The notes under the pieces are model-generated. The model had not been told where the DNA came from, searched no databases, and was given only the letters and a program-made list of their open reading frames with translations. Position numbers and translations under genes: made by a program. This document shows positions 1-64,000 of a stretch of 64,000 nucleotides of DNA, piece after piece (the first letter of the stretch is position 1; each line of letters starts with the position of its first letter). The stretch covers positions 3,584-67,583 of the forward strand of contig JBAQLV010000027.1 in the NCBI GenBank assembly GCA_049302185.1. The letters run 5' to 3'. This stretch comes from Thermodesulfovibrionales bacterium (GTDB lineage: Bacteria; Nitrospirota; Thermodesulfovibrionia; Thermodesulfovibrionales; UBA1546).

Positions 1-526
1 TCTCCACCCAGAGGGAGTAGACCTTCGACATTCCGAGAAGGCGCCTCGCATTCGCTGTGGGAGCAGTATCGAAGACGTAAAAATCATATTCATCCTTGAA
101 CATGAGATCTACCATATTTTCAAACATAGCCGACTCTTCAAAGGCAGGATTCATTGTTGCAGATTCGATGAAATCCTCTGCTTTTGTTGTAATGTCTGCA
201 AATTTAAGAAACCAGTTGATCTTCTCGCGGATTTCCTTTTTGGAGCGTTCAATAGTATCCCTGGTATCAATCTCTAAGGCATAGCATCTCTCTTCACCCT
301 GAATAAGCGTCGGTTTTCCAAAGACATTCTGCTCAAGGAGGTTGGAAAGGCTATGAACAGGATTGGTTGAAGCCAGCAATGTCTTTTTCCCTTGTCTGGC
401 TGCCCACAGGGCAGCTGCACCAGCCATTACTGTCTTTCCCACACCTCCTTTCCCTCCAAAAAAAATGTATTTCAGATTGGGGTGTTCCTTCATGAACTCA
501 ATCATGCTGATTGTGATTTGATCCAT
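1..526 (-). CDS. ArsA/GET3-family P-loop ATPase (C-terminus lies outside the window)
   Basis: My own translation of the minus strand from ATG (reverse complement of 524-526) gives MDQITISMIEFMKEHPNLKYIFFGGKGGVGKTVMAGAAALWAARQGKKTLLASTNPVHSLSNLL... It carries the deviant Walker A GGKGGVGKT. The ORF runs off the left edge, so it is absent from the ORF track. Confidence 0.8.
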   Translation of the reverse strand, partial: MDQITISMIEFMKEHPNLKYIFFGGKGGVGKTVMAGAAALWAARQGKKTLLASTNPVHSLSNLLEQNVFGKPTLIQGEERCYALEIDTRDTIERSKKEIREKINWFLKFADITTKAEDFIESATMNPAFEESAMFENMVDLMFKDEYDFYVFDTAPTANARRLLGMSKVYSLWVE

Positions 527-549
527 CCTCTAACTCCTTGTTTGCGTTG

Positions 550-1539
550 TCAGCCAATCTCTCCAAACATGGCTTTTGCCATCTTCTCAATCATTGGCAG
601 CCCGGTCACATCCCGCTCCATCTCAGGAACAGAGGCTAAAATTTGCGTTCCAAAAGTAGCCTCAATCACCTTCAGATAATGCTCCTGCATCTCAATGCGA
701 TTTTTTAAATAATCAGGAATATTCTGTTGTTTCAATTCAGGGGGCAGTACCCGGTTAATGATGTAACCGCTCAAGGGGACATCAAATTTAGCGAAAAGCT
801 CTGCCGCCTTCAGTGTATCCTTGATCACCATATCCTCAGCTGTGAGGACAAAAAAGAAGGCAGTCTTCTTTTTATCAGTTAAAATGCTTGAGGATTTGTT
901 GATCCTGTCTTTGATATAAAGAAGTTCATTCAGGATAGCATCTTCATCTAATTCCTTTTCCCGACGGATTACGGCTGCAACCTTGTCATATTCCCTCATC
1001 TGTTCCCGAAGGTGGGTAATCTTATCTATCCATGCATCATAGACAGATGCCATGCTGAGATAGTAGAGGGCGTGGCCCAAGGGCACTAAGTCGTAAATGT
1101 AGTAGTCATAGCCGCCTTTGACAACGATATCAACCACTTCATCAAAAATGGCACTTTCTTCCATCGCAGGCTCTGCTCCAGCGGCCTGGATGTAACTCTC
1201 AATCTCATCCGGAATCTTATCCATACCATACATGTCAAAAATCTTCTGCCGAATCTCCTGCTGGTATTCCTTTACACGACGGTCAGCATCGATCTCCTGT
1301 GCATAGAGATTGGGAATGATTTCTGTCGGCCCTTTTCCGAAGATATCTTTCTCAAAGATATCCGTCAGTGAGGCTTGAGGATCAACAGAAAAGACCAGGA
1401 CCCGTTTACCTTTTTTTGCTAAATAATAGGCAGCGGCTGCTGAAAAGGTAGTTTTCCCTAACCCGCCTTTTCCACCAAACATGATGTACCGCCGATCCGG
1501 ATATCGATCAAAAATATCTGTTAATGAAATGGAAATCAC
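550..1539 (-). CDS. ArsA/GET3-family P-loop ATPase
   Basis: 329-aa ORF with the motif FGGKGGLGKTTFSAAAAYYLAKKGKRVLVFSVDPQASL. It is a paralogue of the upstream partial ORF. GTG start follows an AGGAAGGGG RBS-like stretch. Confidence 0.85.
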   Translation of the reverse strand: MISISLTDIFDRYPDRRYIMFGGKGGLGKTTFSAAAAYYLAKKGKRVLVFSVDPQASLTDIFEKDIFGKGPTEIIPNLYAQEIDADRRVKEYQQEIRQKIFDMYGMDKIPDEIESYIQAAGAEPAMEESAIFDEVVDIVVKGGYDYYIYDLVPLGHALYYLSMASVYDAWIDKITHLREQMREYDKVAAVIRREKELDEDAILNELLYIKDRINKSSSILTDKKKTAFFFVLTAEDMVIKDTLKAAELFAKFDVPLSGYIINRVLPPELKQQNIPDYLKNRIEMQEHYLKVIEATFGTQILASVPEMERDVTGLPMIEKMAKAMFGEIG

Positions 1540-1567
1540 CCCTTCCTGAGTTTATAGAGTAACATTT

Positions 1568-1840
1568 TTAGGCTAAGGCATCTGTTAAATCCCTCTCCCT
1601 TAACATCCTCCGCTTCCATGTAGAGATTTGAGGAACCACATAGGGTAGAAGTCTAAGGGAATAGTATGGGGGCAGGATTGGAACGCCCAGCATATCTCCC
1701 ATTGTGATAAGGATGAAGAGGTGTTCCATGCTCGCCCTTGTCTTCAGCGCAAATCGGGCCGAGTCGTGGGCGGCTACCCCATAGACAAATTCCTTAATCG
1801 CCTGCAAGACCCCTACTCTTTTTTTCTCATCCTCTGACAT
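1568..1840 (-). CDS. Small hypothetical protein (~90 aa) between CstA and the ArsA-like ATPases
   Basis: The track ORF is 1568-1885. I prefer the internal ATG at 1840 (MSEDEKKRVG...) because AAGGAGAG lies 7 nt upstream. No recognisable motif. It may belong to the small family that PGAP associates with cstA neighbourhoods, but I cannot verify this. Confidence 0.5.
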   Translation of the reverse strand: MSEDEKKRVGVLQAIKEFVYGVAAHDSARFALKTRASMEHLFILITMGDMLGVPILPPYYSLRLLPYVVPQISTWKRRMLRERDLTDALA

Positions 1841-1908
1841 AAGTTTTCTCTCCTTGTGAGATAGGGTTCGTCCGCTGATTTCCATCAGTCGAACGAACCC
1901 CTCAAAGT

Positions 1909-3597
1909 TCAGTTACTCCCAGCGGCTGAAGGTTGTACCCTTAATGCCCGATACCGGATGAAAGCCTTCGCCCCTTCCACTGCCAGAATAATCGCAGCAA
2001 TAACCAGGAAGAATCCCACAAGCCCCATCACAGTATTGCCCACCATGGCCTCTCCTTTAACTTCACCTGTAACGACCTTTTTAAGCAACCCATAAGAGGT
2101 ATAAAGGAGGGCAGCAATTGTTGTAATAAACATGAAAATCATGGGATAGAATGTCCAGAAAGCCTTCTTTCCCTCGGACATCAACCAGAGAGTGGCCATC
2201 ATCAATGCCAGTGAAGCCATCAATTGATTTGCCCCGCCAAACAGCACCCATAGATATTGCCACCATCCTGTCATGACCAATAACAATCCAAGGATACTGG
2301 CGATGAAGGTTGCGATGTGAGCATTCTTAAAGATGGGGCTGATGTCTCCTAATAACTCAGATGTGGCTACCCTCATGAATCTGATGACCAGTTGCATCAG
2401 GGTGATAGCCACTATGATCATTATCACACTACCATAAGATCTGCCTAAATCGAGCGGGAGTCCTAATACCCCCAAGAATTTCGACACACCTGCTGCAAAT
2501 ATACCTCCAGGCCCCTTGGCAATTGCTGCCCCATATTCTGCTGGTGAAGCATAAATCGTTCCAGCAATGATCAAAGCGAATATGGCGAGCATCATCTCCA
2601 CAAACATGACACCACCGCAAACAGGGCGTACATCCACTTCATTCTCCAATTGGCGTGCAGTTCCTGAACTCGAGACAATGCTGTGCCATCCAGAGATAGC
2701 CCCGCAGGCAATGGTCACAAACATGATGGGCCACAAGGGGCCGATTGGGATGGAAAAATCGGTAAAGGCTGGAAGGGTAAAATCAGGATGCAGCACAAAT
2801 ATCCCGATCATCCCGAAGAATAGTCCCAGGAAAACGATATAGGAGGCTACATAGTTAATGGGAAGTGCAAACCTCCAGATAGGCAGTATAGAGGCAAAAT
2901 AACAGAAGACAAATGCTGCTATTGCCCAGAGAAGCCGGTTATTGGCAAGGGATTCCCCAACAACCTTATCAGAGGGCGCTATTGTTCCAAGCCATATCCC
3001 AAACATGGCGATTACAACTGTGACGACAGTGGTCAGGATTATGTCCTTTCTCCACCGGTAGATCATCTGTCCAGCCAGAACCCCGGCAATAGTCAGAAAG
3101 AGCCATGCCGTGGGAGAGGATTTCAGATTAACAGCTGTGCTTGTCACAACATTTCCAAATGCGCCAGCCATGAGGAGCAGATAAAAATAGATGAATGCCA
3201 CGAGGATGACTCTTGCCCTTGGAGAAATCAACTTGTAGCTCAAGCCCCCAAAGGATGCTCCGTCCTTTCGCATCGCCATCATGGCGCTCGAGTAGTCCTG
3301 GACCCAACCGATGAAAAGAGTTCCAAGCAGTATCCAGACCAGCGCAGGGAGCCACCCCCATTGAATGGCAATAATTGGACCAATGATCGGCCCTGCTCCA
3401 GCAATGGATTTGAATTGATAACCAAAGAGGATGTTCTTACTGGTAGGCATGAATTCCACCCCATCCATATACATCTTGGCTGGAGTAGTCTTCTTAGGAT
3501 CACACTTGATAATCTTAGTATCAATATGCCTGGCATAGAACCTGTAGCCGATGAAGGCGACAACAAGGCCTAAAATTATGCCATATATTGAATTCAT
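1909..3597 (-). CDS. cstA: Carbon starvation protein A family transporter (peptide/pyruvate transporter family)
   Basis: MNSIYGIILGLVVAFIGYRFYARHID...FGYQFKSIAGAGPIIGPIIA is the CstA N-terminal signature. The protein is polytopic. ATG at 3597 sits 5 nt after GGAGG. The track start at 3612 is a TTG lying inside the RBS. Confidence 0.9.
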   Translation of the reverse strand: MNSIYGIILGLVVAFIGYRFYARHIDTKIIKCDPKKTTPAKMYMDGVEFMPTSKNILFGYQFKSIAGAGPIIGPIIAIQWGWLPALVWILLGTLFIGWVQDYSSAMMAMRKDGASFGGLSYKLISPRARVILVAFIYFYLLLMAGAFGNVVTSTAVNLKSSPTAWLFLTIAGVLAGQMIYRWRKDIILTTVVTVVIAMFGIWLGTIAPSDKVVGESLANNRLLWAIAAFVFCYFASILPIWRFALPINYVASYIVFLGLFFGMIGIFVLHPDFTLPAFTDFSIPIGPLWPIMFVTIACGAISGWHSIVSSSGTARQLENEVDVRPVCGGVMFVEMMLAIFALIIAGTIYASPAEYGAAIAKGPGGIFAAGVSKFLGVLGLPLDLGRSYGSVIMIIVAITLMQLVIRFMRVATSELLGDISPIFKNAHIATFIASILGLLLVMTGWWQYLWVLFGGANQLMASLALMMATLWLMSEGKKAFWTFYPMIFMFITTIAALLYTSYGLLKKVVTGEVKGEAMVGNTVMGLVGFFLVIAAIILAVEGAKAFIRYRALRVQPSAAGSN

Positions 3598-3835
3598 GTA
3601 CACCTCCTTCAAGTTTTAAAAACCTTTTCGAATTTTTGCCTTATGTAGGCTTTTACTCCTCTTAAAAATGTTATACCATTAAAAAGAGGCGTTGTCAAGT
3701 GATTGTATAAGTTCCATACAAATGCGACATACTCCATTTCTGTCTGGATTAGGTAGTCGATTGGAGTCATCTTACCAAGAGACTTGGAAGACGGAAAAGG
3801 GGACGTTGTTAATGCTCACTAATTAGGTAACTCTT

Positions 3836-4372
3836 TCACTTACGCCTTTTTTTAGCCTCTGCTTTGATAATTGCCCTCAGTTCGGAAATATATTTCTGCG
3901 TAGCCTTCTCAACCGTTGCATTATTTTTCTCCATAAAAAAAATAGCCCACTGCTGCATGGCAATCTTAGCCGCCTCTGCATCCTTCTGGCCTATCGGCGA
4001 TCTATAAAATGCAAGAATATTATCCAATTCATCTTCCGTAACATGCAGGCCGTAATAAACACCCCACGCATTCACTGCATCTTCAGTCGTCCATGTCGGT
4101 TTTGCCGCATTAAGGAATTTCTGATATGAATTTTCCAGAGCAGCAAGAGTGGTTTTCTTTAAACCGGGAAACTGAGTCTTGGCCTCCTGCAGCATCTTGG
4201 GAGCGATTAATTTAACCTGCTCATGGCTGTATGACCTTTGCTGTTCTATTATTTCATGCAGGCCCTGAATCTTCGCAAGTTCCTTAAGCTTGGCTGCCTT
4301 TGACGCCTCATCCGCAAACGCATACGATGCTGTCAGGAGCAGCAAAATAACAGCGAATCTAAAAACAATCAT
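3836..4372 (-). CDS. Secreted/periplasmic hypothetical protein (DUF2059-like)
   Basis: Signal peptide MIVFRFAVILLLLTASYAFA follows an AAGGAGGA RBS. The rest is helical and Lys/Ala-rich. The DUF2059 assignment is from memory of the family and is tentative. Confidence 0.5.
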   Translation of the reverse strand: MIVFRFAVILLLLTASYAFADEASKAAKLKELAKIQGLHEIIEQQRSYSHEQVKLIAPKMLQEAKTQFPGLKKTTLAALENSYQKFLNAAKPTWTTEDAVNAWGVYYGLHVTEDELDNILAFYRSPIGQKDAEAAKIAMQQWAIFFMEKNNATVEKATQKYISELRAIIKAEAKKRRK

Positions 4373-4404
4373 TTTACAATCCTCCTTCTTGAGCTGCAAT
4401 AACA

Positions 4405-4830
4405 TCAAAGGGTATTCAAAAACGCAACGATATTTTCCACATCTTCATCAAGGAGATATGAAAACGACGGCATGTCTTTAAAGGGATTCCTTATCTGTTC
4501 GGCAATATTTTCAGGAGTAGCAGGTTTTTTGCTCACAGGAAGAAGCGGATTTTTGAGAATGCCTTTATGCCCGGGTCCCACTTTCCTCTTGTTGCTATAG
4601 GCATCATGGCAGAAATAACACTTTGATTCGTAAAGTTCCTTTCCCTTCCTGATACTCTCAGGGTCTGTTTTCAGAACAATCCCTGCTTTTGAAACCTCTT
4701 TTGGGGATTCTTTAATCATGCTGAAAACCTTGTCTGTGCCGAATCTCGTAATAAGAAGATAATACCCGCCTGAAGTTGCAAACATACCAAAAGTAAGAAG
4801 CGCTATCAAAAGCCCTATGATTTTTACCAT
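4405..4830 (-). CDS. Membrane-anchored mono-haem c-type cytochrome
   Basis: N-terminal TM helix, a single CXXCH motif (CYFCH) and a distal ...FKDMPSF Met ligand region. Confidence 0.7.
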   Translation of the reverse strand: MVKIIGLLIALLTFGMFATSGGYYLLITRFGTDKVFSMIKESPKEVSKAGIVLKTDPESIRKGKELYESKCYFCHDAYSNKRKVGPGHKGILKNPLLPVSKKPATPENIAEQIRNPFKDMPSFSYLLDEDVENIVAFLNTL

Positions 4831-5002
4831 ATCTGTCGTAAATTACAATATTTCCAAGTCCCTTTTCCCCGTGATCTCCGCAGGCTTCATTGGGACAGAA
4901 AAAATCGTTCAGATTGAGTGAAATCTCCATGCAGAGTTATATACCAAAGCTTCTGAGAATGTCAAGAAAATTTTCAATGAAATGGGGACAATATTTCGTG
5001 TG

Positions 5003-6085
5003 CTATTGTCCGATTTTTATCCCCAGTTTTTTGTATAGTAAAGGGAAGTTTACATTTTCAATAACGAGACTCATGCCTCGATCAACTTTCACCTTATCTC
5101 TCAACCGTAACCTTACAGAGAGTTTTTCTAACTTTTTCGCAATACTGTAAGTATCTTCTCTTACTACCAGAATAGGGACATCTTTCTGTTCTGCTCTTGA
5201 CAGGATTATTTCGCTGGGATAGAGTTCCCCTGTCAGAATAAGGCATACAGAGCCTGACTCCATGGCAGATAATTGGATATCAGCCCTGTCACCACCAACG
5301 ATAACAGCATTATTCCTGGTCTTTTTGAAATATTCTATTGCCTTATCAACCTGCATAGCTCCTATCAAGAAATGCTCTACGAGATTACTGAGCTTATCAT
5401 GGCAACACAAAACCTTTCCACCAAGCATTTCACTCAGCTCTTCGACAGTAATTGACCCTACTATCGAGTCGTGTGGAATTACACCGAGAATATCCACATT
5501 CTTTCTTTTCAGAAAAGGCACGGCATATTCATCTGCACTTTGTTTATGCTCAATGGTAACTTTATTCAATATCACTCCAATGAATCTGTCTTTGAGGTCC
5601 TTTTTCGCCTGAAGGACATAATCGACAATATATTCACCCTCATATTTCACCACAATGACAACTTTGGAATTGAGACGTTTTATCACCTGAAGACCTTGAA
5701 CACCCAAATAATTTCCGGTGTATATGCTTCCATAACCGCCAACCAGCATGATGTCCTTATCTTTTGACATGTCATTATAGGATTTCAAAATTTTTCTTAA
5801 AAGCCCTTTGACATCCTTCAGGTAGCTTTTTACCGCAAGCTCCTGTGTCAATACCACAGGGCATATCTCTGAGACAGGGTCTTTCAGTTCAAGTGCTCTA
5901 TAGATGCGCCAGGCATCGTTATCTGTAAGTATATCGTCTACCTTAATGGGAAGGATACCAACAGGTTTTATATAACCTACCCTCAGGCCATCTTTTTTAA
6001 ATTTTTGGCCCAGTCCCATGGTTATCAGGGTCTTGCCCGTGTATCCTGATGTTGATCCTACGTATAAAGAAATCATTTCATTCAC
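5003..6085 (-). CDS. DRTGG-domain protein (phosphotransacetylase N-terminal-like / BioD-like)
   Basis: MISLYVGSTSGYTGKTLITMGL is a P-loop-like start. The C-terminal VIVGGDRADIQLSAMESGSVCLILTGELYPS is the DRTGG motif. It overlaps the stop of the upstream ACD gene by 8 nt. Confidence 0.7.
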   Translation of the reverse strand: MNEMISLYVGSTSGYTGKTLITMGLGQKFKKDGLRVGYIKPVGILPIKVDDILTDNDAWRIYRALELKDPVSEICPVVLTQELAVKSYLKDVKGLLRKILKSYNDMSKDKDIMLVGGYGSIYTGNYLGVQGLQVIKRLNSKVVIVVKYEGEYIVDYVLQAKKDLKDRFIGVILNKVTIEHKQSADEYAVPFLKRKNVDILGVIPHDSIVGSITVEELSEMLGGKVLCCHDKLSNLVEHFLIGAMQVDKAIEYFKKTRNNAVIVGGDRADIQLSAMESGSVCLILTGELYPSEIILSRAEQKDVPILVVREDTYSIAKKLEKLSVRLRLRDKVKVDRGMSLVIENVNFPLLYKKLGIKIGQ

Positions 6086-8174
6086 CTCCTATGGTAAATC
6101 GTGCATCAATGGCTACTGCTCCCTCTCCCCTTTGCCTGACCAGGAGCGGGTTTATATCAGCCTCAATAATCTGGGGAAAATCCATAGCCATTTGAGACAA
6201 GATTAATAACGACTTCTCAATGGCCTCAATATCTGCCTCTGCCTCTCCTCTCACTCCTCTCAACAATGGAAATGTTTTCGTCTCCCGGATCATTTCATGA
6301 GCATCTTCCTGGCCTAATGGAACAATCCTGAATGAAACATCCTTTAACACTTCAACATAAATCCCGCCTAATCCGAACATAATCATGTGTCCAAACTGCG
6401 GATCTTTCGTTATACCCATGATTACTTCTTTTCCTTTCGGTATCATTTCCTGAATCATTACCCCGTATATATGTGCAGTAGGCATAATACTTCTTACATG
6501 GGTGGTAATATCGAAGAAAGCATTTTCTACATCTTTTTTACTGTTCAGATTAACTTTTACACCACCAATATCACTCTTATGGATAATCTGTGGTGAAATG
6601 ATTTTCATTACGACCGGATACCCTATCCCCTTTGCAGCGGCAACAGCCTCTTCTGATATCCTTGCAAATAAGCTCTTTGGTTGATTAAATCCATAGGCAT
6701 GTAAAACATTATGAACTTCCAATTCGTATAAGCGATCACGATTTTCTTTTTTAACGGTATCAAAAATTTGAACAGCCTTTTCTTTTGGGCCATTAAACCT
6801 GGGATAATGTTTTTCAGGTCTATTTATCCATAGATGATAGCGATACATGGCATTCATAGATGAGACCATTTCTTCCGGATAGCTGTAATTGGGTACACCG
6901 TATTTCATGAGTGTTTTGTTACCAGCTTCAACACTTTTCTTCCCCATGAATGATGTGAGTATCGGCCTGTCAATCAGTTTGGAGACATTCACAACTGCCA
7001 TGGCTGTTGCCTCAACATCTACCACTGCTGTCGGTGTCAGGATCACCATGACACCATTTATCCTCTCATCTTTCAGGACAGTATTGAGCGCTTTTTCATA
7101 TCTGTCAGCGCCTGAGTCTCCAAGGATGTCTATTGGGTTATAAAATGATGCGACAGGTGGCAGAAATGTTCTGAGTTCATCTGTTGTTTCCTTATGTAAT
7201 GGGATAAGCTGGAGGTCCGACTTATCACAGGCATCTGCTGCTAAAATCCCCGGCCCTCCAGAATTAGTTACGATAGCAACATTGGGACCCTTGGGCAGAG
7301 GCTGATTGGCAAAGGCGATGGCATAATTAAAAAGTTCATTTACGGTATGTGCCCTGATAACACCAGTTTGTTTAAAGGCAGAATCAAAGGCTGCCTCACG
7401 TCCTGCAAGTGCACCGGTATGAGAAGATGCTGCTTTTGCTCCTGCGCTGGTAATACCCGACTTCAATATAATGAGGGGTTTCTTCTTGGATACCTGGCTT
7501 GCAACTTCCATAAACTTTCTTCCGTCACTAACACCTTCAATGTATCCCAGGATGACTTTTGTATTCTCATCTTCAGCCAGTGCCAGCATGATATCTGTAT
7601 CTGTTATGTCTGCCTTATTTCCCATACTGATGAATTTTGAAAAACCAATTTCATCAGGCAAGGCACGATCAAGAACAGCAAGGCAGAGTGCGCCTGATTG
7701 TGAGAAAAACCCGATACCACCCTTAGCAGGCATGCCAGCAGCAAATGATGCATTAATCTTAGAATGAGTGTCAATCATACCAAGACAGTTGGGACCTATA
7801 AACCTGACCCCTAATTCTTGTGCTTTTTTGATCAGTTCATTTTCCAGCTTTGCACCTTCTATCCCGCTTTCTCTAAACCCGGCGGTTATGATGATAGCAG
7901 AGTCAATTTTCTTTGCCCCACATTGCTCGATGACTTCCAATACATTTTTTGGAGGTACAACTACTACTGCTAAATCAATTTTACCAGGCACATCAAGAAG
8001 TGAAGGATATGCCTTCACACCTAAAATTTCTGATGCACCTGGGTTAATGGGGTAAATAGCTCCCTGATAGTCATATTGAATCGCATTTTTGAGAATATCA
8101 TAACCCACCTTCCCTGGTGTCCTTGAAGCGCCGATGACTGCAATTGATTTCGGGTTAAAAAAATTATTCAGCAT
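6078..8174 (-). CDS. ADP-forming acetyl-CoA synthetase (fused alpha/beta, acetate--CoA ligase family)
   Basis: 698 aa. PKSIAVIGASRTPGKVGY is the CoA-binding N-terminus. A succinyl-CoA-synthetase-like flavodoxin domain and a C-terminal ATP-grasp domain (YPVVMKIISPQIIHKSDIGGVKVNL) follow. Confidence 0.85.
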   Translation of the reverse strand: MLNNFFNPKSIAVIGASRTPGKVGYDILKNAIQYDYQGAIYPINPGASEILGVKAYPSLLDVPGKIDLAVVVVPPKNVLEVIEQCGAKKIDSAIIITAGFRESGIEGAKLENELIKKAQELGVRFIGPNCLGMIDTHSKINASFAAGMPAKGGIGFFSQSGALCLAVLDRALPDEIGFSKFISMGNKADITDTDIMLALAEDENTKVILGYIEGVSDGRKFMEVASQVSKKKPLIILKSGITSAGAKAASSHTGALAGREAAFDSAFKQTGVIRAHTVNELFNYAIAFANQPLPKGPNVAIVTNSGGPGILAADACDKSDLQLIPLHKETTDELRTFLPPVASFYNPIDILGDSGADRYEKALNTVLKDERINGVMVILTPTAVVDVEATAMAVVNVSKLIDRPILTSFMGKKSVEAGNKTLMKYGVPNYSYPEEMVSSMNAMYRYHLWINRPEKHYPRFNGPKEKAVQIFDTVKKENRDRLYELEVHNVLHAYGFNQPKSLFARISEEAVAAAKGIGYPVVMKIISPQIIHKSDIGGVKVNLNSKKDVENAFFDITTHVRSIMPTAHIYGVMIQEMIPKGKEVIMGITKDPQFGHMIMFGLGGIYVEVLKDVSFRIVPLGQEDAHEMIRETKTFPLLRGVRGEAEADIEAIEKSLLILSQMAMDFPQIIEADINPLLVRQRGEGAVAIDARFTIGGE

Positions 8175-8383
8175 ATGACTTAATATATATTACCCAAAGA
8201 ATAGTTTATTTTGAAAGAGAAAATTTGTAAATAGCAAAACGTTAGGGGAGTATATTGTTACCATGTAGAAAATAGCATAAAGAGAGACGTTATACTAAAT
8301 TTAGTTGAAATTTGAAAAAGTGGCTCCCCTGTGGAATAATCCACAGAACGGAAAAACATTAAAAGAAAAGAAAGGAGCCACTA

Positions 8384-8833
8384 ATGAAAGTATCCACAAG
8401 AGACAGGAAAAAAGCAACAAGGGGATTTGAGGGGTTATTCGGGAGACAGGAGTTGATAGACCGGCTATACAGGATTATCAGCAAAGGCAAGCAGGGGTTA
8501 GACACATTTTTACTGATGATAGGCGGGATGATAGCAGAGGCGATTATGTACATAGAACGTGAAGAGATATCAGGTCCAGACTATCGTCCTTGTACGCCGG
8601 GCTTGCAGAAATGGGCAAGTCAGAAGGGTTCTATATATTTGGGTGATCAGAAGATACGCGTTGAGCATCCGAGGCTTCGTGATCGGCGCGGAGAGGTTGT
8701 ATTGAAGAGTTATGAAAAGCTGAAGGAAGCGGGAGCATTTTCGGAGGAGTTGTTAGAGAAGGTTCTGCCAATTTTATCTCTTCCAGAGAAATGTCTTCCT
8801 TTGCATCAAAAATTGCAAGATAAAGCATTTTAA
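8384..8833 (+). pseudogene. IS256-family (mutator-type) transposase, N-terminal fragment only
   Basis: ...EREEISGPDYRPCTPGLQKWASQKGSIYLGDQKIRVEHPRLRDRRGEVVLKSYEKLKEAGAFSEELLEKVL resembles the conserved N-terminal third of IS256-type transposases (about 400 aa full length). The reading frame degenerates after about residue 125. The DDE catalytic part is absent. Confidence 0.6.
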
Positions 8834-8850
8834 ACCTCCTTTCTTATGTT

Positions 8851-10836
8851 TTAATGCAGCAATGCCCTGCCTTCTATCAGCTTCTCTACAACTTCGGGGT
8901 CTGCAAGGGTAGTTGTATCTCCTATTTCCTCTGGATGTCCTGCTGCTATTTTTCTGAGTATCCTTCTCATAATCTTCCCGCTCCTTGTCTTTGGCAGACC
9001 GTCTGTAAATTGTATGATGTCAGGCTTTGCTATAGGTCCTATCTCGTTTCTAACCATTTCTACTATCTTTCCTTTAAGCTCAGGCGTTGGCTGAATACCG
9101 CTTTTTAAGATAACATAGGCATAAATGCCTTCGCCCTTTATCTCGTGCGGAAAGCCTACCGCTGCAACTTCTGCAACATTCTGGTAGCTTGCAATTGCGC
9201 TTTCTATCTCTGCTGTGCCGAGCCTGTGACCGGAGACCTTTATAACATCATCTATTCTTCCCATCAGCCAGTAATCTCCAGCCTCATCAACCCTCGCGCC
9301 GTCTCCGGTTAAATACTTGCCTTTAAAGCGGGAAAAGTATACCTCTTTAATCCTTTTGTTTTCAGGGTCTCCGTAAGTGCCTCTTATCATTCCGGGCCAT
9401 GGCTTTTCAATTACAAGGTAACCGCCCTCATTCACACCTGCCGGTGAGCCGTCCTCTTTTAAGACTCTTGGAACAACGCCCGGAAACGGCCTGTTTGCAG
9501 AGCCGGGCTTTAATGTCATTGCGCCGGGCAGAGGCGTTATGAGAATGCCGCCTGTCTCTGTCTGCCACCATGTATCAACAATAGGAAGTTTTTCTTTCCC
9601 TATATAGGTGTAATACCACATCCATGCTTCAGGATTTATCGGCTCGCCGACTGAACCGAGAAGCCTCAAAGATGAAAGGTCATGATTTTTCACCCAGCTT
9701 TCGCCTTCTCTCATCAATGTCCTTATTACAGTCGGCGCCGTGTAAAAGATATTGACCTTATGTTTGTCAACTATATCCCAGAACCTGCCGGGATTCGGAT
9801 ATGTTGGAATCCCTTCAAACATAAGGCTCGTGGCGCCGTTGCTCAAGGGACCGTAGATTATATAGCTGTGCCCTGTGACCCATCCTATGTCCGCCGTGCA
9901 GAAGTGAATATCTTCGTCATGATAATCAAATATCCACCTGAAAGTTAGGTTTGTAAAAAGCATGTATCCGGCTGTTGTATGAAGAACGCCTTTGGGTTTT
10001 CCTGTTGAGCCTGATGTGTAAAGGATAAAAAGCGGGTCTTCCGAATCCATTTTCTCAGGCTCGCAATACTTGGCAATATCAGCGGAATTAATTTCATCAT
10101 GCCACCAGAGGTCCCTTTTAGTCTCCATATCAACATTGCCGTCTGTCCTTCTTACCACTATCATCTTTTTAATTGTAGGGCATTCATGCAGAGCCTCATC
10201 AGCGTTTGCCTTCAGAGGAACGAATCTTCCGCCCCTCACGCCCTTGTCCGATGTAATAACAATTTTTGATTTGCAGTCCTGAATCCTGTTCCTTAAAGCC
10301 TGAGCGCTGAATCCGCCGAAAACAATGCTGTGGATTGCCCCGATTCTCGCGCACGCAAGCATGGAAATCGCAAGTTCCGGAATCATCGGAAGATAGATGG
10401 TAACCCTGTCGCCTTTCTTCACTCCGTGTTTTTTCAGGACATTTGCAAACCTGTTTACCTCGTAATAAAGCTGCTGATATGTGTATGTTTTATAGCTTCC
10501 GTCATCCGCTTCCCATATTATTGCCGCCTTGTTTCTGGTCGGGGTATTTACAAATCTGTCAAGACAGTTATACGATGCGTTCAGGCTGCCGCCCTGAAAC
10601 CACTTTATCTCAGGTTTTTCAAAATTATATTCAAGAACTTTATCCCACTTTTTATACCATGAAATATTCTTTTCTGCCATCTCACCCCAGAACCCGTCAG
10701 TGTCTTCTATTGACCGTTTATAAAGCTTTTCATATTCTTTCATGCTCTTTATATGCGCTTTTTTGCTGAACTCTTTTGACGGCGGAAATGTCCTGTTTTC
10801 TGCCATCAAAACTTCAATGCTTTTTGCATCTGACAT
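8851..10836 (-). CDS. acs: Acetyl-CoA synthetase (AMP-forming)
   Basis: 661 aa with [12 protein letters not shown], the WWQTETGG motif and C-terminal [11 protein letters not shown]. These are textbook Acs signatures. Confidence 0.95.
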
Positions 10837-10875
10837 AGAGCCTCCATTCCCTTTTATCCTTTGTTATTCCAAACT

Positions 10876-12294
10876 CTAAAGCAAATATTCTGCGAGATTA
10901 ATCCTGTATTTATTAGGGTCCATTGTCTTAACGATAGTTCTCAGGAATTTTCCATCAGGGGCTTTTTCTGTGAGATCAACAAAATATCTATCTGCCTTTT
11001 CTCCTTTGCTGCTGATGACAACCAGAACCTTTGGCCTGTCTAAAAAAACAGTATCGCTCTGATAGACGAGTCCGAGTTCTCTTGTATCAAGCATAACGAG
11101 AGTCCCTACAGGAAATACACCTATCATATTAATGAAAAATTTAAAGAGAATCGGATCAAGCTGCGTCCCTGCCCTCTCCATCATAATGCTCAGCGCCCTG
11201 TCAGGAGGCATCGGAATTCTTGAATAAATCCGCGCTGATGTCATCGCATCATACTGATCAACGAGGCTTATAATCTTTGAATAGAAATCCAATTCGAATG
11301 ATTCTCTCGTTTTAGGGTACCCTGAAAGATCATGGTACATATGATGCTCAAATGCAACAATAGCCGCCCTTGCTGCTGTAGCATCAATACCCCTCATCTT
11401 AAGTATAGCCCTGACACCCCAGAATGGGTGTTTTTTAATCATGTGCCATTCATCATCGGTAAAACTGGTCGGTTTATTCAACACCTCGCTGGGTATTTCT
11501 ATTTTGCCTATATCATGAAACAATGCAACAAGGCCAAGTTCTGTTAGAGCCCTCTTGCTCAGGCCGAGTCTCTGCGCAAGCGCTACAGCGAGTATGCTTA
11601 CATTAACCGAATGGTGATATGTATACTCATCATAATCTTTAATAGTAGTCATGCCAAGAAGCAGCTGATATTCTTCAAGTATTAGGTCTACCATAGACTC
11701 TACTACTCTCTTTGCCTTTTTTATGTTTACCTTTTCACCTGACTTGATCTTGCTTACAACACCTCTGGTATATGAAACAGCGTTAAAATATGATTTCTTT
11801 ACCATTCTCCGGATATCAGAACTGCCCTCAGTTTTTTCCTCATCTCTTATCTTCCTTAGCCTGCCGACTCCTAAACTGCCAACATCCGCAATCTCTTCTG
11901 CAAGCGCCTCAAAAGACTCCAGAGAGGAAGCTGAAGCTATGAATGCCCTTAAAAAGCTTTGCACGTCTTCAGATTTTAAGGCGTCTCTGAATACAATACT
12001 GCCCAATCCTCTCTTCTTAAATTCTCGCACGAGAAAATCAAAATTAGGAAGATATTCCAGAGGGTATCTTATCCTTGCTTCATTCAGGTAGAAAAACTCG
12101 CCCCCGAGTTCAAGCACCAGTTCTCTTTCAGATAAAATCAAGGGGTTTGTAATCGCAATAAACTTATCTATCGCCGTAGTCACAGCAATATTGCCGGGAT
12201 CATGGATAGCGGCAGTCCTTATAATAACCGCAAGTTGATTTATTATGTCTTTTGATTCTGTAAAAACCTCTCCTTTCCCTTCGCTACCGGCCAT
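10876..12294 (-). CDS. HD-GYP domain phosphodiesterase
   Basis: Motifs HHSVNVS...LFHDIGK...FEHHMYHDLSGYP (the HD and GYP motifs). Confidence 0.85.
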   Translation of the reverse strand: MAGSEGKGEVFTESKDIINQLAVIIRTAAIHDPGNIAVTTAIDKFIAITNPLILSERELVLELGGEFFYLNEARIRYPLEYLPNFDFLVREFKKRGLGSIVFRDALKSEDVQSFLRAFIASASSLESFEALAEEIADVGSLGVGRLRKIRDEEKTEGSSDIRRMVKKSYFNAVSYTRGVVSKIKSGEKVNIKKAKRVVESMVDLILEEYQLLLGMTTIKDYDEYTYHHSVNVSILAVALAQRLGLSKRALTELGLVALFHDIGKIEIPSEVLNKPTSFTDDEWHMIKKHPFWGVRAILKMRGIDATAARAAIVAFEHHMYHDLSGYPKTRESFELDFYSKIISLVDQYDAMTSARIYSRIPMPPDRALSIMMERAGTQLDPILFKFFINMIGVFPVGTLVMLDTRELGLVYQSDTVFLDRPKVLVVISSKGEKADRYFVDLTEKAPDGKFLRTIVKTMDPNKYRINLAEYLL

Positions 12295-13927
12295 ACTCTA
12301 TCCTTTTAATTGCAGAATAGACATGTTCTCTCAGGAGCTTATTTTTTGACTCCTTTTCCTTATGCAGCAACGGCAGCGCATCTTTGTTTCCCATCAATCC
12401 AAGGCAGTATGCTGCGCATGCCCTGTTTTCATCATTAAATGCCCTCTTAAAAAATGATTTCTTCTTAAAAGTTTTCAGCAAAAATTCCACTACATCATTA
12501 TCTTTCCACCGGGAAAGCGCCTCGTAAAATTCTTTTTTCTCGCTGAACTCAGTTTTTACGAAAGCCGCATCTGTCATCCTCTGAAGTATTATGCTTTTAG
12601 CGGTTGTTGAACGGATATTGCCCAGAGCCCTTGCCGCAGCAGTCCTTATCTGAACCTCGGGGTCGTTAAAGCATTCCCTTAACGCTGGAAACACTCCCGG
12701 GGCGCCGAGTTCCCCCATAGCCTTTATCCCCTCCTTTCTGACTCTTATATCGCTGTGATTTACTGTCTTAAGGAGATAATCCACAGCCGCTTTGTCGCCT
12801 ATCTTTCCAAGTATATAGATAATATTCCTGACAACATACCACCTCGAATCGTACAGCCCCTTTGCAAGGCTCTGTATGTCTTTTCTCCCTAAAGATATTA
12901 AGGCATTAATGACATTCTTTCTTGCGGGAATACTCTTGAGCTCTCCAAGTATTGTTATGAACGGCTGAATAGCATTCTTATCAAGAAATGCCACATATTC
13001 ATCCCAGACCTTTTCGTTTATCTCAACTCCGCTGTCAAGCAATTCGCCAAGCAGCTTTATTGTGGCATCAAATCCAAGAAAAGAAAAAACCATATTCAGA
13101 TTTTTCTTGGCGTCATCGGAAATGGATGGGCTGCCGATAACCTCTCTTGCTTTCCTGAGAATATGCAGCGCTGTCTCCATATCGCCATGTGTTATTGAAA
13201 ACTCTATAATACTGTTCAGGAAGTGCGCCACATCTTCGTATTCGCTTTTATTCTCAGCCTGATAAAGCATTTCGAAAATAATTGTGATAAGCTTGCCTGT
13301 TTTGTCATTAGCATCCTTGTCTATCTCTTTCACAATAGTATGAAGGTCCTTATCCGTCAGAGGGACTATCACTGCATCTTTAACGCCTTCTTCGTTAAAT
13401 GAATCCTCGTATGCCTTTGTCAGTTCATCCGCATCTGACGCCTTATCTTTTACCTCCCTTACCGCTGCGCTCTCATAATCATCTTCTTCAGTAAGAAACG
13501 CCTCGTCAACAACATATTTTACGTTCTGGAAATCCCTCTCCCACAGAAGCGTCACTACATCATCGTCAAGAACTTCCCTGTCATAATCAACCGTAAGAAT
13601 TTCCAGAAAATCCTCAAGTTCCTTCACGGAAAATCCCTTCTTGAAAGTTATTTCTCTCAAGCCGTCCTTAAAGAAAAAAAGCGCAATATTGTCTTCTTTC
13701 TGGGGGTTGGAATATATCTGCTCGGAATCACAGAATATCTCATTCTGCTTTATCTTGAATGTCAGTTCGTTTCTGTAATCAAAAAAATTTCTGAATTTAG
13801 CGTGAGTATCCTCTATGATCTTGGCATACATCGGATTCGTCTCAGGATACATTCTGAACGTCTTCTTGGCCTTAAGAAGCGCCTGGACTATCTCCTTTGC
13901 CGCCCTTATGTCATCAAGCAATTCCAT
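12284..13927 (-). CDS. HEAT-repeat protein
   Basis: The C-terminal half has repeated ...RVRKEGIKAMGELGAPGVFPALRECFNDPEVQIRTAAARALGNI... HEAT/PBS-lyase-type repeats. It overlaps the HD-GYP gene by 11 nt, which suggests an operon. Confidence 0.7.
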   Translation of the reverse strand: MELLDDIRAAKEIVQALLKAKKTFRMYPETNPMYAKIIEDTHAKFRNFFDYRNELTFKIKQNEIFCDSEQIYSNPQKEDNIALFFFKDGLREITFKKGFSVKELEDFLEILTVDYDREVLDDDVVTLLWERDFQNVKYVVDEAFLTEEDDYESAAVREVKDKASDADELTKAYEDSFNEEGVKDAVIVPLTDKDLHTIVKEIDKDANDKTGKLITIIFEMLYQAENKSEYEDVAHFLNSIIEFSITHGDMETALHILRKAREVIGSPSISDDAKKNLNMVFSFLGFDATIKLLGELLDSGVEINEKVWDEYVAFLDKNAIQPFITILGELKSIPARKNVINALISLGRKDIQSLAKGLYDSRWYVVRNIIYILGKIGDKAAVDYLLKTVNHSDIRVRKEGIKAMGELGAPGVFPALRECFNDPEVQIRTAAARALGNIRSTTAKSIILQRMTDAAFVKTEFSEKKEFYEALSRWKDNDVVEFLLKTFKKKSFFKRAFNDENRACAAYCLGLMGNKDALPLLHKEKESKNKLLREHVYSAIKRIEYGR

Positions 13928-13928
13928 G

Positions 13929-14213
13929 CTACACCATCACTATCCTTCGTTCTCTCGCAAAGTTCTTAATTATCATCAATGAGGAATACAGTCTTTGCAG
14001 CCTCACATTCCTCATCCTAAGAGACGGCTGATCACTGAGAATAATCTTCTCTCCCCTGATAGCTATCTGTACTTGTATTATCTCGTGATACAGCCCTGTA
14101 AGAGAGTCGATATCAAGCGGTTTGAGAAATAACGGATTAACCGTCACATAGCCGTCGGCTATATCATACGCCATAGCCTTAAGACTCTTCCCTCTTATGC
14201 TGCTAACTGGCAT
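13929..14213 (-). CDS. Hypothetical protein
   Basis: 94-aa ORF tightly packed between tatC and the HEAT gene, with an 11-nt overlap with tatC. No motif recognised. Confidence 0.4.
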   Translation of the reverse strand: MPVSSIRGKSLKAMAYDIADGYVTVNPLFLKPLDIDSLTGLYHEIIQVQIAIRGEKIILSDQPSLRMRNVRLQRLYSSLMIIKNFARERRIVMV

Positions 14214-15003
14214 CTGCTGTTTTTCCCCTCACGAATATCCTTGACACGAGAATACCTACCTCATAAAGGATTATGATGGGGATAGCCATCAGAGTCTGAT
14301 TAAATACATCAGGTGTTGGAGTAAGTATGGCAGCTAAGATAAAGGCGGCCAATACGGCATACTTTCTGTTTTTTGCGAGTGTCTTCGTAGTTACAATCCC
14401 CATGCGCGTAAGAAAGATTATAACAATAGGCAGTTCAAAAACAGCTCCGAATGCGAGTATAAACTTAAGGCAGAAATCCACATACAGCCCCACCGACAGC
14501 ATAGGCATCAGAACATCGCCTAACTTATAGGTTAGAAGAAACCCCATCGCAAACGGCAGCACTATGAAAAAACAAAAAAGAGCGCCGGCTACAAAGAGGC
14601 CTGTTGCTGAAATGACAAATGGGAGCACATATTTTTTTTCTTTTGCAAGAAGGCCCGGCGATATAAACTTCCAAAACTGATAAAATATTATAGGCAAGGC
14701 AAGCACCAGAGCGGCTACAAATGACACTTTCATGCTCATCCAGAAAGCCTCGGCAGGCGCAAGAAATACAAGCTTCGTAGTCTGGGAAAGTTTTTCCTGA
14801 GGGACTATGCTTATAAAAGGATTTTCCATGGAAAAAGACAGGTTGTATTTAAGCGGGAACATGATGGCCCTAAAAAGTTCTTCGGAATAGTTAAACGCAA
14901 TCACAAAAGCTATGAGCAGGGCAGTCAGGGATATGGTAATCCTCTTTCTGAGGTCACCGAGATGTTCTGTAAGGGGAATTTTTTCAGTTTCCATATTCTT
15001 CAC
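14203..15003 (-). CDS. tatC: Twin-arginine translocase subunit TatC
   Basis: 266 aa with six TM segments. N-terminal LTEHLGDLRKR matches the TatC signature. Confidence 0.9.
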   Translation of the reverse strand: MKNMETEKIPLTEHLGDLRKRITISLTALLIAFVIAFNYSEELFRAIMFPLKYNLSFSMENPFISIVPQEKLSQTTKLVFLAPAEAFWMSMKVSFVAALVLALPIIFYQFWKFISPGLLAKEKKYVLPFVISATGLFVAGALFCFFIVLPFAMGFLLTYKLGDVLMPMLSVGLYVDFCLKFILAFGAVFELPIVIIFLTRMGIVTTKTLAKNRKYAVLAAFILAAILTPTPDVFNQTLMAIPIIILYEVGILVSRIFVRGKTADAS

Positions 15004-15053
15004 TGTCCATGAGCAGATAGTTCAAAGGTTTGAAATATGCAATCTCTCAACAT

Positions 15054-15386
15054 TCACTCTGCCCCTTTCTCTTTTGAATCCTTCGCTGTATTTGCCTCGT
15101 TAGCTGTATCTGCCTCTTTTTCGGTTTTGCCGGCTTCATCCAGATGGGACAGCGTATCTTTTATATCACGGAGTTCAGAGTCCATCTCCTCCTTAACGCT
15201 GGACAGCGGATCTTTTATATCACGGAGTTCAGAGTCCATCTGCTCCTTAACGCCGTGCACTGCCTTCTTAAGCTCAGCCATGCCCTTACCGATTGTCCTG
15301 CCCAGTTCAGGAAGTCTCTTCGGACCAAAAACAAGGAGAGCAACTATAAATATAACTATAAGTTCCTGCATCCCGATATCAAACAT
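15054..15386 (-). CDS. tatA: Twin-arginine translocase TatA/TatB-family protein
   Basis: MFDIGMQELIVIFIVALLVFGPKRLPELGRTIGKGM is the canonical TatA/E/B N-terminus. The acidic C-tail contains an 18-aa duplication. Confidence 0.85.
   Translation of the reverse strand: MFDIGMQELIVIFIVALLVFGPKRLPELGRTIGKGMAELKKAVHGVKEQMDSELRDIKDPLSSVKEEMDSELRDIKDTLSHLDEAGKTEKEADTANEANTAKDSKEKGAE
15148..15255. repeat. Tandem 2 x 54-bp direct repeat inside tatA
   Basis: Units 15148-15201 and 15202-15255 differ at only a few positions. They encode VKEQMDSELRDIKDPLSS / VKEEMDSELRDIKDTLSH. Confidence 0.9.
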
Positions 15387-15469
15387 TATTCCCTTTCACC
15401 TCGGCGAATCTGACGAGTCAGACACCCTCAAGCTGCGGTATAAATATATGAAAAATTTGACCCTGCCAA

Positions 15470-16261
15470 TCATTTCTCCTCCTCATATACCTTTTTTATC
15501 GTTTTCTTTTCAGCAGGAAGAACCGCCGTTATCGAAAGCATAAACCTGTATTCAGGACTTCTGTTTTTCAAGTCAACCCCCACGCCAATCGTTGTATAAA
15601 GATAATCCGTTGTCATGAACCTGTAGCCGAATCTTCCCTCAAGGTCATCAAGCGCTGCTGAATAATGGCTTTTCCTTCCATATATCTCTGCGAGCACCTT
15701 GAAATCGTGCGCAGCCGAAAAATCAAATCCGGCTGCGAAGCTTACCTCATCTTCAAGTTTTGATGAACCAACTTTCTCATAAAATATATTCGCATGCCCG
15801 CTTACAGGCCCTACTCTCTTGCTGACGATAAGGCCCGCGCCTGCCCTTCCATCTGTGCTGAAAACTTCCTTCCCTGACGGGATAGAGACGTTGACCATAT
15901 AGGCTGCGGAAGGCGTATATTTAGTTTCATCAATAAATCTGTGTTTTACGCCCAAAGCAATGTCTTCAAATCCTGATTTAACATTTTCCCATCTGTCAAC
16001 GTAAGGGACAGCAGCCATAAATTCTATCCTGTCATTTATACCGTGCGCATACTGAAAAAGATACCTGAAAAAATCAGGCTCTGCTGATTTTTCAACTCCG
16101 GCGCCAAATGCGTAGTTTCCCTTCTTTAGACTGTCTGCGCTGAATGTTGAAAAAACTCCATAAGGCGCAACCGGCTGGAGGCCCTTTATATCAAATCCAT
16201 AAGCATCCCTGATAAAGAGAAAGCAGCTGAAAAAAAGCAGGAGGGGAATATATTTTTTCAT
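15470..16261 (-). CDS. Putative outer-membrane beta-barrel protein
   Basis: Signal peptide MKKYIPLLLFFSCFLFIRDAYG, alternating beta-strand-like pattern and an aromatic-rich C-terminal region. The family was not identified. Confidence 0.5.
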   Translation of the reverse strand: MKKYIPLLLFFSCFLFIRDAYGFDIKGLQPVAPYGVFSTFSADSLKKGNYAFGAGVEKSAEPDFFRYLFQYAHGINDRIEFMAAVPYVDRWENVKSGFEDIALGVKHRFIDETKYTPSAAYMVNVSIPSGKEVFSTDGRAGAGLIVSKRVGPVSGHANIFYEKVGSSKLEDEVSFAAGFDFSAAHDFKVLAEIYGRKSHYSAALDDLEGRFGYRFMTTDYLYTTIGVGVDLKNRSPEYRFMLSITAVLPAEKKTIKKVYEEEK

Positions 16262-16308
16262 TCATAAAACATAACAGAAAAAATCCTTAACTGTCAATTA
16301 AGCAAAAT

Positions 16309-18405
16309 CTATTTCTTGATTGAAATAAACACGCCGTCCCAATCAGGAGGCGGCGGCGTCTGAAGGTATTCACGGCATCTTTCAGCGTAAAGTTTTGCCA
16401 CAGGGTCATTGTGTTCGCCTAAAAGCCCTGTAAAAATATCAAGCGCATTCTGAAAACCCTTTGCCCTGTAAACCTTCAGGGCTTCGGAAAATCCATCTGC
16501 AAGCTTGCTATTGCCGTCTGTCATTAACTCAAAAATCGCAACGGGTTTTTCCTTGCCCACAACCCTCATAAGATCTATTTCCCTTAACATAAACTTGTCC
16601 TTTACCTTTCCGACAGTAAACTCACTCAGGATTATATGCGTGCCGTAATACTTGTTCTGCCCCTCAAGCCTTGAAGCCAGATTTACCGTGTCGCCAATCG
16701 CCGTATAATCAAATCTTATATTCGCTCCCATATTGCCGACAACTGCATATCCTGTATTTATGCCTATCCCTATATCAACAGGGGGAAGCCCTTTCTGCTT
16801 AAAACTGCTGTTTACTTCTTTCAATTTATCAATCATTTCTATTGCTGTCCTGCATGCCTTTTCAGGGTGGTCCGTCACATCAAGAGGCACATTATAAATT
16901 GCCATCACTGCATCGCCGATATACTTATCCAGCGTCCCGTTATTTTTCAGGACAACCTCTGTCATAGGGCCAAGATATTCGTTAAGGAGCGATACAAGCA
17001 CATCAGGCGCAAGCTTTTCCGAGATGCCCGTAAACCCTCTTATGTCTGAAAACAGAACAGTTATCTCTTTCTTTTCGCCTCCGAGTGCGAGCCTGTCTGG
17101 ATTCTTTATTATCTCTGCAACAAGCTCAGGCGAAACATAACTTGAAAACGCCTTTTTAAGATAGCGGTTCTTCCTTTCTACCACAAGGTTTCTGTATGCC
17201 TCAGAGCTTACAAATGCTATCGCTGTTGAGGAAAGCGGGTACAGCAGGCTTATATCTATGGAATAGTTTCTGAACAACAAATAATTGAAAACAGCATATA
17301 TGCTTGACACAAACATAAAAGCAACAAGCCCCAAAAAGCTGTTCCTCAATACACCGAGAAGCAATGTAAGGATTACAGGAAATAACGCTAAACATAAAAT
17401 CTCAATAGCAATTATTCTTCCATCCCTTAATATGAATCTGCCCTGAAGAGCATTGGACGCTACAGTTGCATGTATCTCAACTCCCGGAAAGGCTGACTCC
17501 ACAGGAGTTGCCCTCATGTCATAGATGCCGACCTCTGTTGCGCCCACAAACACAATCCTGTCTCTGAGTTCTTCTTTTTTTAATCTCTTTTTAATAACAT
17601 CAACCGCTGACAGCGTGGCAATAGTCCCGCCCTTGCCGTAATAATTCACGGTAAGCCTTCCGCTTTCATCAGAAGGGATAGACATATCTCCAAGCCTGAG
17701 AGAGGAAACACCGAAAGGTTCCACTTCAAGCATGATCTCCTTGCCTGTGTAATGTCTCAGCGCCTTTAATGCCAGAGAGGGATAAATTTCTCCGTTATAA
17801 AGCATAAGAAGCGTGGATTTTCTTACAGGGCCGTCAGCGTCCGGGTCTGTATTGAAAAAGCCAAAATCCAGAGCGCCGCGTCCGAGCAAGGGGATATTTG
17901 TCTCCACAAAAGGACGCTGATATACAGGAACCGAGGTCACACCTTCTGCAATCTTCAGAAGTTTTATCTTTGACAACTCTATCTGGGATATAGCCTTGGG
18001 GTCTGCATCTTCTTTTTCATCCCTGAAAAAATAACCGAGGATTACACTGCCGTTTTTTTCTATGGCTCTGGAAAGGACTGCGTCTTCTCTGCTGTCTGAA
18101 GGTTCGGAGAAAACAATGTCCAGCGCTGTTACCCTTACACCGTATTCTTTTAAGCTATTCAGAAGGCCGGCAAATACAGACCTCTTCCAAGGCCACCTGC
18201 CGATTTCATTGACGCTTTTTGAATCTATAGCAACTATCACAACCCTGTTGTCAGGCTGAACATTCTTTCTGATTTTAAATCTTGCATCCTTGAGTTTCAG
18301 GTCAACCGCATCAAGGAAATGAAAATTCTGCCTGTAAATGAAAAAAGTTACAACTGAAGCAAGAAGACCAATTACAATAAAGGTCAGCAGTCTGGAGTAT
18401 TTCAT
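16309..18405 (-). CDS. CHASE2-domain class III adenylate/guanylate cyclase
   Basis: N-terminal TM helix, a periplasmic domain of about 300 aa, three TM helices, then the cyclase core VLFSDIRGFTGISEKL...GDAVMAIYN...IGINTGYAVVGNMG...YTAIGDTVNLASRLE. Confidence 0.85.
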   Translation of the reverse strand: MKYSRLLTFIVIGLLASVVTFFIYRQNFHFLDAVDLKLKDARFKIRKNVQPDNRVVIVAIDSKSVNEIGRWPWKRSVFAGLLNSLKEYGVRVTALDIVFSEPSDSREDAVLSRAIEKNGSVILGYFFRDEKEDADPKAISQIELSKIKLLKIAEGVTSVPVYQRPFVETNIPLLGRGALDFGFFNTDPDADGPVRKSTLLMLYNGEIYPSLALKALRHYTGKEIMLEVEPFGVSSLRLGDMSIPSDESGRLTVNYYGKGGTIATLSAVDVIKKRLKKEELRDRIVFVGATEVGIYDMRATPVESAFPGVEIHATVASNALQGRFILRDGRIIAIEILCLALFPVILTLLLGVLRNSFLGLVAFMFVSSIYAVFNYLLFRNYSIDISLLYPLSSTAIAFVSSEAYRNLVVERKNRYLKKAFSSYVSPELVAEIIKNPDRLALGGEKKEITVLFSDIRGFTGISEKLAPDVLVSLLNEYLGPMTEVVLKNNGTLDKYIGDAVMAIYNVPLDVTDHPEKACRTAIEMIDKLKEVNSSFKQKGLPPVDIGIGINTGYAVVGNMGANIRFDYTAIGDTVNLASRLEGQNKYYGTHIILSEFTVGKVKDKFMLREIDLMRVVGKEKPVAIFELMTDGNSKLADGFSEALKVYRAKGFQNALDIFTGLLGEHNDPVAKLYAERCREYLQTPPPPDWDGVFISIKK

Positions 18406-18452
18406 AATCGCCCCTTCAAGCCCGTTTCCTCCACCTTAGGCGGATTACCGCA

Positions 18453-19499
18453 TTAATCTTTCATTCTCTGGAGATAAGTCTCTACATTGCCGATATGTTT
18501 GCCGTTCGGGAATTCGCTTTTATACTGAAGCAGCCTTTCCTTTGCCCTTTTCGTAAATCCCATTTCATCAAGAAGTATCCCTGTAAGATAGAGCGCTGTC
18601 TCACGCTGCGGGCTTATCGGGTATTCCTCAAGGATAAGCAGATATTCTGCAAGCGCAGCTTCCTGATTTCTCAGAAATCTCGAATAAACAGCTCCCCTCT
18701 CAAGCCTTGCATCGCCTCTGATTTCGAGTTTGTCAGTCAGGTCAAGCGCTATCTGAAAAATATAAAGCGCCTCCTCATACTTTCCGGCATCAGCCAGATA
18801 ATGAGCATAATTTATATTCCATCTTGCGATTATATGAGGAAGATTCCCTGATATTTCCCACTCTTTCGGAGGCTTTGCAGCGGTAATCTCTTCAAAATCT
18901 TTCTTCGCCGTGTATAATGGTGTGTCCTGTTCAATCTTAACAGGCTCAGTCGGATTGATTCCCCTTGTGTTCTGAACCATAGTGTCTGAAGAAAGCGGCT
19001 TGGATAATTCCGTATTGCCCGAAATCTCAGCGGTTCCTTCATTTCCGAAAAGGACATTTGCATAACCCTGTGTCATCATCATAAATTCAGTCCCTTTAAT
19101 CCCGGCAACTGCTGTGGGGCTTTTCACCTTGAAATTTGTCTGCTGTCCTGCAAGCCTTGTAACAGTAGCCCTGAGCTTGCCCTGATTTAATTTAAAAACG
19201 CCTTCTTTTTTATCAGTTGAAACCACAAATTTGTCTATCTCAAGTTCTGTGTTATTGGCGAGGGTAAAAGCGCTGCCATCGGACAGAGACAGTTTTGCCC
19301 ATCCATCCTTGCCCGTCTTTATCCAGCATCCTGCTTCAAAATCCATGCCTTCCTTGGCTTTTTTATAAGGCACGTTTGCTTTGTCTCTCCAAGATACCTC
19401 ACCGCTGAGCTTTGCAATTTTCCCGGCAGCAGCATACACAGTGGAAACGAACATAAAGAAACACACATTGACCAGAATAATTAAAAATATCTTTTTCAT
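18453..19499 (-). CDS. FecR-domain protein with C-terminal TPR-like region
   Basis: Signal peptide, FecR-like beta region (GKIAKLSGEVSWRD...GCWIKTGKDGWAKLSLSDGSAFTLANNTELEIDKF) and a helical repeat C-terminus. Confidence 0.65.
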   Translation of the reverse strand: MKKIFLIILVNVCFFMFVSTVYAAAGKIAKLSGEVSWRDKANVPYKKAKEGMDFEAGCWIKTGKDGWAKLSLSDGSAFTLANNTELEIDKFVVSTDKKEGVFKLNQGKLRATVTRLAGQQTNFKVKSPTAVAGIKGTEFMMMTQGYANVLFGNEGTAEISGNTELSKPLSSDTMVQNTRGINPTEPVKIEQDTPLYTAKKDFEEITAAKPPKEWEISGNLPHIIARWNINYAHYLADAGKYEEALYIFQIALDLTDKLEIRGDARLERGAVYSRFLRNQEAALAEYLLILEEYPISPQRETALYLTGILLDEMGFTKRAKERLLQYKSEFPNGKHIGNVETYLQRMKD

Positions 19500-19532
19500 A
19501 ACCGCCTCCCCAAAAAGGTTTTATGTTTTTCC

Positions 19533-20603
19533 TTAACTATTAACTACGGAAAGAAGGTTCAGTTCTTCATAGATTTCTTCGGGTGTCATTATTGAGCCGC
19601 CTGTTCTTCCGTAAAAAAGAACTTCCGATTTACCGTTAACAGCAAGCCTTACATCCTCAACCATCTGGCCTGCATTAAGTTCAATCGTGATAAACCTCCT
19701 CTTAGGATTTGCAAGAGATGCAAGTTCCTTTTCAGGGAAAGGAAAAAGAGTAATGGGGCGGAAAAATCCTAATTTAGAGCCTTCACGCTGTAATTTTTTG
19801 ACAGCAGAAATCGCTATCCGCGCTGCAGTTCCGAATGCAACAACTATTGTCTTGGCATCTTCCACGCCAATCGCCTCAAATCTAATCTCATCCTCTTTCA
19901 TCTTCCTGTATTTTTCCTGAAGAACACTGTTTCTAACTTCAAGTTCGCCCTCGCCCATATAGAGAGATTTGATCACATTCGGGCCTCTCCCGCCGCACCC
20001 TCTCAGCGCCCATGTCTTCTCCTGAAGGCCGGGCTTTATATAAGGCGTCTGATAAAAAGGCTCCATCATCTGCCCCAGTATCCCATCGCCGAGAATCATT
20101 ACAGGATTCCGGTATTCATCCGCCTTATCAAAGGCAAGCATGGTCAAATCCCAGAGTTCCTGAAGATTATATGGGGCATATACAAGAAGTTTATAATCGC
20201 CGTGCCCGCCGCCTTTTACTGTCTGAAAATAATCCGCCTGGCTGCCCGATATGTTTCCAAGTCCGGGCCCTCCCCTCTGCATATTCACGAGTACAGCAGG
20301 AAGCTCTGCTCCGCACAGATAGGAAACAGTCTCCTGCATCAGGCTTATGCCGGGGCTGCTTGACGATGTCATAGCCCTTGCGCCTGCAGCAGAGGCGCCA
20401 TACACCATATTAATTGCGGCAAGTTCGCTTTCAGCCTGAATAAATACTCCGCCCTCATCTTCCATGCGCCAGGACATATATTCAGGAATTTCATTTTGCG
20501 GGGTTATCGGATAACCTGCATAAAAACGGCAGCCTGCCTGAATCGCCGCCTCTGCGATAACCTCATTGCCCTTCATGAAAATCTTTTTAGCCATCGGAAA
20601 CAT
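19533..20603 (-). CDS. 2-oxoacid:ferredoxin oxidoreductase alpha subunit (KorA/VorB-like)
   Basis: MKGNEVIAEAAIQAGCRFYAGYPITPQNEIPEYM...ESELAAINMVYGASAAGARAMTSSSSPGISLMQE is the typical OFOR alpha N-terminus. No beta, gamma or delta gene is adjacent. Confidence 0.8.
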   Translation of the reverse strand: MFPMAKKIFMKGNEVIAEAAIQAGCRFYAGYPITPQNEIPEYMSWRMEDEGGVFIQAESELAAINMVYGASAAGARAMTSSSSPGISLMQETVSYLCGAELPAVLVNMQRGGPGLGNISGSQADYFQTVKGGGHGDYKLLVYAPYNLQELWDLTMLAFDKADEYRNPVMILGDGILGQMMEPFYQTPYIKPGLQEKTWALRGCGGRGPNVIKSLYMGEGELEVRNSVLQEKYRKMKEDEIRFEAIGVEDAKTIVVAFGTAARIAISAVKKLQREGSKLGFFRPITLFPFPEKELASLANPKRRFITIELNAGQMVEDVRLAVNGKSEVLFYGRTGGSIMTPEEIYEELNLLSVVNS

Positions 20604-20669
20604 TATATCACATTTGACAAAACTCTTACCCTTACATTATGATTTTTTCACAATACCGAGGAGACATTA

Positions 20670-21545
20670 ATGTATTTTCAGGAACTGATTTTAAAGCTTC
20701 ACGAATTCTGGTCAAAGCAGGGCTGCGTCCTGCTCCAGCCTTATGACATTGAGGTCGGCGCAGGGACATTCCATCCTGCAACCTTCTTCAAAGTCCTCGG
20801 GCCCGAGCCGTGGAAAACAGCTTATGTCGAACCTTCAAGAAGGCCTACAGACGGCAGATACGGCGAGAACCCGAACAGGCTTCAGCATTATTATCAGTAT
20901 CAGGTGATCCTTAAGCCCTCGCCAAATGAAAGTCAGGAGATTTATCTTGAAAGCCTCACATATCTCGGCATAGAACCTCAAAAACATGACATACGGTTTG
21001 TGGAAGATGACTGGGAATCACCGACGCTCGGCGCATGGGGGCTTGGATGGGAGGTCTGGCTTGACGGAATGGAGATAACACAGTTCACATATTTTCAGCA
21101 GGTAGGAAGCATTGATCTGAAGCCTGTGTCGCTTGAGATAACATACGGACTTGAAAGAATTGCCATGTACCTCCAGAATGTAGACAATGTATTCAACCTT
21201 GAGTGGTCCAAGGGCATAAAATACGGCGACATTCACCATATCGGCGAGGTGGAATTTTCAAAATATAACTTTGATTACGCAGACACAGAACTTCTCATAA
21301 AACAATTTGAAGCTTATGAAAAAGAATCCATAAGACTGCATGAACTCGGACTCGTTCTTCCGTCATATGAGTTCTGTCTTAAGTGTTCTCACACATTCAA
21401 TCTTCTTGATGCAAGGGGAGCTATCTCTGTAACAGAGAGAACAGGCTACATTGCGCGTGTGAGAAACCTTGCGAGACTGTGCGCACATGCGTATATGAAA
21501 CAAAGAGAAGAGATGGGATTCCCGCTGCTGAAGACTTCAATTTGA
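20670..21545 (+). CDS. glyQ: Glycine--tRNA ligase alpha subunit
   Basis: [39 protein letters not shown]... shows near-universal GlyQ conservation. Confidence 0.95.
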
Positions 21546-21571
21546 GACCCCTGAAAAAGTCTTTTGGGGGT

Positions 21572-21602
21572 GTCATTGCGAGCCGAAGGCGAAGCAATCT
21601 CG
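21572..21602. repeat. REP/MITE-like palindromic element (GTCATTGC...GCAAT variant)
   Basis: gtcattgcgagccgaaggcgaagcaatctcg lies directly after the glyQ stop. It is related in design to the GTCATTCC...GGAATGAC elements at 28323-28382 and 42610-42674. Confidence 0.5.
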
Positions 21603-21747
21603 CAGTTTGCTGATATATTAATGGGTTATGTCAATTTTATTTTACAAAAAAGCCTATTTCTGCTACACTTGTTTTGTCGCTTAATAACATTGTTGTGTGT
21701 AATAAAAAAATAGATAACGGCATAGACAAATGTTATAGGAGGGATCA

Positions 21748-22776
21748 ATGAAAAAAGCAAAAGAAAAAAAGAGCATTAAAGTTCCACCATATCCAAGGCA
21801 TTCTCTTGAGAAAGCACTTCGTATTCCGAAGGGAATATTGGAGCAGAACGCAGGGAAAGAATGCACAGATCAAGAATCGGCCAATTATGTTGGGGTAAAG
21901 TATAACCGTGGTCCTTACTATCTTGAAATTAATTCTGCTATAAAGTTTGGCTTGCTTGAACGTCCAGAAGCGGGGAAGATTAAACTCACAGAAATAGCAC
22001 GAAAAATATTAAAACCTCAAGAAAAAAACGATCAGCTTTCAGGCCTAAGAGAAGCAATATTAAGGGCTCCAGTTATTTCGGAAATTGTCTCTCATTACAG
22101 AGGTGAAAATCTACCGGATTCTGTCTTTTTTGATAATGCACTCACCGATAAGTTTAAAATCCCTGCCGAAAAGTTAAGCGAGTTTAAGGCAATATTCTTT
22201 GAAAGCTTGAAAACGGCAGCCTTAATTTCCGATCACGATGGCAAGCTTAGAGTTGCTGATATTTCTGCTGAGGCTTCGGCACATGAAAAAGCCAGCGAGT
22301 CATTTAAGAAACTTGAAAAGACTACAAAGGTTAAGACTGGTGACACATGTTTTGTTATGATGCCATTTGCCGACCCTTTAGGTTCATACTATGAAAAAGT
22401 TTATAAACCAGCCATAGAAAAAGCTGGCTTGACACCTATTCGGGCTGATAACGAGCTTTTTGGAACAGGCAAAATAATTGACCAAATCTGGACTGGCATT
22501 AACTCAGCAAAAGTATTGATTGCAGAACTGACAGATAGGAACCCTAATGTTTTTTATGAATTAGGTTTAGCTCATGCATTGCAAAAACCTGTTGTATTGA
22601 TTTCATCAAACGAAAAAGATGTTCCTTTTGACCTTCACCATATAAGGGTAATCTATTACGATGTTACAGATCCTTTTTGGGGAAATAAGCTGATAGAAAA
22701 AGTTGCAGAGAATATCCTTTCAGCCATTAAGAACCCGGAAGAGGCAATATTTAAACGGCATTCAGCAGGACTATAA
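21748..22776 (+). CDS. Two N-terminal winged-helix-like modules fused to a nucleoside 2-deoxyribosyltransferase-like (TIR-related Rossmann) domain
   Basis: The C-terminal 150 aa read CFVMMPFADPLGSYYEKVYKPAIEKAGL...AKVLIAELTDRNPNVFYELGLAHALQKPVVLISS. This matches the FxMxPF ... NVxxExGxAxaxxKPV pattern of NDT/Rcl-like folds, including the catalytic-position Glu. AGGAGGG RBS lies 4 nt upstream. Confidence 0.6.
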   Translation: MKKAKEKKSIKVPPYPRHSLEKALRIPKGILEQNAGKECTDQESANYVGVKYNRGPYYLEINSAIKFGLLERPEAGKIKLTEIARKILKPQEKNDQLSGLREAILRAPVISEIVSHYRGENLPDSVFFDNALTDKFKIPAEKLSEFKAIFFESLKTAALISDHDGKLRVADISAEASAHEKASESFKKLEKTTKVKTGDTCFVMMPFADPLGSYYEKVYKPAIEKAGLTPIRADNELFGTGKIIDQIWTGINSAKVLIAELTDRNPNVFYELGLAHALQKPVVLISSNEKDVPFDLHHIRVIYYDVTDPFWGNKLIEKVAENILSAIKNPEEAIFKRHSAGL

Positions 22777-22866
22777 TGCGGCAGTTAAGGCGACCGGAAA
22801 TAAGCGCGATTTGTTCTTATCCACGGCGGTTGCCCCGACGAGTTATTTTTATCGTTGTGATTTGAA

Positions 22867-23823
22867 ATGAACACTCCACCAAAACCAGATAGGCAAGGCG
22901 TCAGCAAACTTGAATTCTTTTTTTCTTCCGTGGGATGGCTGTTCAGAGAGCAATATTTGCATGACTATGGGATAGACGCTCAAGTTGAAATAGTCAAAGA
23001 TAATAAACCTACAGGAGATTTAATAGCCATTCAAGTCAAATCGGGGGCAAGTTATTTCTCTGAGCGCACAGCGACGGAAATTATTTATCGTGCTGATAAC
23101 AGGCATATAGAATATTGGATGAGGCACTGCCTACCTGTTATTGTTGTCTTGTATAATCCAGAAGAAGATATTTTATACTGGGAAAACGTTTCAGAAAAAA
23201 CAATTACCGTTACAGGCAAAGGCTGGAAAGTTAGTATCCCAAAAAATAAACACCTCACCCCCGAGAGCCTAACCGAGGTTTGCATGTTGACCCAACCTCC
23301 CCCGTATATCCAGAAGCTTAATAAATTACGGCTCGACAAAACTTGGATTGACTTGATCGCCGCGGGTGAGGTCATATATATAGAATTTGAAGATTGGATC
23401 AATAAGTCTCTGCCAAGGTTTGCTATCAGAATTGGATGCGATACAAGGAATGATATTGAGGAACAATCCTGGCCAACACTTTATGGCATAGGCCTTTCAA
23501 TAGAGGCAGCTATCAGATATGTCTTGCCTTGGGCAGAAATTGAAGTCGACGAAGACGCCTACCGCGATTCAATGGAAACAGTATGGCAAGATGAATGCTA
23601 TATGGGGCGTGATTCAGATGATGATAGCGTATTTTATTCGACACCATTTGAAAAATGGTACCAACCTCCAAAAGGTATCGTACCAGTCTCTGAAGACGGA
23701 GAAGTTGAAAAATATAGATTAATATTATCCTTAAATGCACTAGGGAATGCATTTCTTATAATGGACGACTTTTTAGTAGAAGAAGACTACCTTCAAGGGA
23801 GAACTTTTACATTAGAATTATAA
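22867..23823 (+). CDS. DUF4365-type PD-(D/E)xK nuclease-fold protein with an uncharacterised acidic C-terminal domain
   Basis: The N-terminus reads FFFSSVGWLFREQYLHDYGIDAQVEIVKDNKPTGDLIAIQVKSGASYF. This gives a D...E.(V/I)...QVK arrangement typical of DUF4365. The C-terminal 180 aa matched no motif. Confidence 0.6.
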   Translation: MNTPPKPDRQGVSKLEFFFSSVGWLFREQYLHDYGIDAQVEIVKDNKPTGDLIAIQVKSGASYFSERTATEIIYRADNRHIEYWMRHCLPVIVVLYNPEEDILYWENVSEKTITVTGKGWKVSIPKNKHLTPESLTEVCMLTQPPPYIQKLNKLRLDKTWIDLIAAGEVIYIEFEDWINKSLPRFAIRIGCDTRNDIEEQSWPTLYGIGLSIEAAIRYVLPWAEIEVDEDAYRDSMETVWQDECYMGRDSDDDSVFYSTPFEKWYQPPKGIVPVSEDGEVEKYRLILSLNALGNAFLIMDDFLVEEDYLQGRTFTLEL

Positions 23824-23839
23824 AGATCATGAAAAGATC

Positions 23840-23932
23840 ACACAACAAAAACATCCAGCCGACAGGGTTTCAGCCTGGTTTGATTTTCATTCAAGCCTAC
23901 TTGCCCCCTGCGGCTGATGCATCTCGTTACAC
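23840..23932 (+). other. attC-like recombination site 1 (93 bp)
   Basis: ACACAAC-aaaaac-ATCCAGC-cgacaggg...ccctgcg-GCTGATG-catctc-GTTACAC. The arms catcCagccgAcaggg (23852-23867) and ccctgcggctgatg (23906-23919) pair. Two unpaired bases remain on the 5' arm, 5 nt apart. Confidence 0.7.
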
Positions 23933-23965
23933 ATAATAAAAATAATGATATGAAACAATGAAAAG

Positions 23966-23974
23966 TGCTATAAT
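23966..23974 (+). promoter_or_regulatory. Extended -10 promoter element (TGcTATAAT) in front of the methyltransferase
   Basis: TGCTATAAT at 23966-23974. The ATG at 23990 lies only 16 nt downstream with no Shine-Dalgarno, so the transcript would be leaderless or have a very short leader. Confidence 0.35.
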
Positions 23975-23989
23975 TTGGCGAGATTAAAA

Positions 23990-25426
23990 ATGCAAACCAT
24001 AACACAGTCATCTTTTTATCCGATTTCGTTAGATGAGATAAAGGCAAAAGTCACCAAAAAAAATGGCAGACGCAATGGCTTATCTAATGGCAAGCTACAA
24101 CAAATTGCTTTATTTAATAATCAGCCGTTAGATAATGTCAAAGAAATAATAAATGAATTCGGAGAAAAGATTATTCGGGTTGATGGAGAAATTCCAGTAG
24201 ATTTACCAGTTAAAGACGGAAATAGGTTTTTATTTATTAGTTATGACCAAAGCACTTTAACTCACGGATTACATAAGTACCCTGCCAAATTTTTCCCTGA
24301 ATTACCTCGTTGGCTGATTAAACGATATTCCAAAGAAGGCGATACAATTCTTGACCCATTCTCTGGTAGCGGCACAACAAATATTGAAGCACTTCTTACA
24401 AGGAAACATTCTATTGGCATTGATGTTGACCCATTCTCACGCTATCTCTCGAAGGTAAAGATAACACCTTTAGTTGAAAAGGAATTGCAGTCTGTTCAAA
24501 AATATCTTTTGAGATTCATTTTGAACTATAAGCCTTCAAAAGTTTCTGTAAAAGACATACCTGTCTTTCCTTATAGAGACAATTGGTTTAATAAAGAAAT
24601 TATTCTTGAATTGGCGTATCTAAAGAAAATCATAGAGGTTCTTGATACATCCGAAAACATAAAAGATTTTTTCAGGATTTGTTTATCGTCCATAATTCGT
24701 GGTGTGTCTAATGCTGATGACAATTGTACAAGGACTGTAATACGGAAAAAATTAAATAAAAAGGTTTACCCTGCTGACGCCCTGAAAAAGTTTGCTGAAG
24801 TTATACTGATTAATGTTCCAAAGATGATAGAGTTTTCTCAAAAGTGCCCAATGGATATAAGGGTTAATTTTCCTGATACGATGGATGCAAGGAATATTAA
24901 CTATAAAGATTTTTTTGATTTAGCAGTAACCTCCCCACCATATGCTAATGCAGTAGATTATCCACGAACTCATCAACTTGAAAGCTACTGGCTGGGATTA
25001 ACCAGTGGTTCTTTAACTCCTTTGAAGAAAAAGCATGTAGGAACAGAGAGCGTTTCATCAAACGAATATAAGAAATTACATAAGATTGGAGTTAAGGAAG
25101 CTGATATGACACTATCAAGAATTTTTAAAAAGGATACTAGACGGGCGTATATCGCTTTTAAATATTTGGATGATATGAGATTGAATTTATCAGAAGTCCA
25201 TAAGGCTTTGAAAAAAGATGGAAGATATGTGGTTGTTGTCGGTAATAACAAAATCCGCGGCGAATTATTTGAAAATTGGAAATACATAATGGAGTTAGCA
25301 AAGAATATCGGTTTTAGAATTGAAAATTATTTTGCCTCCGAAATTATCAAGCATTTTATAAAAGTCCCGAGAGAGGAACGTATAAATACCGACTGGATTA
25401 TCGTTTTACAAAAAATAAACTTATGA
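23990..25426 (+). CDS. DNA amino-methyltransferase (N4-cytosine or N6-adenine), type II R-M M subunit
   Basis: Motif I is ILDPFSGSGTTNIEA. Motif IV is AVTSPPYANAVDY, about 190 aa later (order I then IV). The track start at 23975 is a TTG. I prefer the ATG at 23990. Confidence 0.8.
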   Translation: MQTITQSSFYPISLDEIKAKVTKKNGRRNGLSNGKLQQIALFNNQPLDNVKEIINEFGEKIIRVDGEIPVDLPVKDGNRFLFISYDQSTLTHGLHKYPAKFFPELPRWLIKRYSKEGDTILDPFSGSGTTNIEALLTRKHSIGIDVDPFSRYLSKVKITPLVEKELQSVQKYLLRFILNYKPSKVSVKDIPVFPYRDNWFNKEIILELAYLKKIIEVLDTSENIKDFFRICLSSIIRGVSNADDNCTRTVIRKKLNKKVYPADALKKFAEVILINVPKMIEFSQKCPMDIRVNFPDTMDARNINYKDFFDLAVTSPPYANAVDYPRTHQLESYWLGLTSGSLTPLKKKHVGTESVSSNEYKKLHKIGVKEADMTLSRIFKKDTRRAYIAFKYLDDMRLNLSEVHKALKKDGRYVVVVGNNKIRGELFENWKYIMELAKNIGFRIENYFASEIIKHFIKVPREERINTDWIIVLQKINL

Positions 25427-25917
25427 CAAATACCGAAGATAAAGGAAGACAAGCGTCTGTAGAAGGTTTTGCTAATGAGCATATCGTAGCTGGTCTTTTA
25501 ATGAAAAAATATCAGAATGTTTCTCTTGTAGATTTACCTCTATCACCTTACGACATTATAATTGTTCGGAAACTTGAAACTGGCGGTGAAGATATTATCA
25601 GGGCACAAGTTAAAACGGCAAGAACAAGCGTAAGTTTTACTGGCGGTACAAGAGGCGGCGTTGACAGAGAATATAAGTCTGATGTTAAAACTTACACTCA
25701 ATCTCCAGAAACTTCTGATGTCATCATTGGCTTAAAACCATTGGAGAATGGGGCTTTTGATATGTATTTCATTCCGACTATCCTTATTGCCATTTGGGGA
25801 ACAAAAAGCAAGGGACTTGGGATTATTGAACCATTAAAAAATAATTACTTTATTCTTGAAAACTGTAAGAATAAAGACTTGATACTTAATAAGTGCAAAG
25901 AATATAGAATTATTTAA
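25423..25917 (+). CDS. Small PD-(D/E)xK endonuclease, putative cognate restriction enzyme
   Basis: ATGA start/stop overlap with the methyltransferase. FANEHIVAGLLMKKYQNVSLVDLPLSPYDIIIVRK...IIRAQVKTA fits the E...D...(Q)VK pattern of small PDDEXK endonucleases. Confidence 0.6.
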   Translation: MTNTEDKGRQASVEGFANEHIVAGLLMKKYQNVSLVDLPLSPYDIIIVRKLETGGEDIIRAQVKTARTSVSFTGGTRGGVDREYKSDVKTYTQSPETSDVIIGLKPLENGAFDMYFIPTILIAIWGTKSKGLGIIEPLKNNYFILENCKNKDLILNKCKEYRII

Positions 25918-25991
25918 TTTCAGGACTTCTTGCCATCTCCTTTGATTTATTCTGTGACCAATTATCTGTGGTGATAATGAAAGTATTTAAT

Positions 25992-26048
25992 GTGTAACAA
26001 ATCATTAGAGCGGATGCAAAATAGCACCGCTCAATTCAGCCGTTAGAC
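25992..26048 (+). other. attC-like recombination site 2 (57 bp)
   Basis: GTGTAAC-aaatca-TTAGAGC-ggatgcaaaatagcacc-GCTCAAT-tcagcc-GTTAGAC. R' matches GTTRRRY exactly. gagcggAtgc pairs with gcaccgctc, leaving an unpaired A. Confidence 0.75.
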
Positions 26049-26134
26049 TATGAATGAGACCGCGCGGGACCCTTCTCCAATTTCCCTCTCACCTCTTCTC
26101 GGACAAGAAAGTCCTGCAATCCCTGTTGTACGCA

Positions 26135-27328
26135 CTACCACTCAATTTTCTGCGTCTTTAAAAAATTCTGCGCTGCCTTATCTCCTAACCTCGCAGCCTT
26201 CCTGATGTCTTCCACGGCTTTATACGTATCGCCAAGCAGCCCATAAACCCTGCCGCGGTTGAAATAAGCTGCAGAATCGCCGGGATTCAACTCCACAGCC
26301 TTGTTAAAATCCTCAAGCGCCTTGTGATAATTTCCCGATTCGGCATAAGCAAGTCCACGGTAAAAATAAGCCTTCTCATATTCGGGATTTAACTTTATGG
26401 CACGGCTGAAATCTTCAAGCGCCTGTTGTTCTTTCCCCAGCGCACCATAGGCAACTCCGCGATAGCAATAAGCCTCTTCATGTTTGGGACTCAATTTTGC
26501 AGCCATGGAGTAGTCCTTAACAGCCTGCTGATAACTGCCCGACCTTAGATAGGCATTCCCTCGGGAGACATAAGCCTTAGCATATTTAGGATTTAGCTTT
26601 ATAGCCTTTGCAATGTCTTTAACAGCCTGATTATTGTTGCCGGCTTCCCCATAGGCATTCCCTCGAAAGACATAAAACTTCTCATTATTCGGGTTTAATT
26701 TTATGGCCTTCGTAAACGCCTCGACTGCTTTCTGCGGGTTGCCGGAATTCACAAGCACACACCCATTTTCAAACCAGTCAATTGCGCTTAGAACCTTTAC
26801 TGCTTCATTATACCCCGATATTATCGGGGCTGTCTTTCCATCTGCACTGCCTGCTTCCTGCAATTCTTTTAATTTTTCAATTTTTCTCAAAAGCGCTTCT
26901 GCTTTTCTCTTCACCTCTTCCATCTCTCTCATATATCCCTTATTCCTATTGAGAATGGCAATAGACTTAACTATCTCATCAGGATTAACAGAAACCCCTG
27001 CTTTAACATAAAAGGTATTCTTATCCCATTTCTGTTCTATCACCTCAGTCCTTACAATTACCGAGATAAGAGCCATAGCCTGATTTTTAGTGAGTTGAAG
27101 GTTTTTTATCACTGCCTTGCTATTAAGATAATTCTCTATTTCCTCGAATAAAATCCTTTTCACATTCTCCATCGCAACTATACGGGCAGAACCCTTGTTG
27201 TCAAGCTCTCCTGCCTGATAGGTATAATCCTTCTGAAAAGAAACCGTTTCAGCAAAAGCAGTCCCTGCCGGCAGAAATGTAAAAGCAATGAGCAGCAAAA
27301 GATATATGAAACACTTAACGCTTGTCAC
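26135..27328 (-). CDS. Secreted TPR-repeat protein
   Basis: Signal peptide, then about 6 consecutive 34-aa TPR units (AxxxFxKAIKLNPxxxxAYxxRGxAY). Confidence 0.8.
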   Translation of the reverse strand: MTSVKCFIYLLLLIAFTFLPAGTAFAETVSFQKDYTYQAGELDNKGSARIVAMENVKRILFEEIENYLNSKAVIKNLQLTKNQAMALISVIVRTEVIEQKWDKNTFYVKAGVSVNPDEIVKSIAILNRNKGYMREMEEVKRKAEALLRKIEKLKELQEAGSADGKTAPIISGYNEAVKVLSAIDWFENGCVLVNSGNPQKAVEAFTKAIKLNPNNEKFYVFRGNAYGEAGNNNQAVKDIAKAIKLNPKYAKAYVSRGNAYLRSGSYQQAVKDYSMAAKLSPKHEEAYCYRGVAYGALGKEQQALEDFSRAIKLNPEYEKAYFYRGLAYAESGNYHKALEDFNKAVELNPGDSAAYFNRGRVYGLLGDTYKAVEDIRKAARLGDKAAQNFLKTQKIEW

Positions 27329-27335
27329 AGGCGCC

Positions 27336-28145
27336 TCACCTTACCTCAGGAGATGCAGCCGGGTCAAAAGGATTTGTCCTCACAGCAAGGGAAAACAGAT
27401 AAGGATAACTTTCCTTCAGATGTTTCATATACGCCAGCCACTCTGTTATCAGCATAATATACGCCCTTTTTATATCACCCGAAAGATGTTGATAATCAGC
27501 ATCGGGCAGGGTTCTCAAATCTTTCCTGTGTGATAATTCCTCGGTCAGATGTGTTACTGCCCACAGAAGGTCAGTGAAAGATTCGTGTTCCAGTAAATTA
27601 GGATTTTGCAGAAGGGCGAGTAAAAACCTTCTTTCTCCGACAAGAAAATCCCTCAGGCCTTCAATATCACCCCTGTTGATCTCAATTTTGCAGTCATAAT
27701 TCTTGACATATTTTTTCACCATTGAAAATTCCTGTCCCGCCCAATTACCTGCGACAACAAGCCTTACACCTATTTTGTCAGACTGAGAATCAAAAGCGGA
27801 GAGGGATTTCAGAAGCGCTGTGCCGGCCTCGCTGAAAAAAACCCCTACGACCATATTCATCTTCTTCAGCATCGCGCGTTTTTCTCTCTCGTTCAGCAAA
27901 CGGTGTATAATCAGCGTGACGAGCAGTACTTCAATGGGGACAAATGCGATATCACCTAACAGATAAAGAAGAATATGGTGACTATCTCTGAAAATTGCAA
28001 AATGGAGAAGGTAAAGAACAGCGGAGAGCGCAACCAGAGAAATGCCCAGAAGAACCTGCCAATTGAAGATTTTTTTCACCTGTAAGTACCCATCTTTCTC
28101 ATACTGGCTTGTCCAGCATCCTTCTTCAAGAAAGATTCTGGGCAA
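27336..28145 (-). CDS. Hypothetical membrane protein (start uncertain)
   Basis: Two TM helices followed by a soluble domain. No motif recognised. The first ~22 codons of the track ORF coincide with REP-like hairpins (28100-28156), so a GTG start at 28079 is plausible. Confidence 0.5.
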   Translation of the reverse strand: MPRIFLEEGCWTSQYEKDGYLQVKKIFNWQVLLGISLVALSAVLYLLHFAIFRDSHHILLYLLGDIAFVPIEVLLVTLIIHRLLNEREKRAMLKKMNMVVGVFFSEAGTALLKSLSAFDSQSDKIGVRLVVAGNWAGQEFSMVKKYVKNYDCKIEINRGDIEGLRDFLVGERRFLLALLQNPNLLEHESFTDLLWAVTHLTEELSHRKDLRTLPDADYQHLSGDIKRAYIMLITEWLAYMKHLKESYPYLFSLAVRTNPFDPAASPEVR

Positions 28146-28156
28146 GCCAGAATGAC
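28100..28156. repeat. REP/MITE-like double hairpin element
   Basis: catactggcttgtccagcatcc + gattctgggcaagccagaatgac. About 40 nt (28119-28157) recur at 28343-28383. Confidence 0.6.
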
Positions 28157-28322
28157 ATTTTCATTGCCCTTTGTGTCTCTTTGAGGCATGTGTCTTTCAT
28201 ATTTGAATACCAATGCTCCGTCATTGCTAATGCTTCATAGACAATCTATCAGACCATGCTTCTCTTGTCAATAATCTCTCATAAGGTTATAATTTAACAT
28301 TGTGTGGTAAACAAAGTCTGTT

Positions 28323-28382
28323 GTCATTCCCGCTCGTCGGGAATCCTTCTTTAAAAAAAGATTCTGGGCAAGCCAGAATGAC
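28323..28382. repeat. REP/MITE-like element with GTCATTC / GAATGAC termini
   Basis: GTCATTCCcgctcgtcgggaatcc ttctttaaaaaaa gattctgggcaagccaGAATGAC. Two 7-bp-stem hairpins sit between inverted termini, 40 nt upstream of glyS. Confidence 0.65.
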
Positions 28383-28421
28383 AGCAACAGGAAACAATGA
28401 GTTCAAAGGGGTAAAATTTAA

Positions 28422-30500
28422 ATGACTCAGAACACAATTCAACTTTCATCTGTTCTTCTGGAAATAGGAACAGAAGACATCCCTGCAAGGTTTCTGCCAT
28501 CTGCCATACGGCAACTAAAAGAAAACACAGAGACAATATTCAAAGATAATCATATAAGGTTTTCAGAAGTAAAAACATTGGGCTCTCCGCGGAGACTTGC
28601 AGTGATTGCACATGGAATCCCGCCGATGCAGGAAGACAAAGTAAAAGAAATATTCGGGCCCTCTAAAAAAGCAGCTTTTGATGCGGACGGCAGTCCTACA
28701 AAAGCAGCAACTGGATTTGCCAATTCTCAAGGCATAAGCGTGGAAAAACTCATCGTAAAAAATAAAGACAAAGGAGAATACGTTGTTGCAGTCATAGAAG
28801 AAAAAGGCATTCATGTCAGAGAACTCCTGCCTGACATACTCAAAAAGATTGTGCTTTCAGTGCATCTTCCGAAATCAATGAGATGGGGCGGCAATGACAT
28901 GAGATTTATACGGCCTATCAGATGGCTGCTGTCTCTGTTTGATAACGAAACAATAAGTTTTGAGATAGAAGGAATAAAAAGCAGCAATATGACCCGTGGG
29001 CACAGATTCCTGTCTCCTGCCGCTTTTCAGATAAAAGAAATACCGGCTTACGCAAAGCTGCTTGCAAATAACCACGTCATAGTTGACTCTCAGGAAAGAA
29101 GAAGGATTATAACAGAAAAAGCGGAGAAGCTCTCGTCTTCCATAAACGGGAAAATACTAAAAGACGAAGAACTCATTGAGACAGTCTCGAATCTCGTAGA
29201 ATATCCTGTTCCGGTACTCGGCAGTTTCTCACCAGAATATCTCAGACTTCCTAAAGAACTGCTTATAACAGTAATGAGAGAACATCAGAAATACTTTGCA
29301 ATTGAAGATATTAAAGGCGTGCTCACGAATTACTTTATCATTATAAGCAACACCGCTGAAGAAAATTCAGAGACTGTCAAGATTGGAGCGGAACGCGTTA
29401 TCAGAGCAAGATTTGAGGATGCAAAATTCTATTTTGAAGAAGACTGCAGGAAAAAACTTGAAGACAGAATAAGCGGACTTAAAAAAGTGGTGTATCAGGA
29501 AAAACTCGGGAACCTCTACGAGAAGGTATTGCGAGTCAAAAACCTTGCGTCATATCTTGCGTCAAAAATAAATGCCTCTCTAACGCAAAAGGCCGAAAGA
29601 GCAGCGCTTCTCTCCAAGACAGACCTCCTGACAGGAGTCGTAAGGGAATTCCCTGAACTTCAGGGAATTATTGGAAAATACTATGCGAGCAATGACAAGG
29701 AAGACACAGAAGTCGCAGCCGCTTTGATGGAACAGTATCTGCCTGCCTATTACGGAGACAGGCTGCCTGAAACAGAGACAGGCGCTATTCTCAGCCTTGC
29801 AGACAAGCTGGATAATATAACCTCATTCTTCTCTGTCGGCCTTACTCCGACAGGCTCTGAAGACCCTTTTGCATTAAGGAGACAGACGCTTGCAGTCATA
29901 GCAATACTGCTGAATAAGGGCTATGCATTATCGCTCAATGATCTTGTTGCCGCTTCTCTGAAAAATCTGAAAGACACTAAACAGTCCGGAGAAATTGCAG
30001 CAACAGCGCTCAGATTTTTTGAACAGAGGCTTGAGCCTTTGTTGTCATCGCAAGGTTATAACTCCGATGAGATTCAATCTATCCTTTCGTTTTCTGCAAA
30101 GATACCTCTCAGTGAGATAAAAAAGAGACTGGATGCTCTTAAGGAATTTAAGACCACCGCAGGTTATAATGAGTTTATTACAGCCATAAAACGAGTAAGA
30201 AATATTATTCCTGAAACAGCGCTTCCCACATGGATTCCGAGACTGTTTGTGAAAGATCCTGAGAAAAAACTCTGCGAGATATTCTCAGCTATAAAAACCG
30301 AAGTTGGAAGCCTGATGGATGGACATAAATATTCCGAAGCGCTCAGTATTCTCTCAGGACTGACAGCACCGATAAATTATTTCTTTGACAATATACTAGT
30401 AATGGACAAACAGGAAAAAATCAAACTCAACAGGCTTGCGCTTCTGGAATATATCTGGACGCTCGCATCATCAATAGCGGATTTTTCAAAACTGCAGTAA
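28422..30500 (+). CDS. glyS: Glycine--tRNA ligase beta subunit
   Basis: 692 aa. [15 protein letters not shown]...PRRLAV is the GlyS N-terminal signature. A C-terminal anticodon-binding (DALR-like) region is present. Confidence 0.95.
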
Positions 30501-30701
30501 AGATTTGCCGCGGATTATTCTCAGCACATCAGAAACTTTTTCGGAGTAACAACCGCTTTTGGCTGCAAATCTTGAAAGATTCTCTACGGAAGCCTCATTG
30601 TCAACAAGAATCTCAACTATCCCTTCGGTTATTTTGGAAACTGCATCTTCAGCCATCATAACAGGCTTCGGGCATCCAAGACCTCTCGCATCAATGAGCA
30701 T
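30486..30701 (-). CDS. TusA/SirA-family sulfurtransferase-like protein
   Basis: [21 protein letters not shown] carries the CPxP active-site motif at the canonical position. 71 aa. Confidence 0.8.
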
Positions 30702-30807
30702 TGTTCTTCCTCCCTTTCAAAATACAGTTCATTATATATGTGACTACGAATATCGTCAAACTTATGACTGGTGCGATCTCCCGGTCTTTCTATATCTATC
30801 TGTTGCA

Positions 30808-31719
30808 TTATCTAATATTTGAAACATTCGGATTCCTTTCTGAAATGAGATCAGATGCTTCCTTTGAATTTATGACTTCATTTAATGCACGCGGGATATT
30901 CTCAATTATTTCAACAACCTGAGTTTCCGGTGTCGGATTTGCATAGTACCCAGCCAGCCTGTTTATTTGAGTCGCAGCAATTGCTGCCCTATCAATAGCC
31001 ATTCCTGAGGCAATAAGGGCAGAGACTATACCTGTCAGCGTATCGCCAGTACCTCCGATAGGCTCAAGAGCCTCTACTATAGGATAGTCAATAACTGCAA
31101 TGATGCCATTTTTGTCAGCTATATAGTCTTTATTTCCTTTTACCATGAGATAGCGTGAAGCGTTTTCATATGCATAAGCCCTTTTTATCAAATCAGGAAC
31201 TCTGTTTTCCTCTTGGAGGATAAACCCTCTCGTATAGAATGGGTGAGGCGCTTCTTCATCGGCAATGAAGGCCATCTCGCCAGCATCAGGTGTGAAAAGG
31301 TCAAATCTCTGTGCCTGTCCGCTCATCTTTGCCACATACATGCCGCCTGCATCAGCCACGAGAATTGGACTGTACGGAAGGTCTTCTAAAGCAAACATGA
31401 CCTGATTAAATCCATCCACCTCGGGCAACATATAATGAAAGACGATTGCCTTAAAATTAACATTCTTCAGATTTTCTGCTAAATACTTATAAAGCCTTTT
31501 ACTTCCATCTCCGCGACCAATATCTCCTGCAAGATAACCAGAAGGCAGTGGTAGTTTTAAGACCTCCAACACCTTTATGGCTGAGGCTATCAATGCCGGT
31601 GTCCCCCTGTTTATGTCAATTTTATTGCCCTCAATAAAGACATTCTCATCCTCTAATCTTAGTTCTCCTGCAACTAATGGGAAGTCCTTATCCGGGATTG
31701 TGCCGACTATTGCTAACAT
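30808..31719 (-). CDS. Ribokinase-superfamily protein resembling the YjeF C-terminal (NAD(P)HX dehydratase-like) domain; function unknown
   Basis: The C-terminal EPIGGTGDTLTGIVSALIASGM resembles the GGxGDvLtG nucleotide-binding motif of YjeF_C carbohydrate-kinase domains. The remainder was not recognised. Confidence 0.4.
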   Translation of the reverse strand: MLAIVGTIPDKDFPLVAGELRLEDENVFIEGNKIDINRGTPALIASAIKVLEVLKLPLPSGYLAGDIGRGDGSKRLYKYLAENLKNVNFKAIVFHYMLPEVDGFNQVMFALEDLPYSPILVADAGGMYVAKMSGQAQRFDLFTPDAGEMAFIADEEAPHPFYTRGFILQEENRVPDLIKRAYAYENASRYLMVKGNKDYIADKNGIIAVIDYPIVEALEPIGGTGDTLTGIVSALIASGMAIDRAAIAATQINRLAGYYANPTPETQVVEIIENIPRALNEVINSKEASDLISERNPNVSNIR

Positions 31720-32255
31720 CTACGACATGCCTCCTCATAGGCCAACTGTAAGGCATAACCACAGAGGGTATGCCCTATATCCCTTGGGCTTACTACGTCT
31801 TTTAAGGTCTTTCCCAGCATCTCTTTAGCCAAATAGGGCACATCAGGGCATCCACCACCTGATATATTCACTACAGTAAGGGTCTCCTTGTCAAAGGTCA
31901 ATTTCATGTTTGCTGCCCTCACCATGAGGTATCTTCCAAAATCCTTTATGTGGAAGAGGTCAACAGGCCTCAAGAGAGGACTGCTTACAGGTACTATTTG
32001 TAATGGGGGAATTCTGGCCTCTGTGAGTATCCTCTGTATGTTCATCGACTCGATAAGGGGAAATTCTACCACCATATCACAGCCTGTTCTGATCTCTGGT
32101 GGGGGACCCATGACCCTGATATCAAATCCCCTGTCTTTGAGAATAGTCTCTGCCCTGATCACCTCGCTGGTGTTGGCAAATATGAGAAATCCCCTGCTCC
32201 GATTCTTCTCTTTTAGCGGGATCCTCTTTTTTTTGAATATTTTAAGGATAGACAT
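31713..32255 (-). CDS. DUF3343-like (putative Se/S carrier-like) protein with a Cys-containing C-terminal extension
   Basis: The N-terminal half FLIFANTSEVIRAETILKDRGFDIRVMGPPPEIRTGCDMVV matches the DUF3343 pattern. The C-terminal half has GGGCPDVPYL and a terminal CRRC. Confidence 0.55.
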   Translation of the reverse strand: MSILKIFKKKRIPLKEKNRSRGFLIFANTSEVIRAETILKDRGFDIRVMGPPPEIRTGCDMVVEFPLIESMNIQRILTEARIPPLQIVPVSSPLLRPVDLFHIKDFGRYLMVRAANMKLTFDKETLTVVNISGGGCPDVPYLAKEMLGKTLKDVVSPRDIGHTLCGYALQLAYEEACRRC

Positions 32256-32257
32256 AA

Positions 32258-32473
32258 TTAATCCTTCGTGATAATAATGCGATATCCTATTCCTTCAGGT
32301 TTTACATCTTTCAGTTGCCATTTCAGTGTCTTTGCTGCACTCAAACAATTCTCTTTTGACGTATCTGTGTCAACAAGTATCTCGATCTCGCCTTTGTCTA
32401 ACTTAGCCATCTCCTCAAGACTCATCATCACAGGCTGTGGGCATGAAAGTCCCCTTGCATCAACAATGCTCAT
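32258..32473 (-). CDS. TusA/YedF-like sulfur/selenium carrier protein
   Basis: MSIVDARGLSCPQPVMM carries CPxP. ATG at 32473 is preceded by AAGGAGG. The track ORF extends to 32527 but would overlap yedE. Confidence 0.8.
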   Translation of the reverse strand: MSIVDARGLSCPQPVMMSLEEMAKLDKGEIEILVDTDTSKENCLSAAKTLKWQLKDVKPEGIGYRIIITKD

Positions 32474-32484
32474 CTTCGTCCTCC

Positions 32485-33576
32485 TTATATTGCCTTCTTT
32501 CTCATTGTGAATCCTATGAACAAACAAACCGCAAGACCAACTATTACTGCCGTAATACCATGAGGTCCGATACCCTGCGGAGAGCTGGCAAGTCCAAAGT
32601 TATGGGAAAAAGCAGCGCCAATGATCATTCCCAGCACAAATACAGCAGCATCTCCGTCTCCTTCACCTGACAAAAATAACTGTCTTCCCGGGCATCCTCC
32701 TGCGAGGGTAAAGGCAAGTCCAGCCAAGACCATACCCATAAAGTTCCAGGCGCTCATGGTATGCGCTATTGGTTGATTTACAAAGCCTGGATTAAACTGA
32801 CCCAGGATCAGATTTGTCACAAATGCCGCAATGGCAAGGCCTGCAATCCCCAAGAACAGATGGGTTTGACGAAATAGTATCAAGTCCCTTAAAGCGCCCA
32901 TGGTGCAGAACCGGCTTCTCTGAGCAATAAACCCTATGACAAGACCTGCTGATAGGGATATAAAGAGGGGTGCATGCATTGACCCTGGTCCTTTAACACT
33001 GTAAAAGAGGATACCACTCTTATTTTCACCATAAATCTCCGGATAGATAAGCATGAGCAATAAGAAACCTAACATGACCAAAGGCAATATCCACCCCGAA
33101 GAAGTATGTGTGGGCTGCGTCCTCCCAAGGTTATAACCTGCTTTCAGAAAACGGGCGCCTACAAAGACTCCTGTGATAAGTCCTAACAAACCGAAAATGG
33201 CATTTCCATCCCCTCCTGCAAGGCGGAGCAATGTCCTCCATGGACAGCCGAGAAATACGAGTGCGCCTATCATTGCAAATACGCCAAGAACAAACCTCAC
33301 AATGGGGGCTGAACCAGCCCTTGGGCGAAACTCTTTGAAAAGATATGCTGCAACGAGGGAACCGAGGACAAAACCAATGATCTCTGGTCTCATGTATTGA
33401 ACCGCTTCAGCACGGTGAAGACCTATGGCTCCGGCTATATCCCTTTCAAAACATGCCACACAGACCCCCATGTTCCCGGGATTGCCAAATTTTTGTAGGA
33501 GTGGTGCAAATATCCCGATGAACACCCCAACACCGATGATGCCCCACGAAGTAGCAAAAAAGTTCTTAATCGACAT
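32485..33576 (-). CDS. yedE: YedE/YeeE-family putative selenium/thiosulfate transporter
   Basis: Polytopic protein. FGNPGNMGVCVACFERDIAGAIGLH and a second CPGRQL-type half-site are typical of YedE/YeeE. I prefer the start at MSIKNFF (33576). Confidence 0.8.
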   Translation of the reverse strand: MSIKNFFATSWGIIGVGVFIGIFAPLLQKFGNPGNMGVCVACFERDIAGAIGLHRAEAVQYMRPEIIGFVLGSLVAAYLFKEFRPRAGSAPIVRFVLGVFAMIGALVFLGCPWRTLLRLAGGDGNAIFGLLGLITGVFVGARFLKAGYNLGRTQPTHTSSGWILPLVMLGFLLLMLIYPEIYGENKSGILFYSVKGPGSMHAPLFISLSAGLVIGFIAQRSRFCTMGALRDLILFRQTHLFLGIAGLAIAAFVTNLILGQFNPGFVNQPIAHTMSAWNFMGMVLAGLAFTLAGGCPGRQLFLSGEGDGDAAVFVLGMIIGAAFSHNFGLASSPQGIGPHGITAVIVGLAVCLFIGFTMRKKAI

Positions 33577-33694
33577 ATATACCCCCTTTGTAATTTTTTC
33601 CTCAAAAGATCGTTTAATGTTCCCCAGGCTCAAAGCATCTGCCGATATTAGCGCTCCCGGCAAAAATTATTGTCCATCCCCGAATTTAATATCA

Positions 33695-33711
33695 AAAGGC
33701 CAAAGGCCTTT
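33695..33711. terminator. Short GC hairpin (aaaggcc-aaa-ggccttt), possible bidirectional terminator
   Basis: 7-bp stem flanked by A and T runs, between the LysR relic and yedE. Confidence 0.35.
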
Positions 33712-33745
33712 AAATCCCTGTTAAGGACATCACTTAACAACCTCT

Positions 33746-33931
33746 TTAAGAACAGCCATTATCCTTTCTGCATCCGGCGACAGCTTTATTCCTTTTGGAG
33801 TGATGATGTAGAAATCCCTCATCATCTTTTAGCTCCATATCAGGCAGCCTGTTTGATATTTCCCTTGAAAGACCGGGAATAATAAATTCTCCCGGGATAG
33901 TGCTTGCTCCTATGGTGAATAGCTTTTTCAT
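33746..33931 (-). pseudogene. Relic of a LysR-type regulator (substrate-binding-domain fragments only)
   Basis: FTIGASTIPGEFIIPGLSREISNRLPDMEL parallels LIIGASTIPGTYLMPAIISSFKKKYPSV of the intact LysR at 34447-35349. A shifted frame then reads FYIITPKGIKLSPDAERIMAVLKEV, which resembles the LysR C-terminus. There is no HTH. Confidence 0.45.
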
Positions 33932-34235
33932 GTTACCTCCGGTTATATGAATTTTATTGAATATAAATTACCATGCCAAAATTCTATATATCCAATAGTT
34001 ATTTTCTATTGATTGAAATAAAGCAATAGGGTTTCTCTATATTCAAAACACCCTATAGCCGGGTCATTAAAGATAAGCAAAGCTAATCTCTTAATCATTT
34101 TGACCTCCTGGTATTTGAATTCTGCAAAAATTATGTGCACTTTAGGTTTCAAACTGAAACCTTGATTTAGCTGACTCTACATAATCTCAGTACTTGCTTA
34201 TCCATTTGCGCCTCCCATCCATCAAATAACCCTTC

Positions 34236-34340
34236 TGGAGAGGGGTAGTGGGAATTGAACCCACCACGACAGCTTCCATCAAGCTTTTTACCGTGATACT
34301 GGTTTTGCAGACCAGCAGGGGCGACAGCCCCATACCCCCC
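34236..34340 (-). tRNA. tRNA-Sec-like tRNA with Cys anticodon GCA and U73 (105 nt, CCA encoded)
   Basis: Manual fold of the reverse complement:
- acceptor GGGGGGUA / UACCCCUC, 8 bp with one G-U
- linker U
- D stem GGGGC/GCCCC with the 4-nt loop UGUC
- anticodon stem CUGGU/ACCAG with loop CU-GCA-AA
- 34-nt variable arm (CACG...CGUG and AGCUU...AAGCU helices)
- T arm GUGGG-UUCAAUU-CCCAC
- discriminator U, then CCA. Confidence 0.75.
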
Positions 34341-34446
34341 ACGCATCATATAATTTATTATAGGAAAAATAAATAAGTCAAATAGAAAATATCTATACAA
34401 AAGGGAAGATGTATAGACTGTTAGACAAGGTTACGCAGGGGAGGGT

Positions 34447-35349
34447 TTAATGGGATTTAAATGTCTTTGATTTAGTTTTGATATATTCTAAGAATATATT
34501 ATATGCAAGTGGTGATGTCCTTTTTTGATGGGTCACAATATAAAATTTCCTCTTCATCTCTATATTTGTCAGCTTTATCTCTTTGAGTATCCCATATTTT
34601 AGTTCATCCTTTACAGAGAGCCTTGATAGTATTGAGACCCCCAGTCCTTCCTTTACAGCCTGTTTTATAGCATCTGTAGAGCCAAAGATTCCTGAAATCT
34701 TGATGTCTTCAAAAGAAATGCCCCTTTCTTCTAATATCTTTTCTGTCTCCCTTCTTGTGCCAGAGCCTTCTTCACGCAAGACCATCGGGAATTTAATTAA
34801 TTCATTCAATGTTGTCCTTTCTTTTTTCAGCATGGATGGAGCGGATACGACGATTAACTCGTCTTCCATAAACGGCATATAGTGTATCTGTTCATTTCCA
34901 AGTTTTGAACCTACAATGCCAATCAGGAGTTCGTGTTTTAACACCTTTTTAATGATTTCTTCCGAGTCTGCTATGGCTATTTGGAAAAAGACAGAAGGGT
35001 ATTTTTTCTTAAATGACGATATTATTGCCGGCATAAGATATGTGCCTGGTATTGTACTTGCGCCGATAATCAGTTCGCCTGTTATTTCCTTTTTAAATTG
35101 TCCGATGACATCTTTTATGTTGTCTGCCTTTTCTGTAATCTCCATTGCATGATTATATAAGACTTCAGCTTCTTTTGTGGGCATGATTGTCCTTCCGAGC
35201 CTGTCAAACAATTTGCAGTTGAGTTCTTCCTCAAGAGATTTTACATGGTCGCTTATAGTTGGCTGTGTGAGACTCAGTTCTTCTGATGCCTTCGAAAAGC
35301 TTTTATTCTTAAAGACTGACAAAAAGACTTTTAGATGATGTATGTCCAT
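34447..35349 (-). CDS. LysR-family transcriptional regulator
   Basis: MDIHHLKVFLSVFKNKSFSKASEELSLTQPTISDHVKSLEEEL is the LysR HTH. Start taken at MDIHH (35349). Confidence 0.85.
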   Translation of the reverse strand: MDIHHLKVFLSVFKNKSFSKASEELSLTQPTISDHVKSLEEELNCKLFDRLGRTIMPTKEAEVLYNHAMEITEKADNIKDVIGQFKKEITGELIIGASTIPGTYLMPAIISSFKKKYPSVFFQIAIADSEEIIKKVLKHELLIGIVGSKLGNEQIHYMPFMEDELIVVSAPSMLKKERTTLNELIKFPMVLREEGSGTRRETEKILEERGISFEDIKISGIFGSTDAIKQAVKEGLGVSILSRLSVKDELKYGILKEIKLTNIEMKRKFYIVTHQKRTSPLAYNIFLEYIKTKSKTFKSH

Positions 35350-35356
35350 CTCTAAA

Positions 35357-35728
35357 TCACTTTTCCAGCACAACACAGGCAATGCCGTATTCTTTTTCGT
35401 GGCTCAGGCTGAGGGCTGTTTGTTTTATTGACTTGTCACTGAAGAATTTCTTAAGCCTGCCGCTGATTTTTATATCAGGCCTGCCATTTGCGGCATTTAT
35501 AACTTCAATATCAGTCAGCGACACAGGAACCTCAGAGCCTATCGCCTTTATTAAAGCCTCTTTCGCCGCAAAACGGACTGACAAGGAAAGATAAGGGTTC
35601 TTTTTCTCATAGCAATATGAAATCTCACTTTGCGTAAAAACCCTTTCAAGGAATTTCCTGCCCCACCTGTCAACAACATCCTTCATTCTCTCAATCTTAA
35701 CAAGGTCTATTCCGACGCCGTAAATCAT
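35357..35728 (-). CDS. acpS: Holo-[acyl-carrier-protein] synthase
   Basis: [15 protein letters not shown]...[10 protein letters not shown] is the AcpS signature. Confidence 0.9.
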
Positions 35729-36429
35729 AGAAATACCTTCATCTCCCTCACAGCCCTCTCCATCCCCACAAGCACTGCCCTTGCGATGATACTGTGCCCT
35801 ATATATAATCCTCTCAGTCCCTCTATGGCAGCTATATTTTTAACATTAAAATAATTAAGCCCGTGTCCTGCATTAGCGCTAAGTCCCAGACTCAACGCAT
35901 CTTTGACAGACCGTGCAACTTTTATAAGTTCCTTTTCCTGTTTATTGCCCTTTGCATTAGCATAAAGCCCTGTGTGTATCTCTACCATATCAGCGCCTGT
36001 TTCTTTGGATACGGCAATGTCATCAGTTGAGGGATTTATAAAAAGGCTGACAGGTATCCCTGCGCCCTGAATCCTCCTGATTGCATTTTTAAGATTTGAT
36101 TTCTGCCGTTTAACATCAAGCCCGCCCTCTGTTGTAAGCTCCTCTCGTTTCTCAGGCACAAGCGTCACCATATCAGGCTTTACCTTCAACGCAATGCCTA
36201 TCATCTCTTTTGTAGCTGCCATCTCCAGATTTAACTCAACAGGGATGACTTCCCGTAATATCCTTAAATCCCTGTCATGTATATGCCTCCTGTCCTCCCT
36301 GAGATGAACAGTAATGCCGTCAGCTCCGCCAAATACCGCAAGAGTTGCAGCCATAACAGGGTCAGGCTCCATGCCTTTCCTTGCCTCTCTCACAGTAGCA
36401 ACATGGTCAACGTTAACTCCGAGAATCAT
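35725..36429 (-). CDS. pdxJ: Pyridoxine 5'-phosphate synthase
   Basis: [16 protein letters not shown]...[10 protein letters not shown] prefer ATG at 36429 after GGAGGA. Confidence 0.9.
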
Positions 36430-36483
36430 GCATCTCCTCCACTCCAATTATAAATTTTAAATTAGTCTAACACAAAATCTCTT

Positions 36484-38226
36484 TCAATCAGTATCTGTTA
36501 CTCTTATGAGCGTTCCCCTTTTTTGTGTCCCATACCTGAAAACAGTAATGCCCTTGCACCCCTTATCATAAGCCAGCATAAAAGCCCTTTCAACATCTTC
36601 TCTTCTTGCCTTGTGCGGCATGTTTATGGTCTTTGATACTGCATTGTCCGTGAATTTTTGGAAACACGCCTGCATTTCTATGTGATCCTCAAATGGAATC
36701 TCATGAGCGGTTTTAAATAATTTTCTGACATCATTGGGGATTTCTTTGATGCCGTGGATACTGCCTCTGTTTATGACCTGCTCTTTTAATGCCTCTGAAT
36801 AAAAACCTCTCTCCCTCGCAATATCAAAAAAATACCTGTTAATCTCAAAGAGTTCCGTGTCCAGAACAAGTTTTTTGTACGCCAGCGCAAAGAGCGGCTC
36901 TATCCCGCTTGAGCAATCCGCAACCATGGACAGGGTTCCGGTCGGAGCTATTGTAGTTGTGGTTGCATTCCTCACACAAGGCATATCAGGAGCATCATAG
37001 ACAGAGCCCTTGAAATTCGGAAAGACTCCGCGCTCACGCGCCAGTTCTACAGATGCATTCTTTGACTCATCCCGTATAAACTTCATTAGCATTTCCCCAA
37101 GCTCAAACGCCTTTTTATGGTTGTAAGGCAGCCCCATGAGTATCAGCATATCAGCCCATCCCATCACACCGAGACCTATCTTCCTGTTGCCTTTGTGCAT
37201 CGCCTCTATTGCAGGCAGAGGATATTTATTCACGTCTATGGAATTATCAAGAAACCTCACAGCGGTTTTTATGTCTCTGGATAGCAAATCCCAATTAATC
37301 AGTTCGGAGTTTTTCATCTTGCATCTTGCATCCTGCATCCTGCATCTTTCTTTAACATATTTTTCAAGGTTCAGCGATCCCAATATGCATGCCTCGTAAG
37401 GAAGCAGAGGCTGTTCACCACATGGATTCGTGGACTCTATGCTGCCGATGTTTGGAGTCGGATTATCCCTGTTGATCCTGTCAATGAATATAAGTCCGGG
37501 ATCTCCTGTCTCCCATGCGCTCTCAACAATCTCCTTAAAAACATCATGCGCCTTTATCTTCCCAACAACTGTTTCGCTCCTGGGATTTATAAGCTCATAT
37601 TCTCCTTCATTTTTAAGGACGTCCATAAATGCATCTGTCACTGAAACCGAGATGTTGAAGTTTGTCAATTCTCCCTCTGTCCTCTTTATGCGGATAAAAT
37701 CAAGTATATCAGGGTGGTCAATGCGGAGAATCCCCATATTAGCGCCTCGCCTTGCTCCTCCCTGCTTTATGACATCCGTTGCAGTGTTATATATCTTCAT
37801 AAAAGAGACAGGGCCGCTTGCGATGCCTCCTGTTGAATGGACAACATCAGACTTAGGTCTTAATCTTGAAAAAGAAAATCCTGTTCCACCGCCACTCTGA
37901 AGAATGAGAGCGGCATTTTTCAGTGTATCAAATATAGAATGCATTGAGTCATCCACAGGGAGCACAAAACATGCAGCAAGCTGTCCTATCTCTTTTCCTG
38001 CGTTCATAAGCGTCGGAGAATTCGGAAGGAATTTAAGAGATGTCATCAACTCGTAAAATTTCTCTTCCCACTCAGCAGCATTGCCGCCGTACTGAGTCTC
38101 GGCAGCCGCAATAGTCCTTGCAACCCTCCTGAACATCCCTTCAGGAGTTTCTGTAACCTTCCCTCTTTCGTCCTTGAGGAGATACCTTGCCTTAAGCGCT
38201 TTAAGAGCATTTTCAGTCAGATTCAT
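36484..38226 (-). CDS. nrdJ: Class II (adenosylcobalamin-dependent) ribonucleotide reductase
   Basis: 580 aa with LPNSPTLMNAG, TNPCGEQPLLPYEACILGSLNL and C-terminal AVSKTIN motifs. Confidence 0.85.
   Translation of the reverse strand: MNLTENALKALKARYLLKDERGKVTETPEGMFRRVARTIAAAETQYGGNAAEWEEKFYELMTSLKFLPNSPTLMNAGKEIGQLAACFVLPVDDSMHSIFDTLKNAALILQSGGGTGFSFSRLRPKSDVVHSTGGIASGPVSFMKIYNTATDVIKQGGARRGANMGILRIDHPDILDFIRIKRTEGELTNFNISVSVTDAFMDVLKNEGEYELINPRSETVVGKIKAHDVFKEIVESAWETGDPGLIFIDRINRDNPTPNIGSIESTNPCGEQPLLPYEACILGSLNLEKYVKERCRMQDARCKMKNSELINWDLLSRDIKTAVRFLDNSIDVNKYPLPAIEAMHKGNRKIGLGVMGWADMLILMGLPYNHKKAFELGEMLMKFIRDESKNASVELARERGVFPNFKGSVYDAPDMPCVRNATTTTIAPTGTLSMVADCSSGIEPLFALAYKKLVLDTELFEINRYFFDIARERGFYSEALKEQVINRGSIHGIKEIPNDVRKLFKTAHEIPFEDHIEMQACFQKFTDNAVSKTINMPHKARREDVERAFMLAYDKGCKGITVFRYGTQKRGTLIRVTDTD
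37315..37349. repeat. Heptamer tandem repeat (catcttg/catcctg x5) in-frame inside nrdJ
   Basis: Five consecutive 7-nt units encode ...KERCRMQDARCKMK... on the minus strand. The same GATGCAA/GATACAA unit type forms the intergenic hairpin at 40150-40235. Confidence 0.85.
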
Positions 38227-38321
38227 AAGGACATTATAGCAGAAAAATTTCTGAAGTAGCCTATCCCTCTTATTGAAAGAAGACTAACAATTTAATGTAT
38301 AATTATCAATACGGAGGTTTT

Positions 38322-38516
38322 ATGGAATGCATACAGGAAAAGAATAAAAAATACTGCAATTGCACTTATGAGCCGTGCGAGAGGAAACACAAGTGCTGTG
38401 AATGCCTGCACTACCACAGGAAAAACGGAGAGCTTCCTGCCTGTTTCTTCAGCAAGGAAGATGAACGCACATATGACAGATCAATAGCCAACTTCATACG
38501 CGCATACAAAAAGTGA
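38322..38516 (+). CDS. Small Cys-rich protein (DUF6485-like?)
   Basis: MECIQEKNKKYCNCTYEPCERKHKCCECLHYHRKNGELPACFF. ATG at 38322 lies 4 nt after GGAGG. The family name is from memory and tentative. Confidence 0.5.
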   Translation: MECIQEKNKKYCNCTYEPCERKHKCCECLHYHRKNGELPACFFSKEDERTYDRSIANFIRAYKK

Positions 38517-38537
38517 TATTGAAACCCCCTCACCTTA

Positions 38538-38561
38538 CCCCTCTCCCGCAAGGGGAGAGGG
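38538..38561 (+). terminator. Perfect 10-bp GC-rich hairpin with GCAA loop (terminator-like / REP-like)
   Basis: cccctctccc-gcaa-ggggagaggg, 22 nt after the stop of the 38322-38516 ORF. No strong T-tract follows, so the terminator function is uncertain. Confidence 0.4.
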
Positions 38562-38660
38562 AAATATTTGGAACCCCCGATGCAAAGGGTCAAGGAATTC
38601 TTTTGATTGAAGGCTAAACACTCTTAAACCAAATACTATTCGCTGACGACTGTTCACTAT

Positions 38661-39161
38661 TCACTTGTCCAGTTGAATCTTTATATATGCCTTTGTTCTT
38701 AAGTCTTCTATATGCTTTTTCAGTCTTATATTGACCTCTTTTTCAACCAGATATTCCTCAATCTTTTCCCTTGCATCGTCAAAATCAGTCTTTCCGAATT
38801 CTTTTCTGTTTTTATCATAGAATTCCCTCAGGTCATCCTCTGTTATCTTTATGAATGTTTTGAGCTTGAGCTCTATATACTCCCTGATAACTTCATCCGC
38901 ATTAGCTCCTTCTATACGCAGCTTCTTTGCCTCGCGCAAGAGGAGCATCCTGTTTATCTTCGTGTTCAACACCTCTTCTTTTTTTATATCAGGCCTTTTT
39001 TTCACCGCAGCCTTGTAATTCTCATCAAGTTCACTCAGGGTTATTGCTTTGTCATCAACAAAAGCAGCCACCCTGTCAACTACCTCTGCGGAAACAAACG
39101 GCAGATTGATAGCCAGCAAAACTGCACAGCCTAAAAATAGAGAGACTTTAGTTCCTTTCAT
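38661..39161 (-). CDS. SurA N-terminal-domain chaperone-like periplasmic protein
   Basis: Signal peptide, then VDRVAAFVDDKAITLSELDE...RMLLLREAKKL, typical of the SurA_N domain. No PPIase domain. Confidence 0.6.
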   Translation of the reverse strand: MKGTKVSLFLGCAVLLAINLPFVSAEVVDRVAAFVDDKAITLSELDENYKAAVKKRPDIKKEEVLNTKINRMLLLREAKKLRIEGANADEVIREYIELKLKTFIKITEDDLREFYDKNRKEFGKTDFDDAREKIEEYLVEKEVNIRLKKHIEDLRTKAYIKIQLDK

Positions 39162-39263
39162 TTTATACTCTTAATCTTACATCAAAAAATTGAATATTTT
39201 CCATGCCCTCATGTATTATAATATGGATCAGAATACGAAGATAAGTTGAGGAGAAAACTAATT

Positions 39264-40139
39264 ATGAGCAAAATCCTAAAACTCGGTATTCCCAAGGGAA
39301 GCCTTCAGGAGTCAACATTAAAACTTTTCAGAAAAGCAGGATACCACATCTCGGTATCAAGCCGTTCCTACTATCCGTCCTTTGACGACATTGAAGTTGA
39401 GGCGATGCTGATAAGGGCGCAGGAAATGGCAAGATATGTTGAGGACGGAATACTTGACTGCGGACTTACAGGCAAAGACTGGATACTGGAGCAGAATGCC
39501 GACGTGCATGAGGTTGCAGAACTCATCTATGCAAAGGAAGGTCTAAGGCCTGTAAAATGGGTCATTGCCGTGCCGAATGACTCAAAGATAAAAAGCGTAA
39601 AAGGCTTGAACGGCAAACGCATCGCAACAGAGCTTGTAGGGTTTACGAAGAGATACCTCAAGGCAAAAGGGATAAAGGCAGAGGTTGATTTTTCATGGGG
39701 CGCAACAGAGGTGAAACCGCCCTACCTTGCCGATGCCATAGTTGAGCTTACGGAGACAGGCACGTCTTTAAGGGAAAATAATCTGCGAATCGTTGAAACT
39801 ATTCTTGAGTCAAGCACAAGATTCATTGCCAATAAAAAGGCGTGGCAGGACAAGTGGAAAAAACAGAAGATGCAAAATATTGTCATGCTCCTGAAAGGCG
39901 CATTGTCTGCCGAGGAGAAAGTCGGGATCAAGATGAACGTTTCTGAGAGGTCATTTAAACGCGTGATGAGCCTTCTTTCTGCCATGCACTCGCCGACCAT
40001 ATCTGCGCTTTCAGATAAGGGTTGGTATGCCCTTGAAGTGATAATTGACGAGAAAGTTGTGCGGGATATTATCCCGAAACTGAAGACTGCGGGAGCGTCA
40101 GGCATAGTGGAGTATCAGTTAAATAAGGTGATACCGTAA
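39264..40139 (+). CDS. hisG: ATP phosphoribosyltransferase (long form)
   Basis: [18 protein letters not shown]...; C-terminal regulatory domain present. Confidence 0.9.
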
Positions 40140-40149
40140 ATCATTTACT

Positions 40150-40235
40150 CAGGATGCAGGATACAAGATACAAGATACAGAAAGTAGAAACCTTTGTCTT
40201 TATCATACATCTTGCATCTTGCATCATGTATCAGG
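40150..40235. repeat. Heptamer-repeat hairpin (GATGCAG/GATACAA units and their complement)
   Basis: caggatgcaggatacaagatacaagatacag ... catacatcttgcatcttgcatcatgtatc. The two arms are imperfect reverse complements made of 7-nt units. It lies between hisG and hisC. Confidence 0.8.
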
Positions 40236-40254
40236 TGTCAGAAGGTAAATAAAG

Positions 40255-41331
40255 GTGCAGAAGTTCAATATAAAGATTAGACACATAAGAAGTCTTATCA
40301 AGCCGAACATCCGCAATCTCAGGGCGTATAACGCAAAAGAGATTCCATGCAGGGTAAAGCTTGATGCGAATGAAAGCCCGTACGGATTTGAGATTAATGA
40401 TAAAATCTTAAAATCAATTAAAACCAACCGCTACCCTGACCCTGAGGCAAAGACACTAAAAAAAATAATCTCAAAAAATCTGCGGCTGAATCCTAAGAAT
40501 ATCCTCTTTGGAAACGGCTCTGATGAGCTGATATATTATCTCATAACCGTTTTCGGCGGCCCTGTTCTGTATCCTGTTCCCACGTTTTCAATGTACGGCA
40601 TTATCTCTCAGGCGCTCGGAGAAAAAAGGATAGAAGTTCCACTTGATGATGAATTTGACCTTGATACAGACAGAATACTGTCTTTAATTAAAAAAGAAAA
40701 ACCGAGGATTATCTTCCTGAGCAGTCCTAATAACCCCACAGGCAATTGTTTTTCAGCAGACAGGATTTTAAAGATAGTTGAATTTACCTCGTCACTTGTC
40801 ACTAGTCACTTGTCACTGGTTGTAATTGACGAGGCATATCAGCCTTTCTCAAGCGAAAAAGGTTTTCTGCCGATGTTAAGCGACTATAAAAACCTCGTGA
40901 TTCTCAGAACCCTGAGCAAGATAGGCTTTGCAGGATTGCGGGTAGGCTTTATGATAGCTGACAGGGAGATAATCAATGAGGTTAACAAGGTAAGGCTGCC
41001 ATTTAATCTCAATTCTCTTTCACAGGCGGTTGCAGCGGCATTGATTAAAAACCCCAATACAATAAAATTACACATAGGGCTTATTACATCTGAGAGGGAG
41101 AGGCTTCTTAATGAACTGTGGAAGATAAGGGGAATAAAACCCTACCCGTCTGAGGCTAATTTTATATTATTCAAAGTTAAAAATTCTGATAAAATCTATT
41201 ACAGGCTTCTTAAAAAAGGCGTACTTGTGAGGAACATGAGAGAAACTGTTAACGGATGTCTCAGGGTAACTGTTGGGACAAAAAAAGAAAACAATATTTT
41301 TATCAAAGCTCTTAAAGAGGTGATGAAATGA
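40255..41331 (+). CDS. hisC: Histidinol-phosphate aminotransferase
   Basis: LDANESPYG..., SSPNNPTGN and the [14 protein letters not shown] (PLP Lys) motifs. GTG start. Confidence 0.9.
40791..40818. repeat. Heptamer tandem repeat (gtcactt/gtcacta x4) in-frame inside hisC
   Basis: Encodes ...[13 protein letters not shown]..., located just upstream of the conserved VIDEAY motif. Confidence 0.8.
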
Positions 41332-41915
41332 GAAAAACAGCATTGAAGAGAAAGACAAAAGAGACAGATATCTCCTTGGACTTAAACCTTGACGGCAGAG
41401 GAAGTTATTCAATAAACACCTCCATTCCGTTTCTTGACCATATGCTTTCCCTGATGTGCAGACACGGACTCTTTGATATTAAACTGAAAGCAAAAGGCGA
41501 TATAGATATTGACGACCATCACACTGTGGAAGACATCGGAATAGTGCTCGGCAAGGCTCTCAAGCAGGCAGTCGGAGATATGAAAGGAATAGCGAGATAC
41601 GGACAGGCATCTGTGCCTATGGATGAGGCGCTTGCCTCGGTAAGCCTTGATATCAGCGGAAGGCCCTATTTTGTTTATAAAGTGGAATTCCCGAAAAAGA
41701 GCAAACTGAAGGACTTTGACCCTGACCTTATAGAAGACTTCCTTCAGGCTTTCGTAAGCAGCAGCAGCATTACACTGCACATCACTGTTCTTTACGGAAG
41801 GAACATACATCACATAATTGAAGCAGTTTTTAAAGGGCTTGGCAGGGCGCTCAGAGAAGCAGTTACTATTAATCCAAGGATGAAAGGTATCCCTTCTACA
41901 AAGGGCATGATATAA
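41328..41915 (+). CDS. hisB: Imidazoleglycerol-phosphate dehydratase
   Basis: [16 protein letters not shown]...[14 protein letters not shown]...[15 protein letters not shown]. Confidence 0.95.
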
Positions 41916-41939
41916 TCTCTGAGAGGAAATCAAAAAAAG

Positions 41940-42605
41940 ATGTCACTGCTTTCTAAAATCCCTCTTAATGAGATTAAATACGTCCTCCTCGACATGGACG
42001 GGACTCTTCTTGATAAGTATTTTGACGATTACTTCTGGGAGCATCTCGTCCCTGAAAAATATGCTGATAAAAACTGCATCACATTTGGAAAAGCAAAGGA
42101 AGAGCTTCTCATAAAATACAAACACCATGAAGGGACTCTTAACTGGACAGACATAGATTTCTGGTCAAGAGAGCTTAACCTTGATATACCTGCGCTTAAG
42201 GAGCAGATAAGGCACATGATAGAGGTTCATCCACACGTAGAGGATTTTCTGAAGATGCTGAAAAAAAAGAAAAAGACACTTTTTCTTGTTACAAATGCTC
42301 ACTACAAGGTTCTTGACCTGAAGTTCAAAAAAACAGAAATAGGAAAATATTTTGACGATGCAATCACCTCATTTGAGATGGGGCATCCAAAAGAGACGCT
42401 TGAATTCTGGAAAAAGGCTGAAAAAAAGCTCGGATTTAAAAAAGAGGAAACGCTGTTTATTGACGATACAGAGGAGGTATTAAGAACAGCAAAGAAATTC
42501 GGCATCAGATATATACTTCATAAAGTTGTAGCAAGCTCAAAACTTAAACCAAGGCTGTCAAAGGACTTTATGCATATTTTTGATTTTAACGAGCTGATGG
42601 AATAA
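41940..42605 (+). CDS. HAD-superfamily hydrolase
   Basis: Motif I is VLLDMDGTLLD and motif IV is LFIDDTEE. Its position after hisB hints at a histidinol-phosphatase role, which is inference only. Confidence 0.6.
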   Translation: MSLLSKIPLNEIKYVLLDMDGTLLDKYFDDYFWEHLVPEKYADKNCITFGKAKEELLIKYKHHEGTLNWTDIDFWSRELNLDIPALKEQIRHMIEVHPHVEDFLKMLKKKKKTLFLVTNAHYKVLDLKFKKTEIGKYFDDAITSFEMGHPKETLEFWKKAEKKLGFKKEETLFIDDTEEVLRTAKKFGIRYILHKVVASSKLKPRLSKDFMHIFDFNELME

Positions 42606-42609
42606 AAAT

Positions 42610-42674
42610 GTCATTCCGTGCTTGACACGGAATCCAGCCCGTTGTTTCTGGATTCCTGCTTTCGCAGGAATGAC
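42610..42674. repeat. REP/MITE-like element with GTCATTCC / GGAATGAC termini
   Basis: GTCATTCCgtgcttgacacggaatcc agcccgttgtttctg gattcctgctttcgcaGGAATGAC. Two 8-bp hairpins sit between 8-nt terminal inverted repeats. Its translation creates the false N-terminal extension of the nadB track ORF. Confidence 0.7.
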
Positions 42675-42695
42675 GCGAAGGTTGTATTTTTAAAG

Positions 42696-44261
42696 ATGGA
42701 AACAGAAACCGTTGATTTTCTAATTATTGGAAGCGGAGTGGCTGGACTGAGGGCTGCGATAGAGCTTGCGCCCCACGGGAACGTCCTTGTCGCAACAAAG
42801 GACATGCCCTCTGAAAGCAGTACAGAATACGCGCAGGGAGGCATAGCTGTTGCGCTGAGCGATGAAGACAAGGTCGGGATACATTTTGAAGATACACTAA
42901 AGGCCGGCGATGGACTCTGCAACGAGGACGCGGTAAAGATTCTTGTTGAGGAAGGCCCTGAAAGGATTCTTGAGCTTATTTCATGGGGCGCTGAATTTGA
43001 CAAGGAAGGGACAAAGCTTGACTTCACGATAGAGGCAGCCCACTCAAGGAAAAGAGTCCTGCACGCCAGAGGAGATTCCACAGGCAAGGAACTGGAGCGC
43101 GTACTTCTGAACAAAGTGCGTTCTTTCCCGTCGGTAAAAAAATATCCTTTTGCATTTACAGTTGACCTGATTATAAAAAACGGCGAGTGCTGCGGAGCAT
43201 ATATCCTGAAGAACAGGAAAATGATTGCCATTCTTGCAAAGGCAACAATTCTTTGCACAGGAGGCTCAGGACAGATATTCGCAAGAACAACCAACCCTAT
43301 GGTAGCTACAGGAGACGGAATGGCAATAGCCTTCCGTGCAGGCGCTCAGCTTGAAGATATGGAATTTATTCAGTTTCATCCCACAAGCCTCTACTCTCAG
43401 TATGCCCCGCAGTTTCTGCTCAGCGAGGCAATGAGAGGTGAAGGGGCGATTTTAAGGAATATAAACAAAGAACCTTTTATGAAAAATTATCACCGCTATG
43501 CGGAACTTGCGCCAAGAGACATTGTATCAAGGGCAATAATCTCAGAGATGGTTAAAACTGAAAGCAGCCATGTGTATCTTGACATGACCCATCTCGAAAA
43601 AGATTTTGTCAGAAAACGGTTCCCTCAGATTTATTCTACATGCCTTCGATACAATGTAGACATAACAAACGAGCTGATACCTGTATCACCAGCCGCCCAT
43701 TACATCATGGGAGGGGTGAAGACTGATATTAATGGAGTCGCAAATATAAGAGGGCTTTATGCAGCTGGCGAGGTTGCATGCACAGGCGTGCATGGCGCAA
43801 ACAGGCTCGCAAGCAACAGTCTGCTTGAAGGGCTTGTTTACGGCGCAAGGACAGGCAGAGCAGCGCTTGAAGAACGTAATGCGTTACGCATTACGCATTA
43901 CGACACCGCACAGTATGCACCTGCGTATCACACCATCCCGGAACACGATGAAATAAGAATGACCCTGAGAAAGCTTATGTGGGACAGGGTTGGAATAATC
44001 AGGTGCGGCGAGTCTCTTAAAGAGGCAAGGGAAAAACTTTCAGAATGGGCATTCATACTTGACAAGGTCTTTTACACAAGACGTGAACTTGAATTGAAAA
44101 ACATGCTTACAGTTGCAATGATGATCACTGAGGCCGCCTCTCTCAGAAAAGGAAGCGTGGGAGCGCATTACAGGTCTGATTTCCCGGAAAAGGGCAAAGA
44201 CTGGCAGAAACATATTGCGCTGGCATCAGAAGATGATAGAATAAAATATAGCTTGGCATAA
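42696..44261 (+). CDS. nadB: L-aspartate oxidase
   Basis: VDFLIIGSGVAGLRAA (FAD), EYAQGGIA and HPTS...LSEAMRGEGA. Start taken at METETVD (42696). Confidence 0.9.
   Translation: METETVDFLIIGSGVAGLRAAIELAPHGNVLVATKDMPSESSTEYAQGGIAVALSDEDKVGIHFEDTLKAGDGLCNEDAVKILVEEGPERILELISWGAEFDKEGTKLDFTIEAAHSRKRVLHARGDSTGKELERVLLNKVRSFPSVKKYPFAFTVDLIIKNGECCGAYILKNRKMIAILAKATILCTGGSGQIFARTTNPMVATGDGMAIAFRAGAQLEDMEFIQFHPTSLYSQYAPQFLLSEAMRGEGAILRNINKEPFMKNYHRYAELAPRDIVSRAIISEMVKTESSHVYLDMTHLEKDFVRKRFPQIYSTCLRYNVDITNELIPVSPAAHYIMGGVKTDINGVANIRGLYAAGEVACTGVHGANRLASNSLLEGLVYGARTGRAALEERNALRITHYDTAQYAPAYHTIPEHDEIRMTLRKLMWDRVGIIRCGESLKEAREKLSEWAFILDKVFYTRRELELKNMLTVAMMITEAASLRKGSVGAHYRSDFPEKGKDWQKHIALASEDDRIKYSLA
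43875..43902. repeat. Heptamer repeat (cgtaatg cgttacg cattacg cattacg) in-frame inside nadB
   Basis: Encodes ...ERNALRITHYD.... It is partly self-complementary (cgtaatgcg / cgcattacg). Confidence 0.75.
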
Positions 44262-44284
44262 GAGATGCCTCAGAAGAGGAGATA

Positions 44285-45727
44285 ATGAATACCAGAAAAA
44301 CCAAGATTGTATGCACAATAGGCCCGGCTTCATCACGCCGTGAGACAATACGCTCTCTTATAAGAAACGGAATGGATGTTGCAAGATTAAACTTCTCTCA
44401 CGGCGACCATGTTACTTACAAAAAGATTACAGGACTTATAAGGGCTGAGTCCGGAAACCTTAAAAAGACAGTAGCAATCCTGCAGGACCTACAGGGCATA
44501 AAAATCAGGGTCGGGCTTGTCAGCAACGGTTCAGTAGAGCTTAAAAAAGGCACAGAGATATTTCTGCACAGCGGCAACGATGTCAGCAATGACAAGCACA
44601 TATCCATTTCATATCCTGCGTTAAGAAAAGATGTAAAGATAGGCGACAGAATACTCTTTGATGACGGTTTGATTCAGGCAAATGTAACAGGCAAGACCCG
44701 TGACGGATTAAGAGTGAAAATTGTTGAGGGCGGTATTTTAAGAAACAAAAAAGGAGTCAACCTCCCTCATGTAAAAACAACCTTGCCGTCCTTCACAGAT
44801 AAAGATAAAAACGACCTCAGCTTTGGATTAACAATCGGTGTTGATTATGCAGCGCTGTCATTTGTAAGAAGCGCAAGTGACGTAAGGGTTGTAAAGGAAT
44901 GGCTTAAAAAAAGACACGCATCGCTGCCTCTCATAGCAAAGATCGAAAAGCCTGAGGCTATTGATGATATTGACAGCATACTTGATGAGGCGGACGGGAT
45001 AATGATTGCAAGAGGAGACCTCGGAGTTGAGATATCGCCTGAAGAGGTTCCAATAATACAGAAGATGCTTATCAGCAAAGCCAATGAAAAAGGAAAGCTT
45101 GTAATAACAGCAACACAGATGCTTGAATCAATGACAGAACATTCAAGGCCGACAAGGGCAGAGGCAACAGATGTTGCAAACGCCGTCATAGACGGCAGTG
45201 ATGCGCTTATGCTCTCAGCAGAAACAGCAACAGGGAAATATCCTGTAAATGCAGTAAAGATGATGGACAGGATTATAAGATACACAGAGTCTCAAGTCTC
45301 AAGTCAGAAGTCAGTCTCCTTCGGCGACCCGCCGAGGCGGGAAGTCAGAAGTCAGAAGTTAGATTTTTCAGGCGCTGTTGCCGAAGCTGCATGCACTGCA
45401 GCCGGGGATATTCATGCAAAAGCCATAGTTGCATTTACTCAATCGGGATTTACGGCAAGGCTTGTATCCAAGTTCAGGCCAGAAGTGCCGATAATAGGCG
45501 TTACTCCTCATGCCGATGTTAAACGGATTATGTCTCTTTACTGGGGAGTTACACCGATGCTCATATCTCATGTATCCAACACGGATGATATGATTCAGAA
45601 AGTTGAGAAATTGCTCATCGCCTCCAAGATAGCAAAGAGAGGCGATAATATAGTCATAACTGCAGGCTCGCCACTCATGAAACGCGGTACAACAAATCTT
45701 ATAAAACTGCATAAAATTGACAGCTAA
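44285..45727 (+). CDS. pyk: Pyruvate kinase
   Basis: TKIVCTIGPAS...ARLNFSHG...MIARGDLGVEI...ATQMLESM. Confidence 0.95.
   Translation: MNTRKTKIVCTIGPASSRRETIRSLIRNGMDVARLNFSHGDHVTYKKITGLIRAESGNLKKTVAILQDLQGIKIRVGLVSNGSVELKKGTEIFLHSGNDVSNDKHISISYPALRKDVKIGDRILFDDGLIQANVTGKTRDGLRVKIVEGGILRNKKGVNLPHVKTTLPSFTDKDKNDLSFGLTIGVDYAALSFVRSASDVRVVKEWLKKRHASLPLIAKIEKPEAIDDIDSILDEADGIMIARGDLGVEISPEEVPIIQKMLISKANEKGKLVITATQMLESMTEHSRPTRAEATDVANAVIDGSDALMLSAETATGKYPVNAVKMMDRIIRYTESQVSSQKSVSFGDPPRREVRSQKLDFSGAVAEAACTAAGDIHAKAIVAFTQSGFTARLVSKFRPEVPIIGVTPHADVKRIMSLYWGVTPMLISHVSNTDDMIQKVEKLLIASKIAKRGDNIVITAGSPLMKRGTTNLIKLHKIDS
45288..45362. repeat. 75-bp heptamer-repeat block in-frame inside pyk
   Basis: agtctca agtctca agtcaga agtcagt - ctccttcggcgacccgccgaggcggg - aagtcag aagtcag aagttag. 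It spans exactly 25 codons (SQVSSQKSVSFGDPPRREVRSQKLD) in the linker before the C-terminal domain. Confidence 0.8.
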
Positions 45728-47070
45728 TGGACTTTTATTTCGTACGCCTTAATCTTGCGGTGCAGATTGCTTCTTTCCACATCCAAAATCTCTGCTGTCC
45801 TTGATATATTCCAGTTATTTTCCTCAAGTTTCTTTGTAATGTAGTCTTTCTCAAAGGCATCTCTTGCATCCTTAAGAGTTTTGTATTGGAAATAGTCGGA
45901 TCCCTCGTGTTCAACGTGGATAAAGAGATTCTTGGCGTCTATTATATTTGAAGGCGTCATTATAACAAGCCTCTCTATGACATTCTTAAGTTCCCTTACA
46001 TTTCCGGGCCAGTCGTACGACAGCAGATATTTCAATGCCTCTGTCAGTATCTTTCTGGGAGGCTTGCCGTATTCTTCAGCAAGAGAATCAAGAAAGTATT
46101 CAACAAGGATCGGGATATCATCTTTTCTTTCCCTCAAAGGCGGAACAAACAGCGGTATAACATTCAGTCTGAAAAAAAGGTCTTCTCTGAAACTGCCCTT
46201 CTTTACTTCTTCCCTGAGGTCTTTATTAGTGGCTGCAATTATCCTGACGTCAACATTTATATTTTTGTTTCCCCCTACCCGCTGAAACTCCTGAGTCTCA
46301 ATTACACGCAGAACCTTTGCCTGAGCCTGAAGTGACATGTCGCCTATCTCGTCAAGAAATAATGTCCCTCCGTCAGCAAGTTCAAACTTCCCGTTTTTCT
46401 TCTCAAATGCGCCTGTGAAAGAGCCCTTCTCATGCCCGAAAAGCTCGCTCTCTATGAGTTCCTGCGGAATGGCAGCGCAATTTACCTCAACAAAAGGCTT
46501 CCCGTCCCTCTGGCTTTTTTCATGCAGGAGTCTTGCAGCAACTTCTTTGCCGGTACCGCTTTCTCCGAATATCAGAACACGGCTGTTGCTCCTGGCAGCC
46601 ATCTCCATCTGTTCCCTTAAATCCTTAATCTTTTGCGATTCACCGATAAGCTTCCACTTCCTTGTCAGATTCTCCCGAAGTGTAATGTTTTCTCTCTCAA
46701 GCGTCCTCTTTTCAATCGCCCTCTTTGACACAAGAAGCACCCTTTCGAGAGAAAGCGGTTTCTCAAGAAAATCATACGCCCCTGTCTGTGTGGCTTTCAC
46801 TGCAAGTTCAATACTGCCGTGCCCTGATATCATTATTACTGAGACATCAGGCTTCATCGCCTTTATCTCCTGCAGTGTTTTAATTCCATCCATGCCGGTA
46901 AGCCATATATCCAGAAAAATAAGGTCAGGCGAAGTCTCCCTGAGTATCTTTACTGCTTCCTCCCCTGAGTCTGCAGTTAAAACATCATAACCATCATCTT
47001 CCAGTATGCCTGACAGGCTTTCTCTTATACCTTCTTCATCGTCCACTATAAGAATTACAGGTTTTGACAC
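45724..47070 (-). CDS. Sigma-54-dependent response regulator (NtrC family)
   Basis: Receiver domain (ILIVDDEE...DIWLTGMDG), AAA+ domain (GESGTGKE, GAFxxxxG, ESELFGHEKGSFTG) and a C-terminal Fis-type HTH. Confidence 0.9.
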   Translation of the reverse strand: MSKPVILIVDDEEGIRESLSGILEDDGYDVLTADSGEEAVKILRETSPDLIFLDIWLTGMDGIKTLQEIKAMKPDVSVIMISGHGSIELAVKATQTGAYDFLEKPLSLERVLLVSKRAIEKRTLERENITLRENLTRKWKLIGESQKIKDLREQMEMAARSNSRVLIFGESGTGKEVAARLLHEKSQRDGKPFVEVNCAAIPQELIESELFGHEKGSFTGAFEKKNGKFELADGGTLFLDEIGDMSLQAQAKVLRVIETQEFQRVGGNKNINVDVRIIAATNKDLREEVKKGSFREDLFFRLNVIPLFVPPLRERKDDIPILVEYFLDSLAEEYGKPPRKILTEALKYLLSYDWPGNVRELKNVIERLVIMTPSNIIDAKNLFIHVEHEGSDYFQYKTLKDARDAFEKDYITKKLEENNWNISRTAEILDVERSNLHRKIKAYEIKVH

Positions 47071-47089
47071 TTTGCCTCTCCTTCCAAGT

Positions 47090-49129
47090 CTATATCTCTC
47101 TTATTGGCAGTTCTATAGTAAAGATTGTGCCCTTAGGGTTATTGTCTCTTACCCTGATGTATCCCCTGTGTTCCATAACAATTTTGTTTGCAATAGCCAG
47201 CCCCAGCCCTGTGCCGTCCTTTTTTGTAGAGAAATAAGGAAGAAATATTTTGTCTTTATCATCTTCCTTCATTCCCGGGCCGTCGTCTGCAATGTCCATA
47301 AAAACCCTGTTTGCCGCCTTATCCATATGCACTTTAAGTTCTATATTACCACTATTACCCATCGCCTGAAATGCATTGTCAAAAATATTAATCATCACCC
47401 GCTTGAACTGCTCCCCATCCATTTCAACAGGTGGTACATCGTCCGGCAGTAAAACTTTTATATTAAATCCCTTATAATCCTTATAGAGTTCCAGCGCCTC
47501 ATTTATTATACTTGCAAGGTTTGTCGGCATCTTTTTTATCTCGGGCATCTTGCCAAATCTTGAGAACTCATCAACAAGCCTCTTAAGGCTGTCAACCTCA
47601 TTCACTATTGTCCTTGTGGAGCGTTCAAATATCTGGTCAAAATCCTTATCCTTCTGCTCCCACTTCTTCATCATTCTTTCTGTTGAAAGCTTTATAGGCG
47701 TAAGCGGATTCTTTATCTCATGCGCTATTCTCCTTGCAACTTCTTCCCATGCAATTGCCTTCTGAGCTTTTATGACATCAGTAAGATCGTCAAAGACGAC
47801 TAACAACCCTATCGGAGTCGATGCCTTGTCTCTGAGAGTGGTAACAAAGACCCTCAGTATAAGCCTTTCATCTCCGACTGTCACCCTTACATCTTTCTCT
47901 ATGCCTTTGAGGTCTTTAATTATTATCCCGCTGATAAGAGTGTTAAGTTCTTCTGATGCAATTTTTGCTGTCAGGTCCCTGTAGTTCTTATTAATTACAT
48001 CTTCAGCCTTCACATTCAATATAGAACATGCAGCGACGTTGATCGTCAGTATCCTGCCATGCACATCAAGGAACACAACACCGGAATTAATATTCGCAAG
48101 TATGTTCTCCATCCAGAGCCTCTCCCTATCGGATTTCACATAAGCCTTCTGGAGCGTCTCTTTTCCCTCCTTCAATCCGGACACCATATGGTTGAAAGAA
48201 TTTATCAGCAGCCCTATCTCATCTTCCCTTCTGAGATTAAGGCGGACATCAAGATTTCCTGATGCAACTTCCTCTGTGGCCTGCGCAAGGCTCTGTATCG
48301 GGTCTGTAATCCCTCTTGCAATCCTCAGCGCCACCCAGAGGGCCATGAACACAACAATCAAAGTAAAGAAAGCAAGTATTAAAATATAGTTCATCTTCAA
48401 GGGCACTTTCCATGATTCCATGTTCAAATAGTCTTCGTATGCGCTTTTTACCTTTTCAACATTGACCGCAATATCTTTTGGCAGAGTGGTTTCAATAATT
48501 ATAATGCCTGTCATTTTCCCCCCGGAATATTCCGGAACGGCTGCCCTTATGGTATCTCCATTTTCGCCGGATATGACCTCTGTCCCCTCTTTACCGTCAA
48601 ATGCGGCCTTAATCGTCTCTGTCGGATTTTCAGGGCTTCTGTTCATACGAACTGTCCTGTAGCCCGAAGCAGATTTTTCACCTGACACAACTGCCCTTGC
48701 AAATTCCATAGCCCTCTGCCTTTCCATCTCATAAACAGCCTTAGCGACATTAAGTGAACTGGTAAGAGGCTGCCTGAACTGGGGGGTCAGAAGTTTGTCT
48801 ATGTAATTTGTAACAAGCCCGCTTGCCACAAAGAACAGAAGCGCTGCAGGTATAGACGTAAGCACAACAAATATCACGACAATCTTTGTCTTGAATTTAT
48901 AACCAAGAATTTTCTGTTTTCTCTCTATGTAGAGTTTTATAAGGTTCTTGCTGACAAAAAATACCAAGGTCAGAAGCGCAATTATATTCAGGTTCAGGAG
49001 AACCAGAAGGATGACTATTGTTAAAACGGATACTGTTTCAAGTCTGATGTAATGCAGCTCAACCGCTGAAGCAGCAATTATAAAAATAAAAACCCCTAAG
49101 AACAACAGTCCATTTCTAAGATTTTTCAT
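47090..49129 (-). CDS. Sensor histidine kinase (TM-HAMP-PAS-HisKA-HATPase)
   Basis: H-box [14 protein letters not shown]-box FDNAFQA, and G-boxes DDGPGM / GTGLGLAI. Confidence 0.9.
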
Positions 49130-49740
49130 TTCTCCTGCCCCACACGGAATTTTGAAGAGTCCTTCACTTTGGTAAACTCCTTTTCCGGCACAAAGAAAAA
49201 CAGATAACTTATAACAGGAGGGAGCTTTCTTAGTCTTGACTCAACTGTTATGCGGACAAAATAATCATCTGGCTCCAACTCTCTTGTATTTGTAAGCTTA
49301 AGATCTCTGATATTTAATGACCAGTTCAATAATGAATCAAGCTCATTGAATCGTCTTTCTACTATTGTCATCCCATCTGACGATGCCGCTATATATTCCT
49401 TCTTGACTGGATCAACCCGCAGCGTTTTAACAATAGGCTTTCCCAAAACAAACTCATCAGGCCACATATTCCAAACCCTGAACAGGTCTATGTAAAATGT
49501 AATCTCTTTTGCTATCCCGTTTTTCAGATCCTGCAGCTGCTTTTCATCAAGGATAAGCCCTGTTGTAACATATATTTCGTTGTTTATAATCTTCGTTTCC
49601 GGCCCGATTATCTCAGCAGACCTTGTTATAGAAGGGAAAAACAACAAACAACAAAAAAGAAGTAAAAAGCAAAAAGCAACCTTCCATCTCCTGTCTATCA
49701 ATTTAGCCTTGACATCTCCTCTGAAAAAATTTATTCTCAT
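49126..49740 (-). CDS. DUF4390-like protein (first gene of the kinase/regulator operon)
   Basis: Signal/anchor sequence followed by ...[34 protein letters not shown].... It overlaps the kinase start by 4 nt. The family name is from memory. Confidence 0.5.
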
Positions 49741-49757
49741 TATACCATAATAAAGAC

Positions 49758-49836
49758 AGTGAAGAGTGAAGAGTGAAGAGTGAAGAGTATAAAATTAGTT
49801 TGACTGTTCACTTAATACTATTCACTAACGACTGTC
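49758..49836. repeat. Heptamer-repeat hairpin (AGTGAAG x4 ... TTCACT-type complement)
   Basis: agtgaag x4 + agtataa, a spacer, then gttcacttaatactattcactaacgactgtc. The right arm is nearly identical to 59845-59875. It ends 4 nt before the GGAGG of the 49849 ORF. Confidence 0.85.
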
Positions 49837-49848
49837 AGAGGAGGAATT

Positions 49849-50331
49849 ATGGAACTTAAACGCGTAAAGATAGACATTCCTGAAAACTGTAACGTTATAC
49901 TTGGGCAGACACATTTCATAAAAACAGCGGAAGACCTTTATGAAATTGTAGTGACAACCGTTCCGCATGCAAATTTTGGAATTGCATTCACCGAGGCATC
50001 AGTCCCGTGCCTGATAAGAACAGAGGGTAACGACAACGGGCTTATAGATGCCTGCGTCAAAAACCTTCAGGCGCTTGGCGCAGGACATGTATTCTGCATA
50101 CTAATGCGCGGAGCCTATCCTATAAATGTGCTCAACCAGATTAAGAACTGTCCTGAAGTATGCATGATATTCTGTGCAACGGCAAATCCAGTTGAAGTTA
50201 TTGTAGCCGCTCTATCCCATGGGAACGGTGTCTTGGGAGTTGTTGACGGTTTAGGACCGAAAGGCGTAGAGACGCCTGAAGATAAGGCTCACAGAAAAGA
50301 ATTCTTAAGAAAGATCGGATATAAACTGTAA
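49849..50331 (+). CDS. Adenosine-specific-kinase-like (PF04008-type) protein
   Basis: NVILGQTHFIKTAEDLYEIVV...HANFGIAFTEAS...GAGHVFCILMRGAYPINVLN. Assignment is from recalled family conservation. Confidence 0.5.
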   Translation: MELKRVKIDIPENCNVILGQTHFIKTAEDLYEIVVTTVPHANFGIAFTEASVPCLIRTEGNDNGLIDACVKNLQALGAGHVFCILMRGAYPINVLNQIKNCPEVCMIFCATANPVEVIVAALSHGNGVLGVVDGLGPKGVETPEDKAHRKEFLRKIGYKL

Positions 50332-50335
50332 AACT

Positions 50336-50716
50336 ATGCGAATCAGCGGCAGGGTCAAAGAACCGTTATGTCCATTCTGCAGCGAACCGTTTAAAAGGCC
50401 GGAGGATATAAAGACCGGGCTTGGAAATGTTTTCACAGGCGGAAAATGTAAATGCGGAGTAGCATACGTCTTTGACCGTTCAGGACACAATCTCGGTGAG
50501 GCTTACGTTGATGCCCTTGTATTTGCCTGTAACGGTGATTGGGAAACAGCATGGACACTAACGCCGGACGTAGACTATAAAATAGAATCTTTTCACTATG
50601 ATCAAGGAAGCCATCAATTAATAGAAAGCATAAAGAAAGGCTTACGGACAAGCGAAAACCTCCTGTTCATTAAAGTGGAAAATAAAGCGCAAAGCGGTCA
50701 GGAAAACAGCAAGTGA
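50336..50716 (+). CDS. Hypothetical Cys-rich protein
   Basis: CPFC...CKCG zinc-ribbon-like N-terminus. It lies 4 nt after the preceding ORF. No family recognised. Confidence 0.45.
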   Translation: MRISGRVKEPLCPFCSEPFKRPEDIKTGLGNVFTGGKCKCGVAYVFDRSGHNLGEAYVDALVFACNGDWETAWTLTPDVDYKIESFHYDQGSHQLIESIKKGLRTSENLLFIKVENKAQSGQENSK

Positions 50717-50938
50717 AGATAAATAAATATAATTTGCAAATAATTTTTTTTTATTTGACCGAATATGTTAAGATATATTAGTGTTTATAGTCCAATTGGG
50801 AATCTGATTGCCTTCAAATAATCATTTTTATCCTGTAAGAAAGGATTATTTGGAAGTTAAGACAAATATTGAGCGGGAGATTTCTCCCTTACTTATATTT
50901 AACAAGGAAAATTTTCAACAAAAAGGAGGGACGTAAAA

Positions 50939-51274
50939 ATGCCAATGATGGATTTTCAGGGGAAACAGATTGAGGTTGATGATGACGGTTATATCGTGAA
51001 CCTAGATGACTGGTCAAAGGAGCTTGCAGTTCATTTAGCATCGATTGACGGGATGACACTTACAGATGCTCACTGGGAAGTCATTAACTTCCTCAGAGAC
51101 TACTACAAGCAGTATCAGATTGCCCCCATGATAAAGATTCTCGTTAAAGAGATCGGAAAGTCTATGGGGCCCGAAAAAGGCAACACAAAGTACCTTTACG
51201 AACTTTATCCGGGCGGGCCTGCAAAGCAGGCATGTAAGTTTGCAGGGCTTCAAAAACCAACAGGTTGCGTATAA
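50939..51274 (+). CDS. dsrC: DsrC (TusE/DsrC/DsvC family) with both C-terminal redox cysteines
   Basis: 111 aa ending ...AKQACKFAGLQKPTGCV. It has the penultimate Cys plus a Cys 10 residues upstream. AAGGAGGG RBS. Confidence 0.9.
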   Translation: MPMMDFQGKQIEVDDDGYIVNLDDWSKELAVHLASIDGMTLTDAHWEVINFLRDYYKQYQIAPMIKILVKEIGKSMGPEKGNTKYLYELYPGGPAKQACKFAGLQKPTGCV

Positions 51275-51275
51275 C

Positions 51276-51356
51276 AGTTAAGAGTATGGGAGTTAGGAGT
51301 TTAGGAGTTAAGGGTGCCTGTACATTCTGATTTCTATACTCCGAACTCCGAATTTG
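51276..51356. repeat. Heptamer-repeat hairpin (GAGTTAG units / ACTCCGA complement)
   Basis: agttaagagtatgggagttaggagttaggagttaaggg ... tatactccgaactccgaatttgaaatttc, immediately after the dsrC stop. Confidence 0.8.
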
Positions 51357-51426
51357 AAATTTCAACCTTTTGTGGGGTTGCCTGCCTCAACTGATTCAAC
51401 TAAATCGGGAGGGAACAAAGCCAGAC

Positions 51427-51999
51427 ATGAGACTGAACAGCCTCTTAGCAGATAAAAAGGCTTCCATCCTGGGAAAATGGTTTGATGTAATAATAGAAAG
51501 TTACCCTCCTGACACCTCAAACTTTTTAAAGAATCAGAGTAACCGATTTGCCAATCCAGTAGGGTCAACTATATCTAAGGGGATAGAAAATATATTTGAT
51601 GAACTCATCAGAGGACTCAATAAGGAAAAAACTTTGGAGTTTCTTGATAATATTGTGAGGATAAGGGCGGTTCAGGATTTTACTCCCTCTCAGGCCGTTT
51701 TTTTTATCTTCCCTCTGAAGAGAATTATCAGGGAAGAACTCCGCGTTGAAATAGCCGAAAAACAGTTATCAGATGAGATTCTATCTCTTGAATCCACTAT
51801 AGACAACCTCGCACTTTCAGCATTTGATATTTACATGAAGTGCAGGGAAAAGATTTATGAGATAAAGGCTAATGAAGTTAAGAGCATGACCTTCAGGCTT
51901 TTACAGATGGCTAACCTGATAAATGACGCTGATGGGCACGAACCTGATTTCAAAGGAAACAATAATCTTAAAATAAAAAGAGGAGAGGTAAAGAAATGA
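51427..51999 (+). CDS. RsbRD-N-like protein, possible DsrT
   Basis: MRLNSLLADKKASILGKWFDVIIESYPPDTSNFLK...FANPVG. The gene sits directly upstream of and overlaps dsrM, as described for dsrT. Assignment rests on context and memory. Confidence 0.45.
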   Translation: MRLNSLLADKKASILGKWFDVIIESYPPDTSNFLKNQSNRFANPVGSTISKGIENIFDELIRGLNKEKTLEFLDNIVRIRAVQDFTPSQAVFFIFPLKRIIREELRVEIAEKQLSDEILSLESTIDNLALSAFDIYMKCREKIYEIKANEVKSMTFRLLQMANLINDADGHEPDFKGNNNLKIKRGEVKK

Positions 52000-52985
52000 G
52001 AATCCTATTTTCCTTCTTTGCTGTTATTGCGCTTGTTCTGTCTGCTTACGCAGGGGTGGAGATAGCAAACCTTCAATTTCTTTTTGGAGTTGTTATTCCC
52101 TATGCTGCAATTGCAATATTTATCTTGGGTTTCATCTATCGTGTGCTGAAATGGGGAAACTCTCCTGTGCCGTTCCGCATACCTACGACCTGCGGACAAC
52201 AGAATTCTCTGCCATGGATAAAACAGAATAAGATTGAAAACCCATCAAGCATTTTAGGCGTCATCATCAGGATGGCGCTTGAAGTGCTGATATTCCGCTC
52301 ACTCTTCAGAAATTTAAAGACACAGCTTCAGGAAGGCAAGATTGTCTATGGAGAGGCTAAATGGCTCTGGCTGGCAGGACTGGCATTCCACTGGTCATTC
52401 CTTATCATCTTTGTCAGGCACTTCAGGTTCTTCCTTCAGGACACCCCTTCATTCTTAAAGGCTATTGAGGGACTTGATAGTTTTCTGCAGGTGGGCGTAC
52501 CGCTGCTTTATATGACAGATGTTGTTCTTCTCGGGGCTGTAACATATCTGTTTTTTAGAAGAGTTTTCATACCACAGGTAAAATATATCTCCCTTGCAGC
52601 CGACTACTTCCCGCTTTTTCTGATATTTGGCATAGCCGCATCAGGCGTGTTAATGAGATATTTTTACAAGGTGCATATTGTGGGTGTGAAGGAACTCGCT
52701 ATGGGACTTGTAAGCTTAACCCCTGTGATACCTCAGGGTATAGGCGTCATTTTCTATATCCATCTGTTTTTGATATGCATATTGCTTGCCTACTTCCCGT
52801 TGAGCAAGCTGATGCATATGGGCGGGGTCTTCCTCAGTCCTACAAGAAATCTGGCAAACAACAACCGCGCTGTGATGCATGTCAATCCATGGAATTATCC
52901 GGTTAAGGTTCATACATATGCAGAATATGAGGACGACTTTAGAGATAAAATGAAAGCAGCTGGATTACCAGTAGAAAAGGAGTAA
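51996..52985 (+). CDS. dsrM: DsrM (NarI-like dihaem b membrane subunit)
   Basis: 329-aa polytopic protein with conserved His in its TM helices. First gene of the MKJOP order. Confidence 0.8.
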   Translation: MRILFSFFAVIALVLSAYAGVEIANLQFLFGVVIPYAAIAIFILGFIYRVLKWGNSPVPFRIPTTCGQQNSLPWIKQNKIENPSSILGVIIRMALEVLIFRSLFRNLKTQLQEGKIVYGEAKWLWLAGLAFHWSFLIIFVRHFRFFLQDTPSFLKAIEGLDSFLQVGVPLLYMTDVVLLGAVTYLFFRRVFIPQVKYISLAADYFPLFLIFGIAASGVLMRYFYKVHIVGVKELAMGLVSLTPVIPQGIGVIFYIHLFLICILLAYFPLSKLMHMGGVFLSPTRNLANNNRAVMHVNPWNYPVKVHTYAEYEDDFRDKMKAAGLPVEKE

Positions 52986-52987
52986 AT

Positions 52988-54595
52988 ATGGCAGAACCAA
53001 AACCAGAAGAACTTGCGAGGATAGACTACAAGCCGCCTAAAAAAGGATGGATGGATACCCCTACCGTATTCAAGAAGGGCATGTTTTGCTATGGCAACAA
53101 GCCAAAATCTCTTGAAACAGTTGGATTCCCGAATGCACGCAAATGGTCAGTCTTAGATGAAGACTGGAAGTTGCCCGAGAATTGGCAGGAAATTTTTATT
53201 GAAGGGCTGCGTGAGCGGGTAAGTAAATACCGTTCTTTTCGACTTTTCTTAGATATTTGCGTGCGGTGTGGCGCCTGCGCCGACAAATGTCACTATTTCA
53301 TCGGTAGCGGAGACCCTAAAAATATGCCAGTACTGAGAGCCGAACTTCTCAGATCAATCTACAGAAAATACTGCACTACGTCTGGAAAGATTATGGGTAA
53401 GATTGCAGGAGCGCGTGATCTGACAATCGATGTGCTTAAAGAACTCTGGTATTATGCCTTCCAGTGCTCCGAATGCAGGCGATGCTCGGTGTTTTGCCCT
53501 TACGGTATTGATACTGCTGAGATTACGATCCTTGTAAGAGAGCTTCTCAACCTCCTCGGATTAAATATTGAATGGATTGCCGGACCTGTCGCCAATTGCT
53601 GGCGGACCGGAAATCATCTTGGTCTCCAGCCCCATACCATTAAAGATTCCTTCGAGATGTTCGTTGATGACATAGAGACTTATACCGGGATAAGGGTAAA
53701 TCCAACCTTTAACAGGAAGGGTGCTGAAATCCTTTTCGTTGTACCCTCTGGAGATTTATTTGCAGACCCGGGCACGTATACTACGATGGGCGAACTTTTG
53801 CTCTTCCATGAGCTTGGGCTTGATTACACTTGGAGTACATTTGCCTCTGAAGGCGGCGATTTTGGTCTCTTTACTTCGAATGAGATGGCAAAGAGACTGC
53901 ATAATAAAATCTATGAAGAAGCCAAGAGGCTGAAGGTGAAATGGATAATGGGTGGAGAATGTGGTCACATGTGGAGGGTATGGCATCAGTATCATAATAC
54001 ATGGTATGGACCTGTAGATTTTCTTGAAGAACCTGTCTCTCCAATAACAGGCACGAAATTCGAAAATACAAAATCCAATAAGACTGTTCATATATGTGAA
54101 TTTACTGCTGATCTCATCAAACACGGTAAACTGAACTTAGATCCGAGCAGGAACGACAATTTGATCTTAACGTACCACGATTCATGTAACACTGCAAGGG
54201 GAATGGGAATCCTTGAAGAACCGAGATATATCATCAAGAACGTATGCAACCATTTCTATGAAATGCCTGAAGACACCATAAGGGAACAGACTTTCTGCTG
54301 CGGTAGCGGTTCCGGGTTAAATGCATCAGAAAACATGGAGAATAGGCTGAGGGGAGGCCTTCCGCGTGCAAATGCCGTTAGACATGTGCATCAAAAATAT
54401 GGAGTCAATACGCTTGCATGTATCTGTGCAATAGACAGGGCAGTTTTTCCGCCACTTATGGATTATTGGGTTCCTGGGGTAAATGTAACTGGTGTGCATG
54501 AGATGGTAGGTAACGCCCTGGTGTGCAAAGGGGAAAAGAAACGAACTCAGAATCTACGAGGTGACCCACTTCCTGGAAAGGAGGCTAAAGAATAA
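52988..54595 (+). CDS. dsrK: DsrK (HdrD-like FeS/CCG-domain subunit)
   Basis: CVRCGACADKCH, CSECRRCSVFCP and the CCG motif FCCGSGSG. Confidence 0.85.
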   Translation: MAEPKPEELARIDYKPPKKGWMDTPTVFKKGMFCYGNKPKSLETVGFPNARKWSVLDEDWKLPENWQEIFIEGLRERVSKYRSFRLFLDICVRCGACADKCHYFIGSGDPKNMPVLRAELLRSIYRKYCTTSGKIMGKIAGARDLTIDVLKELWYYAFQCSECRRCSVFCPYGIDTAEITILVRELLNLLGLNIEWIAGPVANCWRTGNHLGLQPHTIKDSFEMFVDDIETYTGIRVNPTFNRKGAEILFVVPSGDLFADPGTYTTMGELLLFHELGLDYTWSTFASEGGDFGLFTSNEMAKRLHNKIYEEAKRLKVKWIMGGECGHMWRVWHQYHNTWYGPVDFLEEPVSPITGTKFENTKSNKTVHICEFTADLIKHGKLNLDPSRNDNLILTYHDSCNTARGMGILEEPRYIIKNVCNHFYEMPEDTIREQTFCCGSGSGLNASENMENRLRGGLPRANAVRHVHQKYGVNTLACICAIDRAVFPPLMDYWVPGVNVTGVHEMVGNALVCKGEKKRTQNLRGDPLPGKEAKE

Positions 54596-55011
54596 TGAAG
54601 ATATATGACGGAGGAAAAATATTCGTTGGCTTGATTATCTTTGTCGCCCTTTTTGCGTCTCCATTCTATCTGAATATGGGCAAGGCTGTGGCTAAACCCG
54701 AGCTTAAATTTGACACACCTGAAATTCAAAAGATGGAAAAGGAAACAGGGAAAAAACAGTGTGTTGAACCCAAGGAGATTATGAGACCGGAACACATGCA
54801 GATGCTTAATAGCTGGAGAGATGCTGTTGTGCGCAATGGAGATAGAGACCAGATAATCATCAGCGGGCAGAAATACGACAAGAGCCTTCAGAACGGATGC
54901 ATGAAATGCCACTCTAACAAAAAGGATTTTTGCGATAAATGCCACAACTACGTGGCTGTAAAACCATACTGCTGGGATTGCCATATTGAGCCAAAGGAGA
55001 AGAAGTCATGA
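54595..55011 (+). CDS. dsrJ: DsrJ (trihaem cytochrome c)
   Basis: Three CXXCH motifs (CMKCH, CDKCH, CWDCH) and an N-terminal anchor. Confidence 0.85.
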   Translation: MKIYDGGKIFVGLIIFVALFASPFYLNMGKAVAKPELKFDTPEIQKMEKETGKKQCVEPKEIMRPEHMQMLNSWRDAVVRNGDRDQIIISGQKYDKSLQNGCMKCHSNKKDFCDKCHNYVAVKPYCWDCHIEPKEKKS

Positions 55012-55844
55012 GCATGAACAGAAGAGAATTTTTAAAAATAGCCGGAATCTCTACAGTAGTCGGACTTGGCGGCACAGCGGTTTTCAATAAGATACGGGAA
55101 GGCGCTCTTGAGGCTGCCCAGATTGCGCCTAATACATCAGCTCTTACAGCAAAGCAATGGGCAATGGTTATTGATATGGAAAAATTCAAATCAGAGGAGA
55201 CAGTCAAGAAGGTGATAGATGCATGTCACCGCATTCATAATGTGCCGGACTTCGGCAATCCCAAGGATGAGGTCAAGTGGATATGGACCGAAACCTTTGA
55301 GCATTCTTTCCCCGGGCAGGAACATAAATTCATGCCTGAGGATATGAAACACAAGCCTTTTCTATTGCTCTGCAACCATTGTGATAATCCTCCCTGCGTA
55401 AGGGTATGTCCCACAAAGGCAACATTCAAGAGGAAAGATGGTATCGTGATGCATGATATGCACCGGTGCATCGGCTGCAGATTCTGTATGGCAGCCTGCC
55501 CTTTTGGAGCAAGGAGCTTTAATTATCGCGACCCTCGCGGCAAGGATGCAAACGGCAACCCCTTTATAAAAGAGGAGAATAAAGAATATCCAACAAGAAT
55601 GATAGGTGTTGTGGAAAAATGCAACTTCTGCTATGAGAGGCTTGCAAAAGGTCTTAAGCCTGCATGCGTGGAAGAATCGAACGGGGCATTGGTATTTGGC
55701 GATCTTGATGATCCCGCATCCGAAATTAGAAAGATTCTCGCTTCAAAACATACCATCAGGCGCAAGCCGGAACTCGGGACAGAGCCGAACATCTATTACA
55801 TAATAGGAGGAAATGACTATGCTGTTGTACCTGAAATCAGATGA
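55008..55844 (+). CDS. dsrO: DsrO (Tat-exported 4Fe-4S ferredoxin-like subunit)
   Basis: Twin-arginine signal MNRREFLKIAG. Cluster motifs CNHCDNPPCVRVCP, CIGCRFCMAACP and CNFCYERL. Confidence 0.85.
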   Translation: MSMNRREFLKIAGISTVVGLGGTAVFNKIREGALEAAQIAPNTSALTAKQWAMVIDMEKFKSEETVKKVIDACHRIHNVPDFGNPKDEVKWIWTETFEHSFPGQEHKFMPEDMKHKPFLLLCNHCDNPPCVRVCPTKATFKRKDGIVMHDMHRCIGCRFCMAACPFGARSFNYRDPRGKDANGNPFIKEENKEYPTRMIGVVEKCNFCYERLAKGLKPACVEESNGALVFGDLDDPASEIRKILASKHTIRRKPELGTEPNIYYIIGGNDYAVVPEIR

Positions 55845-55880
55845 GCATTACGCTCTGTTCGGAACAGGAGGTAACTTATA

Positions 55881-57053
55881 ATGCTTGAAAAGGCTTTAAA
55901 AGGAGGCAAACGATACTGGACATGGGTGTTTTTCCTTCTTGCTTTAGTAGGAGTTGGCACTGTTTATTACCTTAAGCAGTTCAGTTACGGATTAGGCATA
56001 ACAGGTCTCAGCAGGGACGTTTCATGGGGTCTTTACATAGGGCAGTTCACATTCCTCGTCGGCGTAGCTGCATCCGGCCTCATGCTTGTTCTGCCATACT
56101 ACCTGCACAATTTTAAACAGTTCGCAAAGATTACGATACTCGGTGAGTTTCTGGCTGTATCAGCAGTCACGATGTGTATGCTATTCATCTTTGTTGATCT
56201 GGGGCAGCCTATGAGGATTATGAATGTGTTACTTTATCCGACTCCTAACTCAGTCCTGTTCTGGGATGCAATGGTTTTAAGCGTCTATCTTGCCTTGAAT
56301 ATAATTATTGGCTGGGTTGTTCTTGGCTCTGACAAGAAAGGCATTGCTCCTCCAAAATGGGTTAAACCATTAATTTATCTTTCAATAGCATGGGCGCCCT
56401 TAATCCACACAGTCACCGCATTTCTCTATGCAGGAATTCCCGGAAGGCACTTCTGGCTGACTGCGATCATGGCTGCACGATTCCTTGCATCCGCATTTTC
56501 AGGAGGCCCGGCGCTGCTTATAATCCTTGCTCTGATTATAAGGAAATTCACAAAGTTTGACCCCGGGAAAGAGGCTATCCAGACACTCGGAAAGATTGTC
56601 ACATACTTTATGATAACAAACGTCTTCTTCTTCGGCCTTGAGTTCTTCACAGCATTCTACAGCAATATACCCGGGCACATGCATCCATTCGTATACCTCT
56701 TTGCAGGTCTTGATGGACATGCCAAACTTGTACCATTGATGTGGACATCTGTAATATTTGCCATCGCCTCTATTGCCCTTCTGCTATTCCCTGCTGTAAG
56801 GAGGAATGAGTCAACTCTTGCTATAGCTTGTGCTATGGTCTTTATCTCCCTCTGGCTTGACAAGGGATTCGGCCTCATTATTGGCGGATTTGTTCCTAAC
56901 ATGTTCGAGAAGGTGACAGAGTACTGGCCGACAATGCCTGAGACGTTTATAATAATAGGTGTCTGGGCAGCGGGATTTCTGGTGTTAACGATACTCTATA
57001 AGATTGCAATAACAGTGAGGGAAGAGACTGCAGGGATAGAAATAGAGCACTGA
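55881..57053 (+). CDS. dsrP: DsrP (NrfD/PsrC-family membrane subunit)
   Basis: 390 aa with about 10 TM helices. Position follows dsrO. Confidence 0.8.
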   Translation: MLEKALKGGKRYWTWVFFLLALVGVGTVYYLKQFSYGLGITGLSRDVSWGLYIGQFTFLVGVAASGLMLVLPYYLHNFKQFAKITILGEFLAVSAVTMCMLFIFVDLGQPMRIMNVLLYPTPNSVLFWDAMVLSVYLALNIIIGWVVLGSDKKGIAPPKWVKPLIYLSIAWAPLIHTVTAFLYAGIPGRHFWLTAIMAARFLASAFSGGPALLIILALIIRKFTKFDPGKEAIQTLGKIVTYFMITNVFFFGLEFFTAFYSNIPGHMHPFVYLFAGLDGHAKLVPLMWTSVIFAIASIALLLFPAVRRNESTLAIACAMVFISLWLDKGFGLIIGGFVPNMFEKVTEYWPTMPETFIIIGVWAAGFLVLTILYKIAITVREETAGIEIEH

Positions 57054-57115
57054 AAAGCATTCTCACTTAAAAGAAAGTTTTGAACAACCTAAATTTTTAA
57101 GGAGGTGAAGTTTAG

Positions 57116-57301
57116 ATGTGGCTTGTAACAGTGGATGTAGAAAAATGTGAAGGATGCGAGGAGTGCGTTAACAACTGTCCTGTCAGCGTTTTTCAGATGA
57201 AGGACGGCAAGGCAGACCCTTATCAGGCAGACCTATGCGAGGGTTGCGAAACCTGTGTAAGCGTCTGTTCAACAGGAGCAGTTACTCTTAAGGAAATGTA
57301 G
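57116..57301 (+). CDS. Small 2x[4Fe-4S]-type ferredoxin
   Basis: CEGCEECVNNCP and CEGCETCVSVCS in 61 aa. Confidence 0.8.
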   Translation: MWLVTVDVEKCEGCEECVNNCPVSVFQMKDGKADPYQADLCEGCETCVSVCSTGAVTLKEM

Positions 57302-57330
57302 AGCTTTCCCTAAAACAATAAAATAAAAAA

Positions 57331-57361
57331 GGGGACACAGAATCTCTGTTTCCCTTTTTTA
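57331..57361 (+). terminator. Rho-independent terminator after the dsr/ferredoxin operon
   Basis: ggggacacag-aatct-ctgtttccc (8 bp with one mismatch) followed by TTTTTTA. Confidence 0.7.
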
Positions 57362-57485
57362 TTTATTGAGGCTCTCTGTGAAGTTTCAAAATTATAACAC
57401 TTCCTATTTATTGGCTGTAACTGTATAGTTCTTGTATATTATTCACTGATTTTCACTATAGATTTGTTTTGAATTTTAAAGGAGG

Positions 57486-59240
57486 ATGAAGATTAACCGT
57501 AACGCTGTCAACTTTGACTCGCCCGAAGGCAGGGAGATTTACAGGCACAGCGCATCCCATATCATGGCGCATGCCGTAAAGGAGATTTTTCCTACTGTAA
57601 AACTTGCAATAGGCCCGGCAACAGACGAGGGTTTTTATTACGATTTTGATATGGACAGGCCGTTTACACCGGAAGACCTTGGCTTGATAGAAAACAAAAT
57701 GAAAGAACTAATAAAAAAAGATAACCCGTTTACAAGAAAAACTATGACGAGGAAAGATGCGATAGAGTTGTTTGAAAAGATGGGCGAGGATTACAAAGTA
57801 GAGATCCTCTCGGAGATTGCAGATGATGAAGTATCCGTATATGAAGAGGGAGGATTTGTAGACCTGTGCAGGGGGCCCCACGTTCCGGCAACGGGCTTTA
57901 TTAAGGCGTTCAAGCTCCTCAGCATTGCAGGCGCATACTGGCGCGGAAGCGAAAAGAACAAGATGTTACAGCGGATATACGGAACTGCATTTGCTGATGA
58001 AAAGTCTCTAAAGGATTACCTTGTCTTTCTTGAAGAGGTCAAAAAAAGAGACCACAGAAAACTCGGCAAAGAACTTGACCTTTTCAGCATCAGCGAAGAT
58101 ATTGGGCCGGGATTAATCCTCTGGCATCCTAACGGCGCAATTATAAGAAAAACTATAGAGGATTTCTGGAGGGATGAACATTACAAAGCCGGTTATAATC
58201 TCCTCTATTCACCGCACATAGCAAAGCTTAACCTCTGGCAGAGGAGCGGGCATCTTGATTTCTACAGAGAAAATATGTATTCACCGATGGAAATAGAAGG
58301 CATAGAATATGAACTCAAACCAATGAACTGTCCGTTCCATATAAGCATCTACAAAAGTTCTCTCAGGAGTTACAGGGAACTTCCAATCAGGTATGCAGAG
58401 CTTGGAACCGTTTACAGATATGAGCGTTCTGGCGTGCTCCACGGGCTTTTAAGAGTCAGAGGTTTTACACAGGATGACGCACACATATTCTGCAGGGAAG
58501 ACCAGATAGAAAGCGAGATATTAAGCATCCTTGACTTCACGCTTTTTATTCTTAAGACATTCGGCTTTGATTCATATGATGTTTACCTTTCAACCATGCC
58601 GGAGAAATATGTCGGCACGCTTGAAAACTGGGAAAGCTCAACAAACGCCCTGAAACAGGCGCTTGAGAAAAAAGGGCTGTCATACCGGGTAGATCCGGGC
58701 GAAGGTGTTTTCTACGGCCCGAAAATAGACATAAAGATAAAAGACTCATTGAACAGGTCATGGCAGTGCAGCACAATTCAGGTTGACTTTAACAACCCGG
58801 AGAGGTTTGATGTTACTTACAGGGGAAGCGATGGAAAAGACCACAGGCCTATAATGATCCACCGCGCCCTTATGGGCTCACTTGAAAGGTTTTTCGGAAT
58901 TCTCATAGAGCATTACGCCGGTGCATTCCCATTATGGCTTGCGCCCGTTCAGATCGGAATACTCACAATTGCAGAAAGACATTCCGATTATGCGCTAAAA
59001 ACTGCTGACACCTTAAAGCTTAATGGAATCAGGATTGAGACCAATCTTGAAAATGAAAAAATCGGATATAAAATCAGAGAAGCCACTATCAGAAAAGTGC
59101 CTTATTTGGTTATAATAGGTGACAAAGAATCAGATGAGAACAAGCTGACGGTAAGAAAGCGCAATGGTGAAAACATGGGCTCGTTTACAATAGGCGAGCT
59201 TATAGAGATAATAAAGACTGAAATAGGAAGCAGGCATTAA
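57486..59240 (+). CDS. thrS: Threonine--tRNA ligase lacking the N-terminal TGS domain
   Basis: Starts at the editing-domain region ([18 protein letters not shown]...[12 protein letters not shown]). Class II motifs and the anticodon-binding domain are present. 584 aa. Confidence 0.9.
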
Positions 59241-59308
59241 ATATATAATGTATATAATTCAGTACGCATAAGGCGTTATGTTTCACAAATAAAAATGGAG
59301 GTGAAAGT

Positions 59309-59809
59309 ATAAGCAAACACATAAGGGTAAACGAACAGATAAGGGCAAAGGAAGTCAGGCTTATTGACGCTGACGGTAACCAGGCAGGGATTGTTTCTGT
59401 CAGAGAGGCTTTAGAACTTGCTGACCAAAGAGAACTTGATCTGGTGGAGGTATCGCCTGAGGCAAATCCTCCAGTCTGCAAACTGCTTGATTTTGGTAAA
59501 TATAAATACCAGATGAGCAAAAAGCAGGCTCCGAGCAAAAAGATTGACATAAAAGAGATAAAGATAAGACCTCAGATAGGCATACACGATCTGGAGTTGA
59601 AAGTAAGGAATATACGGCGTTTTCTGGATGAAGGGCATAAGGCTAAGGTGATGATGTTCTTCAGGGGAAGAGAGATGGCAAGACCGGAGCTTGGATTGAT
59701 GGTTTTCGAAAAGCTGACCCAGATGCTGCCCGGCAAGTTTAATATAGAGATGAAGTCAAAACTTGAGGGTAATCATATTACCATGGTAATTGGGCCGAGC
59801 AGCAAATAG
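59309..59809 (+). CDS. infC: Translation initiation factor IF-3 with a probable non-canonical ATA start
   Basis: The frame is open from 59258. Conserved IF-3 sequence (I)SKHIRVNEQIRAKEVRLIDADGNQAGIV precedes the first ATG of the track ORF (59444). GGAGGTG at 59297-59303 lies 5 nt before ATA at 59309. Confidence 0.8.
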   Translation: MSKHIRVNEQIRAKEVRLIDADGNQAGIVSVREALELADQRELDLVEVSPEANPPVCKLLDFGKYKYQMSKKQAPSKKIDIKEIKIRPQIGIHDLELKVRNIRRFLDEGHKAKVMMFFRGREMARPELGLMVFEKLTQMLPGKFNIEMKSKLEGNHITMVIGPSSK

Positions 59810-59875
59810 TGAACAGTGAATAGTGAACAGTCGTCAGTTTCTGACTCTTCACTAAATACTATTCACTAACGACTA
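59808..59875. repeat. Heptamer-repeat hairpin (AGTGAAC/AGTGAAT units and complement)
   Basis: agtgaac agtgaat agtgaac agtcgtc ag tttc tgactcttcact aaatact attcact aacgact. It starts within the infC stop codon and ends 6 nt before the rpmI RBS. Confidence 0.85.
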
Positions 59876-59891
59876 TAATTAGGAGGAATAG

Positions 59892-60089
59892 ATGCCAAAG
59901 ATGAAAACACATAGAGGGGCGGCAAAGAGATTTAAGGTTACAGGCACAGGGAAAATAAAGAGGAGCAAGGCTTATAAAAGCCATATCCTTACAGGCAAAC
60001 CCTCAAAAAGAACAAGAAAGCTTAGGACTGCGACTCTCGTTTCAAAAGCAGAGCACAGCAAAATAAAAAAACTTTTACCATATATGTAG
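59892..60089 (+). CDS. rpmI: 50S ribosomal protein L35
   Basis: [24 protein letters not shown]. Confidence 0.95.
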
Positions 60090-60175
60090 ATAAAGTTATA
60101 GATAAAGTTAAGAGTGAAAAGTTATAAGTTAAGAGTTACAGTCTCCAACTTTCAACTTTCAACTTTCAACTTTGA
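60088..60175. repeat. Heptamer-repeat hairpin (AAAGTTA-type units / AACTTTC x4 complement)
   Basis: ...gataaagttatagataaagttaagagtgaaaagttataagttaagagtta cagtctcc aactttc aactttc aactttc aactttg. It lies between rpmI and the rplT RBS. Confidence 0.85.
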
Positions 60176-60190
60176 TTTAGGAGGATTAAA

Positions 60191-60550
60191 ATGCCAAGGG
60201 CTAAAGGTGGATTTAAAACAAGACAGAGAAGAAAGAAAGTTCTTGAACAGGCAAAGGGCTATTATAGCGCAAAGAGCCGTCTATTCAGGATAGCAACAGA
60301 AGCGGTTGACAAGGCGCTGCAATATGCTTACAGAGACCGCAAGGTAAAAAAACGCGAGTTCAGGTCTCTCTGGATTATAAGGATCAATGCGGCTGTCAGG
60401 GCAGCAGGTTTGACTTACAGTCAATTTATTGCAGGGGTCAAAAAGGCAAAGATTGCTCTCAACAGGAAAGCATTGGCTGATATGGCTTACAATGATCCAG
60501 AGGCATTCAGCGAACTCACAGAGTCAGTTAAGAAAAAGCTTGCTGCATAA
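60191..60550 (+). CDS. rplT: 50S ribosomal protein L20
   Basis: [33 protein letters not shown]. Confidence 0.95.
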
Positions 60551-60570
60551 AAGAGGCGGCAGCTCACCAA

Positions 60571-61584
60571 ATGCTTGACACAGACTCTTTCAAAAAGGCG
60601 TTTCTCAGTGAATTAGATAAGGCTGCGTCTACAGCTGAGCTTCAGCAGGTGCGGATTAAATACCTCGGGAAAAAGGGATTACTGACAGCTCAGCTTAAAA
60701 ACCTTTCTACGATGCCTGCCGAAGAAAAACGGTCTTTTGGAAAAGCGGTAAATGAGCTTAAAGGATTCGTTGAAAACGAGATCGCCTTAAAAGAATCTGC
60801 TCTGGGCAATGCAGACCTTAAGAAGAGACTCTCCTCAGAGACTATAGATGTAACACTTCCCGGAAAATACACACCTATAGGCAGAGAACACCCGATAAAT
60901 AAAGTTCTGCGGGAGATTGAAGATATTTTTGTTTCAATGGGTTTTAGCGTTGAAGAGGGACCGCAGGTTGAACTTGATTACTATAACTTTGAGGCATTGA
61001 ACATGCCGAAAGACCACCCTGCGCGGGACATGCAGGATACATTCTACATCACAGATGACGTGATGCTGAGGACTCACACATCTCCTGTTCAGATAAGGAC
61101 AATGGAAAAAAAGAAACCGCCTCTGAGATTCATTGCACCGGGCAAGGTTTACAGGTGTGACGCTGATATTTCCCATACGCCGATGTTTCATCAGGTTGAA
61201 GGCCTGATGGTTGATACAGATGTCTCTTTCAGCGACCTCAAGGGCGTGCTTGAAACATTCATCCACAGAATATTCAGTCCTGAGACTCCTGTAAGGTTCA
61301 GACCGAGTTTCTTCCCGTTTACAGAACCATCAGCAGAAGTTGATATCGGCTGCATATTCTGCGAAGGCAGGGGCTGTCAGGTATGCAAGGGAACAGGATG
61401 GCTTGAGATACTTGGCGCAGGCATGGTAAACCCGCGTGTCTTTGAGATGGTCGGATATAATCCTGAAATCTATACCGGCTTTGCATTCGGCATGGGCGTT
61501 GAGAGGATAACCATGCTCAAGTATGGGATTGACGATATCAGGCTGTTTTTTGAGAATGACCTCCGCTTTCTAAGGCAGTTCTAA
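60571..61584 (+). CDS. pheS: Phenylalanine--tRNA ligase alpha subunit
   Basis: [14 protein letters not shown]...[12 protein letters not shown]...[10 protein letters not shown]...[11 protein letters not shown]. Confidence 0.95.
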
Positions 61585-61680
61585 ACCAACACCAATCAAG
61601 TTCATGAATATAAAATATCCTTTATTGAGCAATACACCTGAATATGCTATTATAGGTGTATAAAAAACAGGAGGTCATTT

Positions 61681-61881
61681 ATGGGAAGGACTAATATCAA
61701 CATTGATGACAGGCTTTTAAAAGAGGGACTTAAGCTGACCCATCTAAAAACTAAAAAGGAACTGGTCAATTATGCTCTCGGTGAGTTGATAAAGAAAATT
61801 AGAAGGAAGGGAATACTCAGACACGAAGGGAAGATAAAGTGGGAAGGCGATCTGAATGAGATGAGGGGAAGCCGGGTTTGA
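61681..61881 (+). CDS. vapB: Type II antitoxin, VapB-like
   Basis: MGRTNINIDDRLLKEGLKLTHLKTKKELVNYALGELI. 66 aa. Its stop overlaps the start of the PIN gene. Confidence 0.8.
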   Translation: MGRTNINIDDRLLKEGLKLTHLKTKKELVNYALGELIKKIRRKGILRHEGKIKWEGDLNEMRGSRV

Positions 61882-62282
61882 TACTCGCCGATACCAGCGT
61901 TTGGATTGATTTTCTCAAAGGTAAAAATACTCCTCATCGAAATATCCTTCATCAGCTTATTGCGACCGAAGAAGACATCTGCATAACGGGTATAATCCTC
62001 ACAGAGATACTTCAAGGCATAATGGATGAAAAAGAGAGCGCTGAAATGAAGAAGTATCTCACGGAGTTTCCGGTCTATAATCCCGAAGGTATTACTGCAT
62101 ATATTGAAGCGGCAAACATTTATAAGAAATGCGCAAGGCAAGGGAAAACAGTAAGGAAAACAATAGACTGCCTCATCGCAGCGGTTGCAATAGAGAATAA
62201 CCTTATCCTTTTCCATAACGACAGGGATTTTGACACCATCGCAAACTGCACTGATTTAAAAATTTTAAGTTTAGGAAATTAG
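61878..62282 (+). CDS. vapC: Type II toxin, PIN-domain VapC
   Basis: ILADTSVWIDFLKG...TEILQG...DCLIAAVAIENNLILFHNDRDFD carries the PIN acidic residues. TTG start. Confidence 0.85.
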   Translation: MILADTSVWIDFLKGKNTPHRNILHQLIATEEDICITGIILTEILQGIMDEKESAEMKKYLTEFPVYNPEGITAYIEAANIYKKCARQGKTVRKTIDCLIAAVAIENNLILFHNDRDFDTIANCTDLKILSLGN

Positions 62283-62629
62283 CACGCCTGCGGCAGTTCT
62301 AAAGACTCATTACTCGCCTAAAATGATTAGCCCCGTTTGAGAATTTCACCTACGCAGCCGCAAAAACAAGAGTGTCTTGCTACTGCGAATTGCTCACAGT
62401 ACTCCTCACCGCAGAGCATCCCCGTCATTGTGTCTAGTACAAGCGAGAATCGTTACTTCTGAAAGCCTATCACTTCGCTCCTCCTGCATCCTGATGTTCT
62501 GATTTTGTTAAGTTCTCCTGAGAGGGAACAAATGTATCCCCATCCAACAAAGATATCGTAAGTCTAACCTATTGAAAAAAATGCATTTCAACTATAATAG
62601 TTTTATCACTTTTTAGGAGGAACATCTAT

Positions 62630-64000
62630 ATGACTGAAGATTTAACAGGCATCTTTAAACCAGAAGCCAAGACCATAATGAAAATATTTGGAGATGCGGA
62701 CAGCTATTATCAGATACCAGATTATCAGAGACCCTATAGCTGGAACACAGAGCAAATTGAACAAATGTGGGATGATATTTCTTCTGCAATGGAAACAAGT
62801 GAGGAGAGTTATTTCTTAGGGCCAATCATATTGATTGAGAAAAAAGGTTATTTTGAGGTTGTAGATGGGCAACAAAGGCTGACAACGCTAACCATTTTAT
62901 TTTGTGTATTGCGAGATGCATTCCTGAAGGGTGACAAGAAAATCATAAATGCAATAAAGAGTCTTGTTGACCAACAGTATCGGCTGCGATTAATAACCCA
63001 GCTTCATTATCAGAATCAGTTTGAAGAACAGATACTGGATAGCGTTAAATTTCCTCAAAATGAACCTACGAAGAAAGAACTTGAAGAAAATAAGTTCCTG
63101 AATGCCGCAATAAATTTTAGAGACAAACTATCAAAGCTAAATCATAACCAGTTGTCGGAATTTGTGAACTATTTACTTAACAGAGTAATAATGATTTCCA
63201 TCATATGCACAAAACAACACTTTGCCATAAAACTTTTTCAGGTTCTCAATACCAGAGGACTTGATTTAGATAATGCTGACCTAATAAAAAGTCATTTATA
63301 TGGAACTATCACGAAAGAGTTGCATCAGCAACAGTTTATGTCAACATGGAGAGAATCTGAGACTATATCAAAGCAGATAGACGAATCTTTAGAGAATCTG
63401 TTCACGTTTTATGAATACTACATCTTAGCGAGGAATCCGAAAGTTTCGCTATTTGAAGAATTGACTTCCAGTAAGGAATTTAAGAAAGATGCTAATAAAG
63501 TTATATATGCGTTCAAGGTATTTGTAGAGGAATTCAACCAGGTATGGCAAATGCAATTCCCGCTTATATATTCATTCTGGTATATTCCGAATCAGGTTTT
63601 TTGGAAAGCAATATTGACAACGGCACGATGCGAAAAGTTCAAAGATTTTGATGGACTATGCAAAGAACTGAGAAAAATGTTTTATGCATATTGGATTGCT
63701 GGCTATACAACGTCTAAAATCAAACAACTGTCGTTTAATATTATCGGGATGCTGAAGAAGAATAAATCGTTAGCGGACATAAAGAAAGAGATTGACGATA
63801 AGATGGCGGCTGATGATGTCATCAAATGGATGTCTGATAACCTCTATGACGATGCATATGGAAAATCATGGGCCAAACCTTTATTAACCCTGATTGAATA
63901 TGAGCAAACAGATAAAGCTAAAATTACCTATATTGAGATGGACCGCAAACTTCACGCAGACCATATACTTCCTGAGAAGTGGGATACCATAGGTTACTGG
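62630..64000 (+). CDS. GmrSD-like DUF262/DUF1524 protein (putative type IV, modification-dependent restriction enzyme); C-terminus lies outside the window
   Basis: My own translation gives MTEDLTGIFKPEAKTIMKIFGDADSYYQIPDYQRPYSWNTEQIEQMWDDI...VVDGQQRLTTLTILF, the DUF262 DGQQR motif. Near the window edge it reads ...KLHADHILPEKW, a DUF1524 His-Me finger-like motif. AGGAGG lies 9 nt upstream. 457 codons are open to the window end. Confidence 0.8.
   Translation, partial: MTEDLTGIFKPEAKTIMKIFGDADSYYQIPDYQRPYSWNTEQIEQMWDDISSAMETSEESYFLGPIILIEKKGYFEVVDGQQRLTTLTILFCVLRDAFLKGDKKIINAIKSLVDQQYRLRLITQLHYQNQFEEQILDSVKFPQNEPTKKELEENKFLNAAINFRDKLSKLNHNQLSEFVNYLLNRVIMISIICTKQHFAIKLFQVLNTRGLDLDNADLIKSHLYGTITKELHQQQFMSTWRESETISKQIDESLENLFTFYEYYILARNPKVSLFEELTSSKEFKKDANKVIYAFKVFVEEFNQVWQMQFPLIYSFWYIPNQVFWKAILTTARCEKFKDFDGLCKELRKMFYAYWIAGYTTSKIKQLSFNIIGMLKKNKSLADIKKEIDDKMAADDVIKWMSDNLYDDAYGKSWAKPLLTLIEYEQTDKAKITYIEMDRKLHADHILPEKWDTIGYW

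Follow-up and report, generated by a model that had tools for sequence, protein, structure and literature searches.

Two candidate defence genes in one integron-type cassette, probably welded by the decay of an attC site

A cassette array between glyQ and glyS

In the window (the whole stretch of DNA that was analysed, 64,000 nucleotides from a Thermodesulfovibrionales bacterium), positions 21693-23926 form one integron-type gene cassette, cassette 1, which carries two genes termed here gene A and gene B. Together with a second cassette it lies in an islet flanked by housekeeping genes, with the following features.

20670-21545, forward strand: glyQ, glycyl-tRNA synthetase alpha chain (identified from its translation), left housekeeping flank of the islet
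21692-21698, forward strand: upstream recombination box GTTGTGT; homology with the contig L165 (see below) begins here, and the DNA further upstream is unrelated
21748-22776, forward strand: gene A, 342 aa (open reading frame call, profile, fold and homologue searches)
22867-23823, forward strand: gene B, 318 aa
23838-23932, forward strand: terminal attC closing cassette 1, functional-looking, placed by its fold and by the end of the homology with L165
23927-26042, forward strand: cassette 2, with a type II N6/N4 DNA methyltransferase and an overlapping 164-aa open reading frame
25992-26048, forward strand: attC of cassette 2 (R'' GTGTAAC, R' GTTAGAC), recovered independently when the whole window was searched for attC sites under strict criteria
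28422-30500: glyS (Pfam tRNA_synt_2f, 9e-206), right flank of the islet

Cassette 1 starts at 21693, after the G of the upstream box, and its last base is the G at 23926. These ends, as well as the coordinates and lengths of both open reading frames, had been proposed in an earlier sequence-only reading of this DNA, and they are confirmed here, the ends by folding and by comparison with a metagenome contig (L165) in which the A-B unit is found as in the window, at ~87% identity. The homology between the two spans GTTGTGTGT (21692) to CTCGTTA (23929), and the flanks turn unrelated exactly at both G|TT sites. As integron recombination takes place at G|TT, the opening bases of a cassette and its own R'' box are complementary. 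In cassette 1, GTTGTGTG (from 21692) agrees at 8/9 positions with the reverse-complemented TCACACAAC, which lies in the R'' region after gene B. Since the block of homology is bounded by G|TT and closed by a canonical terminal attC, cassette 1 is one mobile unit, as the earlier reading had stated, and the fused A-B unit has been mobilised as a whole since its probable welding.

The terminal attC comprises the outer boxes R'' ACACAAC (23840-23846) and R' GTTACAC (23926-23932) and the inner boxes L'' CATCCAGCCGACAGGG (23852-23867) and L' CCCTGCGGCTGATG (23906-23919). Its bottom strand folds at -14.8 kcal/mol (z = -2.5) and its top strand at z = -2.8, with 0/200 shuffles folding as well, and the long, imperfectly paired stem has two bulges of one base each. 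The boxes each carry one mismatch to the consensus RYYYAAC / GTTRRRY, and the site was therefore missed by the strict attC scan. In cassette 2, the opening GTTACAC and the R'' GTGTAAC are complementary at 7/7 positions, and the attC stem GAGCGGTGC/GCATCCGCTC has one bulge. The methyltransferase (23975-25426) matches Pfam N6_N4_Mtase (7e-21) and PADLOC MTase_II (1e-74), in agreement with the restriction-modification cassette described earlier at this position; the 164-aa open reading frame (25423-25917), which matched no family in profile searches, is a candidate restriction enzyme.

The cassettes differ from their flanks in GC content (0.34-0.41 vs 0.43-0.50). They resemble integron cassettes, multi-gene ones included, and CALINs in their R''/R' boxes, in hairpins that are imperfect and bulged, in an R'' complementary to the cassette start and in the movement of units between contexts. 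Unlike a complete integron, the array has neither an integrase nor an attI in the examined parts of the window, glyQ lies directly upstream of it, and the Phage_integrase domain was found in 0 of the 10 open reading frames scanned in the window (268-692 aa). The array is thus best described as a small attC cluster without an integrase, located between glyQ and glyS. A search of 21000-28500 against Rfam gave no match, and a promoter and terminator scan of the sequence gave counts not above chance.

The two encoded proteins

Both proteins fall into two halves, which are located as follows.

Gene A, residues ~15-90 and ~95-170, forward strand: predicted winged-helix modules (structure model)
Gene A, residues ~199-330 (nt 22342-22737), forward strand: C-terminal TIR/DrHyd(NDT)-class N-glycosidase-fold domain
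Gene B, residues 9-145 (nt 22891-23301), forward strand: N-terminal DREN/DUF4365 PD-(D/E)xK nuclease
Gene B, residues 146-312 (nt 23302-23802), forward strand: family-specific acidic alpha/beta C-terminal domain

Gene A is preceded by a strong Shine-Dalgarno sequence, AGGAGGG. The N-terminal half of its product is basic (pI 9.4), and the two winged-helix-like modules proposed earlier are consistent with the structure model (pLDDT 82), solely through a predicted H-H-H-hairpin topology; whole-protein Foldseek, which is dominated by the enzymatic domain, gave no credible PDB match for this half. The C-terminal domain contains the motifs FVMMPF and NPNVFYELGLAHALQKPVV, and its NDT/TIR-like character with a glutamate at the catalytic position, likewise part of the earlier reading, is borne out by several comparisons. 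Glu271 (codon 22558-22560) and the loop around it do not vary among 56 gene A homologues, and this residue aligns with the YELG glutamate, the nucleophile, of Rcl/DNPH1. In the structure model it is predicted to sit in the helix after strand 3, and enzymes of the TIR-DrHyd-SLOG class hydrolyse N-glycosidic bonds via residues after strand 3 (PMC9503650). Foldseek with the model retrieved NDT, DNPH1, BlsM and BcmB (E ~1e-3, probability 1.0) as well as the TIR domains of MyD88, SARM1, TIR-STING and SPARTA (E ~5e-3), and the PADLOC TIR-effector model PDLC00733 matched at 1e-8. The domain has the fold of the NDT/DNPH1 (Rcl) N-glycosidases and the YELG glutamate aligned with that of Rcl; the PADLOC and Foldseek matches suggest a relation to TIR NADase effectors of the TIR-DrHyd-SLOG class. 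It differs from these proteins in remaining below the Pfam threshold for NDT (PF05014; 22.8 bits against the curated 28.8, over residues 241-291 only) and in its fusion to a unique double winged-helix half. A precomputed PF05014 match is present in some gene A homologues, and the Pfam profile search gave no match to a TIR family.

The gene A family comprises more than 5,000 homologues/clusters of one fixed architecture, annotated as "hypothetical" everywhere. Identity is 56-97% across phyla with a mean column identity of 70%, an unusually high conservation which is atypical of defence genes. Domain swapping was considered and rejected, as residues 1-195 used as a query returned the same architecture only, and the shorter matches to them are truncations that end right after CFVMMPF. 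Type II retron effectors also combine an NDT-like domain with winged-helix DNA binding (Mestre et al. 2020; PMC7736814), although their domain order is reversed relative to gene A, and at this locus there is no reverse transcriptase open reading frame in the cassette, no msr-msd in the Rfam search of 21000-28500 and no PADLOC retron match.

Gene B has no Shine-Dalgarno sequence (upstream TTGTGATTTGAAATG), as had been noted before. Its assignment to a DUF4365 PD-(D/E)xK core followed by an acidic C-terminal domain without a placeable relative also holds. The N-terminal half matches Pfam DUF4365 at 8e-40 (136.5 bits, cut-off 24.3) and the SPARDA DREN-APAZ protein at 1.8e-10; Foldseek matched it at 2e-11, with superposition on 9qcc_Y over 140 columns at an rmsd of 2.8 A. 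The motif GID...QVK is invariant, and in 68 sequences little or no variation is seen at D37, E41, Q56 and K58. A search for an identical copy of gene B among sequence records gave none. The C-terminal domain has a pI of 4.2 and gave no match in Pfam, NCBIfam, PHROG or PDB, nor a credible PDB match by whole-protein Foldseek, in which the enzymatic domain dominates. The family is compact, with ~200 clusters at 50% identity, and the gene A family exceeds it in size more than 25-fold. An exhaustive phmmer search found ~214 representatives, nearly all of ~300-330 aa and with the same layout. Alternative architectures for the C-terminal domain were discarded, since the few longer members carry no recognisable extra domain.

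Two known systems share the nuclease fold of gene B. In SPARDA, the DREN-APAZ protein (PDB 9jsb, 9vx6, 9qcc) has the same DREN/DUF4365 fold with a GID...QxK motif, and the DREN is inactive as a monomer and active only as a tetramer (PMC12205087). The oligomerisation-gated collateral DNase logic likely carries over to gene B, which differs from the SPARDA protein in that an unrelated acidic domain of 170 aa replaces APAZ, the Ago-binding module; the PADLOC and PDB matches of gene B stop at ~residue 145, and no Argonaute gene lies nearby. Divona is a phage-protective single-gene cassette of the chromosomal integron of Vibrio cholerae N16961, whose protein combines an N-terminal DUF4365 (Mrr-like) nuclease with a crr6-like second domain (PF08847) (Darracq et al.; bioRxiv 10.1101/2024.07.02.601686). 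The gene B family is likewise composed of DUF4365 and a second domain and occurs in single-gene cassettes of chromosomal integrons (L001 in Shewanella, L005 in Crenothrix), but its second domain, compared here with the published description of Divona, shows no crr6 signature. HMMER matched PF08847 in 0/68 family members at E <= 10 and in 0/10 distant representatives at E <= 1, and Divona membership of gene B was rejected on the absence of the crr6 signature, at HMMER sensitivity, in these 78 family members. None of the 80 gene B loci is from Vibrio.

The A-B spacer and the independence of the two families

The sequence-only reading had taken the shared cassette as an indication that the two genes work together. 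The 90-nt spacer between them suggests another origin of this arrangement, as it contains the following feature.

22777-22860, forward strand: apparent decayed attC of an earlier A-only cassette, recognised by homology to the intact attC of the contig L181

In L181, gene A (97% identical) stands alone and is followed by an attC that is intact. The A-B spacer shows homology to this site, and the divergence of L181 sets in directly after CGTTAGT, at its G|TT. The spacer of cassette 1 can therefore be read as gene A's own attC, with the relic boxes R'' AGTTAAG (22783-22789), in which AAC has become AAG, and R' GTTGTGA (22854-22860). The fold z-score is -2.76 for L181, +0.98 for the window and -0.48 for L165, and the change from AAC to AAG and the broken stem are common to both fused copies, in the window and in L165. 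GTTGTGA had been noticed before as an alternative box that would make gene B a cassette of its own; it is present, and as the R' relic of a decayed attC it would be the historically correct cassette boundary. In terms of these sequences, A and B appear to share one cassette because the attC formerly between them decayed, and the two-gene content derives from attC decay rather than from an ancestral operon.

The fusion is not recent. Between the window and L165, the A-B spacing of 90 nt is 94% conserved, and purifying selection acts equally on the two genes (omega ~0.11) at dS ~0.55. The fusion must hence be old and must have been maintained, which is also compatible with a lineage-specific partnership of A and B. 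In L165, a 20-bp duplication shifts the reading frame of gene A, and gene B is intact; the frameshift could be a rare event or an assembly error.

Across the families, the two genes are found apart. Within ~6 kb, gene B was absent from all 78 non-redundant gene A loci (48 with at least 1 kb of downstream sequence and ~30 with less than 1 kb, many of these on short contigs), and gene A was absent from all 50 other gene B loci, each with at least 1 kb of upstream sequence. No neighbour family recurs for either gene across the loci surveyed, and the only further A-B pair is L165, which belongs to the same cassette lineage. Both genes also occur as single-gene cassettes with their own attC (L085, L087, L088 and L004 for gene A; L001 from Shewanella loihica and L005 from Crenothrix for gene B). 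Under strict criteria, the gene was immediately followed by an attC at 7/68 loci of gene A and at 2/48 of gene B, compared with 1/768 control windows; this strict version, which overlooks several sites evident on inspection, replaced a loose heuristic that was too permissive (35% vs 14% in controls). A and B are thus not an obligate pair, and each is a family of fixed architecture whose members stand alone and often form attC-bounded cassettes of their own. These loci, together with the explanation of the shared cassette by attC decay, speak against both the proposed cooperation of the two genes and the proposed two-gene defence system. A lack of co-occurrence elsewhere had been named in the earlier reading itself as a finding that would refute its proposal.

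Candidate functions of the two genes

What endures of the two-gene defence cassette proposed earlier is the single mobile unit and a plausible defence-type role for each of gene A and gene B; the functional pairing does not. In PADLOC and NCBIfam, no named system was matched by either protein, in line with the earlier description of the pair as unassigned. Among the gene A loci, one adjoins a ThsB-TIR and SLATT pair and another an integrase and a STAND NTPase. Gene B is found after dndBCDE at one locus; at another, on a plasmid, it is surrounded by HEPN, AAA and helicase genes. In qualitative terms, counted as families and not as proteins, PADLOC recognised Shedu, Lamassu, SspH, RmrA and restriction-modification components among the neighbours of both genes. 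Relatives of the C-terminal domain of gene A are found on a plasmid next to a TIR protein and at moron-like positions in temperate phages. Some copies, such as L178, are lone insertions among housekeeping genes.

Taken together, we regard it as probable that cassette 1 consists of two single-gene cassettes welded by attC decay, and that A and B are autonomous candidate defence genes which are mobilised together. The gene A protein would be a self-contained sensor-effector, in which the basic double winged-helix half may bind nucleic acid and Glu271 may cleave the N-glycosidic bond of NAD+ or of a (deoxy)nucleotide, thereby depleting a metabolite needed by the phage. The gene B protein would be a self-contained nuclease, in which an infection cue might cause the C-terminal domain to drive oligomerisation and thereby switch on the DREN; indiscriminate DNA degradation would then result in abortive infection. 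The sensor role of this domain is a guess, because the domain has no recognisable relative.

A function outside defence appears rather unlikely. It would make gene A a nucleotide-sensing transcription factor or a salvage enzyme, gene B a restriction-like, repair or mobile-element nuclease and the cassette neutral cargo. The strong conservation of gene A and its two modules of DNA-binding type would agree with this, as would the existence of inactive TIR-DrHyd-SLOG domains that act as sensors (PMC9503650), the copies that stand alone among housekeeping genes, and the fact that a function is known for only a minority of integron cassettes. However, the glutamate at the catalytic position and its loop are invariant, DUF4365 nucleases are the effectors of SPARDA and Divona, and both families recur beside TIR-SLATT, Dnd, Shedu, Lamassu, restriction-modification and STAND genes and on mobile elements; the plasmid and phage settings of the gene A domain relatives point in the same direction.

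A true two-gene system of the Thoeris type is improbable. In such a system, phage nucleic acid would lead gene A to produce a signal that is received by the C-terminal domain of gene B and turns the DREN on. The pairing proposed in the earlier reading corresponds to the Thoeris layout, a TIR-class enzyme adjoining an effector with a ligand-sensing domain. In its favour are the arrangement of both genes in one cassette and on one strand, their conserved spacing under purifying selection, and a gene B C-terminal domain to which no function is assigned. Enzymes of the TIR/DrHyd class can indeed generate signals (PMC9503650). Against it stand the absence of co-occurrence and of recurrent neighbours across the loci surveyed, the occurrence of each gene as a single-gene cassette elsewhere, the unequal family sizes, a spacer that is a decayed attC instead of an operon junction, and the frameshifted gene A next to an intact gene B in L165. 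Thoeris genes co-occur consistently across genomes, whereas the gene A and gene B families do not.

A coupling acquired after the fusion, confined to this lineage, is very doubtful as well. Here, a nucleotide-derived product of gene A would be sensed by the C-terminal domain of gene B and would activate the DREN, and equal purifying selection with conserved spacing across dS ~0.55 is compatible with such a course. If true, this would be the beginning of a new pathway resembling Thoeris.

A toxin-antitoxin-like addiction module that stabilises the cassette array, with B as nuclease toxin and A as winged-helix antitoxin or repressor, is highly improbable: two-gene integron cassettes are often such systems, gene A is basic, of DNA-binding type and upstream of B, and the missing Shine-Dalgarno of gene B could suggest coupled expression, but gene B lacks gene A in all 50 other loci, gene A occurs without any nuclease partner, with A as antitoxin, the broken A next to an intact B in L165 would be expected to be lethal, and a 342-aa protein with a conserved enzymatic domain is unlike an antitoxin.

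Under the favoured reading of two welded single-gene cassettes, the process of welding can be read from three natural sequences, namely the A-only cassette, which is intact, and two fused copies with a common inactivating change. Location in one integron cassette does not on its own indicate joint function, since the decay of an attC can join cassettes that are unrelated. The A and B families merit testing as single-protein defence genes. In gene B, the orphan domain presumably replaces Argonaute as the trigger of the DREN, and if gene B is active alone, it would be a collateral DREN nuclease that is gated without a guide-dependent sensor.

Cassette layout between glyQ and glyS

The genes glyQ and glyS are usually adjacent. 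Here, the region between them looks like an inserted two-cassette attC cluster, with a GC content of 34-41% in the cassettes vs 43-50% in the flanks. Within 21546-28421 lie both cassettes, together with two genes on the reverse strand. Both open reading frames of the first cassette, gene A and gene B, were confirmed on the forward strand at 21748-22776 and 22867-23823; they share this strand across a gap of 90 nt, with a strong Shine-Dalgarno sequence before A and none before B.

Features of the region
20670-21545: glyQ, upstream of A
21748-22776, forward strand: gene A, 342 aa
22867-23823, forward strand: gene B, 318 aa
23838-23932: attC after B, boxes ACACAAC and GTTACAC, long imperfect stem with two single-base bulges
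23975-25917: type II DNA methyltransferase with overlapping 164-aa ORF, downstream of B
25423-25917: the 164-aa ORF, overlapping the methyltransferase
25992-26048: attC of cassette 2 (R-M pair), R'' box GTGTAAC, exact complement of the cassette-opening GTTACAC
26135-27328, reverse strand: TPR protein
27336-28145, reverse strand: 269-aa ORF without a family match
28422-30500: glyS, beyond the two reverse-strand genes

The locus of the closest B relative, a metagenome contig (L165), carries the same A-B pair at ~86-87% nucleotide identity. In alignment, the homology between this contig and the window spans GTTGTGTGT (21692) to CTCGTTA (23929), and the DNA beyond both ends is unrelated. The attC after B beats shuffled sequence in folding (z = -2.5 for the bottom strand, -2.8 for the top), and the R'' region of this site complements the opening bases of cassette 1. 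These homology limits and the foldable attC bear out the cassette logic of the sequence-only reading. There is no evident attC or attI upstream of 21692, and a secondary GTT site may thus have been the array's point of entry; a recombinase domain was found in none of the ten integrase-sized or neighbouring ORFs scanned.

Several further elements were recorded. A GC-rich, short hairpin-like element, cattgcgagccgaaggcgaagcaatc, lies at 21574-21599, just past the glyQ terminator. The strict attC heuristic also flagged 35890-36032, 56243-56367 and 63175-63325, two of which score on both strands; chance palindromes within housekeeping genes, or in the gaps between them, are the probable explanation. 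A sigma-70-like site at 22750-22777 (TTTAAA, 16 nt, TATAAT; 10/12 matches) runs across the 3' end and stop codon of A and could serve as a promoter of B's own, sigma-70-like sites across the region being no commoner than in shuffled sequence. Cassette 2 (23927-26048) encodes a 483-aa type II N6/N4 methyltransferase with a TTG start; its 164-aa ORF, which found no family match in Pfam, NCBIfam or PADLOC and matched phrog_5018 weakly, is a candidate for an unclassified restriction endonuclease of very small size.

Separate distribution of A and B and origin of the fused cassette

From the shared cassette it had been argued that A and B work together as a novel two-gene defence system, a claim not supported by the loci compared, the partner being absent from 78 A loci and 50 other B loci. 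The sample comprised 80 loci from genomes for the B family and 80 from metagenomes for the A family, each taken with flanks of up to 6 kb; A was found in none of the former and B in none of the latter. Removal of duplicates and partial matches left 78 A loci, 48 of them with at least 1 kb downstream, and 50 B loci besides L165, none with less than 1 kb upstream. The partner is missing near close relatives too (A at 88%, L168-170; B at 75%, L166/167), as well as in four more long-contig loci of such relatives. Clustering of three ORFs per side revealed no recurrent neighbour family beside A or B, and each gene forms a single-gene cassette elsewhere: attC follows directly after A in four loci (L085, L087, L088, L004), and complementary boxes flank B in Shewanella loihica (L001) and Crenothrix (L005). 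With a strict detector, attC lies directly downstream of A in at least 7/68 loci and of B in at least 2/48, vs 1/768 control windows. We read A and B as candidate defence genes, independent of each other, that share a fused cassette, and not as a new two-gene system.

The history of the fusion is recorded in the spacer. A contig carrying A alone (L181; 97% amino-acid identity) contains, after the A stop codon, an ~85-nt element homologous to the window's A-B spacer, and diverges right after CGTTAGT, where the window reads CGTT|GTGA and then B. The L181 copy of this element is still an intact attC, with AATCAAC and GTTAGTT boxes, a CCCGACCGGG/CCCGGCGGG stem and one bulged base, folding at -14.7 kcal/mol (z = -2.76; 0/200 shuffles as good). 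The structure is lost in the window (z = +0.98) and in L165 (z = -0.48), which have in common an R'' change from AAC to AAG, GTT being additionally lost in the L165 spacer. Thus, on this sequence comparison, the spacer derives from a cassette that once carried A alone and is what remains of its attC after decay. The GTTGTGA at 22854-22860, earlier noted as an alternative box that would make B its own cassette, is real: it is the relic R' box of the decayed A attC. Several solitary B cassettes open with GTTATGA or GTTGTGA just 5' of the start codon. As the flanks differ between the two fused copies, the fused unit later moved whole.

Between the window and L165, A and B each show omega ~0.11 at dS ~0.55; the fusion is therefore of long standing, and over most of its duration neither gene lost its function. 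A 20-bp tandem duplication (TAACCATGGGCCATACGGTG, 344-383) now frameshifts the L165 copy of A, with B intact, which fits independence and is also compatible with a lineage-specific A-B partnership. Beyond the window, the fused cassette is represented by this contig alone, and the duplication could be a recent pseudogenisation or an assembly artefact. The divergence of A (21748-22776 vs L165 186-1237) is mosaic (dS 1.14 over its N-terminal half, only 0.18 over its C-terminal half; spacer identity 94%), which suggests a tract of recombination or gene conversion from mid-A into the relic attC; for B, dS is 0.55 throughout.

Gene A

Searches with A gave a sub-threshold Pfam match to NDT (PF05014; 22.8 bits vs a cut-off of 28.8, residues 241-291), a PADLOC TIR-effector match at 1e-8, no NCBIfam match, and a weak PDB sequence match to Rcl/DNPH1 (E = 0.017), aligning NVFYELGLAHALQKPVV to GVGYELGRAVALGKPIL. 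Foldseek with the AlphaFold model (pLDDT 82) retrieved NDTs, DNPH1, BlsM, BcmB and TIR domains (E ~1e-3 to 1e-2, probability 1.0). Glu271 is invariant across 56 homologues, and the model places it in the helix after strand 3, the location of the N-glycosidase active site in the TIR-DrHyd-SLOG class (PMC9503650). The N-terminal half is basic (pI 9.4) and matched no database entry; its predicted topology of two helix-helix-helix-hairpin units fits two winged helices in the model.

The family is very large and conserved (at least 5,125 of 8,000 scored candidates at E <= 1e-3; best 120 homologues 66-97% identical) and named hypothetical in every source. Its architecture is fixed, shorter matches being truncations. 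Relatives on plasmids and in temperate phages exist for the C-terminal domain only; this domain also matches four PHROG families of unknown function. A small Pseudomonas plasmid carries one such relative immediately 5' of a TIR protein, and others are carried by temperate Streptococcus, Staphylococcus and Enterococcus phages. On the Pseudomonas plasmid pA7J1 (L171, 2896-4542) the relative is the N-terminal part of a 411-aa 'TRAFs-binding domain' protein, which a 134-aa TIR protein directly follows; another is gp11 of Streptococcus phage SM1 (L172, 4504-5163), and in early regions of temperate Firmicute phages such relatives appear as opposite-strand, moron-like genes.

We propose that A would be a self-contained nucleic-acid-binding protein that may cleave the N-glycosidic bond in NAD+ or a nucleotide. 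In composition it most resembles the retron type II effector, an NDT-like domain joined to a winged helix (PMC7736814), but A has the reverse domain order and neither reverse transcriptase nor msDNA.

Gene B and the defence context

Residues 9-139 of B match DUF4365 (Pfam, 8e-40). The best PADLOC match is the nuclease part of an Argonaute-associated REase, and B matches the SPARDA DREN-APAZ by sequence at 1.8e-10. The structure model (pLDDT 87) can be superposed on DREN (140 columns, rmsd 2.8 A), the next matches being I-Ssp6803I and Hjc; D37, E41, Q56 and K58 are conserved. The acidic C-terminal domain (residues 146-312, pI 4.2), for which the model predicts a structure with confidence, found no match in Pfam, NCBIfam, PHROGs or PDB. 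An exhaustive search recovered it in ~214 clusters (50% identity), almost always after DUF4365 in a protein of ~300-330 aa.

Published work shows that integron cassettes harbour small defence systems, among them Divona, a single-gene DUF4365 fusion cassette whose expression protected V. cholerae (bioRxiv 10.1101/2024.07.02.601686). In SPARDA, DREN on its own is an inactive monomer, and its collateral nuclease activity requires a tetramer (PMC12205087). From these precedents and the neighbouring defence genes described below, B is proposed to be a self-gated DREN nuclease, in which the C-terminal domain would stand in for Argonaute/APAZ as the oligomerisation trigger.

Members of both families lie among defence genes. 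A adjoins a ThsB-TIR and SLATT pair and, elsewhere, an integrase with a STAND NTPase; B occurs directly after dndBCDE and, on a Paraburkholderia plasmid, among AAA, HEPN and helicase genes. At the dnd locus (L180, 923-7020) the B-family gene, directly downstream of dndB-dndC-dndD-dndE with an integrase adjoining, sits where the Dnd restriction partner would be expected. PADLOC matches within two neighbours on either side, a scan without a matched control, include Shedu, Lamassu, SspH, RmrA, CapH/CapP and R-M enzymes. Both families are uncharacterised and worth testing singly.

Follow-up and report, generated by a model that had tools for sequence, protein, structure and literature searches.

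The closest described relatives of the tRNA analyzed here are the selC* tRNACys species, a rare class that was discovered through its resemblance to tRNASec in tRNASec searches and defined by Mukai 2017 (NAR), with members already recorded in Thermodesulfovibrio and Nitrospirae (PMC5389517). The name tRNAReC was given later by Vargas-Rodriguez 2018 (RNA Biol), a study summarized in PMC11415595 and PMC13582414. The Desulfotomaculum nigrificans member is charged by CysRS and inserts Cys at UGA+SECIS (PMC11415595, PMC13582414); SelB delivers it, UGA is read as Cys, and no interaction with EF-Tu occurs (PMC11415595). UGA+SECIS is recoded by both GCA and UCA types, and operationally the class comprises tRNAs of at least 80 nt with anticodon GCA or UCA and discriminator U (PMC13582414); the principal marks by which CysRS recognizes its tRNA are GCA and U73 (PMC5389517). 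Knowledge of the class goes back to 2016-2018; the gene described below adds a member to it and leaves the picture of the class itself unchanged.

We analyzed a 64,000-nt stretch of DNA (64 kb; hereafter the window) from a sulfate-reducing Nitrospirota bacterium and confirmed within its selenium-uptake gene cluster a genuine, unannotated tRNA gene, far beyond chance expectation. A first-pass annotation had proposed a tRNA of Sec architecture with the Cys anticodon GCA and U73; we reproduced its sequence and coordinates (105 nt with the encoded CCA, minus strand, 34340..34236), and the sequence itself, the predicted fold and a match to the Rfam tRNA-Sec family bear the proposal out. The minimum-free-energy fold is a cloverleaf of -47.4 kcal/mol, and none of 200 shuffled sequences folded as well (z = -4.64). 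In a sensitive Rfam scan of 401 nt, RF01852 (tRNA-Sec) aligned to 34340..34240 with E = 4e-8, or roughly 7e-6 by our own rescaling to the whole window. RF01852 is the best Rfam family for this tRNA, its 45.4 bits lying 1.6 bits below the cut-off of 47. At the gathering threshold Rfam gave no match in the window, and ARAGORN called no tRNA over the 64 kb. Homologues score 52-60 bits with RF01852 in 11 of 12 cases, above that cut-off, and our own covariance model of the family (R1) assigns 86.8 bits (E = 4e-18) to the window tRNA and 91.2 bits to its copy in locus L086, which is 91% identical. Because ARAGORN, run locally, reports tRNA-Cys(gca) in 32 of 37 relatives, we attribute its miss of the window tRNA to the long variable arm.

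Table 1. Coordinates of the tRNA gene, its structural elements and the neighboring features in the window.
Feature	Position	Strand	Evidence
Whole tRNA gene	34236..34340	-	Fold z = -4.64; Rfam tRNA-Sec 45.4 bits; R1 86.8 bits
Acceptor stem, 5' strand GGGGGGUA, 8 nt, pairs with 34240..34247	34333..34340	-	97.6% of cells paired, 26 homologues
D arm: stem GGGGC/GCCCC, 5 bp; loop UGUC, 4 nt	34318..34331	-	Stem 96.9% paired in homologues
Anticodon arm: stem GCUGGU/ACCAGU; loop CUGCAAA	34298..34316	-	Inner 5 pairs 100% paired, with covariation
Anticodon GCA	34306..34308	-	Direct sequence reading
Variable region, 33 nt: outer helix CACGG/UCGUG, inner helix AGCUU/AAGCU	34265..34297	-	Fold and relatives
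T arm GUGGG-UUCAAUU-CCCAC, 5-bp stem	34248..34264	-	100% of cells paired, 26 homologues
Discriminator U73, then encoded CCA	34236..34239	-	Direct sequence reading
Promoter-like site TTGACT-18-TAAATT (putative)	34352..34381	-	Consensus scan, 9/12 matches
Perfect 8-nt inverted repeat TCTATACA-N10-TGTATAGA, candidate LysR-type operator (lead only)	34392..34417	.	Repeat search; just upstream of the -35 hexamer
lysR_Se, selenium-metabolism LysR regulator	34447..35349	-	NF040786, 314 bits (cut-off 250); Pfam HTH_1 and LysR_substrate
yedE, putative selenium transporter	32485..33576	-	TIGR04112, 494 bits (cut-off 200); Pfam Sulf_transp
TusA/YedF-N-type sulfur/selenium carrier, 71 aa	32258..32473	-	Pfam TusA; weak TIGR03527 match
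DUF3343 (Se_S_carrier) + DUF8182 protein	31713..32255	-	Pfam PF11823; precomputed PF26554
Carb_kinase (NAD(P)HX-dehydratase-like), fourth gene of the yedE operon	30808..31719	-	Pfam PF01256, 44 bits
Truncated YedF, TusA domain only, 71 aa	30486..30701	-	TIGR03527, N-terminal match

The predicted 8-bp acceptor, 5-bp D stem with its 4-nt loop, anticodon arm, 5-bp T arm and terminal U plus CCA all reappear in the fold and in a positional parse (Table 1). In that parse the acceptor pairs are G1:C, G2:U, G3-6:C, U:A and A:U, followed by a 1-nt linker. Only five D-stem pairs form, the sixth position being a U-U mismatch, and the anticodon stem has five solid pairs plus an outer G:U in the window copy, a sixth pair that forms in 14 of 31 homologues. 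The fold also recovers the two segments of the long variable arm, whose length we count as 33 nt rather than the 34 nt first given. Most of the relatives found here have a shorter variable region, of 21-26 nt; among the homologues listed, only L086, L199 and L119 share the extended arm, and their inner helices differ in sequence with pairing kept (GCCUU/AAGGU and UCCU/AGGA). The window D loop lacks the GG of its relatives: all 25 other sequences in the alignment keep the second G, where this copy has U. The longer variable arm and the lost D-loop GG are the two oddities of the window copy.

To assess covariation we used homologues from a metagenome pattern scan, whose pattern demanded U73 and which returned at least about 50 genuine Sec-like tRNAs with GCA, U73 and CCA. 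To count as genuine, a homologue had to form six or more of the eight acceptor pairs; this criterion inflates the acceptor pairing percentage but leaves the diversity of pair types unaffected. The covariation set comprised 26 sequences including the window copy in a plain MAFFT alignment, with L095, a clearly damaged homologue bearing a 5' deletion, left out. In this alignment 91.6% of cells are paired, compared with 77.7% for shuffles, of which none in 500 attains the observed value, and 51-58% for slid controls, and 20 of 29 pairs have changed on both sides. The first-pass annotation had singled out the eighth acceptor pair and the D stem for this check, and compensatory changes occur in both: pair 8 is AU in 14 sequences, GC in 5, CG in 2, UA in 2 and GU in 1, and GC and AU replace each other by double changes at two D-stem positions. 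Acceptor pair 7 varies among UA, CG, GC, AU and UG, and T-stem pair 49:65 among GC, AU and GU. Since five standard pair types are seen at pair 8 and every T-stem cell is paired, the acceptor/T helix is of the 8/5 form and measures 13 bp, the length proposed from the window copy. A 13-bp acceptor/T helix, as found in tRNASec, disfavors EF-Tu. Within the variable arm the window copy and L086 differ by A:U to G:U and G:U to G:C in the outer helix, with pairing kept, while a C to A change in the inner helix breaks one pair in L086. The window tRNA sequence occurs identically in four assemblies, which probably represent one population, and the Logan runs SRR22387966, SRR22387762 and SRR22387751 contain DNA identical to that of this contig.

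At 105 nt, with GCA, U73, a 33-nt variable arm, an 8-bp acceptor, resemblance to the tRNA-Sec model and a sequence alignable with L086, the window tRNA, judged by sequence and structure, belongs to the known class selC* tRNACys/tRNAReC; the comparison with the D. nigrificans reference is by published description. The suspicion that it might be one of the reported Sec-shaped tRNACys species was correct. It shares with the D. nigrificans tRNAReC a tRNASec-like cloverleaf, GCA, U73, a long variable arm and a host that is an anaerobe and probably uses selenium, the difference being that the reference comes from Firmicutes and the window tRNA from Nitrospirota. Compared with canonical bacterial tRNASec (RF01852), the 8/5 13-bp helix, 4-nt D loop, long variable arm and optional sixth anticodon-stem pair are alike, whereas the anticodon is GCA instead of UCA, the discriminator U instead of G, the D stem 5 instead of 6 pairs and the score below the RF01852 cut-off. 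Canonical tRNACys differs more plainly, with a 7/5 helix and a variable loop of 4-5 nt against 8/5 and 33 nt. The allo-tRNAs (8/4 or 9/3; Mukai et al. 2017), likewise encountered as false positives of tRNASec searches, have a long variable arm and a compact D arm too, but their helix is a 12-bp, EF-Tu-compatible one and their identity mostly serine, in contrast to the 13 bp and cysteine marks seen here.

Two further comparisons bear on decoding. The tRNASec(GCA) of Aeromonas salmonicida likewise combines a Sec shape with the Cys anticodon GCA; it reportedly retains serine/Sec identity with G73, in place of which the window tRNA has U73. It inserts Sec at targeted Cys codons (Mukai et al. 2016; PMC11415595). 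The first-pass alternative of a Sec-tRNA retargeted to Cys codons corresponds to this Aeromonas class and is mismatched with U73. Its other alternative, in which the Sec machinery delivers a tRNA that accepts Cys, is the supported one and fits the characterized class member except in the target codon, which is UGA+SECIS, read in spite of the GCA anticodon, and not UGC/UGU. The deltaproteobacterial selC* tRNACys(UCA) species resemble the window tRNA in Sec-like shape, 8-bp acceptor, U73 and selenium-gene neighborhood; they differ from it in having an 8/4 form whose T stem contains a bulged A, the anticodon UCA, in some cases A1:U72, and their own dedicated CysRS* (cysS*) and paralogue of SelB (selB*) (PMC5389517). 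In the window tRNA the form is 8/5, all five T-stem pairs are present, the anticodon is GCA and the first acceptor pair is G1:C72; the 64 kb of the window contain no selB or cysS. R1 scores the published 8/4-bulge UCA type from Desulfobacterota yedE loci at 38-66 bits and GCA counterparts of that type from metagenomic loci at 66-77 bits.

The genes around the tRNA were placed correctly at first pass, with a LysR regulator upstream and YedE, TusA and DUF3343 downstream (Table 1). The regulator, lysR_Se, lies immediately upstream on the same strand, and the order LysR-then-tRNA recurs in L118, whose LysR is 59% identical. YedE of the TIGR04112 type and LysR_Sec_metab occur essentially only in selenium users (Lin 2015; PMC5322559). 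The Carb_kinase (CarbK) gene occupies the same operon position in Nitrospirota and Desulfobacterota loci, and in two relatives, L090 and L091, selD comes after the same yedE operon. Searches of the window with Rfam, with tblastn using SelB and SelD, and with Pfam on large ORFs found no selA, selB, selC, selD or cysS, and none of the window ORFs interrupted by one in-frame TGA made a credible selenoprotein gene; we therefore only infer the partner machinery (SelB, CysRS and the rest) for the organism.

Linkage to selenium genes recurs across the class. About 20 of 48 metagenomic loci among the matches listed link the tRNA to selB, selD, yedF or yedE, compared with none of 72 control loci from the same metagenome scan having selB, selD, yedF or selenium-LysR neighbors. 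Two close 8/5-type relatives (L104 and L120) have a selB gene 28-47 nt downstream of the tRNA, and other neighbors among the matches listed are selD (L113, L143), yedF (nine loci) and the selenium-type LysR (L118). R1 located a selC*(UCA) tRNA at six of the 80 yedE loci from Desulfobacterota; at one of the six the order is selC*-selB-HGD-D-BcrAD-yedE-tusA-DUF3343 on a single strand. Blastn and nhmmer searches of these 80 GTDB yedE loci with the tRNA had given no match, a result that we discarded as a false negative for the class because the covariance model found six selC*(UCA) there. The selC*-yedE gaps of L013 and L066 contain no HIGH or KMSKS motifs of a cysS*. In the literature examined we found no description of linkage between this tRNA class and lysR_Se, yedE, yedF, selD or selB.

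By homology with the characterized class member, the window tRNA, which combines a tRNASec body plan with cysteine marks, is probably charged by CysRS and delivered by SelB to place Cys at UGA+SECIS. Cysteinyl-tRNA synthetase would load cysteine on the tRNA, which would avoid EF-Tu by virtue of its 13-bp helix and pass instead to the selenocysteine elongation factor SelB. SECIS-bound SelB would then deliver it to the in-frame UGA of selenoprotein mRNAs, where Cys in place of Sec would provide a safeguard under selenium limitation. Because the long variable arm is the main mark recognized by SerRS, a dual Ser/Cys identity is conceivable, and the 33-nt arm specific to this subclade might confer a second identity or engage a second protein partner.

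Other fates of the tRNA appear less probable. The covarying 13-bp helix, of a length that disfavors EF-Tu, argues against an extra, oddly shaped but otherwise ordinary elongator tRNACys that CysRS charges and EF-Tu carries to UGC/UGU proteome-wide. Such a tRNA would have the main CysRS marks GCA and U73, as this one does (PMC5389517), ARAGORN labels the shorter homologues plain tRNA-Cys, and the homologue in L124 lies upstream of the tuf (EF-Tu) gene, as in usual tRNA clusters; yet this reading leaves the recurrent selB/selD/yedE/yedF neighborhood unexplained and conflicts with the characterized class member, for which EF-Tu interaction is lacking (PMC11415595), and we regard it as very unlikely. 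We consider it highly unlikely that the tRNA is a Sec carrier, serylated by SerRS through its variable arm, converted from Ser to Sec by SelA and taken by SelB either to UGA, like tRNAReU, or to SECIS-flanked UGC/UGU, as in Aeromonas. The D stem of bacterial tRNASec has six pairs and E. coli SerRS uses C:G at 11:24, whereas the window tRNA has five pairs and G:C. Sec-inserting derivatives studied in 2018 by Vargas-Rodriguez had reportedly lost the Cys marks, which also counts against a Sec carrier. U73 is universal in the family, though imposed by the search pattern, and published class members with U73 and GCA are cysteinylated. These points have to be set against a long variable arm, 8-bp acceptor and compact D arm, all features that SerRS and SelA use, against the serine identity that U73 with a long variable arm can suit in allo-tRNAs (PMC5389517), and against the precedent of the Aeromonas tRNASec(GCA) with Sec at Cys codons (PMC11415595).

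A decaying or non-translational window copy, for example one that acts as a regulatory RNA or serves the neighboring Se/S carrier proteins as a tRNA-shaped scaffold or substrate, is unlikely as well, although several observations point that way: the otherwise invariant D-loop GG is gone, the Rfam score falls below the cut-off where relatives reach 52-60 bits, the damaged homologue L095 with its 5' deletion exists, and regulatory roles have been raised for related irregular tRNAs (PMC5389517). The spacer adjoining the tRNA contains a decayed gene as well as an inserted segment of about 85 nt, from which we conclude that the locus is in flux. Against decay stand four intact stems, the retention of U73 and the CCA end, an R1 score near that of L086, outer variable-arm differences from L086 that preserve pairing (the one inner C to A breaks a pair in L086), and the occurrence of the identical sequence in four assemblies, though these are probably of one population. 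The D-loop change from the second G to U, together with the Rfam score just below the cut-off, indicates that the window copy may be functionally weakened.

If the window tRNA does place Cys at UGA+SECIS, its omission from annotation matters. The gene was missed by standard tools, with no ARAGORN call and an Rfam score below threshold, and since such tRNAs are missed every UGA+SECIS site in carrier genomes is annotated as selenocysteine. Where a tRNAReC is present these sites may be cysteine, which makes selenoproteome predictions for sulfate-reducing Nitrospirota ambiguous. The class has been proposed to safeguard selenoprotein production, and the linkage described above suggests that this safeguard belongs to the way cells respond when selenium is limiting. 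That the tRNA lies between the selenium-type LysR and the yedE-tusA-DUF3343 operon points to its expression within the cell's response to selenium status. A bolder version, which we put forward tentatively and think rather doubtful, is that the LysR, as an HrsM-like sensor, activates the tRNA and the YedE operon at low selenium and thereby switches UGA+SECIS from Sec to Cys; the linkage to lysR_Se, yedE, yedF, selD and selB, which recurs across Nitrospirota and Desulfobacterota, leaves room for it.

Promoter-like sites in the region do not exceed the number expected from shuffled sequence; the site listed in Table 1, if used, would give the tRNA a leader of a few nucleotides only. The inverted repeat shows no visible conservation upstream of the tRNA in L086 or L118. 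A terminator scan of the tRNA region found none, the hairpin at 34144-34162 being without a T run. Near the tRNA and yedE promoters TATAGA half-sites occur 5 times in about 580 nt, a locally suggestive density, though the motif is frequent across the AT-rich window (49 sites); we note it as a lead only. The truncated YedF gene overlaps the 3' end of the convergent glyS, and its product matches the full-length YedF of L168 (200 aa) at 89% identity over the first 54 residues of the latter.

The Sec-shaped tRNA on the minus strand is a real tRNA structure. The cloverleaf drawn in the first-pass annotation is its minimum-free-energy fold (-47.4 kcal/mol, z = -4.64), which 0 of 200 shuffles equal, and a positional parse (see table) returned the acceptor, D, anticodon and T arms, U73 and CCA end as described there, with a variable region one nucleotide shorter than the 34 nt it had given. 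ARAGORN called no tRNA anywhere in the window, and no Rfam family reached its gathering threshold at the tRNA. In a sensitive Rfam scan, the covariance-model check that the annotation had proposed, the tRNA-Sec model (RF01852) fell exactly at this tRNA with 45.4 bits (E = 4e-8 for the stretch searched), 1.6 bits short of the curated cut-off of 47.

Features of the tRNA locus and of related loci (tRNA elements by positional parse; L-numbers are comparison loci)
Feature	Position	Strand	Description
tRNA	34340..34236	minus	GGGGGGUAUGGGGCUGUCGCCCCUGCUGGUCUGCAAAACCAGUAUCACGGUAAAAAGCUUGAUGGAAGCUGUCGUGGUGGGUUCAAUUCCCACUACCCCUCUCCA
Acceptor stem		minus	8 bp, then one linker base
D arm	loop 34323-34326	minus	5-bp stem, 4-nt loop UGUC
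Anticodon stem		minus	five solid pairs and an outer G:U
Anticodon loop		minus	CUGCAAA, anticodon GCA
Variable region		minus	33 nt, two stacked helices
T arm		minus	5-bp stem, loop UUCAAUU
3' end		minus	discriminator U, encoded CCA
Gene order		minus	pdxJ, acpS, lysR, tRNA, decayed gene fragment, yedE, tusA, DUF3343(+DUF8182), Carb_kinase-like, truncated yedF
glyS	after truncated yedF	convergent	
Carb_kinase / NAD(P)HX-dehydratase-like gene	30808-31719	minus	300 aa; also L009, L013, L043, L049, L086, L089
Second TusA-type gene	30486-30701	minus	YedF cut to first 71 residues; overlaps 3' end of glyS
Gene remnant, tRNA-yedE spacer	33733-33931	minus	from 210-aa LysR-substrate-domain-only gene, no HTH
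Region upstream of remnant and yedE	33951-34059		inverted repeat, box, promoter-like site
T-N11-A-type box	34009..33995		ATAGAAAATAACTAT
Insert relative to L086	~34130-34215	minus	~85 nt
Hairpin in insert	34144-34162		perfect, 8 bp
HGD-D/BcrAD loci	L046 3705-5705		also L093, L120, L161, L162, L167
High-GC subfamily loci	L132, L169, L188		also L117, L129, L133, L146, L151, L170, L172, L204
Ordinary tRNA upstream of yedE cluster	L089 ~1000-1160	opposite	beside integrase-like fragment and assembly gap
Deleted tRNA homologue	L095 1966-2064		lacks part of acceptor 5' strand and D stem
Ser/Leu-shaped tRNAs	L182 1036-1130; L194; L155 3655-3749		long arm, Cys anticodon

The first-pass annotation had suspected a link to reported Sec-shaped tRNA-Cys species, and such a class is indeed published. 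Mukai et al. (NAR 2017; PMC5389517) found it by re-examining false positives of a tRNASec search and defined selC* tRNACys as tRNASec-like with U73 and anticodon GCA or UCA; its hosts are anaerobic Firmicutes, Thermodesulfobacteria, Nitrospirae (Thermodesulfovibrio) and Deltaproteobacteria, and every selC* isolate genome has selA, selB, selC and selD (PMC5389517). Vargas-Rodriguez et al. (RNA Biol 2018) renamed the class tRNAReC. Its member from Desulfotomaculum nigrificans reads UGA as Cys, is brought in by SelB and shows no interaction with EF-Tu (PMC11415595). Under an operational rule, members have at least 80 nt, anticodon UCA or GCA and discriminator U, and GCA and UCA types alike recode UGA given a downstream SECIS (PMC13582414). 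The window's tRNA has every one of these sequence-level features and belongs to the tRNAReC/selC* class. The class dates from 2016-2018, and this tRNA adds to it a member from an uncultured Nitrospirota bacterium rather than a new kind of tRNA. The best named relatives of the window's YedE come from Nitrospiraceae and Thermodesulfovibrionales, and DsrMK-like and NrfD genes are present; the host is accordingly a sulfate-reducing member of the Nitrospirota, a phylum already among those published.

The tRNA recurs with 100% identity in four Logan assemblies that have the window's gene order, and a 91%-identical copy lies ~140 nt upstream of a yedE 92% identical to the window's in L086-L088 (a JGI metagenome and two ENA assemblies). 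Scanning metagenome contigs for an anticodon loop, a long gap, a T loop and then UCCA gave at least 120 loci; among the matches listed, about 50 are genuine Sec-shaped tRNAs (GCA, U73, CCA) of several subfamilies. ARAGORN called tRNA-Cys(gca) for 32 of 37 Sec-shaped relatives and failed only on long-variable-arm members, which accounts for its missing the window's gene, and 11 of 12 homologues tested scored 52-60 bits with the Rfam tRNA-Sec model, over the cut-off.

We evaluated covariation in a plain MAFFT alignment (A2) of 26 sequences of the 8/5 type (acceptor and T-stem base pairs). Cells were paired in 91.6% of cases, as against 77.7% after shuffling (none of 500 shuffles as high) and 51-58% with partners slid; admitting only homologues with at least six of eight acceptor positions paired inflates the acceptor share of this figure, not the variety of pair types. 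Changes occur on both sides in 20 of 29 pairs, acceptor pair 7 appears as UA, CG, GC, AU or UG and pair 8 as AU, GC, CG, UA or GU, and the five T-stem pairs form without exception. These results show that the acceptor/T helix of 13 bp (8/5) is under selection. The first-pass annotation had proposed this helix and named compensatory change at the eighth acceptor pair as a check, and the five pair types there bear it out.

The variable region, at 33 nt, exceeds the 21-26 nt of most relatives. The extension is common to the window's tRNA, L086, L199 and L119; because the inner helices differ in sequence yet pair (AGCUU/AAGCU, GCCUU/AAGGU, UCCU/AGGA), it is a maintained feature of a subclade. In the D loop, the second G of GG is invariant in the other 25 A2 homologues and is U in the window's copy (1 of 26). 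The partner of this G in ordinary tRNAs is C56, at the elbow, and the window's tRNA could thus be weakened. The substitution probably contributes to an Rfam tRNA-Sec score below the 55.1 bits of L088.

The gene order agrees with the earlier placement of the tRNA between a LysR gene and a YedE/TusA/DUF3343 cluster. The LysR protein matches NCBIfam NF040786, 'selenium metabolism-associated LysR family transcriptional regulator' (314 bits, cut-off 250), and YedE matches TIGR04112, 'YedE family putative selenium transporter' (494 bits, cut-off 200). Lin et al. 2015 (PMC5322559) count both LysR_Se and YedE among their candidate genes for selenium utilisation and identify LysR_Se as orthologous to HrsM of archaea, a switch between Sec- and Cys-containing isoenzymes by selenium status. 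Searches of the 64 kb for Sec machinery, cysS and a plausible in-frame-TGA gene found none of the three. In Nitrospirota and Desulfobacterota alike, the Carb_kinase-like gene occupies a conserved fourth position in the yedE-tusA-DUF3343 operon (56-58% protein identity between the phyla); its product falls short of the NCBIfam cut-off set for the true dehydratase and therefore probably acts on another substrate. In place of the truncated YedF, L168 encodes a full 200-aa YedF (TIGR03527, 202 bits).

Linkage to selenium genes was surveyed in 48 genuine metagenomic loci (233 kb), with 72 false-positive loci (386 kb) from the same scan as control, both among the matches listed. A SelB gene lies immediately downstream of the tRNA in 7 of the 48; in L104 and L120, whose 8/5 GCA-type tRNAs are near the window's type, it is 47 and 28 nt away. 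selD adjoins the tRNA in two loci (L113, ordered carbK-tusA-tRNA-selD, and L143, with the tRNA 12 nt after selD), yedF or tusA is near in nine, an HGD-D/BcrAD pair is nearby in five, and one (L118) has a selenium-type LysR, 59% identical to the window's, directly upstream. The 72 control loci held no selB, selD, yedF/tusA, selenium-type LysR or HGD-D/BcrAD, only weak EF-Tu-like matches. Synteny with the window is seen in L118 (acpS-lysR-tRNA-glyS) and L168 (tRNA-yedF-glyS).

In 80 GTDB yedE loci, blastn with the tRNA found no copy, and a covariance model built from A2 (R1) found selC*-type tRNAs in six, all Desulfobacterota and all of the published kind (UCA, U73, 8/4 with a bulge). In L049 the tRNA precedes yedE, as it does in the window, at a distance of 303 nt, and L046 has the co-directional array selC*-selB-HGD-D-BcrAD-yedE-tusA-DUF3343. 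By our estimate, chance would place a single-copy gene within ~6 kb of a given gene in far fewer than 1% of few-megabase genomes; the association of selC*-type tRNAs with yedE loci is therefore real. Linkage of selC* to selB* and cysS* is already published; in the papers searched, the class was nowhere named alongside yedE. The HGD-D protein (2-hydroxyacyl-CoA-dehydratase-like, 425 aa) and BcrAD-type ATPase activator are repeatedly encoded beside Sec-like tRNACys, selB, yedF and yedE genes; Lin 2015 (PMC5322559) lists both families as YedE/YedF neighbours.

The locus thus holds a Sec-shaped tRNA whose structure is under constraint and which bears the identity marks of cysteine; it is embedded in selenium genes. 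By homology, it would most likely be charged with Cys by CysRS, its 13-bp helix excluding EF-Tu and recruiting SelB; SECIS-bound SelB would bring it to UGA, the G34-A mismatch being tolerated, and Cys would take selenocysteine's place. The gene context suggests that LysR_Se may link its expression to selenium status. Three observations contradict an ordinary, EF-Tu-dependent tRNACys: conservation of the 13-bp helix, the published result on EF-Tu, and the gene neighbourhood.

A tRNA carrying Sec through SerRS plus SelA would suit the long variable arm and compact D arm, but is disfavoured by U73, the 5-bp D stem and a G:C pair at 11:24. The D-loop change and a locus in flux suggest a decaying or non-translational RNA; against this, stems, discriminator and CCA end have all stayed intact, and changes from L086 in the outer variable-arm helix preserve pairing. 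The locus adds to the class a recurrent linkage to lysR_Se/yedE/yedF/selD/selB and a long-variable-arm subclade, and is a reminder that routine annotation misses such tRNA genes.

Upstream of the tRNA by 12 nt is a promoter-like TTGACT-18-TAAATT (consensus match), with a perfect inverted repeat, TCTATACA-N10-TGTATAGA, directly upstream of its -35 hexamer; neither is conserved in L086 or L118, and both are candidate matches that serve as leads only. The tRNA-yedE spacer contains the remains of a gene that L089-L092 still carry whole, immediately before yedE; the remnant keeps its first 34 codons (76% identical) and last 32 (62% identical, shifted frame), and ~144 middle codons are lost. The region upstream of the remnant has a 10-nt inverted repeat (GCAATAGGGT / ACCCTATAGC, 17 nt apart), the T-N11-A-type box and a promoter-like TTGGCA-17-TAAAAT, and may be a LysR operator; in L089, box and flanks recur with hardly any change ahead of the intact gene. 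The insert relative to L086 falls between the conserved trailer GAAGGGUUAUUUGAUGGAUG and a conserved segment, UUGCAGAAUUCAAAU. The arrangement in L089, a Nitrospiraceae relative without the Sec-like tRNA, suggests reshaping by mobile-element activity.

Other tRNAs were also encountered. A high-GC subfamily of Sec-like tRNA(GCA, U73), GACCGG.../...CCGGUC-U-CCA, has a D stem of 6 bp and differs in its acceptor/T split; in three loci a 2-keto-3-deoxy-galactonokinase gene precedes it by 10 nt, and no selenium genes were seen in the vicinity. Four otherwise diverged loci (L138, L140, L158, L190) share the leader GGCUAUACCUGAAU (GGCUAUGCCUGAAU in L190), the 14 nt directly before the mature 5' end, which could be a conserved promoter or processing element. 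In L095 the homologue with the deletion, apparently dead, precedes a gene for a multihaem cytochrome. The Ser/Leu-shaped tRNAs are of a kind different from Sec-shaped tRNACys.
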